The notes under the pieces: generated by a model
Databases searched by the model: none
The model's input: the letters and a program-made list of their open reading frames with translations, nothing else
Told to the model about the DNA's origin: nothing
Translations under genes and position numbers: made by a program
Assembly (NCBI GenBank): GCA_964234715.1
Contig: OZ174284.1
Length of the DNA: 64,000 nucleotides
Reading direction: 5' to 3' (one strand)
Source: Podarcis melisellensis
Taxonomy: Eukaryota
Part shown: piece after piece, positions 1-64,000 of the stretch
Layout: each line of letters opens with the position of its first letter
Numbering within the stretch: the first letter of the stretch is position 1

Positions 1-287
1 CAGGAGCAAGCTGGCAGTAAATTACACAGAGTGAGTTGGACTTAACTCTTTCTTAGCTTAGAAGTTTCTGAGCCTGAAGGTCCCCACTCCCTCACAGCTA
101 CCTAAGTCCCCTCCTCTCCAGAGTTTTCCCCAAGCATTCTGAGACTATGCCTACATGAAGCTTCTCCTCCACCCTCTTCACACCTCTCCTGGTTCTGGGA
201 GACCAGGTGGGAGGGGAGCTTGTTGTAGCAGGAGGGGAAGACCCCCATGTTTCTTCACCAGCCTCTGCGTCCAACCAGTCCATAACA
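1..287 (-). mobile_element. LTR-like remnant, cut by the window edge
   Basis: Minus strand starts TGTTATGGACTGG, a typical LTR 5' terminus. The other end is not visible. Confidence 0.35.
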
Positions 288-900
288 CAAGCCAGGATCC
301 AAAGGTGCCCGTGGACATAAACAAGTCTTTCTACGTACGCAAATATGACTTCTCTGGTTTCAAACAGCAAATTATTGCAGCGGAGGCCACTCCCATAGAT
401 TTCAGGAGTGGCTTTTTGGGTGTCACTGGAGTGGGTGAGACTACAGCCAGAAGTTCCTGCTGCAGACCAGGACCCAGATTTTTCAGTCTTTTTGATTTAA
501 AAAAAACAACAAAAAGAAAATACTCTCTTGCCCTTCTTACATCTTTAGATATAAGAAGGAAAAATGCAGGCAACAGTCTATTGAAATGTAAAGCAGGATG
601 TGCAAAAAGCCTGGGATGGCTGCCAATTTCACTTGGCTCTCCTCTTCTACTTTATTAAAATTACCTTTGTTTTAGTTTCTGATATTTTGCATTGACAACA
701 GCCCCACAGAGTATTCTCAGGCTCCCCACAACACAAAATGTGGGCTTGGTGGGCAGGCTGTTCTTACCGCAAAAACTCTGTGAACCCTGTGACTTAATGA
801 GTCATTTTTGAATGTTGTTTCAAAGGATTACATCTTGACTTTCTTTGGCTAGAGAATTCAAGGCTGATGGCTGGGGTTTATCAACAGCTAGCAAGGCCTC

Positions 901-1254
901 GGGATGTGGGTGGCGCTGTGGGTTAAACCACAGAGCCTAGGACTTGCCGATCAGAAGGTCGGCGGTTTGAATCCCCGCGATGGGGTGAGCTCCCATTGCT
1001 CGGTCCATGCTCCTGCCAACCTAGCAGTTCAAAAGCACGTCAAAAGTGTGAGTAGATAAATAGGTATCGCTCTGGCAGGAAGGTAAACGGCATTTCCGTG
1101 CGCTGCTCTGGTTCGCCAGAAGCAGCTTAGTCATGCTGGCCACATGACCTGGAAGTTGTACACTGGCTCCCTCGGCCAATAAAGCGAGATGAGCGCCGCA
1201 ACCCCAGAGTCGGCCACGACTGGACCTAATGGTCAGGGGTACCTTTACCTTTAC
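901..1254 (+). mobile_element. Sauria (POM-type) SINE, full length
   Basis: tRNA-like head (TGGCGCTGTGG...GGTTTGAATCCC), (ACCTTT)n tail, 13-bp TSD ctagcaaggcctc at 888-900 and 1255-1267. Confidence 0.93.
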
Positions 1255-1489
1255 CTAGCAAGGCCTCAGCTGGCTTTCATCTTGACTCCTCTTAAAGTGC
1301 TAGGTCACCAGATCTAGCCACCCTTTCGATTTTCCAAAGTGCCCCCAACCTGGCATAGCTTTGTGGTCTGGGACACTGCACAGAACTGAAAGTGTGGCTG
1401 ATTGCTGCGCTGGAAAATCAGCGAGATTAACAACGTGTCCCAAAAGGAAGAACACTGGGAAATATTATCATTATCATTATTATTATCCC

Positions 1490-1790
1490 ACAAGGCAAGA
1501 CACAGTGATAACAGCAAGAACCTTTATTGAACTAACAGAACTTGACAACAGGGGCAAAGCAACTGCTTATATACATTTCTGAAGGCCTGGGACACTCCCA
1601 CTCCCAGCGTGATTGGCTGTCTAAACTTCCAAGCTGCGAATCATGACTCAGAGTTTAAGGGCCAATGCCAGAGGCCCAAATCCTGGAATGTTCTGTGATT
1701 GGATATCACATATCAAATCAGAACACAGGGGCTCAGAACCCTTAGTCCAGACTCAAGCTCAGGCAATCGCAGATCACTGAATACATAACA
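1490..1790 (-). mobile_element. LTR-like remnant
   Basis: Minus strand starts TGTTATGTA, then CCAAT boxes, TATATAA (~1570) and AATAAA (~1525) in U3-R order. No TSD found. Confidence 0.45.
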
Positions 1791-1982
1791 CCATCCTTCC
1801 TCCTATTGAAGCCTAGGGTGACAAACACAAAAGCCATTGTGGATTTATGGACTTTGGGGTCTTGTGTGCAGCCCTTTTTTTTGGGTGGGGTGTGCTATTC
1901 ACTTACCTAAATAAATGTGGTTATGATGCTAAATGTATCAGAATAAGTTACTTAATAATATGGGCTATCTTCTATTATATTA

Positions 1983-2413
1983 CAGTGGTACCTCGGGTTA
2001 AGAACTTAATTCATTCCGGAGGTCTGTTCTTAACCTGAAACTGTTCTTAACCTGAAGCACCACTTTAGCTAATGGGGCCTCCTGCTGCCGCCGCGCCGCC
2101 GGAGCATGATTTCTGTTCTCATCCTGAAGCAAAGTTCTTAAACCGAGGTAAGAACTCCGATCTGGTGAAACACTCTGTCACAAGAGACTAGGGCCCTGCG
2201 AGACTTGACATCTTTCCGCAGGGCCTGCAAGACAGAGCTGTTCCACCAGGCCTTTGGCCAGGGCACAGCCTGACTCCCTCCTTCGGCAATCTTCGCGGAG
2301 CTCTGGCCCAATGGTTGCCATTGGTTTGAATTGCATTAATTTTATAATGAATGATTTTAGAGTGTTGTCTTGTACTGTTGTACTGTTTTATTGTTGTTAG
2401 CCGCCCTGAGCCC

Positions 2414-2458
<45 letters not shown>

Positions 2459-2528
2459 TTATGGGTTAGCAGAGTCTGTAACCTGAAGTGTCTGTAACCT
2501 GAAGCGTATGTAACCCAAGGTACCACTG
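1983..2528 (+). mobile_element. Tc1/pogo-type MITE (~240-bp family) interrupted by an L2 3' end
   Basis: TIR CAGTGGTACCTCGGGTTA / TAACCCAAGGTACCACTG with TA on both sides. Body matches six other copies in the window. Confidence 0.9.
2151..2454 (+). mobile_element. L2-clade LINE 3' end inserted in the MITE
   Basis: Encodes NTLSQETRALRDLTSFRRACKTELFHQAFG (L2 ORF2 C-terminal pattern), then a gttagccgccctgag tail and (ATT)n. Confidence 0.8.
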
Positions 2529-2865
2529 TACTAAAGAGTACTTTAACATTATAGAAAGCATAGCTGTCAACTTTTCCCTTTTTAAAAAGGGAAATTCCCT
2601 TATTCCGAATAGGATTCCTTGCAAGAAAAGGGAAAAGTTGACAGCTATGATAGAATGAAAGCCACTCTCTTCATTCAAAAGTGAATTTTATTTGAAGGAA
2701 TGAAATGCAAAACTGAAGATTTTTTGTAAAGTCTTCTCAGAAGCTAAATGCTCATGAGATACAGAACGAAAGTAACGTTCGACTGTTTTAAGGGTGCAGG
2801 TAATAGTCTTGGCAAAGCCTAAGGGCTTTTAAACTGAGACATGATTCAGAGTTATGAGCCTGTAG

Positions 2866-3136
2866 ACCACAGAGCCTAGGACTTTGAATCCCCACGACAG
2901 GGTGAGCTCCTGTTGCTTGGTCCCTGCTCCTGCCAACCTAGCAGTTCGAAAGCACATCAAAGTGCAAGTAGATAAATAGGTACTGCTCCAGTGGGAAGGT
3001 AAATGGCATTTCCGTGTGCTGCTCTGGTTCGCCAGGAGAGGCTTAGTCATGCTGGCCACATGACCCGGAAGCTGTACGCCGGCTCCCTCGGTCACCACTG
3101 GACCTAATGGTCAGGGGTCCCTTTACCTTTACCTTT
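2866..3136 (+). mobile_element. Sauria SINE, 5'-truncated with internal deletions
   Basis: Matches the 901-1254 copy; (ACCTTT)n tail. Confidence 0.88.
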
Positions 3137-3806
3137 CGCTTAATGCTTTCGGAACAACAGATAAAAAGCCTGCTCCATTTTCTGCAGGGCAGCCTTTCAG
3201 CAGCTGCCTTGTACCACGTCACGTTCTCCCCTCACGCAGTGCAGTGGTGTCTCTCAAGAGTTCCAGGAAGGTGGTCTTCCACATCACCTATCGAAAGGCC
3301 CAGCTAGATTGGATGTCAAATGCATCTTTGCTTTTAACCTGCAAGTTTTCAAAAATGCAATAAGCACCAGTTCCCACCCATCCTCTGAAAATAATTATAG
3401 GAAGCAGAGCAAGAATGCAGGTGGAGGCAGGGCGTGGAGTTAGCTCTTAATGTATCTTTTTTGTGGGGGGAAATATCCCATTGGCCCCAGTAGGGGATTT
3501 CTCTGCAATGCAAATTGAGTTAAATTCCCACTCCATGCCTGCCATGATCCTGATCATTATTGCCCCCACCTCCAGTTGATACTATTTGCATTTTTTTTAA
3601 AAAAAAAACCTGCATTTTAAACACAATGATGCGTTTGGTGTCAAACTTGGTTGGCCTTATGATCCTTTTAAACTGAAGAGATTAATGCCGGGGATTGATC
3701 TTGGAACCTTTTTTCATGAGAAGTATGTATTCTCCCGCTGAGCTATTAGGGCATGTTAAGAAGCAAAGGCTATAGTTTCTTGGCCTGCAGAAAGAAGAGC
3801 CTACAG

Positions 3807-4614
3807 CATGGGTAGGCAAACTAAGGCCCGGGGGCCGGATCCGGCCCAATCGCCTTCTAAATCTGGCCCCTGGATGGTCCGGGAATCAGCATGTTTTTAC
3901 ATGAGTAGAATGTGTCTTTTTATTTAAAATGCATCTCTGGGTTATTTGTGGGGCCTGCCTGGTGTTTTTACATGAGCAGAATGTGTGCTTTTATTTAAGG
4001 CACTTCCAAACTGGAGAGGAGGTGGGGTTGCGGGCTTCACGTCCACCCTACATGCGCGGGGGCTAGCCTGCAGCCTCCGTGCGACTGAGGGAACTCCCGG
4101 CTGTGTCACCGCCTGGCCAGCCAATTGGCTGGTTGGCTGGGTGTGGCTAGCGCTATTTAGCGCTGGAGTGCCCGGGGGATCTCCCTCTTTGGCCGCTTCT
4201 ACGCTCCAGTTTCCCACCCTCCCTCCCTTTTAGGTTGTCCATCTGACCTTGCTATGGACCTCGGTTGGTCGCCATTGAGGGGCCTGGTAGGAATTTTTCT
4301 ATGTGGCAAATTGGTACCAGCCACAAGTTGTGGCCATTTTTAGCTCATTAACCTTAAATACTGGTGTCATATGTCTTTATTTCCTCTGGGGGAGGCGGGA
4401 ACTTGCCATGCAAAAATGCATCTCTGGGTTATTTGTGGGGGCTGCCTGGTGTTTTTACATGAGCAGAATGTGTGCTTTTCTTTAAAATGCATCTCAGGGT
4501 TATTTGTGGGGCACAGGAATTAGTTCAATATTTTTTTCAAAATATAGTCCGGCCTCCCACAAGGTTTGAGGGACAGTGGACTGCCTCCCTGCTGGAAAAG
4601 TTTGCTGACCCCTG
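3807..4614. mobile_element. Non-autonomous hAT (Charlie/OC1-like) transposon with internal ~75-bp repeats and a secondary insertion
   Basis: TIRs CATGGGTAGGCAAACT / AGTTTGCTGACCCCTG; perfect 8-bp TSD gcctacag at 3799-3806 and 4615-4622. Confidence 0.85.
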
Positions 4615-4987
4615 GCCTACAGGATAGAGGAGAAGGAAGATTGGGACTAACACAGACCCATGTGCATCTCTTCTGAAGTTACAAAGGAGGGACACTTTAG
4701 CCACGACCTTACCTGGCCTCCACAAAGTAAGAGCAGAAGAACTTCCTGCTGGAGCAGGCCAGTGGCTCATCTAATCCAGCATCTTGTTCTCACATTGGCC
4801 AATCAGATGCCTGTGGAGAACCTGTAAGCAGGATTTGAACACAAGAGCTCTCTCTCCTCCGGTTGTTTCCACCAAGAAGCACTGCTGCCTTCAGGCAGAG
4901 CATAGTCCACATGGCTAGTAGACATCAATAGCCCTCTCCTCCATGAATTTGTCTAACCCTCTTTCAAAGAAATCTAGGTTGGTGGTC

Positions 4988-5337
4988 GGGACGCAGGTGG
5001 CGTTGTGGGTTAAACCACAGAGCCTAGGACTTGCCGATCAGAAGGTCGGCGGATTGAATCCCCGCAAAGGGGTGAGCTCCTGTTGCTCGGTCCCTGCTCC
5101 TGCCAACCTAGCAGTTCAAAAGCACGTCAAAGTGCAAGTAGATAAATAGGTACCGCTCCAGCGGGAAGGTAAACGGCATTTTCGTGCACTGCTCTGGTTT
5201 CGCCAGAAGAGGCTTAGTCATGCTGGCCACATGACCCGGAAGCTGTACGCTGGCTCCCTCAGCCAATAAAGCGAAATGAGCGCCGCAACCCGAGTCAGTC
5301 ATGACTGGACCTAATGGTCAGGGGTCCCTTTACTTTA
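4988..5337 (+). mobile_element. Sauria SINE, full length, inserted in a CR1-like fragment (~4735-5420, minus strand)
   Basis: Matches the 901 copy; direct repeat gttggtggt on both sides. Confidence 0.9.
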
Positions 5338-7332
5338 TGTTGGTGGTAATCATTGTCTCCTTTGGGAGCGAGTTCCATAGTTTTAACTAACAATGTGTTG
5401 CCTGGAGAAGTATTTTATTTCATTCGTCCCAACATTCAGCTTCGTTGGATAGCCGCGAGTTCGAGTGTCCCCTTCCTCTGTTTGCTCAGTGTCTGACAGC
5501 TGGCTCTGGTACAAGAAATGAGAAACAACTTGCAGAGTTGTTGAACTATCAATGGATAATCCAGAAAAGCCTTTAGCTTCAGTCTCTCATCTGTAAAATG
5601 GGAATAACAGCGATGGGCGATCTTGTTAGGGAGCACAAAATAAGAACGGCGAAGTTTGCAAAATCAAATAGAATTGAGTAATTGATTTCCTCTGTCTTGG
5701 AGCATATCCACGACAGAAGGCACTCTTCCTTTGCCCCACTTTAATGAAGCTAGTAATCACGCAATTACTCGTAGGCGTGTGTTAAATATGACACTGGCCA
5801 TGGCACTATCTATATATCTATAACATGGGAAAGCAGCTTCATTTGTAAGTGCCTGCCGCGTCAACCAAACCGCATTGCAATCAAAGTGATCTAAGGGTGA
5901 CTCATTAATTAATTGTTCTTTTTTTTTACTGTGCGCTATTGAATTAATGAGTAATTTGTGCTGGGTAACTCTCTGAACACATTGATTACATGAGATATTT
6001 TCGGGGAAGCTTTCGTCCCAGGGACATGCTGGAGAGAAGGAAGGAGCCGAACATCGTTCCTGTAGCCTCCTTAATGGCAGGTCCAGGAGAACTAAATCAT
6101 CCAAAGGGCATTTAGACTGTATCTGAGCCAGGTGGCTGACAGCTTCAGATGCTTTCCTTCACACCACTCCTCCTATAATACTGCTAACTAGTGATGTTAA
6201 GCTGTTCCCTTGCCCATCGCTCTCTGGCATTATAATTGAGTATGTGCATTTGAGTGGTATTCTTTTTTTGTGTGGGGAGCACAACTGCTTCCTTCTCCTG
6301 CATGGACACCATTTGAAATGGAAAAGAATAGAGATCTTCCTTCAGCCATAGGAGAGTTCTTGAGCAATACCCATTCCATTCAATAGCACTTGCAATGAGT
6401 GCAGAACATAGAACCAGCAAGCCGATGCATTTAAGTTGGGGAGGAGATGCTATTTATTTTACTTAGGCTATGGGGTTTAGGACGGCAAACTGCATTTCCT
6501 TCGTTTGTGGTGCTGGGGCACGATATGTCACAAAGGGCCGTTGAAACTATGCTTTATTTAAACCCCATGTGCAATATTCGTTTATAGGATTTAGGTGGAT
6601 TTTTTGTTTAATCCCTTGAACTGCAAATGGGCAAATTGATAATGTAGTTGGGCGATGGCAGCACAGATGAAGCTTTCAGAACAATCAATTAAATGCATCA
6701 AATTATGCCCAGCAATCACCCCAGATCTTCTGGGAGTGGGGGTGTGGTTTTGGACAAGATTTGTTCTAGGCACAGATGACTGCAAACTGCCCACTGCTGA
6801 GAAAATTACAAGAAACTACTTAGCATTACATTGTGTGCGTGTGTTGGAAGTGGGAATCTTTAAAACCCTCCCTTTGCCTGCAGAGTCCAAAAATGTTAAC
6901 AAGATTGCTCCCCCCCACCCCATCTTTCTCTCTGATGAACACTTTTGTTCACTGGTAGTTAAAACCAACTGCAAACTGTTGTAGGGGAGGCATTTTTTTA
7001 ATTTTAATTTAATTATTATTATTTTTTTAAGAAAGAACATTGGGACATGTGATTTTGAAAGAGTGATGACTCATGATCAGGATAAAACTCCACCAAACAC
7101 AGTGATCCAATCTGGCCATGTTTATGTAATTCAGGTTTCACACGCAGAGGGTCCCGATCCAATCCCTGGCATCCCCAGGTAGGGGAGGGAAAGATGACTG
7201 TCAGAAGCTGCCAAGAACTGCTGCCCGTCCTAGAATCAGAGAATTGGAAGGGATCCAAAGTCCCACCCAGTCCAACTGCCAGCCATGCAGGAACCACAGC
7301 TAACCAACCCCCTATAGACAGTCACTGTAGCC

Positions 7333-8097
7333 CAGTGGTTTTCAACCAGTGTGTCGTGGCACCCTGGGGTGCATTGAATGATAGCCAGGGGTGCTGTGGG
7401 CGACACTGATCTCTGTCCCTCTTTCCCTCCTTCCCTCCTCTGATGTCCTCTCGTGTCTCTGCCTCCAAAGGCTTGCACAGCCTTTTATCACAGCAGGCCT
7501 GGCTACAAGCTCTGCAGGTGAATGATGCCTCTGGGGGGCACCTCTTGGGGGGGGGCAGCTCAGAGACCAGGGACAGCAGCAGCAGCTGCCCAGATGACTC
7601 CCAAGGAGAGGGGAGAGGAGAGGAGGCTGAGGGAACGCTTAGTGACAAGGGAGGGTGTTCGAAAAGGGGTGCAGGAAAGGGGTGACATAACTGGGCTCCT
7701 GAGCACCACAGGAGTGGTGCAGAAAGAAGATAGAAAGCTTCTGCTGTAGCCAATTTAGTTGAGTAAATTTCTATGCAGCTCTGATGAGACAGGCAGCAAC
7801 CAGTAGCATTGACCACCTGTAAGGAGAGAACAAGGGAGATTGTCCTATGGGTTTACAGTGAAAGAGCCAGTGGCAGTGGCAGTGGCAGTGGCAATGGCAA
7901 GGTGTATGTGAAAGGCTGCCATCACTGCTGCTCCTTTGGGAAGCATGTGGAATAAACCTGAATTTTATTATGCTTCCCTTGATGGCAGCAGGAGCTGGGA
8001 AACCCTGCAAGGGGGGAGTGGGGTTGGCGAGCAGGGGTGCAGCTCCTAGTACATATAATACTATGCTGCAGTTTTGGGGGAAGCTTTGGGACCACTG
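7333..8097. mobile_element. Old hAT-like element
   Basis: Ends CAGTGGTTTTCAAC / CTTTGGGACCACTG. TSD is not convincing. Confidence 0.4.
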
Positions 8098-8329
8098 CTT
8101 TATGTGATAAATGCTGACAAACCTGGGAATGAGTTCCAGTTGCCTCTGTAGCAAACAAAAAGCTGAAACAGGGCTAATCCACAATTCCATTTGTCCTGTC
8201 CTGTAGCGGTTTTGCCTTGGCCCTGCTGGCACTCTGCAGAAAACCCTACTGCCATTTGTTCCAAAGACTGGGTTTCCCCAGGGGGAAGTGGTGGGCCAAA
8301 TGGAGGTGTGGCTAAGCCCATAGTCTCTC

Positions 8330-8575
8330 CCAAGCCCAAGTATACCTGAAGGAGCGTCTCCACCCTCATCGTTCTGCCCAGACACTGAGGTCCAGCTCCA
8401 AAGGCCTTCTGGCGGTTCCTTCACTGCGAGTTGTAAGATTACAAGGGACCCAGGCAGAGGGCCTTCTTGGTAGTGGCGCCCTCCCTGTGGAACACCCTCC
8501 CATCAGATGTCAAGGAAATAAACAACTATCTGACTTTTAGAAGACATCTAAAGGCAGCCTTGTTTAGGGAAGTTC
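8330..8575 (+). mobile_element. L2-clade LINE 3' fragment
   Basis: Encodes VVAPSLWNTLPSDVKEINNYLTFRRHLKAALFREV. Same family at 25910-26225 and 48556-48796. Confidence 0.85.
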
Positions 8576-8795
8576 ATACAAGGGTACAAGTAATAAATTA
8601 TTATTGTATATTATTATTATTATTATTATTATCCATTATATATTATCCATTATTATCCATTAATTCAATTAAGCTTCCATGGCCAATAGCCGTTTTTAGA
8701 TTTTTATTCCTATTGAGACTTGTGCTCTTGCACATCTGTGTATGAATATCTTTGCTGGTGTGTGCTTTTAAGAAAGGAAATAGGATCATATTGAT

Positions 8796-8931
8796 CAGAC
8801 TTCCTCAACCTCAGCCCTCCAGATGTTTTGAGACTATAATTTCCATCATCCCTGACCACTGGTCCTGCTAGCTAGGGATCATGGGAGTTGTAGGCCAAAA
8901 ACAACTGGAGGTCCGAGGTTGAGGAAGCCTG
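8796..8931. mobile_element. 136-bp hairpin hAT MITE
   Basis: Long inverted arms; 8-bp TSD atattgat / atcttgat (one mismatch); same body as 34014-34149. Confidence 0.85.
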
Positions 8932-10639
8932 ATCTTGATCATATCCCATAGCTTTGACTCTTTTCTAGTATGGCTGCATCCTATTCTGGATGCTTCCTAA
9001 CCTCACAGCTGTGCTAAACATGCCATGTAGGCAGATGACAGGATAATGTAGCTGGTCACCCTCACTTCACAGCTGTAGCTCCACAGCAAACTGCCTTTGG
9101 GGTCAGTATCTGACATGCCATGGTGGAAACAGACAGGAACACCCCCTGCATGATGCGTTGAAGAGCCACCATCAACCAAAAGCAGTCAGCGATGCCCCAA
9201 AGGAAAAGCAGTCAGTTCTGCCCCAAAGGAACCAATGGTACTACTTGGCACAATCGCCTTCCTGTAGAAAAAGTGTAGAGCAGGGTTTGTTTTGCCCTCG
9301 CCCAGCCTGGAGGCTGCAATACCTTGAGGGCAACCTTGAAGGAGCTGGATGCCAGTGGTGGGCCGGGTAGAGGTAAGTAAGTAAGTGCAGGTGCCACTCT
9401 TAACAGGTGCCACAGCAGGGTCCATTCGTGCTGTGCAGAAGCCACCTAATACACACACATCTCCATTTGGGCAAGTTGGAGGCATTATTGCCATTTAAGG
9501 GCACATTCCAGCCAGGAGAAAGGATGGGAAGCAGACCCGGTGAAGCATATGGGCCTGAGGACTGGACAGAGGCCAGGAGAACTGCACTGGTCCCTTGGAC
9601 CTGATGTTCCTCACCTCTGCTGTCTAAAAACTGTCTAAAAAGGGTTGCATGATTTAATCAGGTAGAGATATCAAACATAGGAGCGGATTCTGGTTGGATG
9701 ACACCATAGAGCTGCAAAGGTTGATGCTAAAATAACACCCCCAACATCCCATGCTATTTGGGGAGAGCATTTTGCTGCGTGCTTTCGGGGAAGCAGTGAA
9801 ATATTCCCAAGGGTTTCTCCTGAGAAACTGATGCTCACTTAATGAGGAATGAAACTTACGTTAGCCAATAGAGATTAAAATTGGATCCACAGCTGTACCC
9901 CAAACTCATAGATGGTAGGGCTGGAAAGATAATTTCACTGATAATTTTTTTTCTAATGGAGGACTGAAATTCTCTAACAGCTTAGGAGAACTTTTTGAAA
10001 AGTACTCAAAATTGTTTTCTGAGAAATGTTAGGTTACGTGAAGTGATGGCTGCTGTCTTCTTTGCAAACCAGTGGCAAATGCGGTAACTGGGGAACTGGT
10101 AGTTGGCCCAAAAAAAGTGGTGGTGTTGAGTCGGTAGATGAGAAGCACCAGCTTGAGATTTTGCCATCCAATCCTTAGAGTTTATTTATTTTTAGACTGC
10201 CCCACCCCAAACAACTTGGAATGGACAACAATAAATTAAGAAACAAAGAATACAATATCCAGTCGAATTTCGATTAAACGCATCTACAAAAGTCAACAGA
10301 TGTGATAGCCTCAGCGCTCTGAGTGGACGTTCTTCATTTCCATCTCCCCTTCCCCCACCGAAAAACAGCAGCTCATATCGAAAATGCCTGACATTGCTTC
10401 TGAAAGGTTATGCAGGTTTTGGCGAGTCTCCAGCATGACAGCACTTCCTTAGCTGTGGGGCAGCCCCTAGGAATGCCCCTCTGCAAGGCCCAGATGTCTT
10501 GAGTTATTAGTCAGAAGGTGACCTCAAGAGGGCACTCTTGGTCAACGTTATGGGCTGTGATGGTCATATGGAGGGAGACAGTCTCTTAGGTATGCTCTAC
10601 CCAAACCGGATAGATGTTTAGGCAGGACACTGATTTTTC

Positions 10640-11758
10640 TTTTCTTAAATAACGTTTCTGTACAGGAGCAGAAATCACTATGCTACATTAAAATAACTTC
10701 AGAAATATATATATACATATAAAATTTTTACATGACACCCAAAGGCACTGGTTTGCATTGGGGCTCAGCTCCTCATTCCCAGTTATATTGGAAACAAGCA
10801 ATTACATATATATATATATATCGGAGGGGGGAAGTATACAGAACACAGTAGCCCCCGCCCCAAATAATTAAACGCCCACTCCCTAAGGTTGAGAAGTACT
10901 GCCAACAAAGTTGCGGGGGGAAACCCCCGCTGAAATTCTGTAGCAAACAGAAAGGACTTTTTGAACTGTATGGAATAAAATAGCTAACATCGTTCAATAT
11001 AATAATAGTAATGATAAGAAAAGCTTGCATGAGATCTAATGAAAGACTGAGAACCTCGGAAGCTTCAGCGTGGTGGCTAGAATTATAAACCAGTCTGAAA
11101 TTAAGCACCTCCAAATCCCATCGGTTTCAATGGGAGAGTTTAGCATGCACTTAAATAGACCCAATTCAAGTCAATGGAACTGTGCACTTAACTTTGGCCA
11201 GTTTTACCCATCAGTTTTAATTCAATAGATCAAGCATTTGTGAAGCTCTTAAAACGGAGAAGAATGCATGGGATTGGCTCTCTCTCTTTCTCTCTCTCTC
11301 TCTTTTTTTTGCTTTTGTTTTGTTTTTACTAGAAAGATACAGCTCTTTCAAAATAGCTGGTAGATACAGAAAGCATAAATATACAATAAAGTTTAAACAC
11401 CGATTGTACTAAATGCAACAATACAAAGAAGCAAATGGTAACACAATAAAACTGTATTACATTTGTGCTTTGAATATTACAGTACATTATATACATTGGT
11501 CCAAAATAAGCATCTCATGCCAAATGACGCAAAAGGAAAAATAAAGTAAAATAAGATAACCAAAGCAGCAAGCAAAAGAGAAAAAGGAAAGGGGAAAAAA
11601 CTCCAGCAAGTATTTACATTATCTTTTAATAAACATTCAACTGTGAACTGGTGCAATTTCCACTACATATATTTGAAGTCCGCCTTTTATTCCACACGAC
11701 CATCCTGTCTCCCTATTTCTACGCTATTCAGTAGGTTCTGCCGTTGTTTTTCTTTTTA

Positions 11759-11791
<33 letters not shown>

Positions 11792-11865
11792 CACGTTGAA
11801 CAAAAGCAAAGAAAAGAAAGGGTAAGAACATAGTGCTTCAATATTCTCCGCGACGAGGCATCGGA
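10640..11865 (-). promoter_or_regulatory. LMO3: LMO3 3' UTR (distal end uncertain) with Pumilio elements, miRNA seed matches and poly(A) signal candidates
   Basis: Transposon-free AU-rich sequence after the stop. Minus-strand AATAAA at 11691-11686 and ATTAAA at 11630-11625. TGTAHATA at 11793-11786, 11618-11611, 11495-11488 and 10717-10710. Confidence 0.7.
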
Positions 11866-11971
11866 TCAGCGAACTTGGGGCGCGTAACCTTCTTTCATTA
11901 AACCCTCCTCATAGTCTGTCTGGCACAGTATCATGTTGTTCTTTAGGAAAAATTTGTCTCCCACGCAAAAT
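11866..11971 (-). CDS. LMO3: LIM domain only protein 3, last coding exon
   Basis: After acceptor tatttccag it reads (R)FCVGDKFFLKNNMILCQTDYEEGLMKEGYAPQVR*, with TGA at 11868-11866. Phase joins the upstream exon (AG+A = Arg). The C-terminus matches LMO3, not LMO1. Too short to appear in the ORF track. Confidence 0.97.
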
Positions 11972-14114
11972 CTGGAAATACAAGAGGGGGGAAATAAGAT
12001 GAGAAACATGGAGGATCCAAGTTGCATTTAAAACATAGGTGTCAGGAAAACAAGCAGTTTTTTGTTGCCATCGGATGAGCCTCGCCAATGTGGGGAACGA
12101 CCAGAAACACTCTTGCCGATGACCTCAGTGTTTGAACTTGAATATACCCAGGGACCTAAATTGTCCAGGGCTTTGTACATTAATACAAGGACCATGAACT
12201 AGGCTTGGTAGTAGATGAGCACCATTTCCACAATGGTGTCAGATGTTGTGGGCCATGTTCCCTCATCAATTTCTGCACCAGCTAGAGCTTCAGGAGCAGA
12301 GTCAATGGCAGCCCCACAGAGCGTGTTGCAGTAATCCAGCCCTGGGGTTATGAACCCATGGACCACAGCAGTTGTATAAAGACTAAGCCACTGTTGACCA
12401 CTTCTCTTGGTGGCACTCTAGAACGTTAGACATTACAGAAGCCTTTCCCAACCTGATGCCCACCAGATGTTTGGGACTACAATTCCCATCAGCCCCGGCT
12501 TAGGGAAGGCTGCACCACAGCGTCACAAAAATCTTCACTTGGTGGCTTCATCACACTATTTAATTCCATCCGCATCGCTGTCAATCGACATTTCAGGCCC
12601 GGGAGGGGTCGTGTGAATTGGCCTTTATATACAGCCAAGCTAATTTCGCACTAAGTGTGGCATGGGCAATACTTTTTCAATGGGTTCATTTTTCCTTAAT
12701 AACAAAAAGAGAGCTCTCTTTTAACGCCCGCCTGGAGAAACAGGGGGAGCACCACACCCCAAGGGGTCTTTTGGCGCAGAGAAGAGCTTTCGCTAATGAA
12801 TGATCGTGCATCGGGGGGTCACATTCTGTTTGTGGCCAACGCTCCATCTATAAAAACATATTGGGAGGTGCGACACCCAAAAGCTCCAATTAAACCAAAT
12901 CGAGTAACCTAAATGAACTTCTTAGCATTGAGGCAGACAGATGAAAACCAGTCTCCCTCAGCTAATTACCCGCTTTACTCTCGAAACTATTGTTTAATTC
13001 GGTAATGGATTACAATGTTCTTTTTTGCCGTATAATTTTCCAAGCGAGCGACATCTTGGACACAATTAGAAGCAGAAATAAATGTGCCCGTTGTTTACGG
13101 TAGATTTAACAACAGAGTAGCTATGGGAATAGGCTGTATATGTACTTAATTGTAACAATTTAACCTTCAAATAGCGGTGTCTGGTGTAGTTGACCCAGTA
13201 AAAGTACGTATAATTACACAAGTTGACCTTGGCGACCTTCGATTGTGGGGCCCCCTCCCTCCCCACCCTTTTTATCAGTCAGTCAGTTTCTAATGATGTC
13301 TGAAGCAGAAATCTGAGGGAATTGTCACAGAGTAAATTGTGTATTGAAAGGAGGCCTTTAATGTTTTGTGAAGTTGTGAGGTTTTAAATGGGGCAGCAGT
13401 TGGGCTGATTTACATTTGTAAAGATTGGAATGCTAGACAAACAGCGAACCCATTTATTTTCCAACCGGGTAGCTTTGGAAATTTATCCTTATGCTCGCTA
13501 AATAGAGTGAGGGAAAATAGTGTAATAAAAAAGTGGATTGAAAAGAATTAGCTTGGCTCCTGAAGGAAAATTGGGCTGTTTATGTGTGGACTCCCCTCTC
13601 CTCCCCACCTCACGCTCTCCCCCATCTCTCGGATTAATACCCGCTCATAGCTCTTGACTGAAAATACAGATTATGGAACCGGTCCTGAAAACGCTTTTCA
13701 AGTTATTTATGCTCAAAGCAGCTTCATAGAGAAAACACACACTCCTAATTTTGGATCCCCCCACTCTTCCCCGACATATTTTTATATTTCGTTATATTCC
13801 ACCTACATCTTATTGAGTGGAGCAGATGGAAATAAAAAAAGGGCTCCTGCAGAGGGTAAGCAGTTATTTTCTGAGCTCTTTAGCACCTGACCATTTTTGT
13901 TTCTCTGCAAAAATAAAAAAAGCCCCATGTTAAACAGCTTTTCTGGCCAAATTGCACAATACTTGCAGAGTTCTTCCTCCCACAAAGCATACCTCAGTTA
14001 TATAAAAAGAAGCTCGTATGAATATATAACTGGGTGTGTGTTGGTGGGGGGAAGAGTCTGCCCCCCAATCACATCTCCCCTGTTGATTGTGGCCAGAGTG
14101 GTCCATACTCAGTT

Positions 14115-14730
14115 AGGTAAAGGGGTAAAGGTAAAGGTAAGACTCCCTGGAAAAGACCCTGATGTTGGGAAAGATGGAGGGCACAAGGAGAAGGGGACGA
14201 CAGAGGAAGAGGTGGTTGGACAGTGTTCTCGAAGCTACCAGCATGAGTTTGACCAAACTGCGGGAGGCAGTGGAAGATAGGTGTACCTGGCATGCTCTGG
14301 TCCATGGGGTCATGAAGAGTCAGACATGACTAAATGACTAAACAACAACAACAAAGGTAAAGGACCCCTGGGTGGCTAAGTCCAGTCAAAGGCGACTATG
14401 GGGTTGCTGCGTTCATCTCGCTTTCAGGCTGAGGGAGGCAGCGTTTGTCCACAGACAGTGTTCCAGGTCATGTGGCCAGCATGGCTAAACCGCTTCGGGC
14501 ACAACGGGACACCATGACGGAAACCAGAGCGCACGGAAATGCCGTTTACTTTCCTGCCACAGCGGTACCTATTTATCTACTTGCACTGGCGTGCTTTGGA
14601 ACTGCTAGGTTGGCAGGAGCTAAGACAGAGCAACAGGAGCTCACTCCATCGTGGGGATTCGAACCACCGATCTTCTGATCAGCAAGCCCAAGAGGCTCAG
14701 TGGTTTAGACCACAGTGCCACCCGCATGCC
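14115..14730 (-). mobile_element. Sauria SINE with a BovB fragment inserted in its tail
   Basis: (AAAGGT)n tail split at 14140/14353; body is the reverse complement of the Sauria consensus. Confidence 0.88.
14141..14352 (+). mobile_element. BovB (RTE-clade) LINE 3' end
   Basis: Encodes DSLEKTLMLGKMEGTRRRGRQRKRWLDSVLEATSMSLTKLREAVEDRCTWHALVHGVMKSQT, the BovB ORF C-terminal pattern. (CAA)n tail; flanked by aaaggtaa on both sides. Confidence 0.9.
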
Positions 14731-14819
14731 TACCCTCACTTACCACAACAATGGTAGCCTTGCCTCATGCATGCCTTTCCAGAGCTGCACCAGAACAAAG
14801 GTGGTTCTTCCTTCCCTTA

Positions 14820-15011
14820 GGGAAGGTCTATAGCTCAGTGGAAGAACATCTGCCTTGCAAGAAGAAGGTCCTAAGTTCAATCCCTGGCATCTCCAGGTCG
14901 GGTTAGGAAAAACTCCTGCCTGAAATCATGGAGAGCAGCTGCTAGGCAGTATAGACATTAGTGAGCTAGGTGGACCAACAGTCTGACTCTGTATAAGGAA
15001 GCTTCCTATGT
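14820..15011 (+). mobile_element. tRNA-derived SINE, older family
   Basis: A box TAGCTCAGTGG, B box AGTTCAATCCC, tail ending gcttcctatgt. Related copies at ~24711-24885 (-), 48303-48490 (-) and 53920-54065 (+). Confidence 0.75.
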
Positions 15012-17154
15012 AAATGCAGTAGTGGCAGACTGTTGGGCTGACAGATAAGCTCAAGGTGGAGAACTGGTGACTCTCCAGATGTTACTCTCATCAGTTCCAG
15101 CCAGCATGGGCATTGTCAAGGCTGATGAGAGTCCAGCAACATCTGGAGGGATACAAGTTCTTCACCCCTGCCATGGGCAATGCTTGCAAACCTATTCCAA
15201 TATCATGTTTCACAAAGAAGGTGAAATGGCCTTCCTCCACCAGACCCCTTGCTTGGCTTACATGGTGGTGGTAGCAGTGACAACACTGATGGGGTTCTTC
15301 AACCTTGGGTCCCCAGCTGTTGCTGGACTACAACACCCATCATCCCTAGCCAGGTCACTCAATGGACAGGAATAATGGGGTGGGAGTTGCAGTCCAGGAA
15401 CGAGTCTGAAGAATGCCACTCTAGATGATGTAGAGAGAACAGTTGTTTTCCAACTTTCTACTTTCAAAGAAGAAAATATGACATTTCCTTATATTGGGCT
15501 TGGCCAACCTGGCACCCTTCGGGACTGCAGATCCCATCAGCTATCTTACACAAACCAATGGTCTATCTACTTTGGTACTCTTAGTGGCAGCAGCTCTCTG
15601 GGCAAATGTCTCTCCCAGCACCTGCTCTCTCTCTATTCTGATTTGTAAGGAGCACTTAAGCCACAGTTTCCTGGTTTAGGCATCGCAGGAAACAGTGGTT
15701 TAACAAGCAGAGATGTCAATGTCAAAGCCAGGCAAGGTGAGGGGGTGGGTGCAGGCACAAGACTCCTTGGTCTAATGAACCATGGTTTGAAATTGAAATT
15801 ACACTGTTATTTTTGAATCGGGCCTATTTGTACATCTAGCCAAGCACTATGTAATCGTACCTTGACTGGCAGTGACTCTCCAAAGTCTCAGGAAGAATTT
15901 TTTCCCATCTGCTATTACCTGATCCTTTTGAGCAGAGGCACAAAAGATTTGAGCTGAGCCCTCTTCGTGTTCTCCTTTGGATGTCCTGTTCTCTGGTGAG
16001 AACAGGCTTTGACTAAAGAGTTATTTCAACACTTTTTACAACATGCAAGCATACCTGAAGAATGGCCATGCAAGCATACCTGAAGAATGGCCATATTGGC
16101 CATTAAAAAGTCCTGTGCTATTTTATTGTTTGCTAAATTGTGATTTTAAATCAATCTGTTAACTTCCAACATCACATCTAGCTGAGCCCCTAGAATTTCC
16201 CTCTCTGCTGGTTACACAAATCATTTATACTTGCAAATATTTATATTATTATTATATTTTAATTCTTCTTCTTTTTTTCTTTTTTTGCAGGCAAGAAGAT
16301 TGTAGTGATGGCCACTATCTTTTTTTTAAAAAAAGAAAAGAAAACCTGTCACTAATCCGAAACCTCTATACACTGAAAAAGAAGCCCACCGTCTTTTGTT
16401 CTGTGGCTAACAAAAATTATCTGCCTTGCTTGACTGATAAAGATTAGCCGACTTCTTGCATTAAAGAAGTTTATCTTGTACGGGATGAAGTGACAAGACA
16501 GTAACTAAGTGCTAATTGTGCATAACCAGCGCTAAAGATATGCAGGCCCATTACGACATGCAATAAATGAAGCGAACAACAAGAACGTATTAGACAGTTT
16601 TAATAATGACACTAGAACAGTGGTTTGGAGCAATAAGGATGGGGGAAAGTCTTTAAGAGTTTCAATTCAAAAGAGTATGCAATTATTTCGTACTTGAATG
16701 GATTTCACTGGTAGGGTAAGGCTGACCTTATTTTGAATGCAGACTCTTTAGTTCTGCACCAAAACAAGGCTGATGTATAGGAACTGTAAATGGCCCTGTA
16801 ACTTCTAATTGCTTAGCATTATTACATAGTTTAAACAGTGGTTATTACTTGTCTGATATTTTAATTTTCTGCATATCGTGATGAAAAAGGTCAATTTGGC
16901 TTTGTTTTAGAATGTAATTGTAGAAAGCTATAATTATGGCAGCTGCACAATTCACACTGCATGAGGGATGCTCGGCTGTATGTGTGCGTGTGTGTTTTTA
17001 AAACTCACTATGTCGCTACAGAAAGAAGCGGAGCAGCGTGGGCTGCCTCTTCCATTATTTTACCCCACACATTAGAGAAACGGGCAAATCTGTTCATTTC
17101 CTGACCATGACACTTTGTGGGGGTTTTTAAAGCCAGGACTAGCTAATGTGGCAT

Positions 17155-17493
17155 GGGGACCTGGGTGGCGCTGTGGGTTAAACCACAGAGCCTAGAGCTT
17201 GCCGATCAGAAGGTCGGCGTTTCGAATTCCCATTGCTCGGTCCCTGCTCCTGCCAATCTAGCAGCTCGAAAGCACATCAAAGTGCAAGTAGATAAATAGG
17301 TACCGCTCCGGCGGGAAGGTAAACGGCATTTCCGTGTGCTGCTCTGGTTCGCCAGAAGCAGCTTAGTCATGCTGGCCACATGACCCGGAAGCTGTACACC
17401 AGCTCCCTCGGCCAGTAAAGCGAGATGAGCGCCGCAACCCCAGAGTCGGTCACGACTGGACCTAATGGTCAGGGGTCCCTTTACCTTTACCTT
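17155..17493 (+). mobile_element. Sauria SINE inserted in a decayed hairpin hAT MITE
   Basis: 14-bp TSD tagctaatgtggca at 17140-17153 and 17494-17507. MITE-like sequence continues to ~17610. Confidence 0.92.
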
Positions 17494-18715
17494 TAGCTAA
17501 TGTGGCACTCTTTAGATGCTGTTGGACGACAACTCCCATCATCAGCTGACCATTGGCCATGCTGGCTGGCGCTGATGGGAGTTATGGTCCAAGGACATCT
17601 AGAGGGCTAGCCCTCTTTTTACCCATCATTCAGTTCGGTCTCCACAGGAGCAGCCCATGTGGTGAGGCAGAGCCACAGAATGGCCCTCCTGGCACTTGGG
17701 TTGCTGCAGCTTGCCCGGATGCCATTGGGGTGGGGCTGGGCAGCTGTGAGGTTGGGGCTCCATCAGCGCACCAAGCACTGGAACCAATCTGGCGGCCCTA
17801 CCAGGGCAAGTGCACAGCCCAAAGGTATACACACAGCAGAGAGCTAACTTTCTTGTAAAAGACAACCCTTACAGTCGCTTCTACAGCTTTGGATACCTCT
17901 GCACACCAATCTGGAATCTAGGCAGCTATTTCCAGGTCTGTGCTGTATGGAGCTGTTGCAGCAGCTGGAGACCACCCCCTTTCCACCAGTTTATGTACCT
18001 TCCCCTGACAGGGTGAGCACAGGTAGCTGGAGACTACGCCTGCGTGGAAACTGCCTCTGCTCTTCCTGCTTCAGTTCCCTTCTGGTTCTGGGAGAGAGTG
18101 GTGCAGGGAGAGGGTAGGGAAGCCCCCAGCACTTTCTTTGCCTGGCCTGTCTCTTCCTCCGCTTTGAAGCTTCCCTTGCCTCTGATTCTTGCTTCCTGGT
18201 TGGTACAGGAACCCAGTTGGTACAGGAACCCAGTCCTGCCAGTCCCTGACACTGCCCCACTCCAGTGCAGGTTTAGTTGCAGTGACATTCCATTCCAGTG
18301 GCTTCCATGTTAAGCCAGTTAAGGTTGAGGAAGTAGGAGAGCCACCTCAACAAACATTTTTATGTATTTTATAACATATTTAACGTGCGCCTTCTTCCAA
18401 AAAATGGGCTGTACCCATTGTTATGCAAGCAAAGTTCCACTCACCCAAGAGGACTCCCCTTTCTTCTGCTCTACAAACACCTCCCTGAAATCTGACTTGC
18501 AGGGTGCACATAGTGGCCGGAAGGGCAAGGAGAAGAGGAAGTTCTTTTGTGCTCATGGAAGTTTGCTGTGCAAGTGGATGTTGGGATGCATCTTGGGAGA
18601 TGGGGTAATTGGCAGCCCCCCAGCTGGCTCCAGCCCACCGGCTGGCAGCTGGGGCGAACTCCACGTCTTGGAACAGCATCAAAAACTGTGACTCAAGCCT
18701 CAGAAACCTTTAGAG

Positions 18716-19852
18716 CAGTGTTTCCCAACTGGTGTTCCGCGGCACACTAGTGTGCCGCGAGACGTTGCCTGGTGTGCCGTGGGAGGGAGGCGGGCGAGTC
18801 GGGCAGCTAGAGGCCTTAGGCGCCCTGCAGAAAGGCGTCCTCTTTGTGGGTGGGTTCTCCCCCCTCCCTTAGCGCATCGTATTTAGTTGGGGATTCTGGA
18901 GAGGGGGGCGGGGGCGCGCTGGCCCCGAGCGGAACAGACGCGCCGTCGTCCCCACCTCCCTCTCCTCAGTAGCTCCGAGCCGACTGACTGAGGGTGGGAC
19001 GCGGCCAGCGGCGTCCTCTGTCTCTCTCTCTCCGCCTCCCAGCACCGCTTTTCCCGAGGCGGGTGCGCGCCTAAGGCTGAATGGGAGCAGCCTGGAGGCT
19101 TGGCGGCCTCTCAGCGGCTCATGACGGGCGTCCCCGAGGCGGGAGGTGCTGAGCAGGGGCTCTGCGAGAGGGCGCGAGGGATGCGTGGTGGTGCCTGCGC
19201 GCGCGTGACTTAAGAGGGCGACCTGCTGCCTCTCCTCTCTCTCCCCTCCCTCCCCTCATGGGCACGGAGTCCCCGGCACAGCTTGGCGCTACTACAGCTA
19301 CAGCTGCTGCTGCTGCTCCTGCTTGGATGAAGGCGGCTGCTTCTTCCTAATGCCCAGCCTCTGAGGGACCGCAGTCTCCCGCCCTTTTTTTTTTTTTTTG
19401 GCGGGATGCTGAGGTAAAGGATCCCCTCGCGCGCGGGCGGGCATCTCTTTGGGCAGGGCGCGTGTGGAGGCTTAAGGTGGGGAGTGTGGAGGGGTTGCCG
19501 CTTGCGAGGGGAGGGTTCATATTGTATTGGGCTGCGGTGTGGGCGACACGGCTCTCCAATGGCCAGCCCGCGGAGGAACATTGAGTTGGAGCATTTCGAG
19601 GAGAGGGACAAAAGGCGCACTGAATAAAGTATTTTATAATTTTTCATATTTCTGTTTACTTACTATTTCATAATAAAGTAATTATAAAATACTTTATTTG
19701 TGTTTATTTGATTCCTATTAAAGAGAGTTACTTTATATATAGTCAATATAGGCACAGAGTTAATTTTTTAAACATTTTCTAATGGTGGTGTGCCTCGAGA
19801 TTTTTTTCATGAAACAAGTGTGCCTTTGCCCAAAAAAGGTTGGGAAACACTG
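18716..19852. mobile_element. Non-autonomous hAT transposon (1137 bp) carrying CpG-rich cargo, Pack-type candidate
   Basis: TIRs CAGTGTTTCCCAAC / GTTGGGAAACACTG; perfect 8-bp TSD ctttagag at 18708-18715 and 19853-19860; subterminal GTGTGCC repeats; no transposase ORF. Confidence 0.92.
19559..19627 (+). pseudogene. DCLK2: Captured 5' coding fragment of doublecortin-like kinase 2, forming a 22-codon ORF
   Basis: MASPRRNIELEHFEERDKRRTE*. IELEHFEERDKR is identical to my recollection of the human DCLK2 N-terminus (MASTRSIELEHFEERDKRPR). DCLK1 (MELEHFDERDKA) and DCX fit less well. The last codons and the stop lie at the junction with the AT-rich transposon arm. Confidence 0.8.
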
Positions 19853-20900
19853 CTTTAGAGACTGAGCACGCAAGCCAGCAAAGATAAGAACTCTTTGCAA
19901 CGGAAGTAGCGGACAGAGGCATATGTAAGCATATTTACAAGCGTTTATTCAGCATTTGAACAAAGGAAAAACATGTCTGCTTCCCTTCGTGTCCAAGCAA
20001 AAAGCATAGGCAAAAGCTATATGCAATGGAAGTTCTGCTGGAAGTAAACAGACATGTGACATACAAAAACTTCACATACCTGTTCTAAAGGTGGAACGGA
20101 AACTCATTATCCTAACAGTGGATACAGCCCAACGTGCATTTCAACACTTATGAAGTGTTGAAAACTGAATCATAATATTCTGCGAATGTTTTAAAGTTTT
20201 AAAGTCAGAGTTTTAAAGTTTCGCAGCCCTGCAGCATTTTAACCTGAGACTCCAAAAGAATCTGTCCGTGTACAATTTTATAATGGGTTGGGTCTAGACT
20301 TAGTCAAGCTCAGAGAAGAATCAAGTGATTTCAGTGGGTCTAAAAGTAGCAATGACTTGAGCCCAGTTGGTTTCTGCAGGTCTAAGTCTGGATTCAAGCC
20401 AACATGCTCAAAGTCAAAATGAAGCGGATCTCCAAAAGGATAGGACCTCCATAATTTCATAGCCACAGAAGGTTTTGCTCTATGTGATACTGGGGCTCAG
20501 TGATGGTGGCAGCATTACGATGGAGCTGCCACTCAAATTCGGAGCTGCATTCAGATGCAATTTGCACCAATGGATTTTAGCATTACAATCAAGAATGGCC
20601 TCAGGCTTGCAAGCCATGGTTTACTATGTTTGCCGCTAAACCATGAACAACGTATACAGTACAATCACCGTAGATGTGGGGCAAAGGGGAAAACTAAGTT
20701 CATGCCTGTAATACTGAACCACAGATAATTATTGTGCAAGAGTAGGGTTGCTGTGATAAGAGGTAGGTAAGAGCAGGTACACTGTGTCCAGTTTTGACCA
20801 GAGAATGATTGCAAGATATTGTACCTCCATACCCTCCTAATTCTAGGTCAGTCCCAAGTTGGTCTCAGTACATGGAAGGAGACTTAAGAAACTCTCCTAC

Positions 20901-21026
20901 CTCTGATTACAAAGTTGACAGGCGAAGCAGTCCAGGTGGTAAACATTGTCCTTGGCCCTCATCACCATCTCAAAAGCAGGGATGAGTTTGCTGCAGGCTG
21001 CACAGTTCCCCGTAACGCCAAATAAC
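20901..21026 (-). CDS. LMO3: LIM domain only protein 3, penultimate coding exon (126 nt, N-terminal part of LIM2)
   Basis: Translates (R)LFGVTGNCAACSKLIPAFEMVMRAKDNVYHLDCFACQLCNQ(R). Pyrimidine tract plus AG acceptor (ttttctgtag) at 21027-21028 and GT donor (AG|gtagga) at 20899-20900; phase 2 at both ends. Confidence 0.97.
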
Positions 21027-21552
21027 CTACAGAAAAGGAAAAAAAGATGAGTGGAGGAGGCATGATTGGTTGGGTCAAGAAAAGAGAAACCCCCTATATA
21101 GTACCCAATAATCACACTTGCATTTTTCTTCCTTCCCAGACATAAATCTATATTTGATTTCACCACGAGACTAAACTTCTCTCGGAAATGCTAAAGTGCA
21201 AATGTACCGAGAGGGCGATGGTGGAGGCACGAGCTGCTTTTCATCTTCACTCGCAGATAAGTATTCTACTGTCATAAAGCTTTCTACAAAAGGCGGAAAG
21301 ATACGGAACTGCGGGGAAATGGTTTATTCTCTCCCTTCGCAAGAAAAATCTACATAGCTAGCATACAGTACATAAAGTTACTCGATGTGGTAGGGAGTGA
21401 GGATTCTCATTCTTGGAAAGATGATAAAGGAAGGGGAAAACAACAAGCCCGGGACTATGTTATAGGGTATAGAAATTTCTTAAATAAATAAGAAATAATA
21501 ATAAATAAAGCTCAGCAAAATGTTAGCCTATGGCACGGATTATGGAGTGAGC

Positions 21553-21686
21553 NNNNNNNNNNNNNNNNNNNNNNNNNNNNNNNNNNNNNNNNNNNNNNNN
21601 NNNNNNNNNNNNNNNNNNNNNNNNNNNNNNNNNNNNNNNNNNNNNNNNNNNNNNNNNNNNNNNNNNNNNNNNNNNNNNNNNNNNNN
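21553..21686. other. Assembly gap (134 N)
   Basis: N run. Confidence 1.
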
Positions 21687-23037
21687 GAGCTCACTGTAAA
21701 TATGAGTGTGATGTAAAACCTTGGCCTCAGTGCTATTTATTTGTAACACACAAGCTTTAGCAAAAGAGGAAATAATACTTTGGTGCTGGTGCGGGGAAGG
21801 CTCCCATTGCAGTCGTTTTTGACACCTAGTGCTAAAAGCTTTACCATTATTAAAGAGCATTTTATGAAGAAGTCATTTAAAGCGTCAGAAAGCATTAGTG
21901 GTTCATGCACCTTCCAACCTTGTACCATGCTTATAGCTATGATTATGTTATTCAAGTAGCCCATTAAAGTAAATGAGGCAGTCAGCTATATATAGCCACA
22001 TTAGGAGCGCAGGTACATTATATTGTAGGAACAATTTCAAATCTCTTATGAAATGTTTTAACTTTGGTGATGGGGGGTGGGGAGAACCCACTTCCTTTTT
22101 TTAAACAGATGCGCGTGCATACGAGCACAGTCGCACATTGTTCAAGGTGGTCCCCCTCCTCCGCACACAGCTGGTATGTTCCAAATAATGAAATAATCCT
22201 ACACACATCTATACAGAATTTTAATTCTAATAAGGGAGGATTATGAACTTTTTTTTCTTTCCTTTTCGGATGCACACACCGCCGATCTTTGAAACCAACT
22301 TTAATGCAAAGCTACTTAATACATGCAAATGGGTTTTTTCCCCCTTTTAAAAAAGTAGCAATGCTCTTCCTCTGTGTTTAGCAGTTAATGCCATTTTAAA
22401 GTATGATACAAAATAGATGAAAATGCCACATCTGCCGCCTTCCTTTTTGCTCTTCAACATCAGGCTGACAGCAGAAAAATATTAATGGCTCTCGGGGGAA
22501 ATGCCGAATTAAAAGCAGTTCTGAGCTAATGAATTCAAAGGTGCTACAGTCGAAAACTTGGTTTGGCAACACACACAGATAAGCGCAAACCTTCCCATAT
22601 GAAATGGGTACACCAGTGGTGCCTGCACAGCTAACCAAGCCCTGACATCAGCTCAGTGCACACATTTTGCATAATACATACAGCATGTTTATGCTGTATG
22701 TTAGGAACCACTTTTCTGCTGATTGTCTGGTGCACTAGTTTACCCAGATTTTATATCTATATATCTAAAATGTTCAGAGATAAACAAAACAACAACAAGG
22801 CTTAATCACCAGCATCCCTATGTTCATCAACTCCTGGTAGATTTATTATTCAGGCTCATGTCAACTTCATTTTGCTAATTGTGAAGACGGATGATTAAAA
22901 TTATATGTACACACAGAGAGACAGAGGGTTGTGTGTCTCTCCACAATCACTTCTCAAAAGATTCCACCCCAGCAATTCTCAAATGGCCTTGGGCAAGCCA
23001 TGCCAGTTCAAAAACAAAAAGAGGCTGGATCCAACTA

Positions 23038-23120
23038 AGCCCTACTCAGAGTAAACTCACTGAAATGAATGGGTCTAAGTTGGTACTACTAGCTTCAGTG
23101 AGTCTACTCTGAGTAGGGCT
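23038..23120. repeat. Palindromic MITE-like hairpin
   Basis: 27-bp inverted arms (23038-23064 and 23094-23120) with one mismatch. Confidence 0.75.
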
Positions 23121-23734
23121 AATATAACACAACAGCTCCAAACTAGCAGAGAGGCACTTCAGGGTAAAACCGAGGCCACTGTTCACAAATGCATTCATAT
23201 ATTTCAAATAATTTATATACCGCTTAATTAAATAGCCCCTAAGCAGCGTACATTGAACAAATCAAAACATTTATTGATGTGCAAATAAAAGAAGCAACGG
23301 TTGAAAACCGATATGCATAACTTATTCCCAAGTCTGGAGAGGCTTGGTGAAACAAACAGAAGGCTTTGGGCTTTATATTATAATAGCAAGACCTTGAACT
23401 TGGCATAGCTGGAAGTCAGCACCTATTTGAGCAGAGGTGCAATATGCAGGCAGGATCTCAGGCCTATCAGCAACCGTGCTGCAGTGTTCTGCACTAACAG
23501 CGGCTTCCTGAGCAACTGCAAGCTAAGCCCCAGTTTGCAATAATCCCACCTTGACGCTACCCTGCTTAAAACGACCATAGTCAATCTATGCCAATCCAGG
23601 AGCAGCAGCAGTTGATGCTCCAGTCAATGTTGGTGGAAGATGCTACTAGCCACAGAGCTCACCTGGGCATCTAGTGGAAGAGGCTGGAGTGAGAAGCAGC
23701 CCCCCCCAACCTGAGTTCTTGCTCCTTCAGGATA

Positions 23735-23976
23735 CAGTGGTACCTTAGGTTACATATGCTTCAGGTAACATACACTTCAGGTTACAGACTCTGCTAACCC
23801 AGAAATAGTGCTTCAGGTTAAGAACTTTGCTTCAGGATGAGAACAGAAATTGTGCTCCGGCGGCGTGGCAGCAGCAGGAGGCTCCATTAGCTAAAGTGGT
23901 GCTTCAGGTTAAGAACAGTTTCAGGTTAAGTACGGACCTCCGGAACGAGTTGAGTACTTAACCTGAGGTACCACTG
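23735..23976 (-). mobile_element. Tc1/pogo-type MITE (242 bp)
   Basis: CAGTGGTACC TIRs, TA TSD; sits beside old L2-like debris. Confidence 0.92.
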
Positions 23977-25605
23977 TATTTCCACACAGGGCAGGCAGAC
24001 ATAGGAACTGCTCATCCACAGAGCTTACACCTTGGCAGCACTCAAATTCAATGGTAGTCCATTTGCCTGGTGGTGGTGCTTGGCTTAATAGCCATCTCTG
24101 GTGATTCGGTGCTCTTGCTTCCTCCGTTCTGAACAGTACAATTGAATGGAGTAACACTCAGACATGGTCTTCAGTATCTACCTTACATGGCATGGGGAAG
24201 TGTCAGCGACTGGCCCCACAACCTGATCCCACAATTTAACAGCTTAGGGAGTTAAAATAACAACCACAGCTTGTTTCCAAGAAGCTTGGTCAGGAGAGCA
24301 AGTCCCCTGGTTTCAAGTAAAGTTGGTCCACCTTGACCTTCTCCAGCCAGTTGGACTCCCACTCTCATCAGCTTCAGCTAGCCTGGCCAATGGACAGGGA
24401 TGATGAGGCTTGGAGTGCAACATCATCAGGAGGGCACCAGGTTGGGGAAAGCTGATCCACCAAATAAATAAACAAATATAGAACTAAATTAGAAGAGCAG
24501 AACCCAGAAGTGGGTTGTTGTTTTTAATGAAACAGCAGCATCTAGGCCAGAGCAAGGCATGCACTAGATCAGGGATGGGGAACTTGTGAGCCTCCAGATG
24601 GACTCCCAATATCTGGAGGGGGATCAGGTCCGCTAGACGATGGGTCAAGCAGCTCACTAAGAGGTTGCAGCACTCAACATCACCCAACCTGGAAGAGATC
24701 AAACTGGGCATAGGAACATAGAACATAGCTGCCTTATACTGAATTGCATCTAGCTCAGCAATGTCCACATGAACCAGCAGTGGCTCTCCAGGATTTCAGT
24801 TTCGGGTCTCACCTACCTAGAGATGCTGGGGACTGAACCTGGGACCTTTTGTGTGCAAGGCAGGCGCTTTAGCACTGAGCTACAGATCTTCCCCAGCCTT
24901 TGGAAACCTTCCAGGGAAGAGGTGCACACACCTTCCTCAGCAACAAATTCCACAAGGCCTGTGCTGGCTTCATAACAGGAAAGTAAGGATGGAAGAGGGC
25001 ATCACTTTGCCTTCCTCCCTATATCTGTTGCACACAACACTGCTTCCTTTCTGCTGAAGTTCGTCTTCCACCCAAAACCATTATCTGTCTCACTGTTTGC
25101 CGTGGCAAAATCGCATAGCTTACGCAATTTATGTAATTGAGTGTGTGAATTTTGTTGCCATTAAGTTACTCTACTTTATTCCTTTCAATGCAACGGAAAG
25201 ACAATGCAAACTGGGGTGATGGGGACGTAATCGATTACCTATCTTTTGTGGTCTGAAAGCAACAGCAACATCTGTTGATTGATTTCCATACTGGAAATGG
25301 GATGAATAAGTGAGCTCCAGCAATTTCCACTCCTGCTTCCCTTTATTCTCCAACAACCTTACATGGGACAGCGGATGCTGTAGACCAAGGTGGTTACATG
25401 CCTGCCAGCAACGCACATAGAAATTAGTCTTTGTTAGCACTATGCTCCAACAGCTATGCTGTGCAATGGCACAGCAAAGGCCAATCCAGGTTTGAACCCC
25501 TGTGCGGACACAACCCTCAGGCTGCCAACAACACTGGATATCGGCATGAGGTGACTCAACATTGTTATTACTACCAGAACAGCAGAGAGAGAACAGCACT
25601 CTGGC

Positions 25606-25909
25606 NNNNNNNNNNNNNNNNNNNNNNNNNNNNNNNNNNNNNNNNNNNNNNNNNNNNNNNNNNNNNNNNNNNNNNNNNNNNNNNNNNNNNNNNNNNNNNN
25701 NNNNNNNNNNNNNNNNNNNNNNNNNNNNNNNNNNNNNNNNNNNNNNNNNNNNNNNNNNNNNNNNNNNNNNNNNNNNNNNNNNNNNNNNNNNNNNNNNNNN
25801 NNNNNNNNNNNNNNNNNNNNNNNNNNNNNNNNNNNNNNNNNNNNNNNNNNNNNNNNNNNNNNNNNNNNNNNNNNNNNNNNNNNNNNNNNNNNNNNNNNNN
25901 NNNNNNNNN
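25606..25909. other. Assembly gap (304 N)
   Basis: N run. Confidence 1.
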
Positions 25910-26225
25910 GCCCATCTGGCTGGGTTTCCCCACCCGCTCTGGGCAGCTCCCAACAGAATATTAGTAATAATAATAAAGTGATAAAACAACAAATATGAAA
26001 AACTTCCCTAAACAGGGCTGCCTTCAGATGTCTTCTAAAAGTCAGATAGTTGTTTAATTCCTTGACATCTGATGGGAGGGCATTCCCTGTAACTTCACTT
26101 CTCACAGGGAGGGAACCACCAGAACGCTATCAGAGCTGGACCTCAGTGTCTGGGTTGAACGATGGGGGTGGAGATGCTCTTTCAGGTATACTGGGCCAAA
26201 GCCATTTAGGGCTTTAAAGGTCAGC
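25910..26225 (-). mobile_element. L2-clade LINE 3' fragment, tail lost in the gap
   Basis: Encodes NALPSDVKELNNYLTFRRHLKAALFREVF. Confidence 0.85.
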
Positions 26226-26778
26226 AGGATAATTGAGTGAGAGGGGAAGGGACCAGTTCACTGGCACTGGGTACCAAGCTGAGAGGGCGCCACAACAATT
26301 ATGTAGAATGGAACGTGAGAAGCAGGGGACACAACAAATTTTGGTATCACACAAGGTGCCACTGAAATTTGAAAGCCCAATCTCCACCATGCGTGAATGT
26401 TGCTACCAAAGGGAGAGAGTCCTATTTCCATGCACGCATGGAACTGGATCCACCCTAAATAGTGCCAAGGTATGGATAGAATTCACCTCTGTGTCCCCAG
26501 CCTCCAATGTTCAGTCTGATGTGGGAGGAACATGTGTCAGTTTCCGACTAGGCAGGCAGGAGTTCAAATGGGTTAATCCTGAAAAACGGCACCTCCAGCA
26601 CTCAGAGCGGCTCAGCTACAGAGCTCACCAAGAAACTGGCAAGGCCTAACTCACAAGGTTAAAAGAGCTCTGTGTATGCAGCACTGAACTCATTGGGAGG
26701 TCAGGATATACATGTCGTAAATTAATTTCATTTAGGAAGGCTTACCTTAGACAAGGTTTGAGATCTCTTGATCTACAG

Positions 26779-27061
26779 CAGGGGTTGCTAAACCGTGCTT
26801 CATTCAGGTGGCCCACGGCATGTCCGCATTAAATATTCATAATGATTTTTAATTGTATTTTTATTGCTACTTTTATCTCTCACGCTGCATTCTACTGTAT
26901 TACAATTTGAATTCCATAGATAAAAATACAATTAAACACCATGCAGCTTCTAGTCTATTGCATTACAATTTCTACAATAGGCAGAAAATTCATTAAGCGG
27001 TCTTCCAAAGACTCCATCCATTTTCAAGTGGTCCATGGGGGAGAACATTTGGAAACCACCA
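26779..27061. mobile_element. Old non-autonomous hAT element
   Basis: Starts CAGGGGTTGCTAAAC with a decayed right TIR; 8-bp TSD atctacag at 26771-26778 and 27062-27069. Confidence 0.7.
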
Positions 27062-28981
27062 ATCTACAGCAGCACCTTATTGTCGCTTTTGAAGAATAAT
27101 TGACTAATATGTTATAGAACCACACCAGGGACTACAATGAGCAATTCAGTATCATTATTTCCTTTCATTTCAATTACCAGGGCCCTAGGCTGCATCGAAA
27201 ATTGAGGTTCTCTAAAGAAGGGATGGGGAACCTGTGGCCCTGCAGGTGTCAGACTTCACTTCCCAACAGAGCATGGTGAATGCTCAAAGCATGATGCGAG
27301 CTGAATTCCATCAATGTATTATAAACCACAGGTGCCTCATACCTGCTTTGCAGCTTTTCAAGAGGAGTACATAGCACAGATCCATTTGGCGGCAGCGGCT
27401 GTTTTTTAAATCCAGGTTATGAACATGTAAAAGCTTCCTTACTCCATGATAGACCAAACACAAGTGTTACCGATGGAAAGCCATGCCAGGAGATGGGATT
27501 ATTTATTCTCCACTATATGCTGCATCTAAATTTGCATGCTCCAATTCTTTGAGCCGTGAGAGGTTTCCTTGTAGAGGACATCAGGAGAGGCTTCTGACAT
27601 TGTGCCCTATTCACATTCCTTGACAAAATATGGGTTGACCCTAGGTAGAGATTCACAGCATTAACATTCCAAAAGGCATTGCTCCTTCAACAGTTTCTTG
27701 GGAAGGGTGCTCATCAACCTAAAGCTGCCCCTTTGACCTTCATCCCACCCCCAGTGTCAAGAGAAAGAAGGAAGGGGGGATGGGAAGGTAAAAGCCCTCC
27801 CCAAAGGACTCTCTTCTTCCAAAAGACTTCAGCTAGAGAGAACAATCTTCACGGAATCACCCTGAGATCTACGGATTAAGGGCGTAGATAGAAATTCAAT
27901 AAATGAATGAAGAATGAATGAAGAGGGAAGGACTTGTCTTGAGGAACTGATCTTAACTGTGCAGGGTAGCATATGTATGTGACTTTGCAGGTGATCCTCT
28001 GCAGAACTGGGGGACTATTAAGCTGAAGGAATATATGCTTGATCAGACCAAGAAAGCCCATATGTCCTCTTTTTCCAGGACACACCCTCTTTTTCATGGC
28101 TAGAGTCATCATAGCGACCCAGAGTTAGAAGTTGGGAAGTATATCCTCTTTTTTTTGCACTTCAAAATAGGCAACCCTAAGCCCACTTTTGTCACCAACA
28201 GAGGGAAGGCTGGGGTGTCCACACATCCTACTTTGCAGTCCTCTATTTGAAGATATGCTTCATCCATGCCCCATCCATCCATCTGTAACATAAGAAGGGA
28301 GAGCAGCAGGGACCTTGAAGTTGTCCATCAACAGTGAGCGCCTGGATAACAGACTGAACAGGCACATACCACCTTGTCACCTTTCTTTGCTATGGTAGGA
28401 TGTACTGTATATCATTCCTAAATCTGCATAAGTCAGCATAGGCAAATTTCATGCAAATCTGAATCTTATTTTTCGGGCAATGCATCTCCTCTTTTTTTGG
28501 CAACCTCCCTAGAGCAGGTGGCCTTTGGAGGCTCATTAAGTAGGGCAGAAATTGCAACAGCCCCCACCTCCCACCCAGCATCTGCCTCCCAGAAGTATCT
28601 TGATAGTATGGATCATGGTTGTTGATAGACCTAACCTCCATGAATTACACACTGAGTTAGGGTAAGGTATAAATCCTGAAGAATGAGAAAACACACACAC
28701 TTTGTCTAGTTATGTAGGACTCCCACAAATGTTGCTGAAAAGCTTATTCTAAAATCTTAGCTGCTTTAAGGCTACGCAAGAGACTTCTTGCAGTTGTGTT
28801 CTTGCACTCAGACCAGGGCTAAATATGAGCTGGTGTTAATTCTGAATATAGCTGCTTGTTTGCATTAAGAACAGCAGTCCCCCTCTTGCTATTGTTATAT
28901 TATTATTACCACTACCCCACAATGCCACGTTGAAATTCTGAACCGAGTTCTTCTATTCCACCGTCCCCAATTTTCAATTGC

Positions 28982-29590
28982 NNNNNNNNNNNNNNNNNNN
29001 NNNNNNNNNNNNNNNNNNNNNNNNNNNNNNNNNNNNNNNNNNNNNNNNNNNNNNNNNNNNNNNNNNNNNNNNNNNNNNNNNNNNNNNNNNNNNNNNNNNN
29101 NNNNNNNNNNNNNTCTCCTGCCATCAGTCAACATGATAAATGTGGCAAGTTCAGTAATGCATGGCCAGCCCCGAGCTGCCTNNNNNNNNNNNNNNNNNNN
29201 NNNNNNNNNNNNNNNNNNNNNNNNNNNNNNNNNNNNNNNNNNNNNNNNNNNNNNNNNNNNNNNNNNNNNNNNNNNNNNNNNNNNNNNNNNNNNNNNNNNN
29301 NNNNNNNNNNNNNNNNNNNNNTGTGGTTTTCCTCGGGCCGGTTACGCTCTGCCATCAGTGCACTTTCTTGTATAATGTGCATTTTAAAAAAAAAGGAAAA
29401 AAGAGGGGGTGGAAGGAAAGAAATGCCTTTCCCAATACTATACCTTTCCCNNNNNNNNNNNNNNNNNNNNNNNNNNNNNNNNNNNNNNNNNNNNNNNNNN
29501 NNNNNNNNNNNNNNNNNNNNNNNNNNNNNNNNNNNNNNNNNNNNNNNNNNNNNNNNNNNNNNNNNNNNNNNNNNNNNNNNNNNNNNNNNN
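28982..29590. other. Three assembly gaps (28982-29113, 29182-29321, 29451-29590)
   Basis: N runs. Confidence 1.
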
Positions 29591-31510
29591 TCTCCTGCCT
29601 CGCTGGAGGCTCCATCAGTTTTCATCTGCACCTGGACTCTGAAATCCTAATGATGAATTATTGCCCCTTTCCCTAAGAGGGCGAACCTTACAAGGGAACA
29701 TTTTACTGAACTGTCAAGCTCACAGACCGAGTGCGGAGATGCGGAAATCTGATCTAATTTACTGCAAAACGACGCACTTGTTAGACTTTTCTCCCTCCGT
29801 TTCGTCCCAAGGATCAAGAGATCAGTCAGTAGCCAGGCACTGCCTACTCCTTTGCTGGGGAGAGAGGGAGAGGGAGAGGGAGGGAGAGGGAGAGAAAAAG
29901 AGCACAGAGGTGGCGTTGGTTAGGTTCTCTAGGAGGCTCAAGATAATAGAAATTGAAACCAAGTTTTTGTTTAGCTGGGAAAGGAAGAAAAATTCTACTC
30001 AGGGCAAGAAATAGTCCCTCCACCAAGACAGGTTCACCTCGGCCTTGGTCCTAAGCACTCTGCTTCCAACAATATTGATGGTCTTTCTACATGCTTCCAC
30101 CTCCATCCAGCCTAAAACTACCATATTTTGATTTTGCGGATGAGATGCCTGGGATGGTGGAGCAGGAGGAGAACCAGGGGGGAAGAATCTGGCAAGCCAT
30201 GGATGGAGCTTGAAAAAGAATTTGTCACGCCAGGGGTCAGAATCCATTGTTAGGAGGAAAGCAGGATATGGAAGGACACAGCAGAGGCTAGCAGAACGTA
30301 GAATCCATTGGCTTTTCAGGCCCCAGGACCAATTGTCAGACAAATGCATCACCAGTCAGACTGGTTGGAAGGGCTCGTCTTAGACTTAGGGCAAACTCCA
30401 GCAGAGGCACAGTTCAGCGAGTAGCCTATGAATTAGGGTCCAAGTGCCAGTAGCAGCTATTTGCCCAGACAGCTACTACAGGCACACTTGTGGAGCCCTT
30501 TTCCAATCCCTTCAGTGTTGTCAGTGTTGCTTCACACTCAGTGTTTTTATTCAGCAGACAGTATACTGCAGCTTTCCATTCAAAAACGGCAACTGAATGA
30601 GCAGTTGGCAATGCTAGCAGAGAGCTTCCATATGCAACTGCTACAGTCACCTCAAGGGAAAACACAGATTGCTGTTATATTGCAGTTCCGTGCCTTTAAA
30701 ACTTTTCAAAATAGCATGGGCTTCAAAAGATCTAATAGGAACGCAATAGAAATAGAAAGCAGTGATCCAGCTCATTGTCTTCCTAAGGCACTGGACTAGA
30801 CCTGCTGGTAATTTCACCCATGATCCAATGTACAAGGGGTTATGCAGTGGTATGTGGGGAAGCATTTATTTATCCATCATTCCAGAGTGTGTTATGATAT
30901 AAAACAGACACACTCAAACAAAATAACCAAAACCCATTGATTCTGTACTGGAATGCTTGAGGAAATAAGGGGTTCTTTACATGTGAGTTCCAGCTCAAAA
31001 GTGGGGTTCCAGGGAAAGAGCTCTTCTGATTTCCATTCATGTGTGACACGTAATGCTTCATTTGTGCTTCCATTTTTAGGAAAGACAGTTGTGTGCTTAA
31101 CAAGCAAACAGTTTTTCAGATAGCGCAGCACTATTGTAGACCATCCCAATACAGAATCTCAGCATGAACCAGCAACCAATAGCACCTTTCACAACCTTCC
31201 ACCACGTCTCCAAATTAAACTGTGCATTCAATAGGGGTGTGTTCAATATCTTTCATCGATACCGATTAACTGCCAACATGTGTTCTTGGGCCCATAATGA
31301 GCAGGATCACGGCTTGGGTTTAAAGGTGCAGACTCAGTATCTTAGTTCCAGATGTATCTGGCTTTCCACCTTCCAAACCTCCCTCCCTGGTAGGAAACTA
31401 GGGTAGGGCAGGCAGATTGTTGTATGTGCAAGGTGAAGGAGGCAAAGTAGCTACTATTTCAGCATCATATTCGATTGATGAAACTGCAGAAAAAGGGTTG
31501 GATAAATGCA

Positions 31511-31830
31511 GGTGGTCTAAACCACTGAGCCTCTTGGGCTTGCCAATCAGAAGGTCAGCGGTTTGAATCCCCACGACGGGGTGAGCTCCCATTGCTCAGT
31601 CCCAGCTCCTGCCAACGTAGCAGTTTGAAAGCACACCAAAAAGTGCAAGTAGATAAATAGGTACTGCTCTGGCGGGAAGGTAAATGGCATTTCTGTGTGC
31701 TGCTTTGGTTTCACCAGAAGTGGCTTAGTCATGCTGGCCACTTGACCTGGAAAAACTGCGGACAAACGTTGGCCGCAACCCCAGACTTGTCTGTAACTGG
31801 ACTTAACTTTCAGGGATCCTTTACCTTTAC
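31511..31830 (+). mobile_element. Sauria SINE, partly deleted
   Basis: Consensus core (agtgcaagtagataaataggtac) and ACCTTT tail. Confidence 0.88.
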
Positions 31831-32039
31831 TTTTTTTAGTCCATATCTTCATTGATATCAAGATTGCCGTCAACTGCAGTGCCTAGAATTCTAAGGAGGA
31901 CCAGACCGGCCACTGGGGACGCAGCAGGACAACTGGGTAGAAAAATGCAGCAAAGAGCCAAAAGAAAATCCCTGGCCAGAAAATAGCCCCAAATCTTTGC
32001 TAGGGACAGCACTGTTCCTATCACTAGGCAAAGTCAGCC

Positions 32040-32446
32040 ATACGGAAGAGGGAGGAATTTGATTCACTCCACATTTGAAGCAGAGCCTACCGAATCCACA
32101 CCATCCCAAACAATTCATGAAACCGAAAACACAACCATCCGCCAAGATTCACATTCCTCCTGATTTTGCAGTGCTGTTCTCCATCCAAGTAATATGTACA
32201 AAAACACATTTACTAGATTGTGCATGAAATGCATATATTCTTGAAAATAACAAACAAAAATGGCTTTGCAACGCTGCATTTAAATTTGTGTAGTAGGAGT
32301 AATTAACACAAAAATGCTGATGGGTTTTCATGACGACTTAAAATAAATAAATCAGAAACTGATGTGGAAATGCAGAGAACTTAATTTAAGATTGGAAAAA
32401 TGAGGAACTGAGAGATACTGCAATTGACAGATTCATCCATCCCTAG
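32040..32446 (-). mobile_element. Old AT-rich interspersed repeat with TAGGGATG-type ends (probably hAT-derived)
   Basis: Similar ~400-bp copies at ~33185-33560, 37920-38225, 39030-39445 and 49908-50340. Confidence 0.6.
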
Positions 32447-34013
32447 GCAGGCTGAAGACTCCAAAGGCAAATTTCAGGTGCTGCTGCTTTTGGAGCAGTA
32501 TCTATAAACAAACAACAGCAACAGAAAGGCAGGGACTTTCCTCTCAGACCTAGGCTGCATTTACACAATATTTCATACTAGAACCAGTAAATACTGAGTT
32601 CTTGGTGTATGTTTTTTTACCTAGTCTACACACAATCCAGACCTATTGTATATTTTTTTGGCCCCTGAAAAGTGCTTCTTGGGAAACTGGTTTCATTTGG
32701 AAAATAAAAGCTCATGGCAGATTAATTCTATTTTGCCCCACGGTGTGTCCATTTGAAAATGGATGAGAGGAAACATGGGTGGTCCCAGAGATTGGGAACA
32801 TATACACATCTGCTGAGTGATGTTGTCAAGGATAGGTGTATAATATAACAAGGCTGAAATTACCTCTTCATTCACCTGGGTGGGCATGTTCAGAAGGGAA
32901 AAGATGTTGATAACCTAATCAAGGGGAGGGTTTTCAAAAGCATATCAAGTACCAACACCCACTCTCACTGATGACAGGACCCAGAATCAATCTAGAATGA
33001 AAGCAGCATGTTGAAGACGTGCTAGAACATTTCCAAATTGAGAAGAGCCACATTTTTTGTGCTACACAGTTACGGTGTACACAGATACTCGAAGGAACCA
33101 GATATGCAAGGGAGGGAGGCTGAAAGGAAAAGGGTTGAGGAGTTTGACACTACCATAGCAAAAAGGTATGGCAAAATCTCCAGTAGGGATGGGCAGAACT
33201 ATCTATTTCACATATATTCATTCATATGGCTGTTCCACCACATTTCAGTATTAATCCAATTTTTATTTAGTTATTAAATTTGTGCACCTTTCTTCATCCA
33301 TAGATCTCAGGGCAGTTCACAACATAAAAATACGGATTTGAAAATCCGCACAAAACTTTTGCATTTTCAAATGCACTTTATCTTAAAATACACATTTTGA
33401 TTTTATTTTTTTTAAAGCCAAGGACTGCATCTCAAAATTCAGAGAGGGGCAAAGTCCAGAGGATAACTGTGTTCTGATCCATGCATTAGTCTCAGAAAGT
33501 GCCGATTGGGGTCAGTTCATATGAGAATTTGCACAGAACCAATTCCTCGAGAACCCCCAGTCTCCTTTGTGTCTACCTCAACTATTGATTCCCTGCAACG
33601 AGTTCAGTGCACAGGATGCAAACCCTTCCCTGCTGCAGCTCAAACATGTTGCATATACTATTTTGTGTGACCCCCTTGTAGGACCACGTGGAACCTCCCT
33701 GGGAAACTTCACTAGCCTAAGTGGTGCCTTTATTCAAAATTGATTTTTCCTTCAGCAGAACTCGAATGATATTTTACTGAAGCAAAGAACTGCACCTGAA
33801 AATTTCGCTTTAGGCAAAATAAAGAAGCAACACAATGACCATACCAATGGTTTTGGGGATGGGTGAGGAGAGAAGTTATACAGTTCATATCAAGTAATTT
33901 GCAAGCTTTTTGTTTGTTTGTTTATAGAATACTGCAAAACACCTAGACTGTACCAAAAATCCCACACACCCAATTACGAATCATTTCGAGGTTCACTGTT
34001 CATTCACCTAAAT

Positions 34014-34149
34014 CAGGCATAGGCAAACTCGGCCCTCCAGATGTTTTGAGACTACAATTCCCATCATCCCTGACCACTGGTCCTGTTAGCTAGGGATGAT
34101 GGGAGTTGTAGTCCCAAAACCTCTGGAGGGCCAAGTTTGCCTATGCCTG
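34014..34149. mobile_element. 136-bp hairpin hAT MITE
   Basis: TIR CAGGCATAGGCAAACT / AGTTTGCCTATGCCTG; perfect TSD acctaaat at 34006-34013 and 34150-34157. Confidence 0.92.
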
Positions 34150-34399
34150 ACCTAAATGTTTAGCTCCTCTAGTGAATATTACCATTCTTTCCATACTCAT
34201 GCAGACAAAAGTAGGCAGTTCAGCAGATCATTCAGATCCATCTGTCTGTGTAAAGTGAAGGAATGTCAGGAACCGAAGACATTCAACCAGTGGCTGTGTT
34301 GCAACTTTTTAGCACCTTTCATTTGAAAGTTGAAAAATTCAACAGACCCTAATAGTGACACATTGAGCTTCTTTAAGATACTAAAAGGAACACACGCAG

Positions 34400-34815
34400 T
34401 AAATGGCATTTCAACAGGGACAAATGTAAGGTTCTGTGCTTAGGTAGGAAGAACCAGGTGCACAAATATAGGATGGGGACATGTGGTTTACTAGCAGTAC
34501 ATGTGAAAGGGAATCTAGAGGTCTTGGTAGCTCATAAGCTTAACATGAGCCAAAAGTGTGATGCAGCAACAAAAAAAGCTAATGCTAGGCTGCATCAACA
34601 GAAGTATAGTGTCCCAAGTGAGGAAAGTAATAGCACTGATTTATTCTGCCTTGGTCAGACCACACCTGGAATACTGTGTCCAGTCCTAGGTGCCATAATT
34701 TAAGGAGGATATTGGCAAGCTGGAATGTGTGCAGAAGAGAGTATGGAAAACAAGCCTTATGAGGAACAAGCAAGGGAGTTTGCTATGTTTAGTCTGGAAA
34801 AGAGGAGACTAAAGG
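34400..34815 (+). mobile_element. CR1 LINE ORF2 fragment
   Basis: Frame-broken FNRDKCKVL..GRKNQVHKYRMG..HKLNMSQKCDAATKKANA..YSALVRPHLEYCVQ motifs typical of CR1. Confidence 0.88.
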
Positions 34816-35435
34816 CACGTTTTTTATGCTGTCCCAAAACTCAAGGGGGGAGGGCGGAGGATTTCAGACCTCTAGAATTGTTATTTATTTTATTTTTAAA
34901 ATTTATACCACTTGACTTCAGAAAAATATAAAACAATAAAACTATCAATAAAAAATTTCAACTATAATTTAAAATGTACAGCAAGTTATAAACTCAATAG
35001 AATAGACTAAATCTAATTAAAACTCACACAAACTTTCCAAACATCTGGCCAGGCTTGTCTAAATAAGAATGTCTTCAGGAGGAGCCAAAAATAATACAGA
35101 GGAGGCCTGATATCAATAGGCAGGGAGTTCCAAAGGATAGGAAGGGGGGGAAGCACCTGCTCCACAGAATCCCTAGCACCTCCAGATATGGTTGGCGAGA
35201 GACTTTTTGAGAAACCCTGGAGAGGTGCTGCCAGTCTGTGAAGACAATATTGAAGTAGATGCAGCAGCTAATGGTGTGATGGGGGCAGAGACCTTCATAA
35301 GACTTCCCAGCTGGTGAGTCACTGTTGTTTACTGGGAAGGAGAGGTGGTGCAAATGCATCTGCGGTAGTTTTGGATTAGCTCCAGTGGTGCATTTGCACT
35401 ACATTGACATTGCCACAACCTCACCTCTCTTCATC

Positions 35436-35476
<41 letters not shown>
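35436..35476. repeat. (AAGC)n microsatellite
   Basis: Direct reading. Confidence 0.95.
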
Positions 35477-35478
<2 letters not shown>

Positions 35479-35581
35479 TAACTCACCTGCTGGGAGGTCA
35501 GGTAAGCATCTCAGTACCACCACACTGCCCACTACTGACTTAGTGGTTCAATGGCCTAAGTAAATAACTAGGTTAAGTAAA

Positions 35582-36235
35582 TTTTTATTTATACCCCGCC
35601 CTCTCCTTACTCAGGGCAGCTAACATCAAATACAGTGGTACCTCGGGTTAAGAGCTTAATTCGTTCTGGAGGCCTGTTCTTAACCTGAAACTGTTCTTAA
35701 CCTGAAGCACCACTTTAGCTAATGGGGCCTCCTACTGCCGCTGCGCTGCTGCCACACGATTTCTGTTCTCATCCTGAAGCAAAGTTCTTAACCTGAGGTA
35801 ATATTTCTGGGTTAGTGGAGTCTGTAACCTGAAACGTATGTAACCTGAAGCGTATGTAACTTGAGGTACCACTGTACATTAAAACACAATCAAACAATTG
35901 ATTAAAATGCAGCTTAAAAATTATAATCAGGATAAAATGAAATGATTGCCCATGAATTACAACCATAGGGGTCGGGAACCTCAAGTATTCATCAGGGCCA
36001 GCTATCCATGTTGCTCCCATATGAGCGATAAAAGGGCCAAACAGGTAACTTACAGGGTCCCATAGAGGGGGGTCAATCTGGGCCCGGACCGAAGGCCAGG
36101 TGAACAATTCTGTCTTGCAGGCCCTGCGGAAAGATGTCAAGTCCCGCAGGGCCATGGTCTCCTGCGATAGAGTGTTCCACCAGGCTGGGGCCAAAGCCGA
36201 AAAGGCCTTGGCCCTGGTTGAGGCCAGTTTAAGGC
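35582..36235 (-). mobile_element. L2-clade LINE 3' end interrupted by a MITE
   Basis: Encodes RAKAFSALAPAWWNTLSQETMALRDLTSFRRACKTELF. Its tail (gttagctgccctgag...gggcggggtataaataaa) lies beyond the MITE. Confidence 0.82.
35633..35874 (+). mobile_element. Tc1/pogo-type MITE (242 bp)
   Basis: CAGTGGTACC TIRs, TA TSD. Confidence 0.92.
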
Positions 36236-37208
36236 AGCTCCCCACATCCCTAGGTCAAACCTTTTTCTTTTTCAAAGTTTCACTTTGGTCGCAACTACAA
36301 ACCGGGCCACTGCTGAATTTCTCCCCTTGGTATAGCAGCCAGGAAGGCTGCTAGGCTGCGAAAGAAATTATGCCATGCTTTATTAAATGGTAAACAGCTG
36401 TTTCAGTCACAATACGGCACATGCTAATTGAAGAATGCCGTAAGCACTTCTCCACTAATAAAGGGCTTTTAGGAGACAAGGGGACTGAGGGGGAGAAAAT
36501 ATGTACCACGTACAAAATTACTTTCATAGGTGCCCTTCCTTTGAAATTCAGGCATGCGGGTCATTCCAGGTGAGAAGCACACTCTGAGAGGCAACGCGTG
36601 GGAATGAATATTCAATAATCATTAGTGGCTTTGCTCGAGGCTCACGGCGTCATGGGTAAAAAAGGCAGGAGGAAGAATGAAGGCAGAACTCAGCTCCTTG
36701 TCAGGCTTCCGAGACTCAGGGCTGCTGGGAGAGACGTCAAGGCGGAACCTGTGAAGCGTCAGGTGACACACTTCCGACTTGCTCCTAGGAAACACGCCAA
36801 AGATTTTGCCCAAGGAAACTGAATTAAGGATGCGACACTAAGCAGAGCCGCTGGAGCTGGCAAAGGTCATGGGCACAGTGCTTCCTGGGGGCTGGGAAAT
36901 TCCCTTACACACAAAAATTGTGAGAAGCCACGAGGGGGAGAATTCTATCTGTTTATCTCCCTCACATTTTGCATCCCACCTCTTCCTCCAAGGATCTCAT
37001 AACACCCTTGGTCTATCCCAACAAAGCTGCAAGGTAGAAGCTGTGCCAGTGTATCTTTAGGAGGGCCAAATAAGCCAGTGGTTCCCAAACTTTCTTGGGA
37101 TACGCTTGATTTCAAAAACTCATCCTACCCAACCCAAACAAAAGGCAATGTCCAGAATAGTGGTTTGCATGGCCCACTAAGAAAGATATAGCACAATAAA
37201 ATTCAATA

Positions 37209-37423
37209 TAGTGGTACCTAGGATTAAGAACTTAATTTGTTCCGGAGGTCTGTTCTTAACCTGAAACTGTTCTTAACCTGAGGTACCACTTTAGCTAATG
37301 GGGCCTCCTGCTGCCGCCGCACGATTTCTGTTCTCATCCTGAAGCAAAGCTCTTAACCTGAGGTACTATTTCTGGGTTAGCAGAGTCTGTAACCTGAAGC
37401 TCCTGTAACCTGAGGTACCACTG
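37209..37423 (+). mobile_element. Tc1/pogo-type MITE, probably inside an older hAT-like element (~37076-37670)
   Basis: Same body as the other copies; TA flanks. Confidence 0.88.
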
Positions 37424-37437
37424 TACAGTAATAATTA

Positions 37438-37486
37438 AAGGTAAAGGGACCCCTGACCGTTAGGTCCAGTTGCGGACAACTCTGGA
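37438..37486 (-). mobile_element. Sauria SINE, 3' tail only
   Basis: aaggtaaagggacccctgaccgttaggtccagt, flanked by taataatta at 37429-37437 and 37487-37495. Confidence 0.75.
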
Positions 37487-38827
37487 TAATAATTAGGTGC
37501 CCGTTTATTCCAAATTCAGTAAAAACTATTTAGTTTAATCAATTCAACCCAATTGATGAACTTGATCCATTCATACCAGCTTTTCAAAGTCTGATTGTCA
37601 TTAAGACCCCCAGCACCCCTTGCTTCTTTGCTCCCTCCAGGGGGCGCTACTGACCACTCTGGGAAGCATTTCTTTTGAGCTTCCTTAGGGCTCTTCCTCA
37701 GGTTGCGTGTCAAAAAAACAAAGGACAGGTTATTTATTTATACCCCACCTTTTTCTCTGACAGAGACTCAAGGCAGCTGACAGATAAAATAAGAACAGGT
37801 AAAAACATATACCTAATTATTTGAAAAGAATTAAACATTAAAACTCCCTCTTTCTATATATCCAATCTATTAAAATGTAAGGTAATTACCATAAAAACAG
37901 CACAGTACCAGCCTTTTCATTAAAAGCCTTTTGCACTGCATTTGTGTATTCTACTTTGCCTAACATATGCATTTTTGCAACACAGTTTCCTTTAACGATC
38001 ACGTTTTGATGCTATTTTTACTAACACATGCATTTCTATGCACACTTTACCAAATATATGCATTTTGAGTACACATTATGAAGCTAGAGAACTGCATTAC
38101 AAAATTTGGAAAAGTGCAAATTTCAAAGGGTAGCTGTGTTTTGATTTGCATATTGTTTCAGAAAGTTTGAATAAAAGTAGCTTTGCCATTAAATGTAAAG
38201 TGGACTGATTTTTTCCCTTATCCCGTTCTTATAAATAAAAGAACTGGGGCATTACACATAAATATAGGATCTGGCGAGGCATTTTCTTCATTCAGCAAAC
38301 CACATTGTGTATAGCGCTGAGTGAAGAAAATTAGTGGCCAGATCTTAAAACAAACAAGTCTGTCTGTCTCCCAATTTACACTACATAATGCAAGGCAGGC
38401 AGAGAAACAGAAGATCTGATTAAATGCCCAACTATGAAACAGCACGATTCAGTATTTCTAGAGTAGTCGCCATATACCTCAAGCCCCCAAGCAAACACAC
38501 CCTTTAATATTTCTGGTATTGAATACTAAACTTTGCATTTTCCTAAAGTAAGCTACTAGATTTTGAGTGCTTTTTTTGCATTAATTATTTTACATGACAT
38601 TGGATTCCTTTGGCACAATGTTATTGGTTTTTTTAGTTGTCTGGCTCCAATGACGCACAATAATCGTGCAACACCCATAATCATAGAGTCACATGTCACC
38701 ATTCATGTCCAAAAGTACGATACTGACAGCAGCCAAAGGAGGCACAGAAGTCAAAATGGCAATAATCAAGTTGTTTTTATTATTGCTTGTAAGCCGCTCT
38801 GAGCCCGGTCTTGGCTGAGGAGGGCGG

Positions 38828-38829
<2 letters not shown>

Positions 38830-38881
<52 letters not shown>
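38830..38881. repeat. (AAT)n microsatellite at an L2 tail
   Basis: Direct reading. Confidence 0.95.
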
Positions 38882-41800
38882 TCAGTTTTGCATTTAAGGC
38901 ATGCAGGGCCACCATTTCAGGAATAGTATTCTCAGCACTAACCCCTGGATTTAATAGTCTGATCTTCGTTCTGTTCAGAATTAATACAGGGCATCATTGA
39001 ACATTTAAAGAAACATTTAGTGTGATGACAAGTAGGATTGGTCAATCTGACCACTTCAGTTTCTCATTTCCCCACTCTTCAGTTTAGTTCTTTTACATTT
39101 CCACATCATTTTGCAATTATTATAATTTTTTTAAACGTCCTTATGAAAATTCACCAGCATTTCAGCGCAAATTTCTCCTAATGCACTTTTGTACCCAAAT
39201 CTGCCCAGTATTCACATTTCCCCTAATAAAATTCATTTGTGTATATTATTTTATCTATGCTTCTTTTATACATGCTTTGTGCTAGCTCATGCATCTTTTG
39301 TATACCTTACTTGGCTGGAGAGAATTCAGAGAATGCGAATTTCAAATGGTGGTTGTGTTTTGATTTGCCTACTCTTTTTGGGGGGGTGGGTTCACCTTTA
39401 AATCTGTTCACCTTTAAATCTGGACTGAAATTACATCCTCCCTCATACATACAAAGCTACAGCAACATGGCCACACATCTTATTATTAAAGCAAATGGAT
39501 TTATGCCTTTCATACCTGCTTTTAGCCTTATAGGTCAACTTTGTTGCTTATAACAATAGTTAATGTGCATTAACTATTGCCAGAAATACAGGCGCTCTCA
39601 AGCAATAATCACAGCCATCATCCAAAACACAGAGGAACAAAAGATGAGGCCCCTGATGACATCTAAAATTCCTAACTGCACCTTAATTTTATTTTATTTT
39701 GTGTTCTGGGTTTATTATATTTTTGTACATTTTTTTAAAAAATCCAACACAGTCACAATAATAAAATACCATATATCAAGAAGATGTTCCCTCTAGCAGC
39801 TTATGGTGTGACCCTCAGTTTACCTCTCAATAAATGGGAGCATTTTAAACTGCCTTATAAGCACACTGAAAGGTTAAGCTTTTTAACAGAGCATGCCAAG
39901 AGAGAGATGCTTTGGAAGCATTCGCAGTTCTTTAGGGCATATGCGTGTGAAATTGTTGTCAGATCTGCTTGCAAGCGCACAGTGCTAAAGATCCAAAATA
40001 TTCACTTTGTAGATGGGATTTGCAGAAGCGGTAAAGAAACGCGGCCAATGCTTTGTGCGCAGAGATGAGGGGGTGTCTTTCTTCAAATTAAAAAGAAAAG
40101 GGAAAAAAGGTTTAAGACAGAAGAAAGAGATGCAAGTTACTGCACCCTATAATTACACTCGACACAATTTAGAATGCTGCCGTACAGTAATGTTAACACA
40201 AACAAGGTTCTAAAAAAAGCCTTCCACGTAGCAAAACGTGGGGAAATGCTAAGTCTCTTTCGACTGCTTTGCAAATTTTCTCCCAGAAAAGCTATTTCTT
40301 AATAATGCATCTGACTCTTTTCATAGGGGAAAAAAGAAATGGGTTAAGTTTTCCCTGTATTTGGACTGTGCGCATATTCTTCCTTTTATTTATAAAAGGC
40401 ACGCGTATCCAAGGCATTGGGCTTTGTTGTGTCACCTTTAGGACTTGTTGTTTGAAGTACCGCGTTGCAAGGGCTACAGTACACAGAGTGTTCAGAATTT
40501 TAAGCAAAACCTTAAAACAGTTACGGAAATCAAAGCCGGCTATTCCGAAGACGTGCACCCACTGTACAAATAGCACACGGACTGCCTATCGATAGATCCT
40601 GCATGCACCTAGACAGTATCATTGCTGTGAAGTACATATGCACGGATGCTAACCTTGGAGTCTGGTAATTCCAAGGGGGAAACAAACCAAGATGGTATGA
40701 GATGGAATTTGGGACAGAGGGGCGGGGGGGAGTTATAGAGCTGTTTCAACAAGTGTTGGAATTAACTAGACATGAACGTGCAGCTTACTACACAACCCTA
40801 TGCATTTTCACTCAGTGCATTCAGCGTGACTTATTCTAGGAAAGTGAATACAGGCCGGCAGCCGTATTTGCCCAGTGGAATGTTGCTTATTGGTAAACCA
40901 ATCTGGAACACACAACTTAATCCTTTATGTGTTTTTTTAAAAAATGCAAGCTGCTGGGAATTGCAAATGGGGAGAAAACATGTGATGATTGTTGCGTCCC
41001 ACTTGTGGGTTTTGTATAGGCCACTGTGAGAATAGGATTGCTGGACTAGATGGGTCATTGGCATGATTCAGCAAAGGCTCTTTTTACATTTAGCTCAAGC
41101 TATCAATCATAATATTTTATATGGACTTGTTATTTCTTATCAGATTTTTAAGCCTTTGTGCTTTTTAAAATATTTTAATGACTCCAAAAAATAAGATTGT
41201 CATCACCAATTCCATTAAAATATGGCTTAAAATGAGACACTGTCTTTATTTTGCAGGTTAATGAAGCTGCAGATCCAATACAGACCCACAGACACATTTT
41301 CCAATAGGTATAAGGCATTGCCTTTCGTCCCCTGCTTGGGTGGGAAAACACAGAAGGAGAGAAGAATTCTTTAGGAGACTTGGCTTCCCAATAAATGGCG
41401 ACCAACTTCAATGAAACAGCTATATAGAAACAGACGTCAGGGGTTGTTCTGGAAGTTTGATATGTTGAGTAAGCTACGGCAAATGAAATCTTTAAAACAG
41501 GCACACCACCTGTTTTATCTTTAAATCTTTAAAACAGGCACAGCACCACAACACTTACTAATGAAATGTTACATTAGTAAACATTTCAATTACTGCTTCC
41601 ATAAAGGCAACACCTTAAAATGGAAAAGCAGGTGTCATGTTGACGCCTATTGCTCATTAGATAAAAGTGCTGTTTGTATTTGGGTCACAACTCTTCCCAT
41701 GTATGAATATTAGCAACACATTGCAGGAAGGAAAAAGCCCTGGAGATTTAGCACAGTTTGAATATTTAATGCAACAATAGTTGGATTCCTAACAGGAGAA

Positions 41801-42776
41801 AGGAAATTTGGAAGCACGAGATATATGCACCACACACTTATCTTTGCTTGTCTGCTTTTCATATTTTATGCTGCCTACATCTTGACACCCCAACATGTTT
41901 GAAAAAGAATAAAAACAGCTAGCATGGACTACAAGGTAGCAGATCCTACTTTCTAATGCCCCCTGAAAAGAGCAAACAATCCATATAATTCATGCAATGT
42001 ATGTGGGGTGATTCTTTAGCGCAACACAAGCAAAGCACAGAAGACACACACAGAACTAAAGACAAGTCCTAACTTCATAACTTTGCATATATCCAAAGTG
42101 AAAAAGGAGAAAGCTGTCAGGCACCAAGATGATGAATGTTTTAAAAGACACCTATATCTCATGCTTTCTAATGAATGAAACGCAGGAAAGCAAACAATTT
42201 GAAAGAAAAGTAGGCTATTAGAAAATCTCTTATTCCTCCCTCCCTTGTTTCTTTTCTTCTTCTGGTATTAGGGAGTTTTCTTTCCCCAACGTCCCCCGCC
42301 GCAGACACAAACAGCCCAGAGGGATTGCGGAACAAGGGTCTTTACAGAAGGCAGCTTGCTAATTGAGAAGCTGATCAGGGGTAGAGAGATCCTGCCTTAC
42401 CACGTTAAGCATCGAAATCAAGCATGACTGGATTGATGCCGCCAAATCGCTGTCTGGAGGCCATTCCAAGCCAGGAGCAGCCGGGCTTTTCACACCTGAT
42501 AGGCCCTCACTCCATCTACATCAAGTCGCATTAAGAAAGGAATGGATTGGCGAATTGGAGCCCTTGCCCCTTAAGAGCCTTCGTTGGACAGACTTAATTG
42601 CTGCTCCTTGAAGTCCCTTAGAAGTAGCAAATCCTACTCAAGCGTCAGAGTGGTGCCATTATCTGTTCCACTCCTTTGCCCCTAGCAAGGAGAACTTCAC
42701 ATTTCAAAGAGTAGAAACATGGTAGAAAAACACACACAACTCAAACACTCTATTATTATTATTAATAATAATAATA

Positions 42777-43018
42777 CAGTGGTACCTCGGGTTACAGGCA
42801 CTTCAGGTTACAGACGCTTCAAGTTACAGACTCTGCTAACCCAGAAATAGTACCTCGGGTTAAGACCTTTGCTTCAGGATGAGAACAGAAATTGTGCTCC
42901 GGTGGCGCAGCGGCAGCAGGAGGCCCCATTAGTTAAAGTGGTACCTCAGGTTAAGAACAGTTTCAGGTTAAGAACGGACCTCCGGAACGAATTAAGTTCT
43001 TAACCCAAGGTACCACTG
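42777..43018 (-). mobile_element. Tc1/pogo-type MITE (242 bp)
   Basis: TIRs and TA TSD. Confidence 0.92.
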
Positions 43019-43542
43019 TAATTAACTCCCAACAATAATCAAGAGTCATTGGGACTTAACCCACCCTTTAACATTTCACAGCTGAAGCCAGGAACAATTT
43101 TGCATTCTTCTTATTCTCTTGCCCAAACCAGGGATAGGCAAAGGCTAAGTATTGAGGTGATCTGATTTTCTTATTCCTGACAGTTTAGCAACAGCAACTC
43201 CCCGCACCCCACTCCCCCAAATTAGGTTGCTGAAAAAAAAGAAATGTGGGAGAAAAGAAGGAGTGTATTTGTAAGTGAAAGGCTTTCAGGATCAGTACTA
43301 GCCCAGAAGTCAACAGTTGTGGTCTTGAAGACAAATTCCCAGGCTGAACATGTACTCAGAGGTCCAGTGGTCCATAATTCTAAATCTACAAAAAACCCTT
43401 CTGTGCCACCGTTTTGCATCTGGTGACATGTGACGCTGTACAAAACAGACCAGACAAGATTGGGAATGATTGCTGCTAATATACAATGTCAGTTTTACAG
43501 AAGCTACACTGACACCGGCCACATTTCCAGACACAATTTACA

Positions 43543-43745
43543 GAGCCAGCATGGTGTAGTGGTTAAGAGCGATGGACTCGTAATCTGGTGAACCGGGTTC
43601 GCTTCCCCGCTCCTCCACATGCAGCTGCTGGGTGACCTTGGGCTAGTCACACAGAGTGTTTGTTGTGGGGGAGGAAGGGAAAGGAGATTGTTAGCCACTT
43701 TGAGACTCCTTAAGGGGAGTGAAAGGCGGGATATCAAGTCCAAAC
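43543..43745 (+). mobile_element. tRNA-head SINE with CORE/L2-type tail (Squam3-like)
   Basis: A box TGGTGTAGTGG, B box GGTTCGCTTCC, gggtgaccttgggctagtcac core. Second copy at 48847-49081. Confidence 0.8.
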
Positions 43746-43986
43746 AGAGCTAAATTTGAGATTTAAAGGCCTATGCAGAGTACTTCAAGGACTTCTTGAT
43801 CTCCCATGAACTTGCCTGGATGTTGACACCCACCCCCTCCATGGCCTTTCTTAAGGTCACCCTGCTTTTTAGGGGTCAATAGCAACCAAGACAGAGCCGT
43901 TTCAGTGGTGACTCCTGGTCTTATCTCCAGAGCAGATCACCCAGTGCAGACTTTAGCATCCTTTCGGTGCTCAGAAAATATATTTA

Positions 43987-44201
43987 CAGTGGTACCTTGG
44001 GTTACATATGCTTCAGGTTACAGACTCCACTAACCTGGAAATAGTACCTTGGGTTAAGAACTTTGCTTCAGGATGAGAACAGAAATAGTGCCCAATGGCG
44101 CAGCAGCAGCGGCAGGCCCCATTAGCTAAAGTGGGGCTTCAGGTTAAGAACAGTTTCAGGTTAAGAACAGACCTCCGGAATGAATTAAGTTCTTAACCCT
44201 G
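43987..44201 (-). mobile_element. Tc1/pogo-type MITE with one TIR partly deleted
   Basis: Same body as the other copies. Confidence 0.88.
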
Positions 44202-44975
44202 TAACCCCCCCCCCCTTTTAGGATGTCTGCTGCATCCTACTTTGCTCTGGTTTTATTGTGCTTTGTCACTGACTTAGCTGTTCTATGTCCAAACTATCAT
44301 TCCATTTTATTTGTTGTCATCACTGTGAGCAGAATACAAATTGATCAGTGTTTCCTACTCTAGAAACTATGCTTTATCCATCAATCAGCCACCTACTTTG
44401 CACACTCCAAACTACTCAAGGCTGTTTGTTTTGCGTTTTATCCAATATGTTCCCTTAACCTTTTTTAAGAGCTTGCCTTGCACAGGCTTCTAATGCAGAA
44501 TTACTGGCGCTAAAATCTAGGTGTGCACCTGAGTAGCTGAAGAGAGGAAGGAACTGGTGGTTGCTCCTCCTCCTTTGCTGGTGCGTTGCTTTGTAGGGGA
44601 CCTTCCCACATCCTTATTTTCCTTTATTCTCAGTTGCAAACAGCAGCCGCTGGATGGGCTGCTAAATCAGCTTTTTGGGTGTGCTTGAATGCTGCCTCCT
44701 CACAGTTAAACCTCTGCTGTGGAGATAAGGGGGAAAGGAAGAAACCAGAGCACTCCAAGAAGATCAGGCTCTCCCACTGGGTATGCCTGTGTCTCCATTT
44801 TTCTTTCTATCCAAGCTGCCTCCGAAAAAATCAAGGAGCATATGTTGGAAGCTGCCTTGCAGCAGATCAGATGATGTGTCCATCTAACCTAGTATTGCCT
44901 ACTTCCCTGGCCGTTGTCCCTCTCTACTGTCTCAGAAAGAGAGAGGTTTATTACTATTATTATCCTTGGTTATGT

Positions 44976-44977
<2 letters not shown>

Positions 44978-45017
<40 letters not shown>

Positions 45018-45240
45018 TTTATTTATACCCCACCCTTCTTGGCCAGAGCTGGGCTCAGGGCGGCTAAGACCAATAAAATTTCAGTAAAAACATAATAGGG
45101 AAAAAAGAAAAAGTAGGGGGGCATTTAAAATACAGGTTAAAAGGCAATTTAAAATGCAGCCTCATTTTAAAAGTCAAAACCATAAGGGGAGGGAAACATA
45201 ATGGTCAGACTGAGTCCAAACCAAAGGCCAGGCGGAACAG
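44978..45240 (-). mobile_element. L2 3' tail with (ATT)n
   Basis: ttagccgccctgagcccagc...gggtggggtataaataaa tail. Similar tails at ~38770-38880 (+) and 52540-52703 (+). Confidence 0.75.
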
Positions 45241-45693
45241 TTTATCACTTTTTACAAAATGTTTCAAAGCGACTTGCAAAATGTTAAAATACCAAACTTT
45301 TAGAATCTGCAACACGGAACAAAACATATGAGCAACACAAATGTCCATTCACCAGCAAGGATAACAAAGATGAATCCTATCCCACAAAAAGGTTTTGCTC
45401 ACCACTCAAACAGAACCTGTGACTTTTGGCATGAAAGCATGGTCTTTGGCACTGAACTATGATCCCTCTTACAGCTCCTTCAGTTCCTTTCCCTCCCCAA
45501 AATAGATTCTTGCACCCCTGAGCAAAGATTTTAACAGTTTCCTTTGTCCCCAAACCTCAATGATAAATAGAATCCTAAGTCTTCCAGCGGATCTGCTTTG
45601 GCTTGTTACAAGGATAGCTGCAGCTGAAAGACTGAAAGGTGTTCAGAATTTATTTGAAAGCATTTCTATGCTGGCTTCCCACTCTTATTCTTT

Positions 45694-45878
45694 GTACACA
45701 CTATACCTTTAAAACACACTTGGAGCACATTCTTTCCCTCAAAGAATTCTGGGCACTGTAGTTCGTTGAGCATTGCTAGGAATTGTAACTCTGTGGGGGG
45801 TAATCGACGGGGCCCAGAATTCTTTGAGGGGGGAAATGTGCTTTGATGTTGCTTTAAAGGTATAGTGTGCAGACAGCC
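45694..45878. repeat. Palindromic MITE-like element
   Basis: Inverted arms cacactatacctttaaa / tttaaaggtatagtgtg and ccctcaaagaattctgggc / gcccagaattctttgaggg. Confidence 0.7.
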
Positions 45879-46379
45879 TAAAGCCTTCCAGGCAGCCTGC
45901 AAAACCAATTACAATCCCAGAAAAGTATAATAAAAACTCAAGAATTGGAAGGGTAATTTGACCAATCTCCAACTAGATGCCTGATATCTAGAGTCAGAGC
46001 ATCCTTCAATCTCTGTTTGAAGGATTCATCACCCTCTAGATAAAATGATTCCACTTTAGAACTTCTTTCTATAACTTAAGCCTGTTAGGTCTTGCCCTAT
46101 TTCTGGGACAGCAGAGAACAAACCCTTGTCCTCTTCTATATGGCAGTCTTTCAGGTGTTTGGAATAGTTCTATTATTTTCACCCCACCCTGATCTTTTCT
46201 CCAGGATAATTACCCCCAATTCCTTCAATGTTTCCTCATAGGCCTTGTTTTCCATACCCCTAACCATCAATGACAGAAATAATACTGAAATGGTTGTAAC
46301 ATTACAGTTGTAATCTGGAAGGTACAGGGCCCTTAGCTTGGGGTCACTGATGGGAATTGTAGTCTAGCAACATCTAAAG

Positions 46380-46492
46380 CAGGCATCCCCAACCTGCGGC
46401 CCTCCAGATGTTTTGACCTACAACTCCCATGATCCCTAGCTAACAGGACCAGTGGTCAGGGATGATGGGAATTGTAGTCCAAAACATCTGGA
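46380..46492. mobile_element. Hairpin hAT MITE, truncated
   Basis: Same body as 34014-34149. Confidence 0.75.
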
Positions 46493-48555
46493 TTGCCTAT
46501 TCCCAGCTAAGGAGAGATCACTTCCTGATTCACATGGAGAAGCTGTTTTCAGTGGAGCCCAGCTACAGAAGCACAAAGCTGTGTTGAGGCAGCATTGGAC
46601 GTTGAAATTTTGGTCCCCCTAGCAGTTTTTCACCCGGGGCAACTGCCCCTGTGCCCCCACATGCTACGCCATTGAGTGAAACCATTGCAAAACCATTGTA
46701 TCTTTGCGGGTAAAATGAAACTAAGCAAGGCATGCTAAGACCCTGAAAATGAATAATGTAGACACATCATGTTTGGGTATCAGCAACTATCAGACATTCC
46801 TGATAGCGCAAACTTAAAACTAATATAAACCAATAGAACTACCATGGTTTCCCCAAAATAATCTATGTGCTGAGCAGGGTATTAATGATTCTCTTTTGGA
46901 GATCCCTAGCCCTTCCTACTCACAGAACTATAGTTTCCAAGTGTGAACAAAATAAAATAAAAAGGAAACAGCAAAGATAATTTTGGGCTACAGTCAAACC
47001 TAGTTTGGTTGACAACGCTACATAATGACGATATGAAAATCATCATAGGTTTGCCCCCAATTGCCTTCCTGCAGGCTGCAACCTTATAGGTAAGAGTGGC
47101 GGCCCCTGTCCATTTTGCTTATGTTAGGCTAGTCAGCTAGTTTTATATGCATCGAAACCTGGCTAACACTGATTAGATCTGAAATCTGGAAAGAAAAGCA
47201 GGGAAACTGGTCAAGTTCCCCCCCCCCACTTTATAAGCCAATGCAGACAAATAGAAGAAGAGTTTTGAAGTTCTGATCCTGGCCCTTAGCTCCATTCTTT
47301 TACACCAGTTTTGTTTGTTGGGACTAAAACACTCAGCATTCTTGACAATTAGCGGTGATCCATAGGGCTGAAGGGTCACATGACATTTAGAGGGGTTTTT
47401 TATATATACAAATCTACATAGCTTACTAGCTGACACAAAATTTTACCAGCCCATTTTAGTTTGCAAATACAGTATGAACTCAGGCAGAGAAAAATACGCA
47501 GCCTTCTCACTTGGAGAGACTTTCCTGTCTGTTGAAAGTTCTTGCATGCTAAGCCTACAGCGTGTGTCCCTGCCCAATTTAGGATGAGGACGTGTCCCCT
47601 CTCAAAGCATTACAGAAGAACAATTCACACAAACTTCCTTGCCAAAATGGGGAGAGATCAACCATTTATCTGAGAGCACTTCACAGATGCAGCCCTAATT
47701 ATTTCCCAAGATTTGAGATGTTTTGGGGTGGGTGGGGTAGGGGGGAGGAAGAGATGGATGGAGGAGAAACCTACCAAGTTTGCCTCCCCCTCCCCACCCC
47801 ACCCTTAAAATTTGGCTCTTATTAAAAGCACAGTTAATTTTAGTGCCTAGATTGGGTCTGATTTTGGAGATGAAAAGGAGAATCACGTTCATCATAGGCA
47901 GACACATAAAGGGAGAAGAGAGGTGCAGAATCCGCTCACACTAGGCTTTAATTGACACTCGAGAGGCTCTAATCAGGGGGCAGACAATCAACTACCATTC
48001 AAACCCATGATGCTCCAAAGTGCTCAAGCCAATTGCAATGGAGCAAATGCTTCAGGCTTGAAAAGCACGTCGCCTTCAGGAGAACCAGCGCACGGGCTCT
48101 TCGCTGTACATTTTTCTACAGACTTCAGCACTTCCCAGCTTACTGAAAAGAAGGTTAGGCACATGGCTATCCATTTTTTTGCTCCAACAACTTTATCCAT
48201 TTTAGGAAGGCAGGAGCATCCCAGCACCAGCACCAAATCGGATGGAGTGCTCTTGCAAGCACTTGGTTCAAGAGCTCAGAAAGCACCAGACTTTGCTACC
48301 TCATAGGAACACTGGAAGAAGCAGCTTTGTCCTCAATCAAGACAATTGGGTCCATCAAGCTCTGCTTTATCTAAACTGACTGGCGGCAGCTCAGCCAGGA
48401 ATATTCTCAATTCTATTTGGAGATGCCTAGGATTGAACCTGAGACCTTCTGCATGCAAACAGATGTTCTGCTACAGAACTATGACCCTTCTCTCCCTTGC
48501 CCCAAACAGGAAGTTACCTTATACTTAGTCTACTGGTCCATCTAACTCAGTACTG

Positions 48556-48796
48556 ATTGCAGGCAGAGGGCCTTCTCGGTAGTGGCGCCCGCCCTGTGGA
48601 ACGCCTTCCCATCAGATGCCCAGGAAATAAACAACTACCTGACTTTTAGAAAACATCTGAAGGCAGCCCTGTTTAGGGAAGTTTTTAATCTTTGATGTTT
48701 TATCATGTTTTTAATATTCTATTGGGAGCTGCTCAGAGTGGCTGGGGAAGCCCAGCCAGATGGGTGGGATATAAACAAATTGTTGTTGTTGTTGTT
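48556..48796 (+). mobile_element. L2-clade LINE 3' end
   Basis: Encodes RAFSVVAPALWNAFPSDAQEINNYLTFRKHLKAALFREVF; (TTG)n tail. Confidence 0.85.
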
Positions 48797-48846
48797 ACCC
48801 TGACTGGCAGCATATCTCCAGGATTTGTCCCATTTCCCTTCCATCA

Positions 48847-49081
48847 GAGAAGAAGAGTTTGGATTTGATATCCCGCTTTATCACTGCCCGAAGGAGTCTC
48901 AAAGTGGCTAACATTCTCCTTTCCTTTCCCTTCCTCCCCCACAACAAACACTCTGTGAGGTGAGTGGGGCTGAGAGACTGGCCCAAGGTCACCCAGCAGC
49001 TGCATGTGGAGGAGCGGGGAAGCGAACCCAGTTCACCAGATTACGAGTCTACCACTCTTAACCACTACACCACACTGGCTC
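48847..49081 (-). mobile_element. tRNA-head SINE (Squam3-like)
   Basis: Reverse-complement match to 43543-43745. Confidence 0.8.
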
Positions 49082-51672
49082 CACACAGAGGCCCAAGTGG
49101 AATTCATTCCTCAGGTGGAAATGGAACAGAGACTCCCAGCCCCATTAGCCCTGGTAGAAACAACAAAAATGTTAGTTTTCAGCAGGGGGTCAAGCTTGAT
49201 GAAAGGCCTTTGGAGCACTCACTGCTGCCCATCCCCTTAATCTGGGACACTTGAGGCAGAGAGAGAGGACACTCACAGAGGTAGGTACATCAGGGCTCTG
49301 CTTGCAACAAATGCTGGAGGAATATTGCTTTTGCCAGTGTCTCTGCTCAAATCCTTGAAAAATCCATAGTCCTCATTGCTATGCCATTTTGCCTAAAACC
49401 CACCACAGGCTACTTCAATATTTCAATTGCAGGAATGCCTGAAAATAAATGCAGAGCTCCTTCCTTTTCAACCAGAGCCTACGGGTTTACCTGTTCCATG
49501 CCTGACATCATTATTATGTTGCATGACGGGCAGGAGGGCATGGTTTGGGGCCAAATCACATTGAGGGCCAAATGGGTAGGCCTAATTAGGTCTGCAAGCC
49601 AAAGGTTCCCAACTCTTGTTGTAGGGTGCAAATGGAAGAAGAAACAGGTGGGTTAGTAGACAGTTTGACTTGGGGAGAAAGGTCCTTTACATACCCACAA
49701 AGTTAAGGAAATGGGATAAATTAAACCCGTAGAAAAAGTCACCCCTCTATCCACGCATCCATCGACTTATCCAAACGGGGGGGGGGGGGGGGCAACCAAA
49801 GTAGTTTTCAAAGGTAAGCAAACAAACCAAAGGAGGGGACCCAGTTTTGAGCAATTATCAAGTAATTTTATTGAGAAATTTAGACAACTGATTAAAATAT
49901 CCTCTGGTAGGGATGGATGCATATGTCAGCCTCAGATTCTCTCAATTTCTCTTTCTTCCCCATCTTCCCATTTCTACCCCCATTTGCAAATTTTTTTTTT
50001 TATTTTTTTTTTAAAAAGTCCAGGTAAGCATTTTTGTAGTTATACCCAATGTCTGCATTTTCACAAACAATCTCCCCTAATACAATGCCATTTCTGTCCT
50101 TCATTTTCACTCGGTCTAATATTTGTGTGCGCACTTTTCCTTAATATGAACTTGTCTGCACATGATATTTTGGGTGGGTGTGGTGGAAAACTGTATCAAG
50201 ACATTCAGAGAAGCATCCTTTTCCAAGGTTATCTGAGTTTTGGTTGATGTTTTAGTTGGTTGATGTTTGGTTGATTTGTTTTAGGAATTGTGAATTAGGT
50301 AGTTCGGCATTAAAATGGGAACTGAAGGATTTTCTCCCCCCTCTTTACCTACTGGGAAAACTTAAATGCATAAACCTTCAAGCCAAAAGTAAAATAACCA
50401 ATTCTGAATATTTGGAAAAGGAAGCCACACAGTTATGCAGTGGCTTGAAGGTGTTGAAGAAATGACAGCCTGCTGTTTAAGAGACAACAATGAAGGCAAT
50501 TGAAGGTATTCTTGCACAGGCCAATCTAGCGGGGGAAAATGGCAAATACCAGCGCTTTGCAAATAAACAAATCTTATTGGCTTGCCTTCCCAAGGCTTCT
50601 AGCAACTCTGAGTGAACACGGGTTCCCACCTAACATGCCAAAATGCAGAGGAGTTGTTCACACAAGTTTGCTCTCATGCGCGTCGGCAATATAATCCAAC
50701 TTGCGCAGTTCAGGGGAAGTGCAACATGATTACCAGCAGTGCATTTCCCTTGACGTGCATCGGCCGTGGGTCAGAAATGCCGCTTGTATTACATTGCTCA
50801 TGTGCCGGGAGAAAGCTCGAGTAGCCAGCACTTGCCGTGTCAAGAGGCAACCTCCATTACTTTAATACGGATTGTCAGAAGGATATGGAGCAGCACCCTT
50901 TTGATAGGGTCACAAGGACAAAGAGCATTGGGCCGCCTTAAAGACTAAGTGGTTTATTACAGCACAAGTTTTCAGAGCCAGCAGTCTGCTTCAGCAGATC
51001 TACCGAGTGGATGGAAAACATGGCAGGCACATTATTTATAAACCAACCCTCAAAACACTTCCACATTCCCATACACACTGAAGCCCAAGGTTGTAGCACG
51101 TAGAAAAGGTCTATTGGAGCTATAAACAGTGCTATGAAATTGGTACTTATCCCTGTTTACCGATGGTCAATTCCCAAATGTCGAAACTCAAACACAGGAC
51201 ACAAGAGCGCATGACATATGCACATCACATTGATCTAAATTTTGGGAGGTGGGATTGAGACGGCCAAAAGTCTTCCTCGGGTTTTGCCACCCAGAAGAAG
51301 ATTGTTTTACATCAACAGGGAGGAATTTCTGATCCTTGAGCCGAATTAAACGCGACAGGGATCCTCATTTGCCCTGCAACACAATTCCCTCCAAACCATG
51401 CCCACCTGCCCCATACCTGACATCATACACAACATCTGGTGTGGGACACCTAAATATGTACCTGCAAAAGTATAGTCAGGAGCCTTGAAGTGTTTCCCCA
51501 TCATTCAACAATGCCCCTTAAATCTGGCACCAAATACAAGCTCTACATGGGGTCACCTCCACTTGGGAGTTCATAACTGGAGCTTCTGAGTAAGACTGGT
51601 CTATGACAAAAGCAGGGGTTGAAGTCAGCACTGATCAGCTGATCGTTGCTGCCAGTGATCCCTACTAGGATC

Positions 51673-52271
51673 CAGCGGTGTAGCTAGCCGCCCAGGTGCC
51701 TGGTGCGGCACTTGTATCCTGCAGCCGTAGGGGCACTGAGGGAGAGGCAGTGGGCAGGCGCAATCCCCACACTGCCGTTTCAGGAAGCACAGAGCCTGAA
51801 GGTGCCCAAGCCACCACGTCACTCCCAGGAGAGGCACATGGCTCAGGCATGCCCAGGCCCCCCCGGTAAGTGCCAGCCCCCGCAGTGTGGCGCCCAGTGC
51901 CAGCCGCTTTTCGTTACATTTGTTGACTGAACTAAAAAGTTTTGTGAGCCCATTTTTTTAAAAAAACTAATACAGTCGTACCTCATGTTACATTTGCTTC
52001 AGGTTGAGCGTTTTCAGGTCCCACGGTGACCAAGAAGGACCAGAAAGGGTTACTTCTGGGTTTTGTCGCTCGTGCATGCGCAGAAGTGGCGAATCACAAC
52101 CCACGCACGCACGGACGTGGGTTGTGTTCCTTACATGTTGTGAACGGGCCTCTGGAACAGATCCCATTTGCAACCAGAGGTACCACTGTAATTTTGTCAT
52201 TTTGTCACCGCTCCCTCAGTGATGACACCTGGGGCGGACCACACACCCTGCACCCCCTTCCTCCGCCACTG
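51673..52271. mobile_element. Non-autonomous hAT element with GC-rich interior and a nested MITE
   Basis: Ends CAGCGGTGTAG / CTCCGCCACTG; perfect TSD ctaggatc at 51665-51672 and 52272-52279. Confidence 0.82.
51973..52188. mobile_element. Tigger/pogo-type MITE, second family
   Basis: TIR CAGTCGTACCTC / GAGGTACCACTG, TA TSD; interior differs from the 242-bp family. Confidence 0.8.
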
Positions 52272-52645
52272 CTAGGATCTGCTGCAGGCATTTTCCTTTG
52301 CAACCCAGTCTAAGTTCAAGAGTCAAGAGTTCTCCCTCTCCTTCCCCACCAGTGATTCTTTTCTGGTTGGTTCTCACCAAAAGCTGTAGTTCCATTTGTT
52401 GTGCATTTCTGGTCCCGTTGGACCAATATATTTTCTGCTTTTCTGCAGCCATCTGCCAGGGATTCTTTAGTTGTGCTTCCTGCATAGCATGGAGTTAGAC
52501 TAGATGACTCTTGGGGTCCCTTCCAACACTACTGAATTGATTTTAAAATGAACTGATTTTAGAATGCTGTATTACTTTTATTGTTGTTAGCCGCTCCGAG
52601 CCCGGCTTCGGCTGGGGAGGGTGGGATATAAATAAAATTTTAGTA

Positions 52646-52704
<59 letters not shown>

Positions 52705-54066
52705 GGTTCTATGATTCTACGACCAATATGCTGGCATGTCCCACTGTCTCAATAAGCTTCAAAAAATGGATCCCACCCCCACCCCCCGCATGCAATTAAC
52801 ACTGAAATAAGAGCCGAACTTCCACTAGCATTCCAGAACCTGCATTTAAATTGTGTGAAAGCTCAAACACAATGCGGAAGATGATCGGGAAATGGAACAA
52901 ACTGGCGTGTGAATGAGGAAATTTCCAATGGCACAACAGAGACACAGGACCTGGAATGTTACACGTGCAGACTCTGCGCTTTTGTTCCCAATTCCACCTC
53001 TCCATCCGAATTGAAGCTATACATGGCCCACACGCCTGGCATTCAGTAATACCAATTTATGAAAGCAAACGATCCAAAACCTCTGAACCACAGCCATTTT
53101 AAAAAGAAATCCTGCACATTTCCATGAAAGATTTCTGCAATAAATCCTGGCTGAATTCCTGTTTCCCCCTCATTTCTTACAGGTGAAAGTTGCAAGTCCC
53201 TCAGAACCTTTTTCTCTCTCTATGTATTTTTTTTTTAAGCCTCCCTCCCACTAGCTAGCAGCAAATGTACACACACTATCTTTTTCAATAAAAAACTACG
53301 GCCTTGAGTTTTTGGCCCCTTAATAGTAGCCTACATGGTTGACTACCCTTGGTGTTAAATTTTCTTAAATTGTATTTTCTGACAGTATATCATTTTTTCC
53401 CTTTTTTTTAAAGCAGTAGACCCTAGCGCAGCAAGAACTGTTCTGTCAGGAGTACATTTTAACAGCACGACACAAGTATTTTTCACTACAGGAGACACAA
53501 ACAATGATATGTATTACATGCAGTAAACATTGCCTTTGGTAGACAGGCTTCTCCTAGCATTCATCTGTCTAAAAAATCTCATTGCGTCCTGGACGGGGCG
53601 GGGGGGGGGAACCTTGCCTCATTAACAATTGCCGAAGGCTGCAGCTTTGTAAACTGCCAACAACACACTGTCACATTTTTCACAAAACAAGAGCCTGATA
53701 GACTATTATGTGAGGCGGAAGAAAACCCAAGAAAAGTGGATTAGGGTATGTTAAAAATGTTGGGGGGGGGGGAGCAGGGGGCAAGAAGAGAGCAGGAGGA
53801 CACAAATAAATCCCTTATATCTTCTTCTCGCTGATAAACATACCAGGTAATTCCTAGAAATAGGCTTCCGCAGTTCTTGCTTAAAAAGTGTAGTGATTCA
53901 AAGATAAGGCACCTTGACTGTAGCTTTGCATGCAAAGGTTCCATGTTCAACCCTTGGCATCTGCAGGCAGGGCTGGGAATATAGACCTAGCTGAAGCCCC
54001 AGAGAGCAGCTGCCAGTCAGTGTTGACAATATTGAACTAGATGAACCATGGGTCCAATTCAACATA

Positions 54067-54428
54067 CTGTATTTTACCACATAATAGTCTCACCCTTTTG
54101 GGGGGCATGGCTAAAATTGGTCCCAAAGCATTCATTGTATAATAGTCACAGGGCATTCTCAGTGCACATTCTCAGTACAAGCCGAAGGCTCAAAGGGAGT
54201 GGGCGGGTGGACGAAGCTGCCATGATAGAGGCAGGAGAGACTTGGATCGCACCAAAACCAGTCAGTAACAAATAAGAATCAACATTAACAGAAGTATGTT
54301 CATTAATAAAAATTGTTTCCTCACATATTGGTCGCGCCTCAGGTTTTTCACTGCACAATAGTCGCACCCCCCTTTTTAAAAAAAGAAAAATCAGATTAAA
54401 AATGTGACTATTGTGTGGTGAAAAACAG
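54067..54428. mobile_element. Tc1/pogo-type non-autonomous element
   Basis: Inverted ends ctgtattttaccacataatagtc / gactattgtgtggtgaaaaacag; TA flanks. Confidence 0.65.
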
Positions 54429-54430
54429 TA

Positions 54431-54657
54431 GAGTGGTACCTTGGGTTACATGCGCTTCAGGTTACAGACTCCGCTAACCCAGAAATAGTGCTTCAGGTTA
54501 AGAACTTTGCTTCAGGATGAGAACAGAAATTGTGCTCTGGCAGCACGGCGGGCAGCAGAAGTCCCCATTAGCTAAAGTGGTGCTTCAGGTTAAGAACAGT
54601 TTCAGGTTAAGTACGGACCTCCAGAACGAATTAAGTACTTAACCCGAGGTACAACTG
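54431..54657 (-). mobile_element. Tc1/pogo-type MITE
   Basis: Family body; TA flanks. Confidence 0.9.
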
Positions 54658-54726
54658 TACTGGTGCTTCTTGTGCTGGTGTTTGCAAGTTCTTTGCACTA
54701 CAGTTGCTGCTGCAAAGAGTGGAAAA

Positions 54727-55364
54727 GGGCTGGGCGATACAACGTCCCAAACCAGTTTGCAGTCCATATCGTGATATCGGTTTCATAGTTTCTGACCTGG
54801 CAATATATCATGAATCATGATGTGGGTGGGTGGGTGCTATGCAAAAATCACAATGTGGGGGGAAACCATGAAGCCAGGTAACGCCTCTACATAAGGTAAA
54901 GGTAAAGGTACCCCTGCCCGTACGGGCCAGTCTTGACAGACTCTAGGGTTGTGCGCTCATTTCACTCTAGAGGCCGGGAGCCAGCGCTGTCCACAGACAC
55001 TTCCGGGTCACGTGGCCAGCGTGACAAGCTGCATCTGGCGAGCCAGCACCAGCGCAGAACATGGAAACGCCGTTTACCTTCCCGCTATAAAGCGGTCCCT
55101 ATTTATCTACTTGCACTTAGGGGTGCTTTTGAACTGCTAGGTGGGCAGGAGCTGGGACCGAAAGACGGGAGCTCACCCCGCCACGGGGATTCGAACCGCC
55201 GACCATGCGATCGGCAAGTCCTAGGCACTGAGGTTTTACCCACAGCGCCACCCGCGTCCCTTAACGCCTCTACATAGCTCCATCCTTATTTCAGGCATTG
55301 TTATATATTGCAATGTTTAGCTGGTGACATATCACTCTGTTGAAAACCAGTTTTGCCCAGCCCT
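54727..55364 (+). mobile_element. hAT-like element with AGGGCTGGGC ends, interrupted by a SINE
   Basis: Ends agggctgggcgata / gcccagccct; uninterrupted relative at 58110-58377. Confidence 0.7.
54894..55260 (-). mobile_element. Sauria SINE, distinct CpG-rich subfamily
   Basis: 15-bp perfect TSD taacgcctctacata at 54879-54893 and 55262-55276. Confidence 0.92.
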
Positions 55365-55959
55365 AGTGTGGACCCATGCTGTGGCTTCCCTTATTTTCCA
55401 GCTATATAGGGTGACATCCAAGTTGTTCCATCAAGGCAAGGATTTCTGTTTGTGTGATGGAACTTACCTGTGTCCTCCTCAAATCTCCTCCAGAGGGTTG
55501 GGGGGGGGACCCAGAACAAATTTAGAGGGAAGCAAAGGGAGAAAAACCTATTGTGCAAGCAGAAATCCTCACACCAACAGAATCAGTTAGTTGGCTGCTG
55601 CCCATTTTTATTTTTCTCTTTTAACCGTATGTGAATTTTTTCTTTCTTTTTACTGTTTTGCTCTATGGTGGCCTGCCATATGATGATGGGCAGGCTGGAC
55701 ACCTTATACAAATTAAATGAAATACTACTAATAGTAGTAAACCATGAGATGAGTTCCATCTTCCGAGCCCTTTCCAAATACTGTATGTTTTGCTTGAGTT
55801 CAAAACCACGCAGCCACCTTCATTGCAAGAACATAGTCAAATATAAAAAGCCAATTAGGCAGATTCATGGCAGATAGCTCTATCAATAGCTATTAATTAT
55901 GATGGATACATGGCTCTTCTGTCTTCAGAGGCACTGTATGCCTATGAATGCCAAGTCCT

Positions 55960-56305
55960 AGGGGGGAAGGTTGAAAGAGCTGGATATGTTTAGCCTGGGG
56001 AAGAGAAGATTAATGGGAGACATGATGAGAGCAGCCTTCAAAGAGAAGATGGAGCAGACTCGTTCTCCCTTGCTCCAGAGGGAAGGACTAGAACCGGTGG
56101 GTGGAAATTGCAAGGAAGCGGATCTTGACAGAACACTAAGAGAAACTTTCTCATGGTAAGTACAGTCAAACACTCTGCCCTGGAAAATTGTGGGGCTCAG
56201 TTATCTCTCGGGGTGACTTAGCTGCATCCTGCATTGGAGATCTTGCACCGAGCAAAGTGTTGGGGATAATGACCTCCAAGGTCCCTTCTGACTCAGTCTA
56301 TGATT
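55960..56305 (+). mobile_element. CR1 LINE 3' end, decayed
   Basis: Encodes RLKELDMFSLGKRRLMGDM; tail ggtcccttctgactcagtctatgatt. Confidence 0.75.
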
Positions 56306-56640
56306 TCTAGATGCTGGGGGAAAATAGCATGAGAGGGCTATTGTCCCAAGGAAGCCCATCACCTAGGAACAAAGATGTCAGGTCTACCACTATGCACACC
56401 AGGATGCCTGATTAGATTGAACCACCCAACCCAACAAAGCTCTTGCTATACTCTTTTATACTCTTATAGAACTAGTAGCCAATGCCCCTGGTCTACCACC
56501 CCTATCATTCCTGCCTATTGGCAACGCTTACTGGGACTGGTGGAAGTACTAAATGCTAGTAGTACAAAAATTTCTATTAACACCTTTTGCCTAGAGAGCA
56601 AGATGCTCTTTTCCAGCTCCCTTTTCTCTGCATTCTTGTA

Positions 56641-57024
56641 AAAGGTAAAGGTAAAGGACCCCTGACAGTAGAGTCCACTCGCAGACGACTCTGGGGTTGT
56701 GGTGCTCATCTAGCTTTACAGGCTGAGGGAGCCAGTGTTTGTCTGCAGACAGTTTTTCTGGGTCATGTGGCCAGCATGACTAAGCCGCTTCTGGCACAAC
56801 GGAACACCGAAACCAGAGTAGCGCATGGAAACGCCGTTTACCTTCCCGCCAGAGCAGTACCTATTTATCTACTTGCACTTTTGGGCATGCTTTCGAACTG
56901 CTAGGTTGGCAGGAGCTGGGACCGAGCAACGGGAGCTCACCCCATTGCAGGGATTCGAACCGCCGACTTTCTGATCAGCAAGCCCAAGAGGCTCAGTGGT
57001 TTAGACCACAGCGCCACCCGCATC
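56641..57024 (-). mobile_element. Sauria SINE, full length
   Basis: TSD cattcttgta / cattctcgta; AAAGGT tail. Confidence 0.92.
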
Positions 57025-58109
57025 CATTCTCGTAGCTTCCTTGAAAGAGGAATCACATTGGCCTAGCACTTCCATGGCCAACATTCACACGGGCAAGAAA
57101 TCAAAAAATCACCCCTGCAAACTTTTCAACAGGGCTGTGCACACTTGTATGGAATTTTAATACCAAACCAACATGCCACTTCAAATTCTGCGGCTGCATT
57201 GATCATGAAGAACACATTATGCAAATGTGGGTTTTTATTAGTCCTTGGGGACTAGGAAACAACATCAAAAATGATGAAAGGGAATAGATTGTAGTAGCAC
57301 GCACAAGGCACTTTCGACACTCAAATGGATTGTGGCACAATCAACTTCTCACCTGAACGTGTTACTGGTCATGGCCTTGGGATCGTCTACCATTCAGGTC
57401 ATTAAACCTTCTAATATACTCACAAAGGGAATGTCATTCTAAAATAAAGGGGGCAGTGGGGGAGAGTATTTAATAGCATTATAGAAGCATTTACATACAG
57501 TCCATTGCAATCCATCTCAAGGCATTAATTGATAACGAAGTGGCATGCCTGCACTACCCTAAATCCCAAAACCATTGTTCTATTTTTCATTCCTGGCCTC
57601 ACATGGCAAGTGACCCTTCTTTTCACAAACTTCCTCTACAATTTTCTTGTATTCTTGATGCAGAGCTGAATCTTTTACATCACTTCCTCTTCTCTGCACT
57701 TTTGAGTGTCTTCCTGTTCCTTCCATCTCCCCTTTATCTAACAGGGTGCACTGCGTGGCTGCAGTGGAAGCATTAAAGAGGAACTGCACAGGGCAGCTCT
57801 AAACCTCAGTCTTAGGGGGTCAATCTATCAACAGTGTTCGGACTAAGCAAGCAAGATGTGCCAGTAATGCTCCAGCTCACAGTTCTAGCCAACCAGCCAG
57901 CCATGCCCTTTCCAGGGCATACTGTTCCATTCTCCCTCCATCCTGGTTTTACATTCCCCTACCCTGAACCAGCCAGTCACATTTTGGTGCCTACTGAGCA
58001 CACATGGTCCTCATGAAGTTCTCCTTCTCTCATCCTGAATTAGGGATACTTTTACTTATGTATGTATTTAGAGATTCCCAACTCCTGCTTTTTCTTGTTG
58101 AGTGTTCAC

Positions 58110-58377
58110 TAGGACTGGGCAATATATCAATATATATCATCCAAAACTGGTTTGAAGTCTACATTGTGATGTCAGTTTCATCATTTTTGACCTGGCAATA
58201 TATTGTGAATCTGTGTGTGTGTGTGTGCATGCGCTATGCAAAAATCACAATGTGGGGGGAAACCATGAAGCCATCCCATGCTCCATCTTTATTTTAGACA
58301 TTGTGATATATCAGTATATCACAATGTTTAGCTGGTGATATATCACAATGTTGAAAACCAGATATCACCCAGCCATA
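58110..58377 (+). mobile_element. hAT-like element, same family as 54727-55364
   Basis: Shares gctatgcaaaaatcacaatgtggggggaaaccatgaagcca and both ends. Confidence 0.7.
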
Positions 58378-59647
58378 GTGTTCACTTACAGATGAAGTGC
58401 TGGACTTACTCTTAAATGCAAAGTAAGGTGAGACATGGCATTTTTCATCATCAAGACGACGTAAGGCAAGGGCAAAACACTGGATAACTTTCCAGTTTAG
58501 AAGATGATTTAAGGAAAAGTGAGAACCTTGCCAGAAGCAGTAGCAGCTCTGCAGACCAGCTTTCCGAACCCAGGACCTTCTGAATCTTGCTGGACCACAG
58601 CCCCACAACACATCACACCCCTGACTATTAGTCAAGCTGACTGGCAATAATAGGAGTTGAAATCCTACAACGTCTAGAAGGCATTGGCTTGGGTTTAGGG
58701 GTCTGCTGGAGAGGGTTTAGGGGAAACTCTCTGAGATTTCAAGCACTGCAGATCAAGTAGTCTCCCCCGCAAGACTGAAATTCTTCCATCTAGACAAATC
58801 CCTTCACCTAAGAAAGGAAAGATTTTGAACAAAAGATTCTCAATCCATCGAGCCTAAAAGGAAAACGAGGTAGGAGGCAGAGACTTGATAGCACAAGTCT
58901 TTTTAACCATCTACAAAGATACCCAGTGCTTGTATTGCTTGCGCCTCGCATTAGCCAGTCTAATTGGTCACAAATTGCTACCTTGGGAATGGCATCACTC
59001 TTAATAGGACGGAATCTGACTTTGCTCTACAGGAATTCAGGTGGTTAAGACACAGCTCACCAAAGAATTACGCCAACCGGCAGTGTGCACCTGAGGTTTG
59101 TGCGTGTGTGTAACCCTTAGAATTTTATAAAGAACCTTTTAAAGATGACATTGGGGGGAAGGAAGAGAATTCCATGCCTTTTCGCCTCCAAATGTTTTCA
59201 TGTGCTAAGATAGCAAGACGTACCCAGGCTCAAAAGCAGAGTGTAGTTGATTCAACTTTCTTTGCCTCCTGCAAATGCACAAGAAATCCGCTAAACTCTA
59301 GTGAATTTTACAAATAGGTCAGCTCTGATTAAGTTGTTAGAACAGAACAGAACAGAACAGAACAGAGAGTGAAGGAGTTGCCCATTTTCTGCCTTTAGGG
59401 TCAATCCTTTAGCCATCAAACCAGGATCCGCTAGCCTCACCTACCTGCTTTCCTCATTCACACCCACAGATATTCCTTCACTTTCTACCCACCTGTGTCA
59501 CCAGATCCTAGAACCTAACCCCTTCCTGGGTACAAGTCCCACCCATGCTCATTCATGCACACTGTAAGCGTAAAGCAAAACCCACTGAGGGGTGTAAAGA
59601 CTATTTGCAGAAACACTGTAAAGTTTATGAATGTTAAAACAATGTTG

Positions 59648-59783
59648 CAGTTACAGATAGGTAGCCGTGTTGGTCTGCCATAGTCAAAACAAAAAAAATT
59701 CCTTCCAGTAGCACCTTAAAGACCATGCACACGAAAGCTCATACCAAGAACTAACTTAGTTGGTCTTTAAGGTGCTACTGGAA
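59648..59783. mobile_element. Penelope-like element remnant with an inverted terminal segment
   Basis: gtagccgtgttggtctg...ccagtagcaccttaaagacca followed by its 23-bp perfect inverted copy; 12-bp flanking direct repeat aaaacaatgttg. Confidence 0.7.
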
Positions 59784-59795
59784 AAAACAATGTTG

Positions 59796-60280
59796 GTTTT
59801 GGAAATAATATGGCATTAGTGATATAGCTTAAGAAAAGTATGCAAAATGTAACAGCAAAGGAGGAAAGACTAAAGTTATATTATGTCGAAAGTAAATAAT
59901 ATTATAAAGGTGTTTAAGTATGAGGAGGAAAGATTGGTGACATAATAGAACGAACCTAATAATTAGAAATGAGATTTGAAAGAGGGTAAGGATTTGCTGT
60001 ATCTGATTGGGTAAAGAGGAACACAAAAAAGGGAGGCGTGAGGAATTCAAGAAAGGAAGTTAATTAAGTATGATTTTAAAAGCTGGAGTTTTTATGTTTT
60101 GTATCTGGTTGGGTGGAATTTTTCTTTACTGTATTCTATATTCTAGTATTTTGATCTGTTCTATGCGTATTTTTGATTATGTTTTATTTCTTTTTACTTT
60201 CTTTTTACTTTTGTGGCTGTTATGTGCTTTTCTTTTTTGTAAAAACCTAATAAATATATACTTTTTTTAAAAAATAAAAC
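59796..60280 (+). mobile_element. Probable L1-type 3' UTR
   Basis: A/G-rich then T-rich composition ending in AATAAA and an A-rich tail. Confidence 0.5.
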
Positions 60281-60715
60281 TGCAGCTGCTGGTGGTAAAA
60301 GATATTTCACTAGATATACAGAAAACTAGCCAATCCCAAGTCTTCAGATGCTGAATGAGCGCACACTTTCCAGTTCTTGTGTACGTTGCTGACCATAGAA
60401 TCAGTCATCTGTTCTTGCTTTAGTTCTTTGCTTTGCTCCTTCAGCACATCTAGGATTTTGGATCCTAGAAGAATCATGCTGGTCCTGTTTTGCAAGAACA
60501 TTTGCACCCTAGGCCCCACTGCAAGCCTCCCTTAGCCTCATCACACATGCCTCTGGGCCTGTGCAGCTGGAGACTGTAGAGGGCCATACTTGGGCCACAA
60601 GGAAGGTTCATTTTATTATTGCACACCTTCTTCTCAGAGTGGATTTCAGCGATGAAGATCAGTAGGTGCTGGTGAGCAAGTGAGATTGCAGCTGGCTAAG
60701 AGAATCGAGATGGGT

Positions 60716-60963
60716 CCATTAGGTCCAGTCATGGCTGACTCTGGGGTTGCGGCGCTCATCTCGCTTTATTGGCTGAGGGAGCCAGTCTACACGTGGCCAG
60801 CATGACTAAGCTGCTTCTGGCGAACCAGAGCAGTGCACGGAAATGCTGTTTACCTTCCCACCGGAGCGGTACCTATTTATCTACTTGGACTTTGATGTCG
60901 CTGGGATTTGAACCACCAACCTTCTGATCGGCAAGTCCTAAGCTCTGTGGTTTAACCCACAGC
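60716..60963 (-). mobile_element. Sauria SINE, internally deleted
   Basis: Consensus blocks separated by deletions. Confidence 0.85.
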
Positions 60964-61215
60964 ATCTGTTAAAAATGGAATTTCTACTGTACCTTTCTAA
61001 TCCCTTGTCAGCAGCAGTGAAATAATGAAATTCTCATGCAGAGTTTCTTTCGCCTTTCGCCTTAATTTTGGTATTGCCAAGGAGCATTTCTGAGTGTCTT
61101 TTCTTGCATTCTGCAAATCCCCAGCGATCTGTATTCCACAACCACCCTAGATGACTGTGCCTCTGGAAAAACATGTGATATCCTCAGCTGGTCTACCCTA
61201 TCAGTGTTACCCAGC

Positions 61216-61476
61216 CAGGGGTGGAGAAAGGGGGTTGCAGTGGGTGCAGGCTGACCCGGGTGTCACCACTAAGGGGGTGACAAAATTCTGGGGTTACAAA
61301 ATGCAGCGCGCCTGAGCCACGCATCTCTCCATGCTGCCCAAACGATCCACCTGCTGCCTCCCCCCCAGCTGTAGGGCGACTGATTATGAGGAGGCAGGCA
61401 GACTCCTGAGGCCCCGCAGTGCGCCCCGCCCCTGGGCACCCCGCCCCAGGTGCCCAAGCGGCTTCCTCAGCCACTG
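61216..61476. mobile_element. Non-autonomous hAT element, same termini family as 51673-52271
   Basis: Perfect 8-bp TSD tacccagc at 61208-61215 and 61477-61484. Confidence 0.82.
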
Positions 61477-61592
61477 TACCCAGCATGCCTCAAACAACTG
61501 TTTACTATTATTTAAGCAAATGTGTTCCTTTTTTACATTTCAACAAATCTGTGCGGATTTTTTTTAAAAAAGGAAAAACAAGGAGTTTGCTG

Positions 61593-61967
61593 TGGGGTAG
61601 CTCTGTCAGTAGAGCATAAGACTCTTTTTTTGTTAAATCGTTTTTATTAATTTTCCAATAAAAAACATCTAATTAACATATCAAATCCAATAAAAAATTT
61701 AAAAAGATCAAATTATCTTCCAAATTATAATTATTAATTTTGGGGACTTCCCATAGTCTGGACCTTGAAGCATATCTCCAAATCTCAATCCTGCCTCTCG
61801 TCATTATTTCCATATTTCCACATCACAATTTTAACACTCTAGAGCATAAGACTCTTATTTTTAGGATTGTGGGCTTGAGCCCCACGTTGGATAAAAAGAT
61901 TCCAGTATTGCAGGGGGTTGGAGCAGATGGCCCTCGTGGTACCTTCCAACTTCACAATTCTATGATC
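61593..61967 (+). mobile_element. tRNA-Lys(CTT)-derived SINE with CR1-type tail, split by a retro-insertion
   Basis: tagctctgtcagtagagcataagactctt...ggattgtgggcttgagccccacgttgg resembles tRNA-Lys; tail ccttccaac...attctatgat. Confidence 0.78.
61627..61839 (-). mobile_element. Polyadenylated retro-insertion (L1-type 3' end)
   Basis: 17-bp TSD tagagcataagactctt at 61610-61626 and 61840-61856; minus-strand AATAAA at 61648-61643 followed by an A run. Confidence 0.8.
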
Positions 61968-63192
61968 AAATGAAATAAATGAGGCTACCATTCTCCTGCC
62001 CTCGGTAGCCAGCCTCCCACAGAGCTTTTTCACATCAGGAACCAGAGGCAGGCAGCAGAGCAGTGGAGAAATATTTCATAGATGGGTAAACACATGCATT
62101 GCCCTTAGCTACCTCTCAAGGATAAGGTAAGCTCAGCTGTACACCCACCCAAGTTCCCAAGCATCATGAAAAGAGGTGGAAAAATGGAAGCCTCTTTTAT
62201 GGGGGAAGAAAAGTTCTGAAAAATTGCCAGGCGTGTTTTAGTACAGCACTACCCACCCACCACCCAGCCACATACACCTCTACTGACCAAGGTGGCTAAT
62301 CTGTCAAAGCAAGGAGTTTTCCTCTCTGCCCCCCACCCAATACCAAAGCCAAGAATTCAATTCACTAAGCGCTTCTGTGATGTTCAATGCCTCTCCAGTT
62401 CAGTCGGCCTCCTCGGCAACCGATGATTTACCTTGCTGCTTAAGCCATAAAAGATTACTACCAAGATTTTATAATATGGTATAACTTGCTTTAAGGCACA
62501 AATTCCATCTGATGCCCTTTAAGTGAAACAATATCCCCATTTACAAAACGTGAAAGCTGTTCCTGTAATAAAGGAGACAAGATTGCTTCATTTTTATTAT
62601 ACAGGCAGGGATATTTGGGCACACACATACAGGCGCGCGCACATACACACACACTGGCCGGGACTTTTCACTTGTTTTGCAGCTCCTACTTGCCCCAATC
62701 CAGCCCCTGGTTTTTGCTACATTTTCAAAATGTGCAATCTCAGCAGCGCAAAGAAAGCCCACTGGTGACCTAAAGAGCAGAATGCACTTTCCCCCTGCAA
62801 TGTCAGCTAGGTCTTCTGCAGTGCCCAATTTCCTTGAAAGATTCAATCACAAAACTGCTTAGAAGTCTAGAAAGGTGTCTTACATCAAGTAAGAGGAGAG
62901 AGTGCTCTTGAGGTCCTGTTTGCGGATTTCCCCATGGCATCTATCTGGTTGGCCATTGTGAGAACAGGATGTTGGCCACTGGTCTAACACAGCAGGTGCT
63001 TCTTAAGTTCTCAAGAGCTTAAAGTCCACCTAGCTCAGGACTGTCTACAAATGGGAGCCATTTTCAGCCTGAAAGCTGCATTCCTGCATGAGTAGTCTTC
63101 CACAGGCCACAGGACAATGGTGGATGGGGCCAGGGGCAAAGCTGGTGGGGGGAAAAATTGCAACCCTTAGCTTTTCATTGCACGCTACAGAA

Positions 63193-63562
63193 GGACGTGG
63201 GTGGCACTGTGGTCTAAACCACTGTGCCACTTGGGCTTGCCAATCGGAAGGTCAGTGTTTCAAATCCATGTGACTGGGTGAGCTCCAGTTGCTCTGTCCC
63301 AGCTTCTGCCAACCTAGCAGTTCAAAAGTAGATAAATAGGTGCCTCTGTGGCAGGCAGGTAAAATGGCATTTCTGTGCATTCTGGCACCCATCATGGTCC
63401 TCCATGCACCGGTAGCAGTTAAGTCATGCTGGCCACATGACCCGGAAAGCTGTCTGTGGACAAACGTCGGCTCCCTCGGCCTGAAAGAGAAATGAGCACC
63501 ACCACAACTCCATAGTCCCCTTTGACTGGATCTAAGCGTCCAGAGGTCCTTTACCTTTACCT
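63193..63562 (+). mobile_element. Sauria SINE, older and CpG-decayed
   Basis: Consensus blocks and ACCTTT tail. Confidence 0.88.
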
Positions 63563-64000
63563 GTATGCTACATTCCAGCCACACAACAGCCAGTGTGGTT
63601 TCACACACATGCACACATACACCCCTCTCCACCCAGCAAGTAAGAGGAATTTCAAGGATATATTTCAATCAGGGGAAAAGCACTCAAGAGGTCTGGAGGG
63701 TGGCATTCAGCCCTCCACCTGATATTTCCTACTCCTGATCTGCCAATAACTCTCCAAGGTTTAAGAGAGGGACTATTTTCCAGCACTATCTTGTGATGCC
63801 AGGGTTGAACCTGGGATGTTTTGCATGCAAGTCATGTGTCCTGCCACTAAAGGCTTATCCACACTTGCCTTTTCCCCTGCTCTTTCCAGGCAGAGGTCTA
63901 AACTTTAAAGTTCCATGTCACTTGGTTTTTGCTCCAGAGCTTTCCCCGTGAAAACCCACTCTTTAAAGCTGAATTGAAGCAAATGGCTATTCGGGTTTTC

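What the first reader, a model, noticed from the sequence alone, without database searches (positions are those of the whole stretch)
18716..19852. Pack-type hAT transposon carrying the start of DCLK2 inside an LMO3 intron
Seen: a 1137-bp element with 14-bp TIRs, a perfect 8-bp TSD and no transposase. Its interior (~18781-19620) is CpG-island-like in an otherwise CpG-poor region and ends in ATG-GCC-AGC-CCG-CGG-AGG-AAC-ATT-GAG-TTG-GAG-CAT-TTC-GAG-GAG-AGG-GAC-AAA-AGG-CGC (MASPRRNIELEHFEERDKRR). Recalled knowledge: this matches the N-terminus of DCLK2, which is not a neighbour of LMO3 in human; host-fragment capture by TIR transposons is well known in plants (Pack-MULEs) and much less described in vertebrates. 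Inference: a hAT family transduplicated part of the DCLK2 first exon and moved it here. Intact TIRs, TSD and CpGs suggest a recent insertion.
Basis: partly seen in the sequence, partly recalled or inferred. Interest (0 to 1): 0.9.

Follow-up and report, generated by a model that had tools for sequence, protein, structure and literature searches.

The report
Multicopy gene-fragment-carrying hAT transposon
A small cut-and-paste (hAT) transposon with no transposase of its own sits in the last intron of a lizard LMO3-like gene and carries about 800 bases of CpG-island DNA ending in what looks like the start of DCLK2. It is one of tens of copies of such a carrier, a known kind of element that has rarely been reported amplified this far in vertebrates.

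Summary
Perfect 14-bp inverted ends lie at 18716-18729 and 19839-19852, with a perfect 8-bp duplication (CTTTAGAG) on each side. There is no transposase. The interior is CpG-rich (observed/expected 0.74, against 0.31-0.34 in the flanks).

Public contigs of three related species show three things:
- The two arms are high-copy, hundreds to thousands of copies.
- A form without the cargo exists.
- The cargo is better bounded as 18815-19614 (800 bp), not 18781-19620.

The cargo is itself multicopy: about 50-65 times single-copy depth in two species and about 16 times in a third. So this is one copy of an amplified Pack-hAT family, not a capture made at this site. This scan had already found another copy of the family on other DNA of this genome (s1-498151, in a VSX2 intron).

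The element sits inside an older repeat. Other copies of that repeat run through the site with a single CTTTAGAG.

The host gene is confirmed as an LMO gene on the minus strand, and the element lies in its last intron, antisense. Calling it LMO3 rests on my memory of that protein.

The DCLK2 origin also rests only on my recall of the N-terminus; no tool search confirmed it and the parent locus was not retrieved. No raw reads were available to bridge the two junctions of this locus.

The parts
18708..18715 (.). Left target-site duplication CTTTAGAG
   Evidence: Exact direct repeat of 19853-19860 (D9). It fits both hAT target consensuses, nTnnnnAn and nnnTAnnn.
18716..18729 (+). Left terminal inverted repeat CAGTGTTTCCCAAC
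   Evidence: Exact reverse complement of 19839-19852.
18716..18814 (+). 5' arm of the hAT backbone, with subterminal GTGTGCC/GGCACAC motifs at 18741, 18750 and 18772
   Evidence: Summed contig depth is 1e5-2.5e5 in X1 against 46.9 for single-copy flank. Other forms share the arm up to 18784, 18798, 18804 or 18814 and then diverge (tables 2, 5, 7).
18815..19614 (+). Cargo: 800 bp of CpG-island-like DNA foreign to the backbone (GC 0.65, 62 CpG, o/e 0.74), with several upstream ATGs and 18.7 codons of a DCLK2-like start at its 3' end
   Evidence: Depth falls 40- to 100-fold at both limits. Cargo contigs are at 2447-3057 (X1), 191-199 (X4) and 540-608 (X12), against single-copy 46.9, 12.2 and 9.71. 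The cargo-less joint 18784->19623 exists. Contigs span arm-cargo junctions in other species: X4 18771-19032, X4 19542-19633, X12 19432-19643.
19559..19627 (+). Short ORF MASPRRNIELEHFEERDKRRTE*. Residues 1-19 are cargo; the last three and the stop come from the 3' arm.
   Evidence: Read from the sequence. The likeness to the DCLK2 N-terminus is recalled, not tool-tested (searches were blank).
19615..19852 (+). AT-rich 3' arm of the hAT backbone, with GTGTGCC motifs at 19788 and 19818
   Evidence: Summed depth is 1.2e5-2.9e5 in X1. Other forms join the arm at 19615, 19623, 19730, 19751, 19780 and 19782 (table 7). GC is 0.27.
19623..19628 (+). AATAAA signal in the arm, overlapping the ORF's stop codon
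   Evidence: Its use as a poly(A) signal was not tested.
19839..19852 (-). Right terminal inverted repeat
19853..19860 (.). Right target-site duplication CTTTAGAG
   Evidence: D9.
18556..18715 (.). Left half of an older interspersed repeat that received the insertion
   Evidence: Depth rises to about 7800 in X1. The unique-flank contigs of X1 and X4 both stop at 18636 (tables 2, 8).
19861..20130 (.). Right half of the same host repeat
   Evidence: Depth is 10,000-14,500 in X1. At least three X1 contigs and two X4 contigs at single-copy depth skip the element with mismatched flanks. In the two whose letters I checked against the window there is a single CTTTAGAG or TTAGAG; the others diverge just after the site. 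These are paralogous uninterrupted sites (tables 5, 5c).
20901..21026 (-). LMO-type coding exon (start of the second LIM domain), with acceptor ag 21028-21027 and donor gt 20900-20899
   Evidence: Pfam LIM E 5e-10. Best solved relatives are LMO2 and LMO4, E 2e-15.
11866..11971 (-). Last coding exon of the same LMO gene, ending ...DYEEGLMKEGYAPQVR and stop
   Evidence: It completes the split Arg codon of the exon above. 'LMO3' is by my recall of its C-terminus.

Best explanation
This is one copy of an amplified, non-autonomous hAT transposon family whose middle was replaced by about 800 bp of host CpG-island DNA (a Pack-TIR or 'Pack-hAT').

Shown:
- The ends (14-bp TIRs, subterminal GTGTGCC motifs) belong to a backbone present in hundreds to thousands of copies.
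- A cargo-less form joins 18784 to 19623 through 27 nt.
- Another form shares 18716-18814 and 19615-19852, which bounds the cargo at 18815-19614.
- The arm-cargo chimera is present at roughly 16-65 times single-copy depth in three species.
- The element sits in an older repeat whose other copies are uninterrupted at a single CTTTAGAG.
- The site is the last intron of an LMO gene, with the cargo antisense to it.

Inferred:
- The cargo was acquired once, in a common ancestor of these species. The likely route is template switching during repair or replication of a hAT copy: abortive gap repair, or the FoSTeST model of Tan et al. 2021.
- The chimera was then mobilised in trans by a hAT transposase encoded elsewhere, which recognises the ends. 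One such cut-and-paste event placed this copy here and made the 8-bp duplication.
- The cargo is most likely the promoter or 5'UTR and the first 19 codons of DCLK2. This rests on recalled sequence.
- Here the copy most likely does nothing for the host. Its only two differences from the family majority seen inside the cargo are CpG-to-TpG changes, which fits a methylated, decaying orphan CpG island. It could still act as an antisense promoter feeding into the arm's AATAAA.
For: -: exact TIRs and TSD.
- CpG o/e 0.74 against 0.31-0.34, and no second copy in the window.
-, depth per contig: flank 46.9/12.2/9.71 against cargo 2447-3057/191-199/540-608.
-, joints: 18784->19623 with 27 nt between, and 18779->19830 (a mini derivative).
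-, loose ends: at 18798, 18804 and 18814 (behind) and at 19615, 19623, 19730, 19751, 19780 and 19782 (before). The same arms are joined to several other, mostly GC-rich, interiors.
-, contigs across both arm-cargo junctions in X4 and X12.
-, skipping contigs with mismatched flanks; where checked against the window they carry one TSD copy.
-, differences from the family majority: at 19064 and 19351 the majority in all three species has C where this copy has T, both in CpG context.
- LMO exons on the minus strand either side of the element.
- the TSD fits the hAT target consensus.
- Pack-TIRs, mostly hAT, are documented in animals.
- an earlier, independent note of another copy of this cargo family in a VSX2 intron of the same genome.
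Against: - No parent DCLK2 locus was retrieved, and the peptide match is from memory only.
- Searches with the peptide were blank: phmmer against 1.84 billion representatives, PDB, Pfam, atlas and paper text.
- All runs were contigs, so no read bridges the flank-TIR junctions of this particular locus. Contig depth is only a rough guide to copy number.
- The one arm-less contig carrying the cargo (X15) stops matching at 19486, and that run has nothing over the ATG part. The cargo could therefore be a mosaic.
- No transposase source was identified.
- No RNA or methylation data are available.
Confidence: 0.75

Rival explanations
1. The cargo is captured host DNA but not simply DCLK2. It could be a mosaic of two sources, 18815-19486 from one locus and 19487-19614 from the DCLK2 start. 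Or it could come from another gene or a divergent transcript sharing that CpG island.
For:: the only arm-less contig with cargo (X15 record 19, 956 nt) matches 18815-19486 and then runs on unlike. X15 has zero depth over 19501-19605. Mosaic cargo was noted for other elements of this genome (s1-494028).
Against: In the three DNA runs the cargo is continuous across 19486 at family depth (X12 contig 19432-19643). A contig end or low expression of the ATG-bearing part would explain X15 equally well. The recalled 12-residue identity to DCLK2 sits directly at an ATG.
Confidence: 0.15
2. The GC-rich core is native to a hAT subfamily, for instance the remains of an autonomous element's own 5' region. 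The DCLK2-like peptide would then be coincidence, and there was no host capture.
For: The core is multicopy. No parent locus was found. The peptide search found no DCLK protein.
Against: Depth drops 40- to 100-fold between arms and core, so most backbone copies lack the core. A cargo-less form and several forms with other interiors share the same arms. An arm-less contig carries the core in a fourth organism. A 19-residue N-terminal likeness beginning exactly at an ATG is unlikely by chance, if my recall is right.
Confidence: 0.07
3. Assembly artefact: the element was mis-joined into this intron.
For: No read or contig bridging the flank-TIR junctions of this locus was seen, because the insertion lies in a repeat where short-read contigs break.
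Against: There is an exact 8-bp duplication at both sides of exact TIRs. Other copies of the host repeat are uninterrupted with a single CTTTAGAG. A mis-join would not create a TSD.
Confidence: 0.03
4. The copy is functional here. Its orphan CpG island would drive an antisense transcript inside the LMO3 intron that ends at the arm's AATAAA, affecting LMO3 or producing a small RNA or peptide.
For: CpG o/e is still 0.74. An ATG, a short ORF and AATAAA follow in order. A first-stage note on the same stretch proposes this. Tan et al. report that a share of Pack-TIRs are transcribed.
Against: No RNA evidence: the one possible RNA run has no contig over 19501-19605. The two cargo differences from the family majority are both CpG decay, as expected for methylated DNA. 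The 22-codon ORF is a truncated accident of the junction.
Confidence: 0.1

Closest known systems
Animal Pack-TIRs, in particular multicopy Pack-hAT-N8_XT of Xenopus tropicalis (Tan et al. 2021, PMC8277862)
   Same: A non-autonomous hAT element with TIRs and an 8-bp TSD whose interior is a few hundred bases of a host gene's 5' region (there 291 bp of the CAPSL 5'UTR). It is spread to several loci with distinct TSDs. No transposase is present.
   Different: That survey of 100 genomes found only 4 multicopy cases of 370, and the illustrated one has 3 copies. Here contig depth suggests about 16-65 copies in three species. The cargo is a full CpG-island-sized piece reaching into the coding start.
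Pack-MULEs of rice and other plants
   Same: TIR transposons that pick up GC-rich gene fragments and amplify them. The resulting chimeras are mostly non-functional. (Established knowledge; papers listed.)
   Different: A different superfamily: Mutator, with 9-10 bp TSDs and long TIRs. They occur in plants and in thousands per genome.
Ds-type internal-deletion and filler derivatives of Ac (maize hAT)
   Same: Short hAT ends kept, interior deleted and replaced by unrelated DNA, and mobilisation in trans by the autonomous element. (Established knowledge; see the abstract of PMC3260210.)
   Different: No autonomous partner was identified here. The filler is a recognisable host promoter or first-exon region.
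Helitron capture of the NUBPL promoter and first exon in vesper bats (recalled: Pritham and Feschotte 2007; Thomas et al. 2014)
   Same: A vertebrate DNA transposon that amplified a host promoter plus 5'UTR plus first exon to many copies and scattered orphan promoters.
   Different: That is a rolling-circle Helitron, with no TIRs or TSD.

Membership tests
hAT superfamily, non-autonomous element | 8-bp target-site duplication | tested here: met
   CTTTAGAG is exact on both sides.
hAT superfamily, non-autonomous element | Target consensus nTnnnnAn (Ac family) or nnnTAnnn (Buster family) | tested here: met
   CTTTAGAG has T at position 2 and A at position 7, and also TA at positions 4-5. It fits both, so it cannot assign the subfamily (for the consensus).
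hAT superfamily, non-autonomous element | Short terminal inverted repeats beginning CAG/TAG, plus subterminal repeats | tested here: met
   14-bp exact TIR CAGTG.... GTGTGCC or its complement occurs 3 times in the 5' arm and twice in the 3' arm.
hAT superfamily, non-autonomous element | A related autonomous element encoding a hAT transposase (BED, DDE/RNase H-like and hATC domains) | not testable with these tools
   None is in the window. No eukaryotic genome or repeat library could be searched.
Pack-TIR (Tan et al. 2021) | Interior foreign to the transposon consensus, between intact TIRs and TSD | tested here: met
   Cargo-less joint 18784->19623, a depth drop of 40- to 100-fold, and other interiors on the same arms.
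Pack-TIR (Tan et al. 2021) | An identifiable parental copy of the interior elsewhere in the genome | tested here: inconclusive
   One arm-less contig in a fourth organism carries 18815-19486. No parent locus was fetched. The DCLK2 likeness is recalled only (searches were blank).
Pack-TIR (Tan et al. 2021) | For the multicopy class: several copies with the same chimeric structure and different TSDs | tested here: inconclusive
Copy number is inferred from contig depth, about 16-65 times. I did not see other copies' TSDs myself.
CpG island (Gardiner-Garden and Frommer criteria, recalled) | At least 200 bp, GC at least 0.5, CpG observed/expected at least 0.6 | tested here: met
   800 bp, GC 0.65, o/e 0.74.
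DCLK2 first exon | Sequence match to DCLK2 of the same or a related species | tested here: inconclusive
   As I recall the mammalian N-terminus, it shares 12 consecutive residues (IELEHFEERDKR) and the MAS start. phmmer of a 30-residue query found only a spurious repeat protein. A 19-residue match cannot reach significance in 1.8 billion proteins.
LMO3 gene (host) | LIM-only exon structure and LMO3-specific residues | tested here: met
   LIM domain, Pfam E 5e-10. Best solved relatives LMO2 and LMO4. A terminal exon with a stop follows in phase. Exons were searched apart and not joined. LMO3 rather than LMO1 is from memory.

The most novel reading that the evidence does not exclude
This hAT lineage of lacertid lizards would be a vertebrate counterpart of rice Pack-MULEs. 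On this reading it repeatedly replaces its interior with CpG-island promoters or first exons of different host genes, and amplifies each chimera to tens of copies. The result would be dozens of orphan, possibly active promoters scattered into introns of developmental genes such as LMO3 and VSX2. The same arms joined to several different GC-rich interiors point this way. So do the 27 earlier notes of such elements with different cargo in this genome.
Probability: 0.45. Interest if true: 0.75.

Novelty: new member of a known kind. Interest (0 to 1): 0.5.

Why it matters
Gene-fragment capture by cut-and-paste transposons is a major source of new gene structures in plants. In animals it was documented mostly as single-copy, transposition-independent events: 4 multicopy cases among 370 in 100 genomes.

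A hAT chimera carrying a CpG-island promoter region, amplified to tens of copies and shared by several lizard species, shows that capture followed by real transposition can be productive in an amniote. It also gives a natural experiment on what happens to dozens of identical orphan CpG islands placed in different chromatin contexts: methylation, decay, and antisense transcription in host genes.

For this particular locus the practical consequence is modest. It is a young insertion, probably neutral, antisense in the last intron of LMO3.

Tried and rejected
- Peptide against solved structures. The first try was in the wrong frame (meaningless). The right frame gave no match.
- phmmer of a 30-residue stretch (8 in-frame 5'UTR codons plus the 22-codon ORF) against 1.84 billion representatives. 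The single hit was a repeat protein with hemopexin-like repeats, a summed-repeat artefact. This is no evidence against DCLK2, because the informative part is only 19 residues.
- ESM Atlas feature search with the same 30 residues: only unnamed short clusters at 0.82-0.84, which is noise level.
- Full-text search for the peptide words: none.
- Search of the 5.8-billion protein collection with the 145-residue antisense ORF that spans the arm-cargo junction. I hoped to fetch other copies or the parent locus; there were no hits.
- Second copies of the element or of the host repeat inside the window: none.
- The other TIR-like 14-mers in the window (7994, 37076, 61202) each have two mismatches. No partner arm was found near 37076.
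- Rfam and tRNA scans of 17500-20500: nothing at gathering level and no tRNA-like head for the host repeat.
- The bacterial promoter/terminator scan is irrelevant to a vertebrate and is disregarded.
- Orthologous empty site in other species: not decidable. Short-read contigs break at 18636 where the host repeat starts, and contigs right of 20130 are missing in every run, possibly through the tool's filter.
- LMO exons were searched one by one by reference. The joined protein was not built or searched.
- The N blocks were left alone.

Full report
**Observation**

- CAGTGTTTCCCAAC lies at 18716-18729, and its exact reverse complement at 19839-19852.
- These are bracketed by exact CTTTAGAG at 18708-18715 and 19853-19860.
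- An exact 14+8-base arrangement of this kind within 3 kb is expected about 1e-5 times in a 64-kb window.
- The 1137-bp element has no transposase-sized ORF.
- The ATG is at 19559. The ORF reads MASPRRNIELEHFEERDKRRTE and stops at 19625-19627.

**Anatomy from public contigs**

I laid the Logan contigs of four runs on 17716-20852. They were three whole-genome-sized runs of organisms A, B and G, and one small run of organism H guessed to be RNA. No raw reads were on offer, so starts, ends and exact depth cannot be read. Per-contig depth and break points are still informative.

- Single-copy flank: the contig over 17716-18636 has depth 46.9 in X1 with no mismatch in 921 bases. It has depth 12.2 in X4 and 9.71 in X12.
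- The two ends of the element are at summed depths of 1e5-3e5 in X1 and X4 and about 4e3 in X12. The backbone is therefore a high-copy family.
- Between about 18815 and 19614 the depth falls 40- to 100-fold but stays far above single copy. Contigs there have depth 2447-3057 in X1, 191-199 in X4 and 540-608 in X12. Relative to the flank this is roughly 52-65, 16 and 56-63 times.
- Contig depth is only a rough guide to copy number. Collapsed copies share words, GC bias applies, and the tool warns against reading the summed bins as copy number. The order of magnitude, tens of copies, is nonetheless clear.

**Limits of the cargo**

- A joint 18784->19623 with 27 other letters between (AAAATTGAAAAATTCGAAAGATTTAAA) is the backbone without cargo.
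- Further forms share the 5' arm up to 18798, 18804 or 18814 and then continue with other, mostly GC-rich letters.
- On the other side, forms join the 3' arm at 19615, 19623, 19730, 19751, 19780 or 19782.
- The form that shares most with this element shares 18716-18814 and 19615-19852. I therefore place the foreign segment at 18815-19614 (800 bp, GC 0.65, 62 CpG, o/e 0.74).
- It follows that only the first 19 residues of the ORF belong to the cargo. The last codons, the stop and the AATAAA at 19623 come from the AT-rich arm.
- Contigs of other species cross both arm-cargo junctions at family depth: X4 18771-19032, X4 19542-19633, and X12 19432-19643 with no mismatch. The chimeric structure is therefore real and not peculiar to this assembly.

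**Insertion site**

- Both immediate flanks (about 18556-18715 and 19861-20130) are themselves a repeat, at depth 7,800-14,500 in X1.
- Several contigs at about single-copy depth skip the whole element with mismatched flanks.
- One example is X1 18702->19881 with AGAAATCTTTAGAGATTGAGCGCGCAAGCCAG between. That is the window's flank with three mismatches in 31 and one CTTTAGAG.
- I read these as other copies of the host repeat, uninterrupted at the target. This is what a transposition that created the duplication predicts (tables 5 and 5c).
- CTTTAGAG fits both hAT target preferences, nTnnnnAn and nnnTAnnn, so it supports hAT but not a subfamily.
- Because the insertion lies in a repeat, the short-read contigs break at 18636. 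I could decide neither whether this very insertion is shared by the other species, nor whether reads bridge its flank junctions.
- Contigs right of 20130 are missing in all runs, which the tool says proves nothing.

**Host gene**

- On the minus strand there is an exon at 21026-20901 with good splice sites. It encodes [41 protein letters not shown].
- It matches Pfam LIM at E 5e-10. Its best solved relatives are LMO2 and LMO4, E 2e-15.
- A terminal coding exon at 11971-11866 encodes FCVGDKFFLKNNMILCQTDYEEGLMKEGYAPQVR and a stop. It completes the split codon of the first exon.
- The element therefore lies about 1 kb into the 8.9-kb last intron of an LMO gene, with the cargo's sense strand antisense to the gene.
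- That the gene is LMO3 rather than LMO1 rests on my memory of their C-termini.
- The exons were searched apart.

**Is the cargo DCLK2?**

- From memory, human and mouse DCLK2 begin MASTRSIELEHFEERDKRPRPG. The cargo's MASPRRNIELEHFEERDKR would then share the MAS start and twelve consecutive residues. It is clearly closer to DCLK2 than to DCLK1.
- I could not turn this into a tool result. PDB, Pfam, the ESM Atlas and a text search were blank.
- phmmer of a 30-residue stretch against 1.84 billion representatives gave only a spurious repeat protein. A 19-residue match cannot reach significance in a library of that size, so the blank is uninformative.
- A search with the 145-residue antisense ORF, meant to fetch other copies or the parent locus, found nothing.
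- The nearest thing to a parent is a 956-nt contig of organism H. It matches 18815-19486 at about 98%, begins exactly at my left breakpoint, is not joined to the hAT arm, and has about 290 further letters that fit nothing here.
- That run has no contig over 19501-19605. This leaves open a mosaic cargo, or a divergent transcript of a bidirectional CpG-island promoter. I record it as unexplained.

**Age**

- Where X1 contigs cover the cargo (393 bp listed), this copy differs from the family majority at 19064 and 19351. There is also one extra CTG unit near 19303.
- At both positions the majority in all three species has C in a CpG where this copy has T (tables 3, 4).
- Two CpG-to-TpG changes fit a young insertion, about 0.5% from its family. 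It has been methylated and has begun to decay, rather than being a brand-new one. Tables 3 and 4 list only the best-supported differences, so this is a lower bound.
- The identical majority sequence in A, B and G means the capture and at least part of the amplification predate their separation, or that they exchange genes.

**Mechanism**

- Shown: hAT-type ends and TSD, foreign cargo, a multicopy chimera, and insertion into a pre-existing repeat.
- Inferred, acquisition: a hAT copy lost its interior and acquired the CpG-island fragment by template switching during double-strand-break repair or replication. This is how Ds-like derivatives arise, and it is the FoSTeST proposal for multicopy Pack-TIRs.
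- Inferred, spread: a transposase encoded elsewhere then moved the chimera by cut-and-paste, with copy gain through repair from the sister chromatid or transposition during replication.
- The arms truncated at 99 and 238 bp, without internal TIRs, argue against a composite of two elements flanking the promoter.
- The same arms joined at different break points to several GC-rich interiors suggest that such replacements happened repeatedly in this family. One interior holds a TGACGTCA motif typical of CpG-island promoters (table 7).

**Comparison with what is known**

- Tan et al. 2021 (PMC8277862) found 370 Pack-TIRs in 100 animal genomes, 208 of them hAT.
- Only four were multicopy: three in Xenopus tropicalis and one in alligator. 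The illustrated case has three copies of a 291-bp 5'UTR fragment.
- The present family is the same kind of thing but amplified roughly ten-fold further, and its cargo is a whole CpG-island-sized 5' region.
- I found no paper describing this in lacertids.
- This scan had already met the family. Note s1-498151 reports another copy in a VSX2 intron of the same genome and 'dozens' of copies in several species. My depth estimates agree with that, and they rest on my own read-laying run.
- 27 notes report hAT elements with other 5'-end cargo in this genome.

**Verdict**

The feature is real, and its anatomy is refined. The Pack-hAT reading and the LMO intron context are supported. The DCLK2 source is likely but unproven. 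The capture did not happen here. It is a new member of a known kind, unusual for its copy number. This single copy is probably neutral.

Noticed in passing
window 18716-18779 joined to 19830-19852 (seen in other loci): A roughly 96-bp mini derivative of the same hAT exists: 5' end to 18779, then CGAGCGAGT, then the last 23 bases. It is at about 48 times single-copy depth in X1 and about 18 times in X4, and it is also present in the small run X15.
   Followed up: no
joint 19853 -> 18711 in run X1 (table 5c): A contig at depth 17 joins the tail of a hAT copy to the head of another with 8 letters (CACTAGAG) between. This is either two elements in tandem sharing one target-length spacer somewhere else in the genome, or an excision by-product.
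   Followed up: no
window 18815-19486 (run X15, record 19): A 956-nt contig of a fourth organism carries this part of the cargo without the hAT arm and then runs on for about 290 letters unlike the window. The same run has nothing over 19501-19605. It may be the parent locus or its transcript, or a sign that the cargo is a mosaic.
   Followed up: partly
window 17515-17599: A palindromic stretch scores on both strands against the mir-5408 precursor model (38 and 32 bits, gathering score 90). It is most likely a small MITE-like hairpin rather than a miRNA gene.
   Followed up: no
window 17821-18240: A low-copy repeat just upstream of the host repeat has summed depth up to about 1070 in X1 against 46.9 for unique flank. 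Many contigs show internal 70-165-base skips, which suggests a variable tandem or satellite-like unit.
   Followed up: no
window 20131-20852: Almost no contigs of any of the four runs lie here, although X1 matches the left flank perfectly. The tool's filter for human-like records may explain it, since conserved non-coding elements are expected in LMO3 introns. No conclusion is drawn.
   Followed up: no
window 21553-21686, 25606-25909, 28982-29113, 29182-29321, 29451-29590: Five blocks of N lie upstream (in gene orientation) of the LIM exon.
   Followed up: no
table 2 (arms 18661-18765 and 19711-19815): Relative to single-copy depth, the backbone arms are about 5,000-14,000 times in organisms A and B but only about 450 times in organism G. 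The cargo is about 60 times in both A and G and about 16 times in B. If real, backbone and cargo family expanded independently in different lineages.
   Followed up: no
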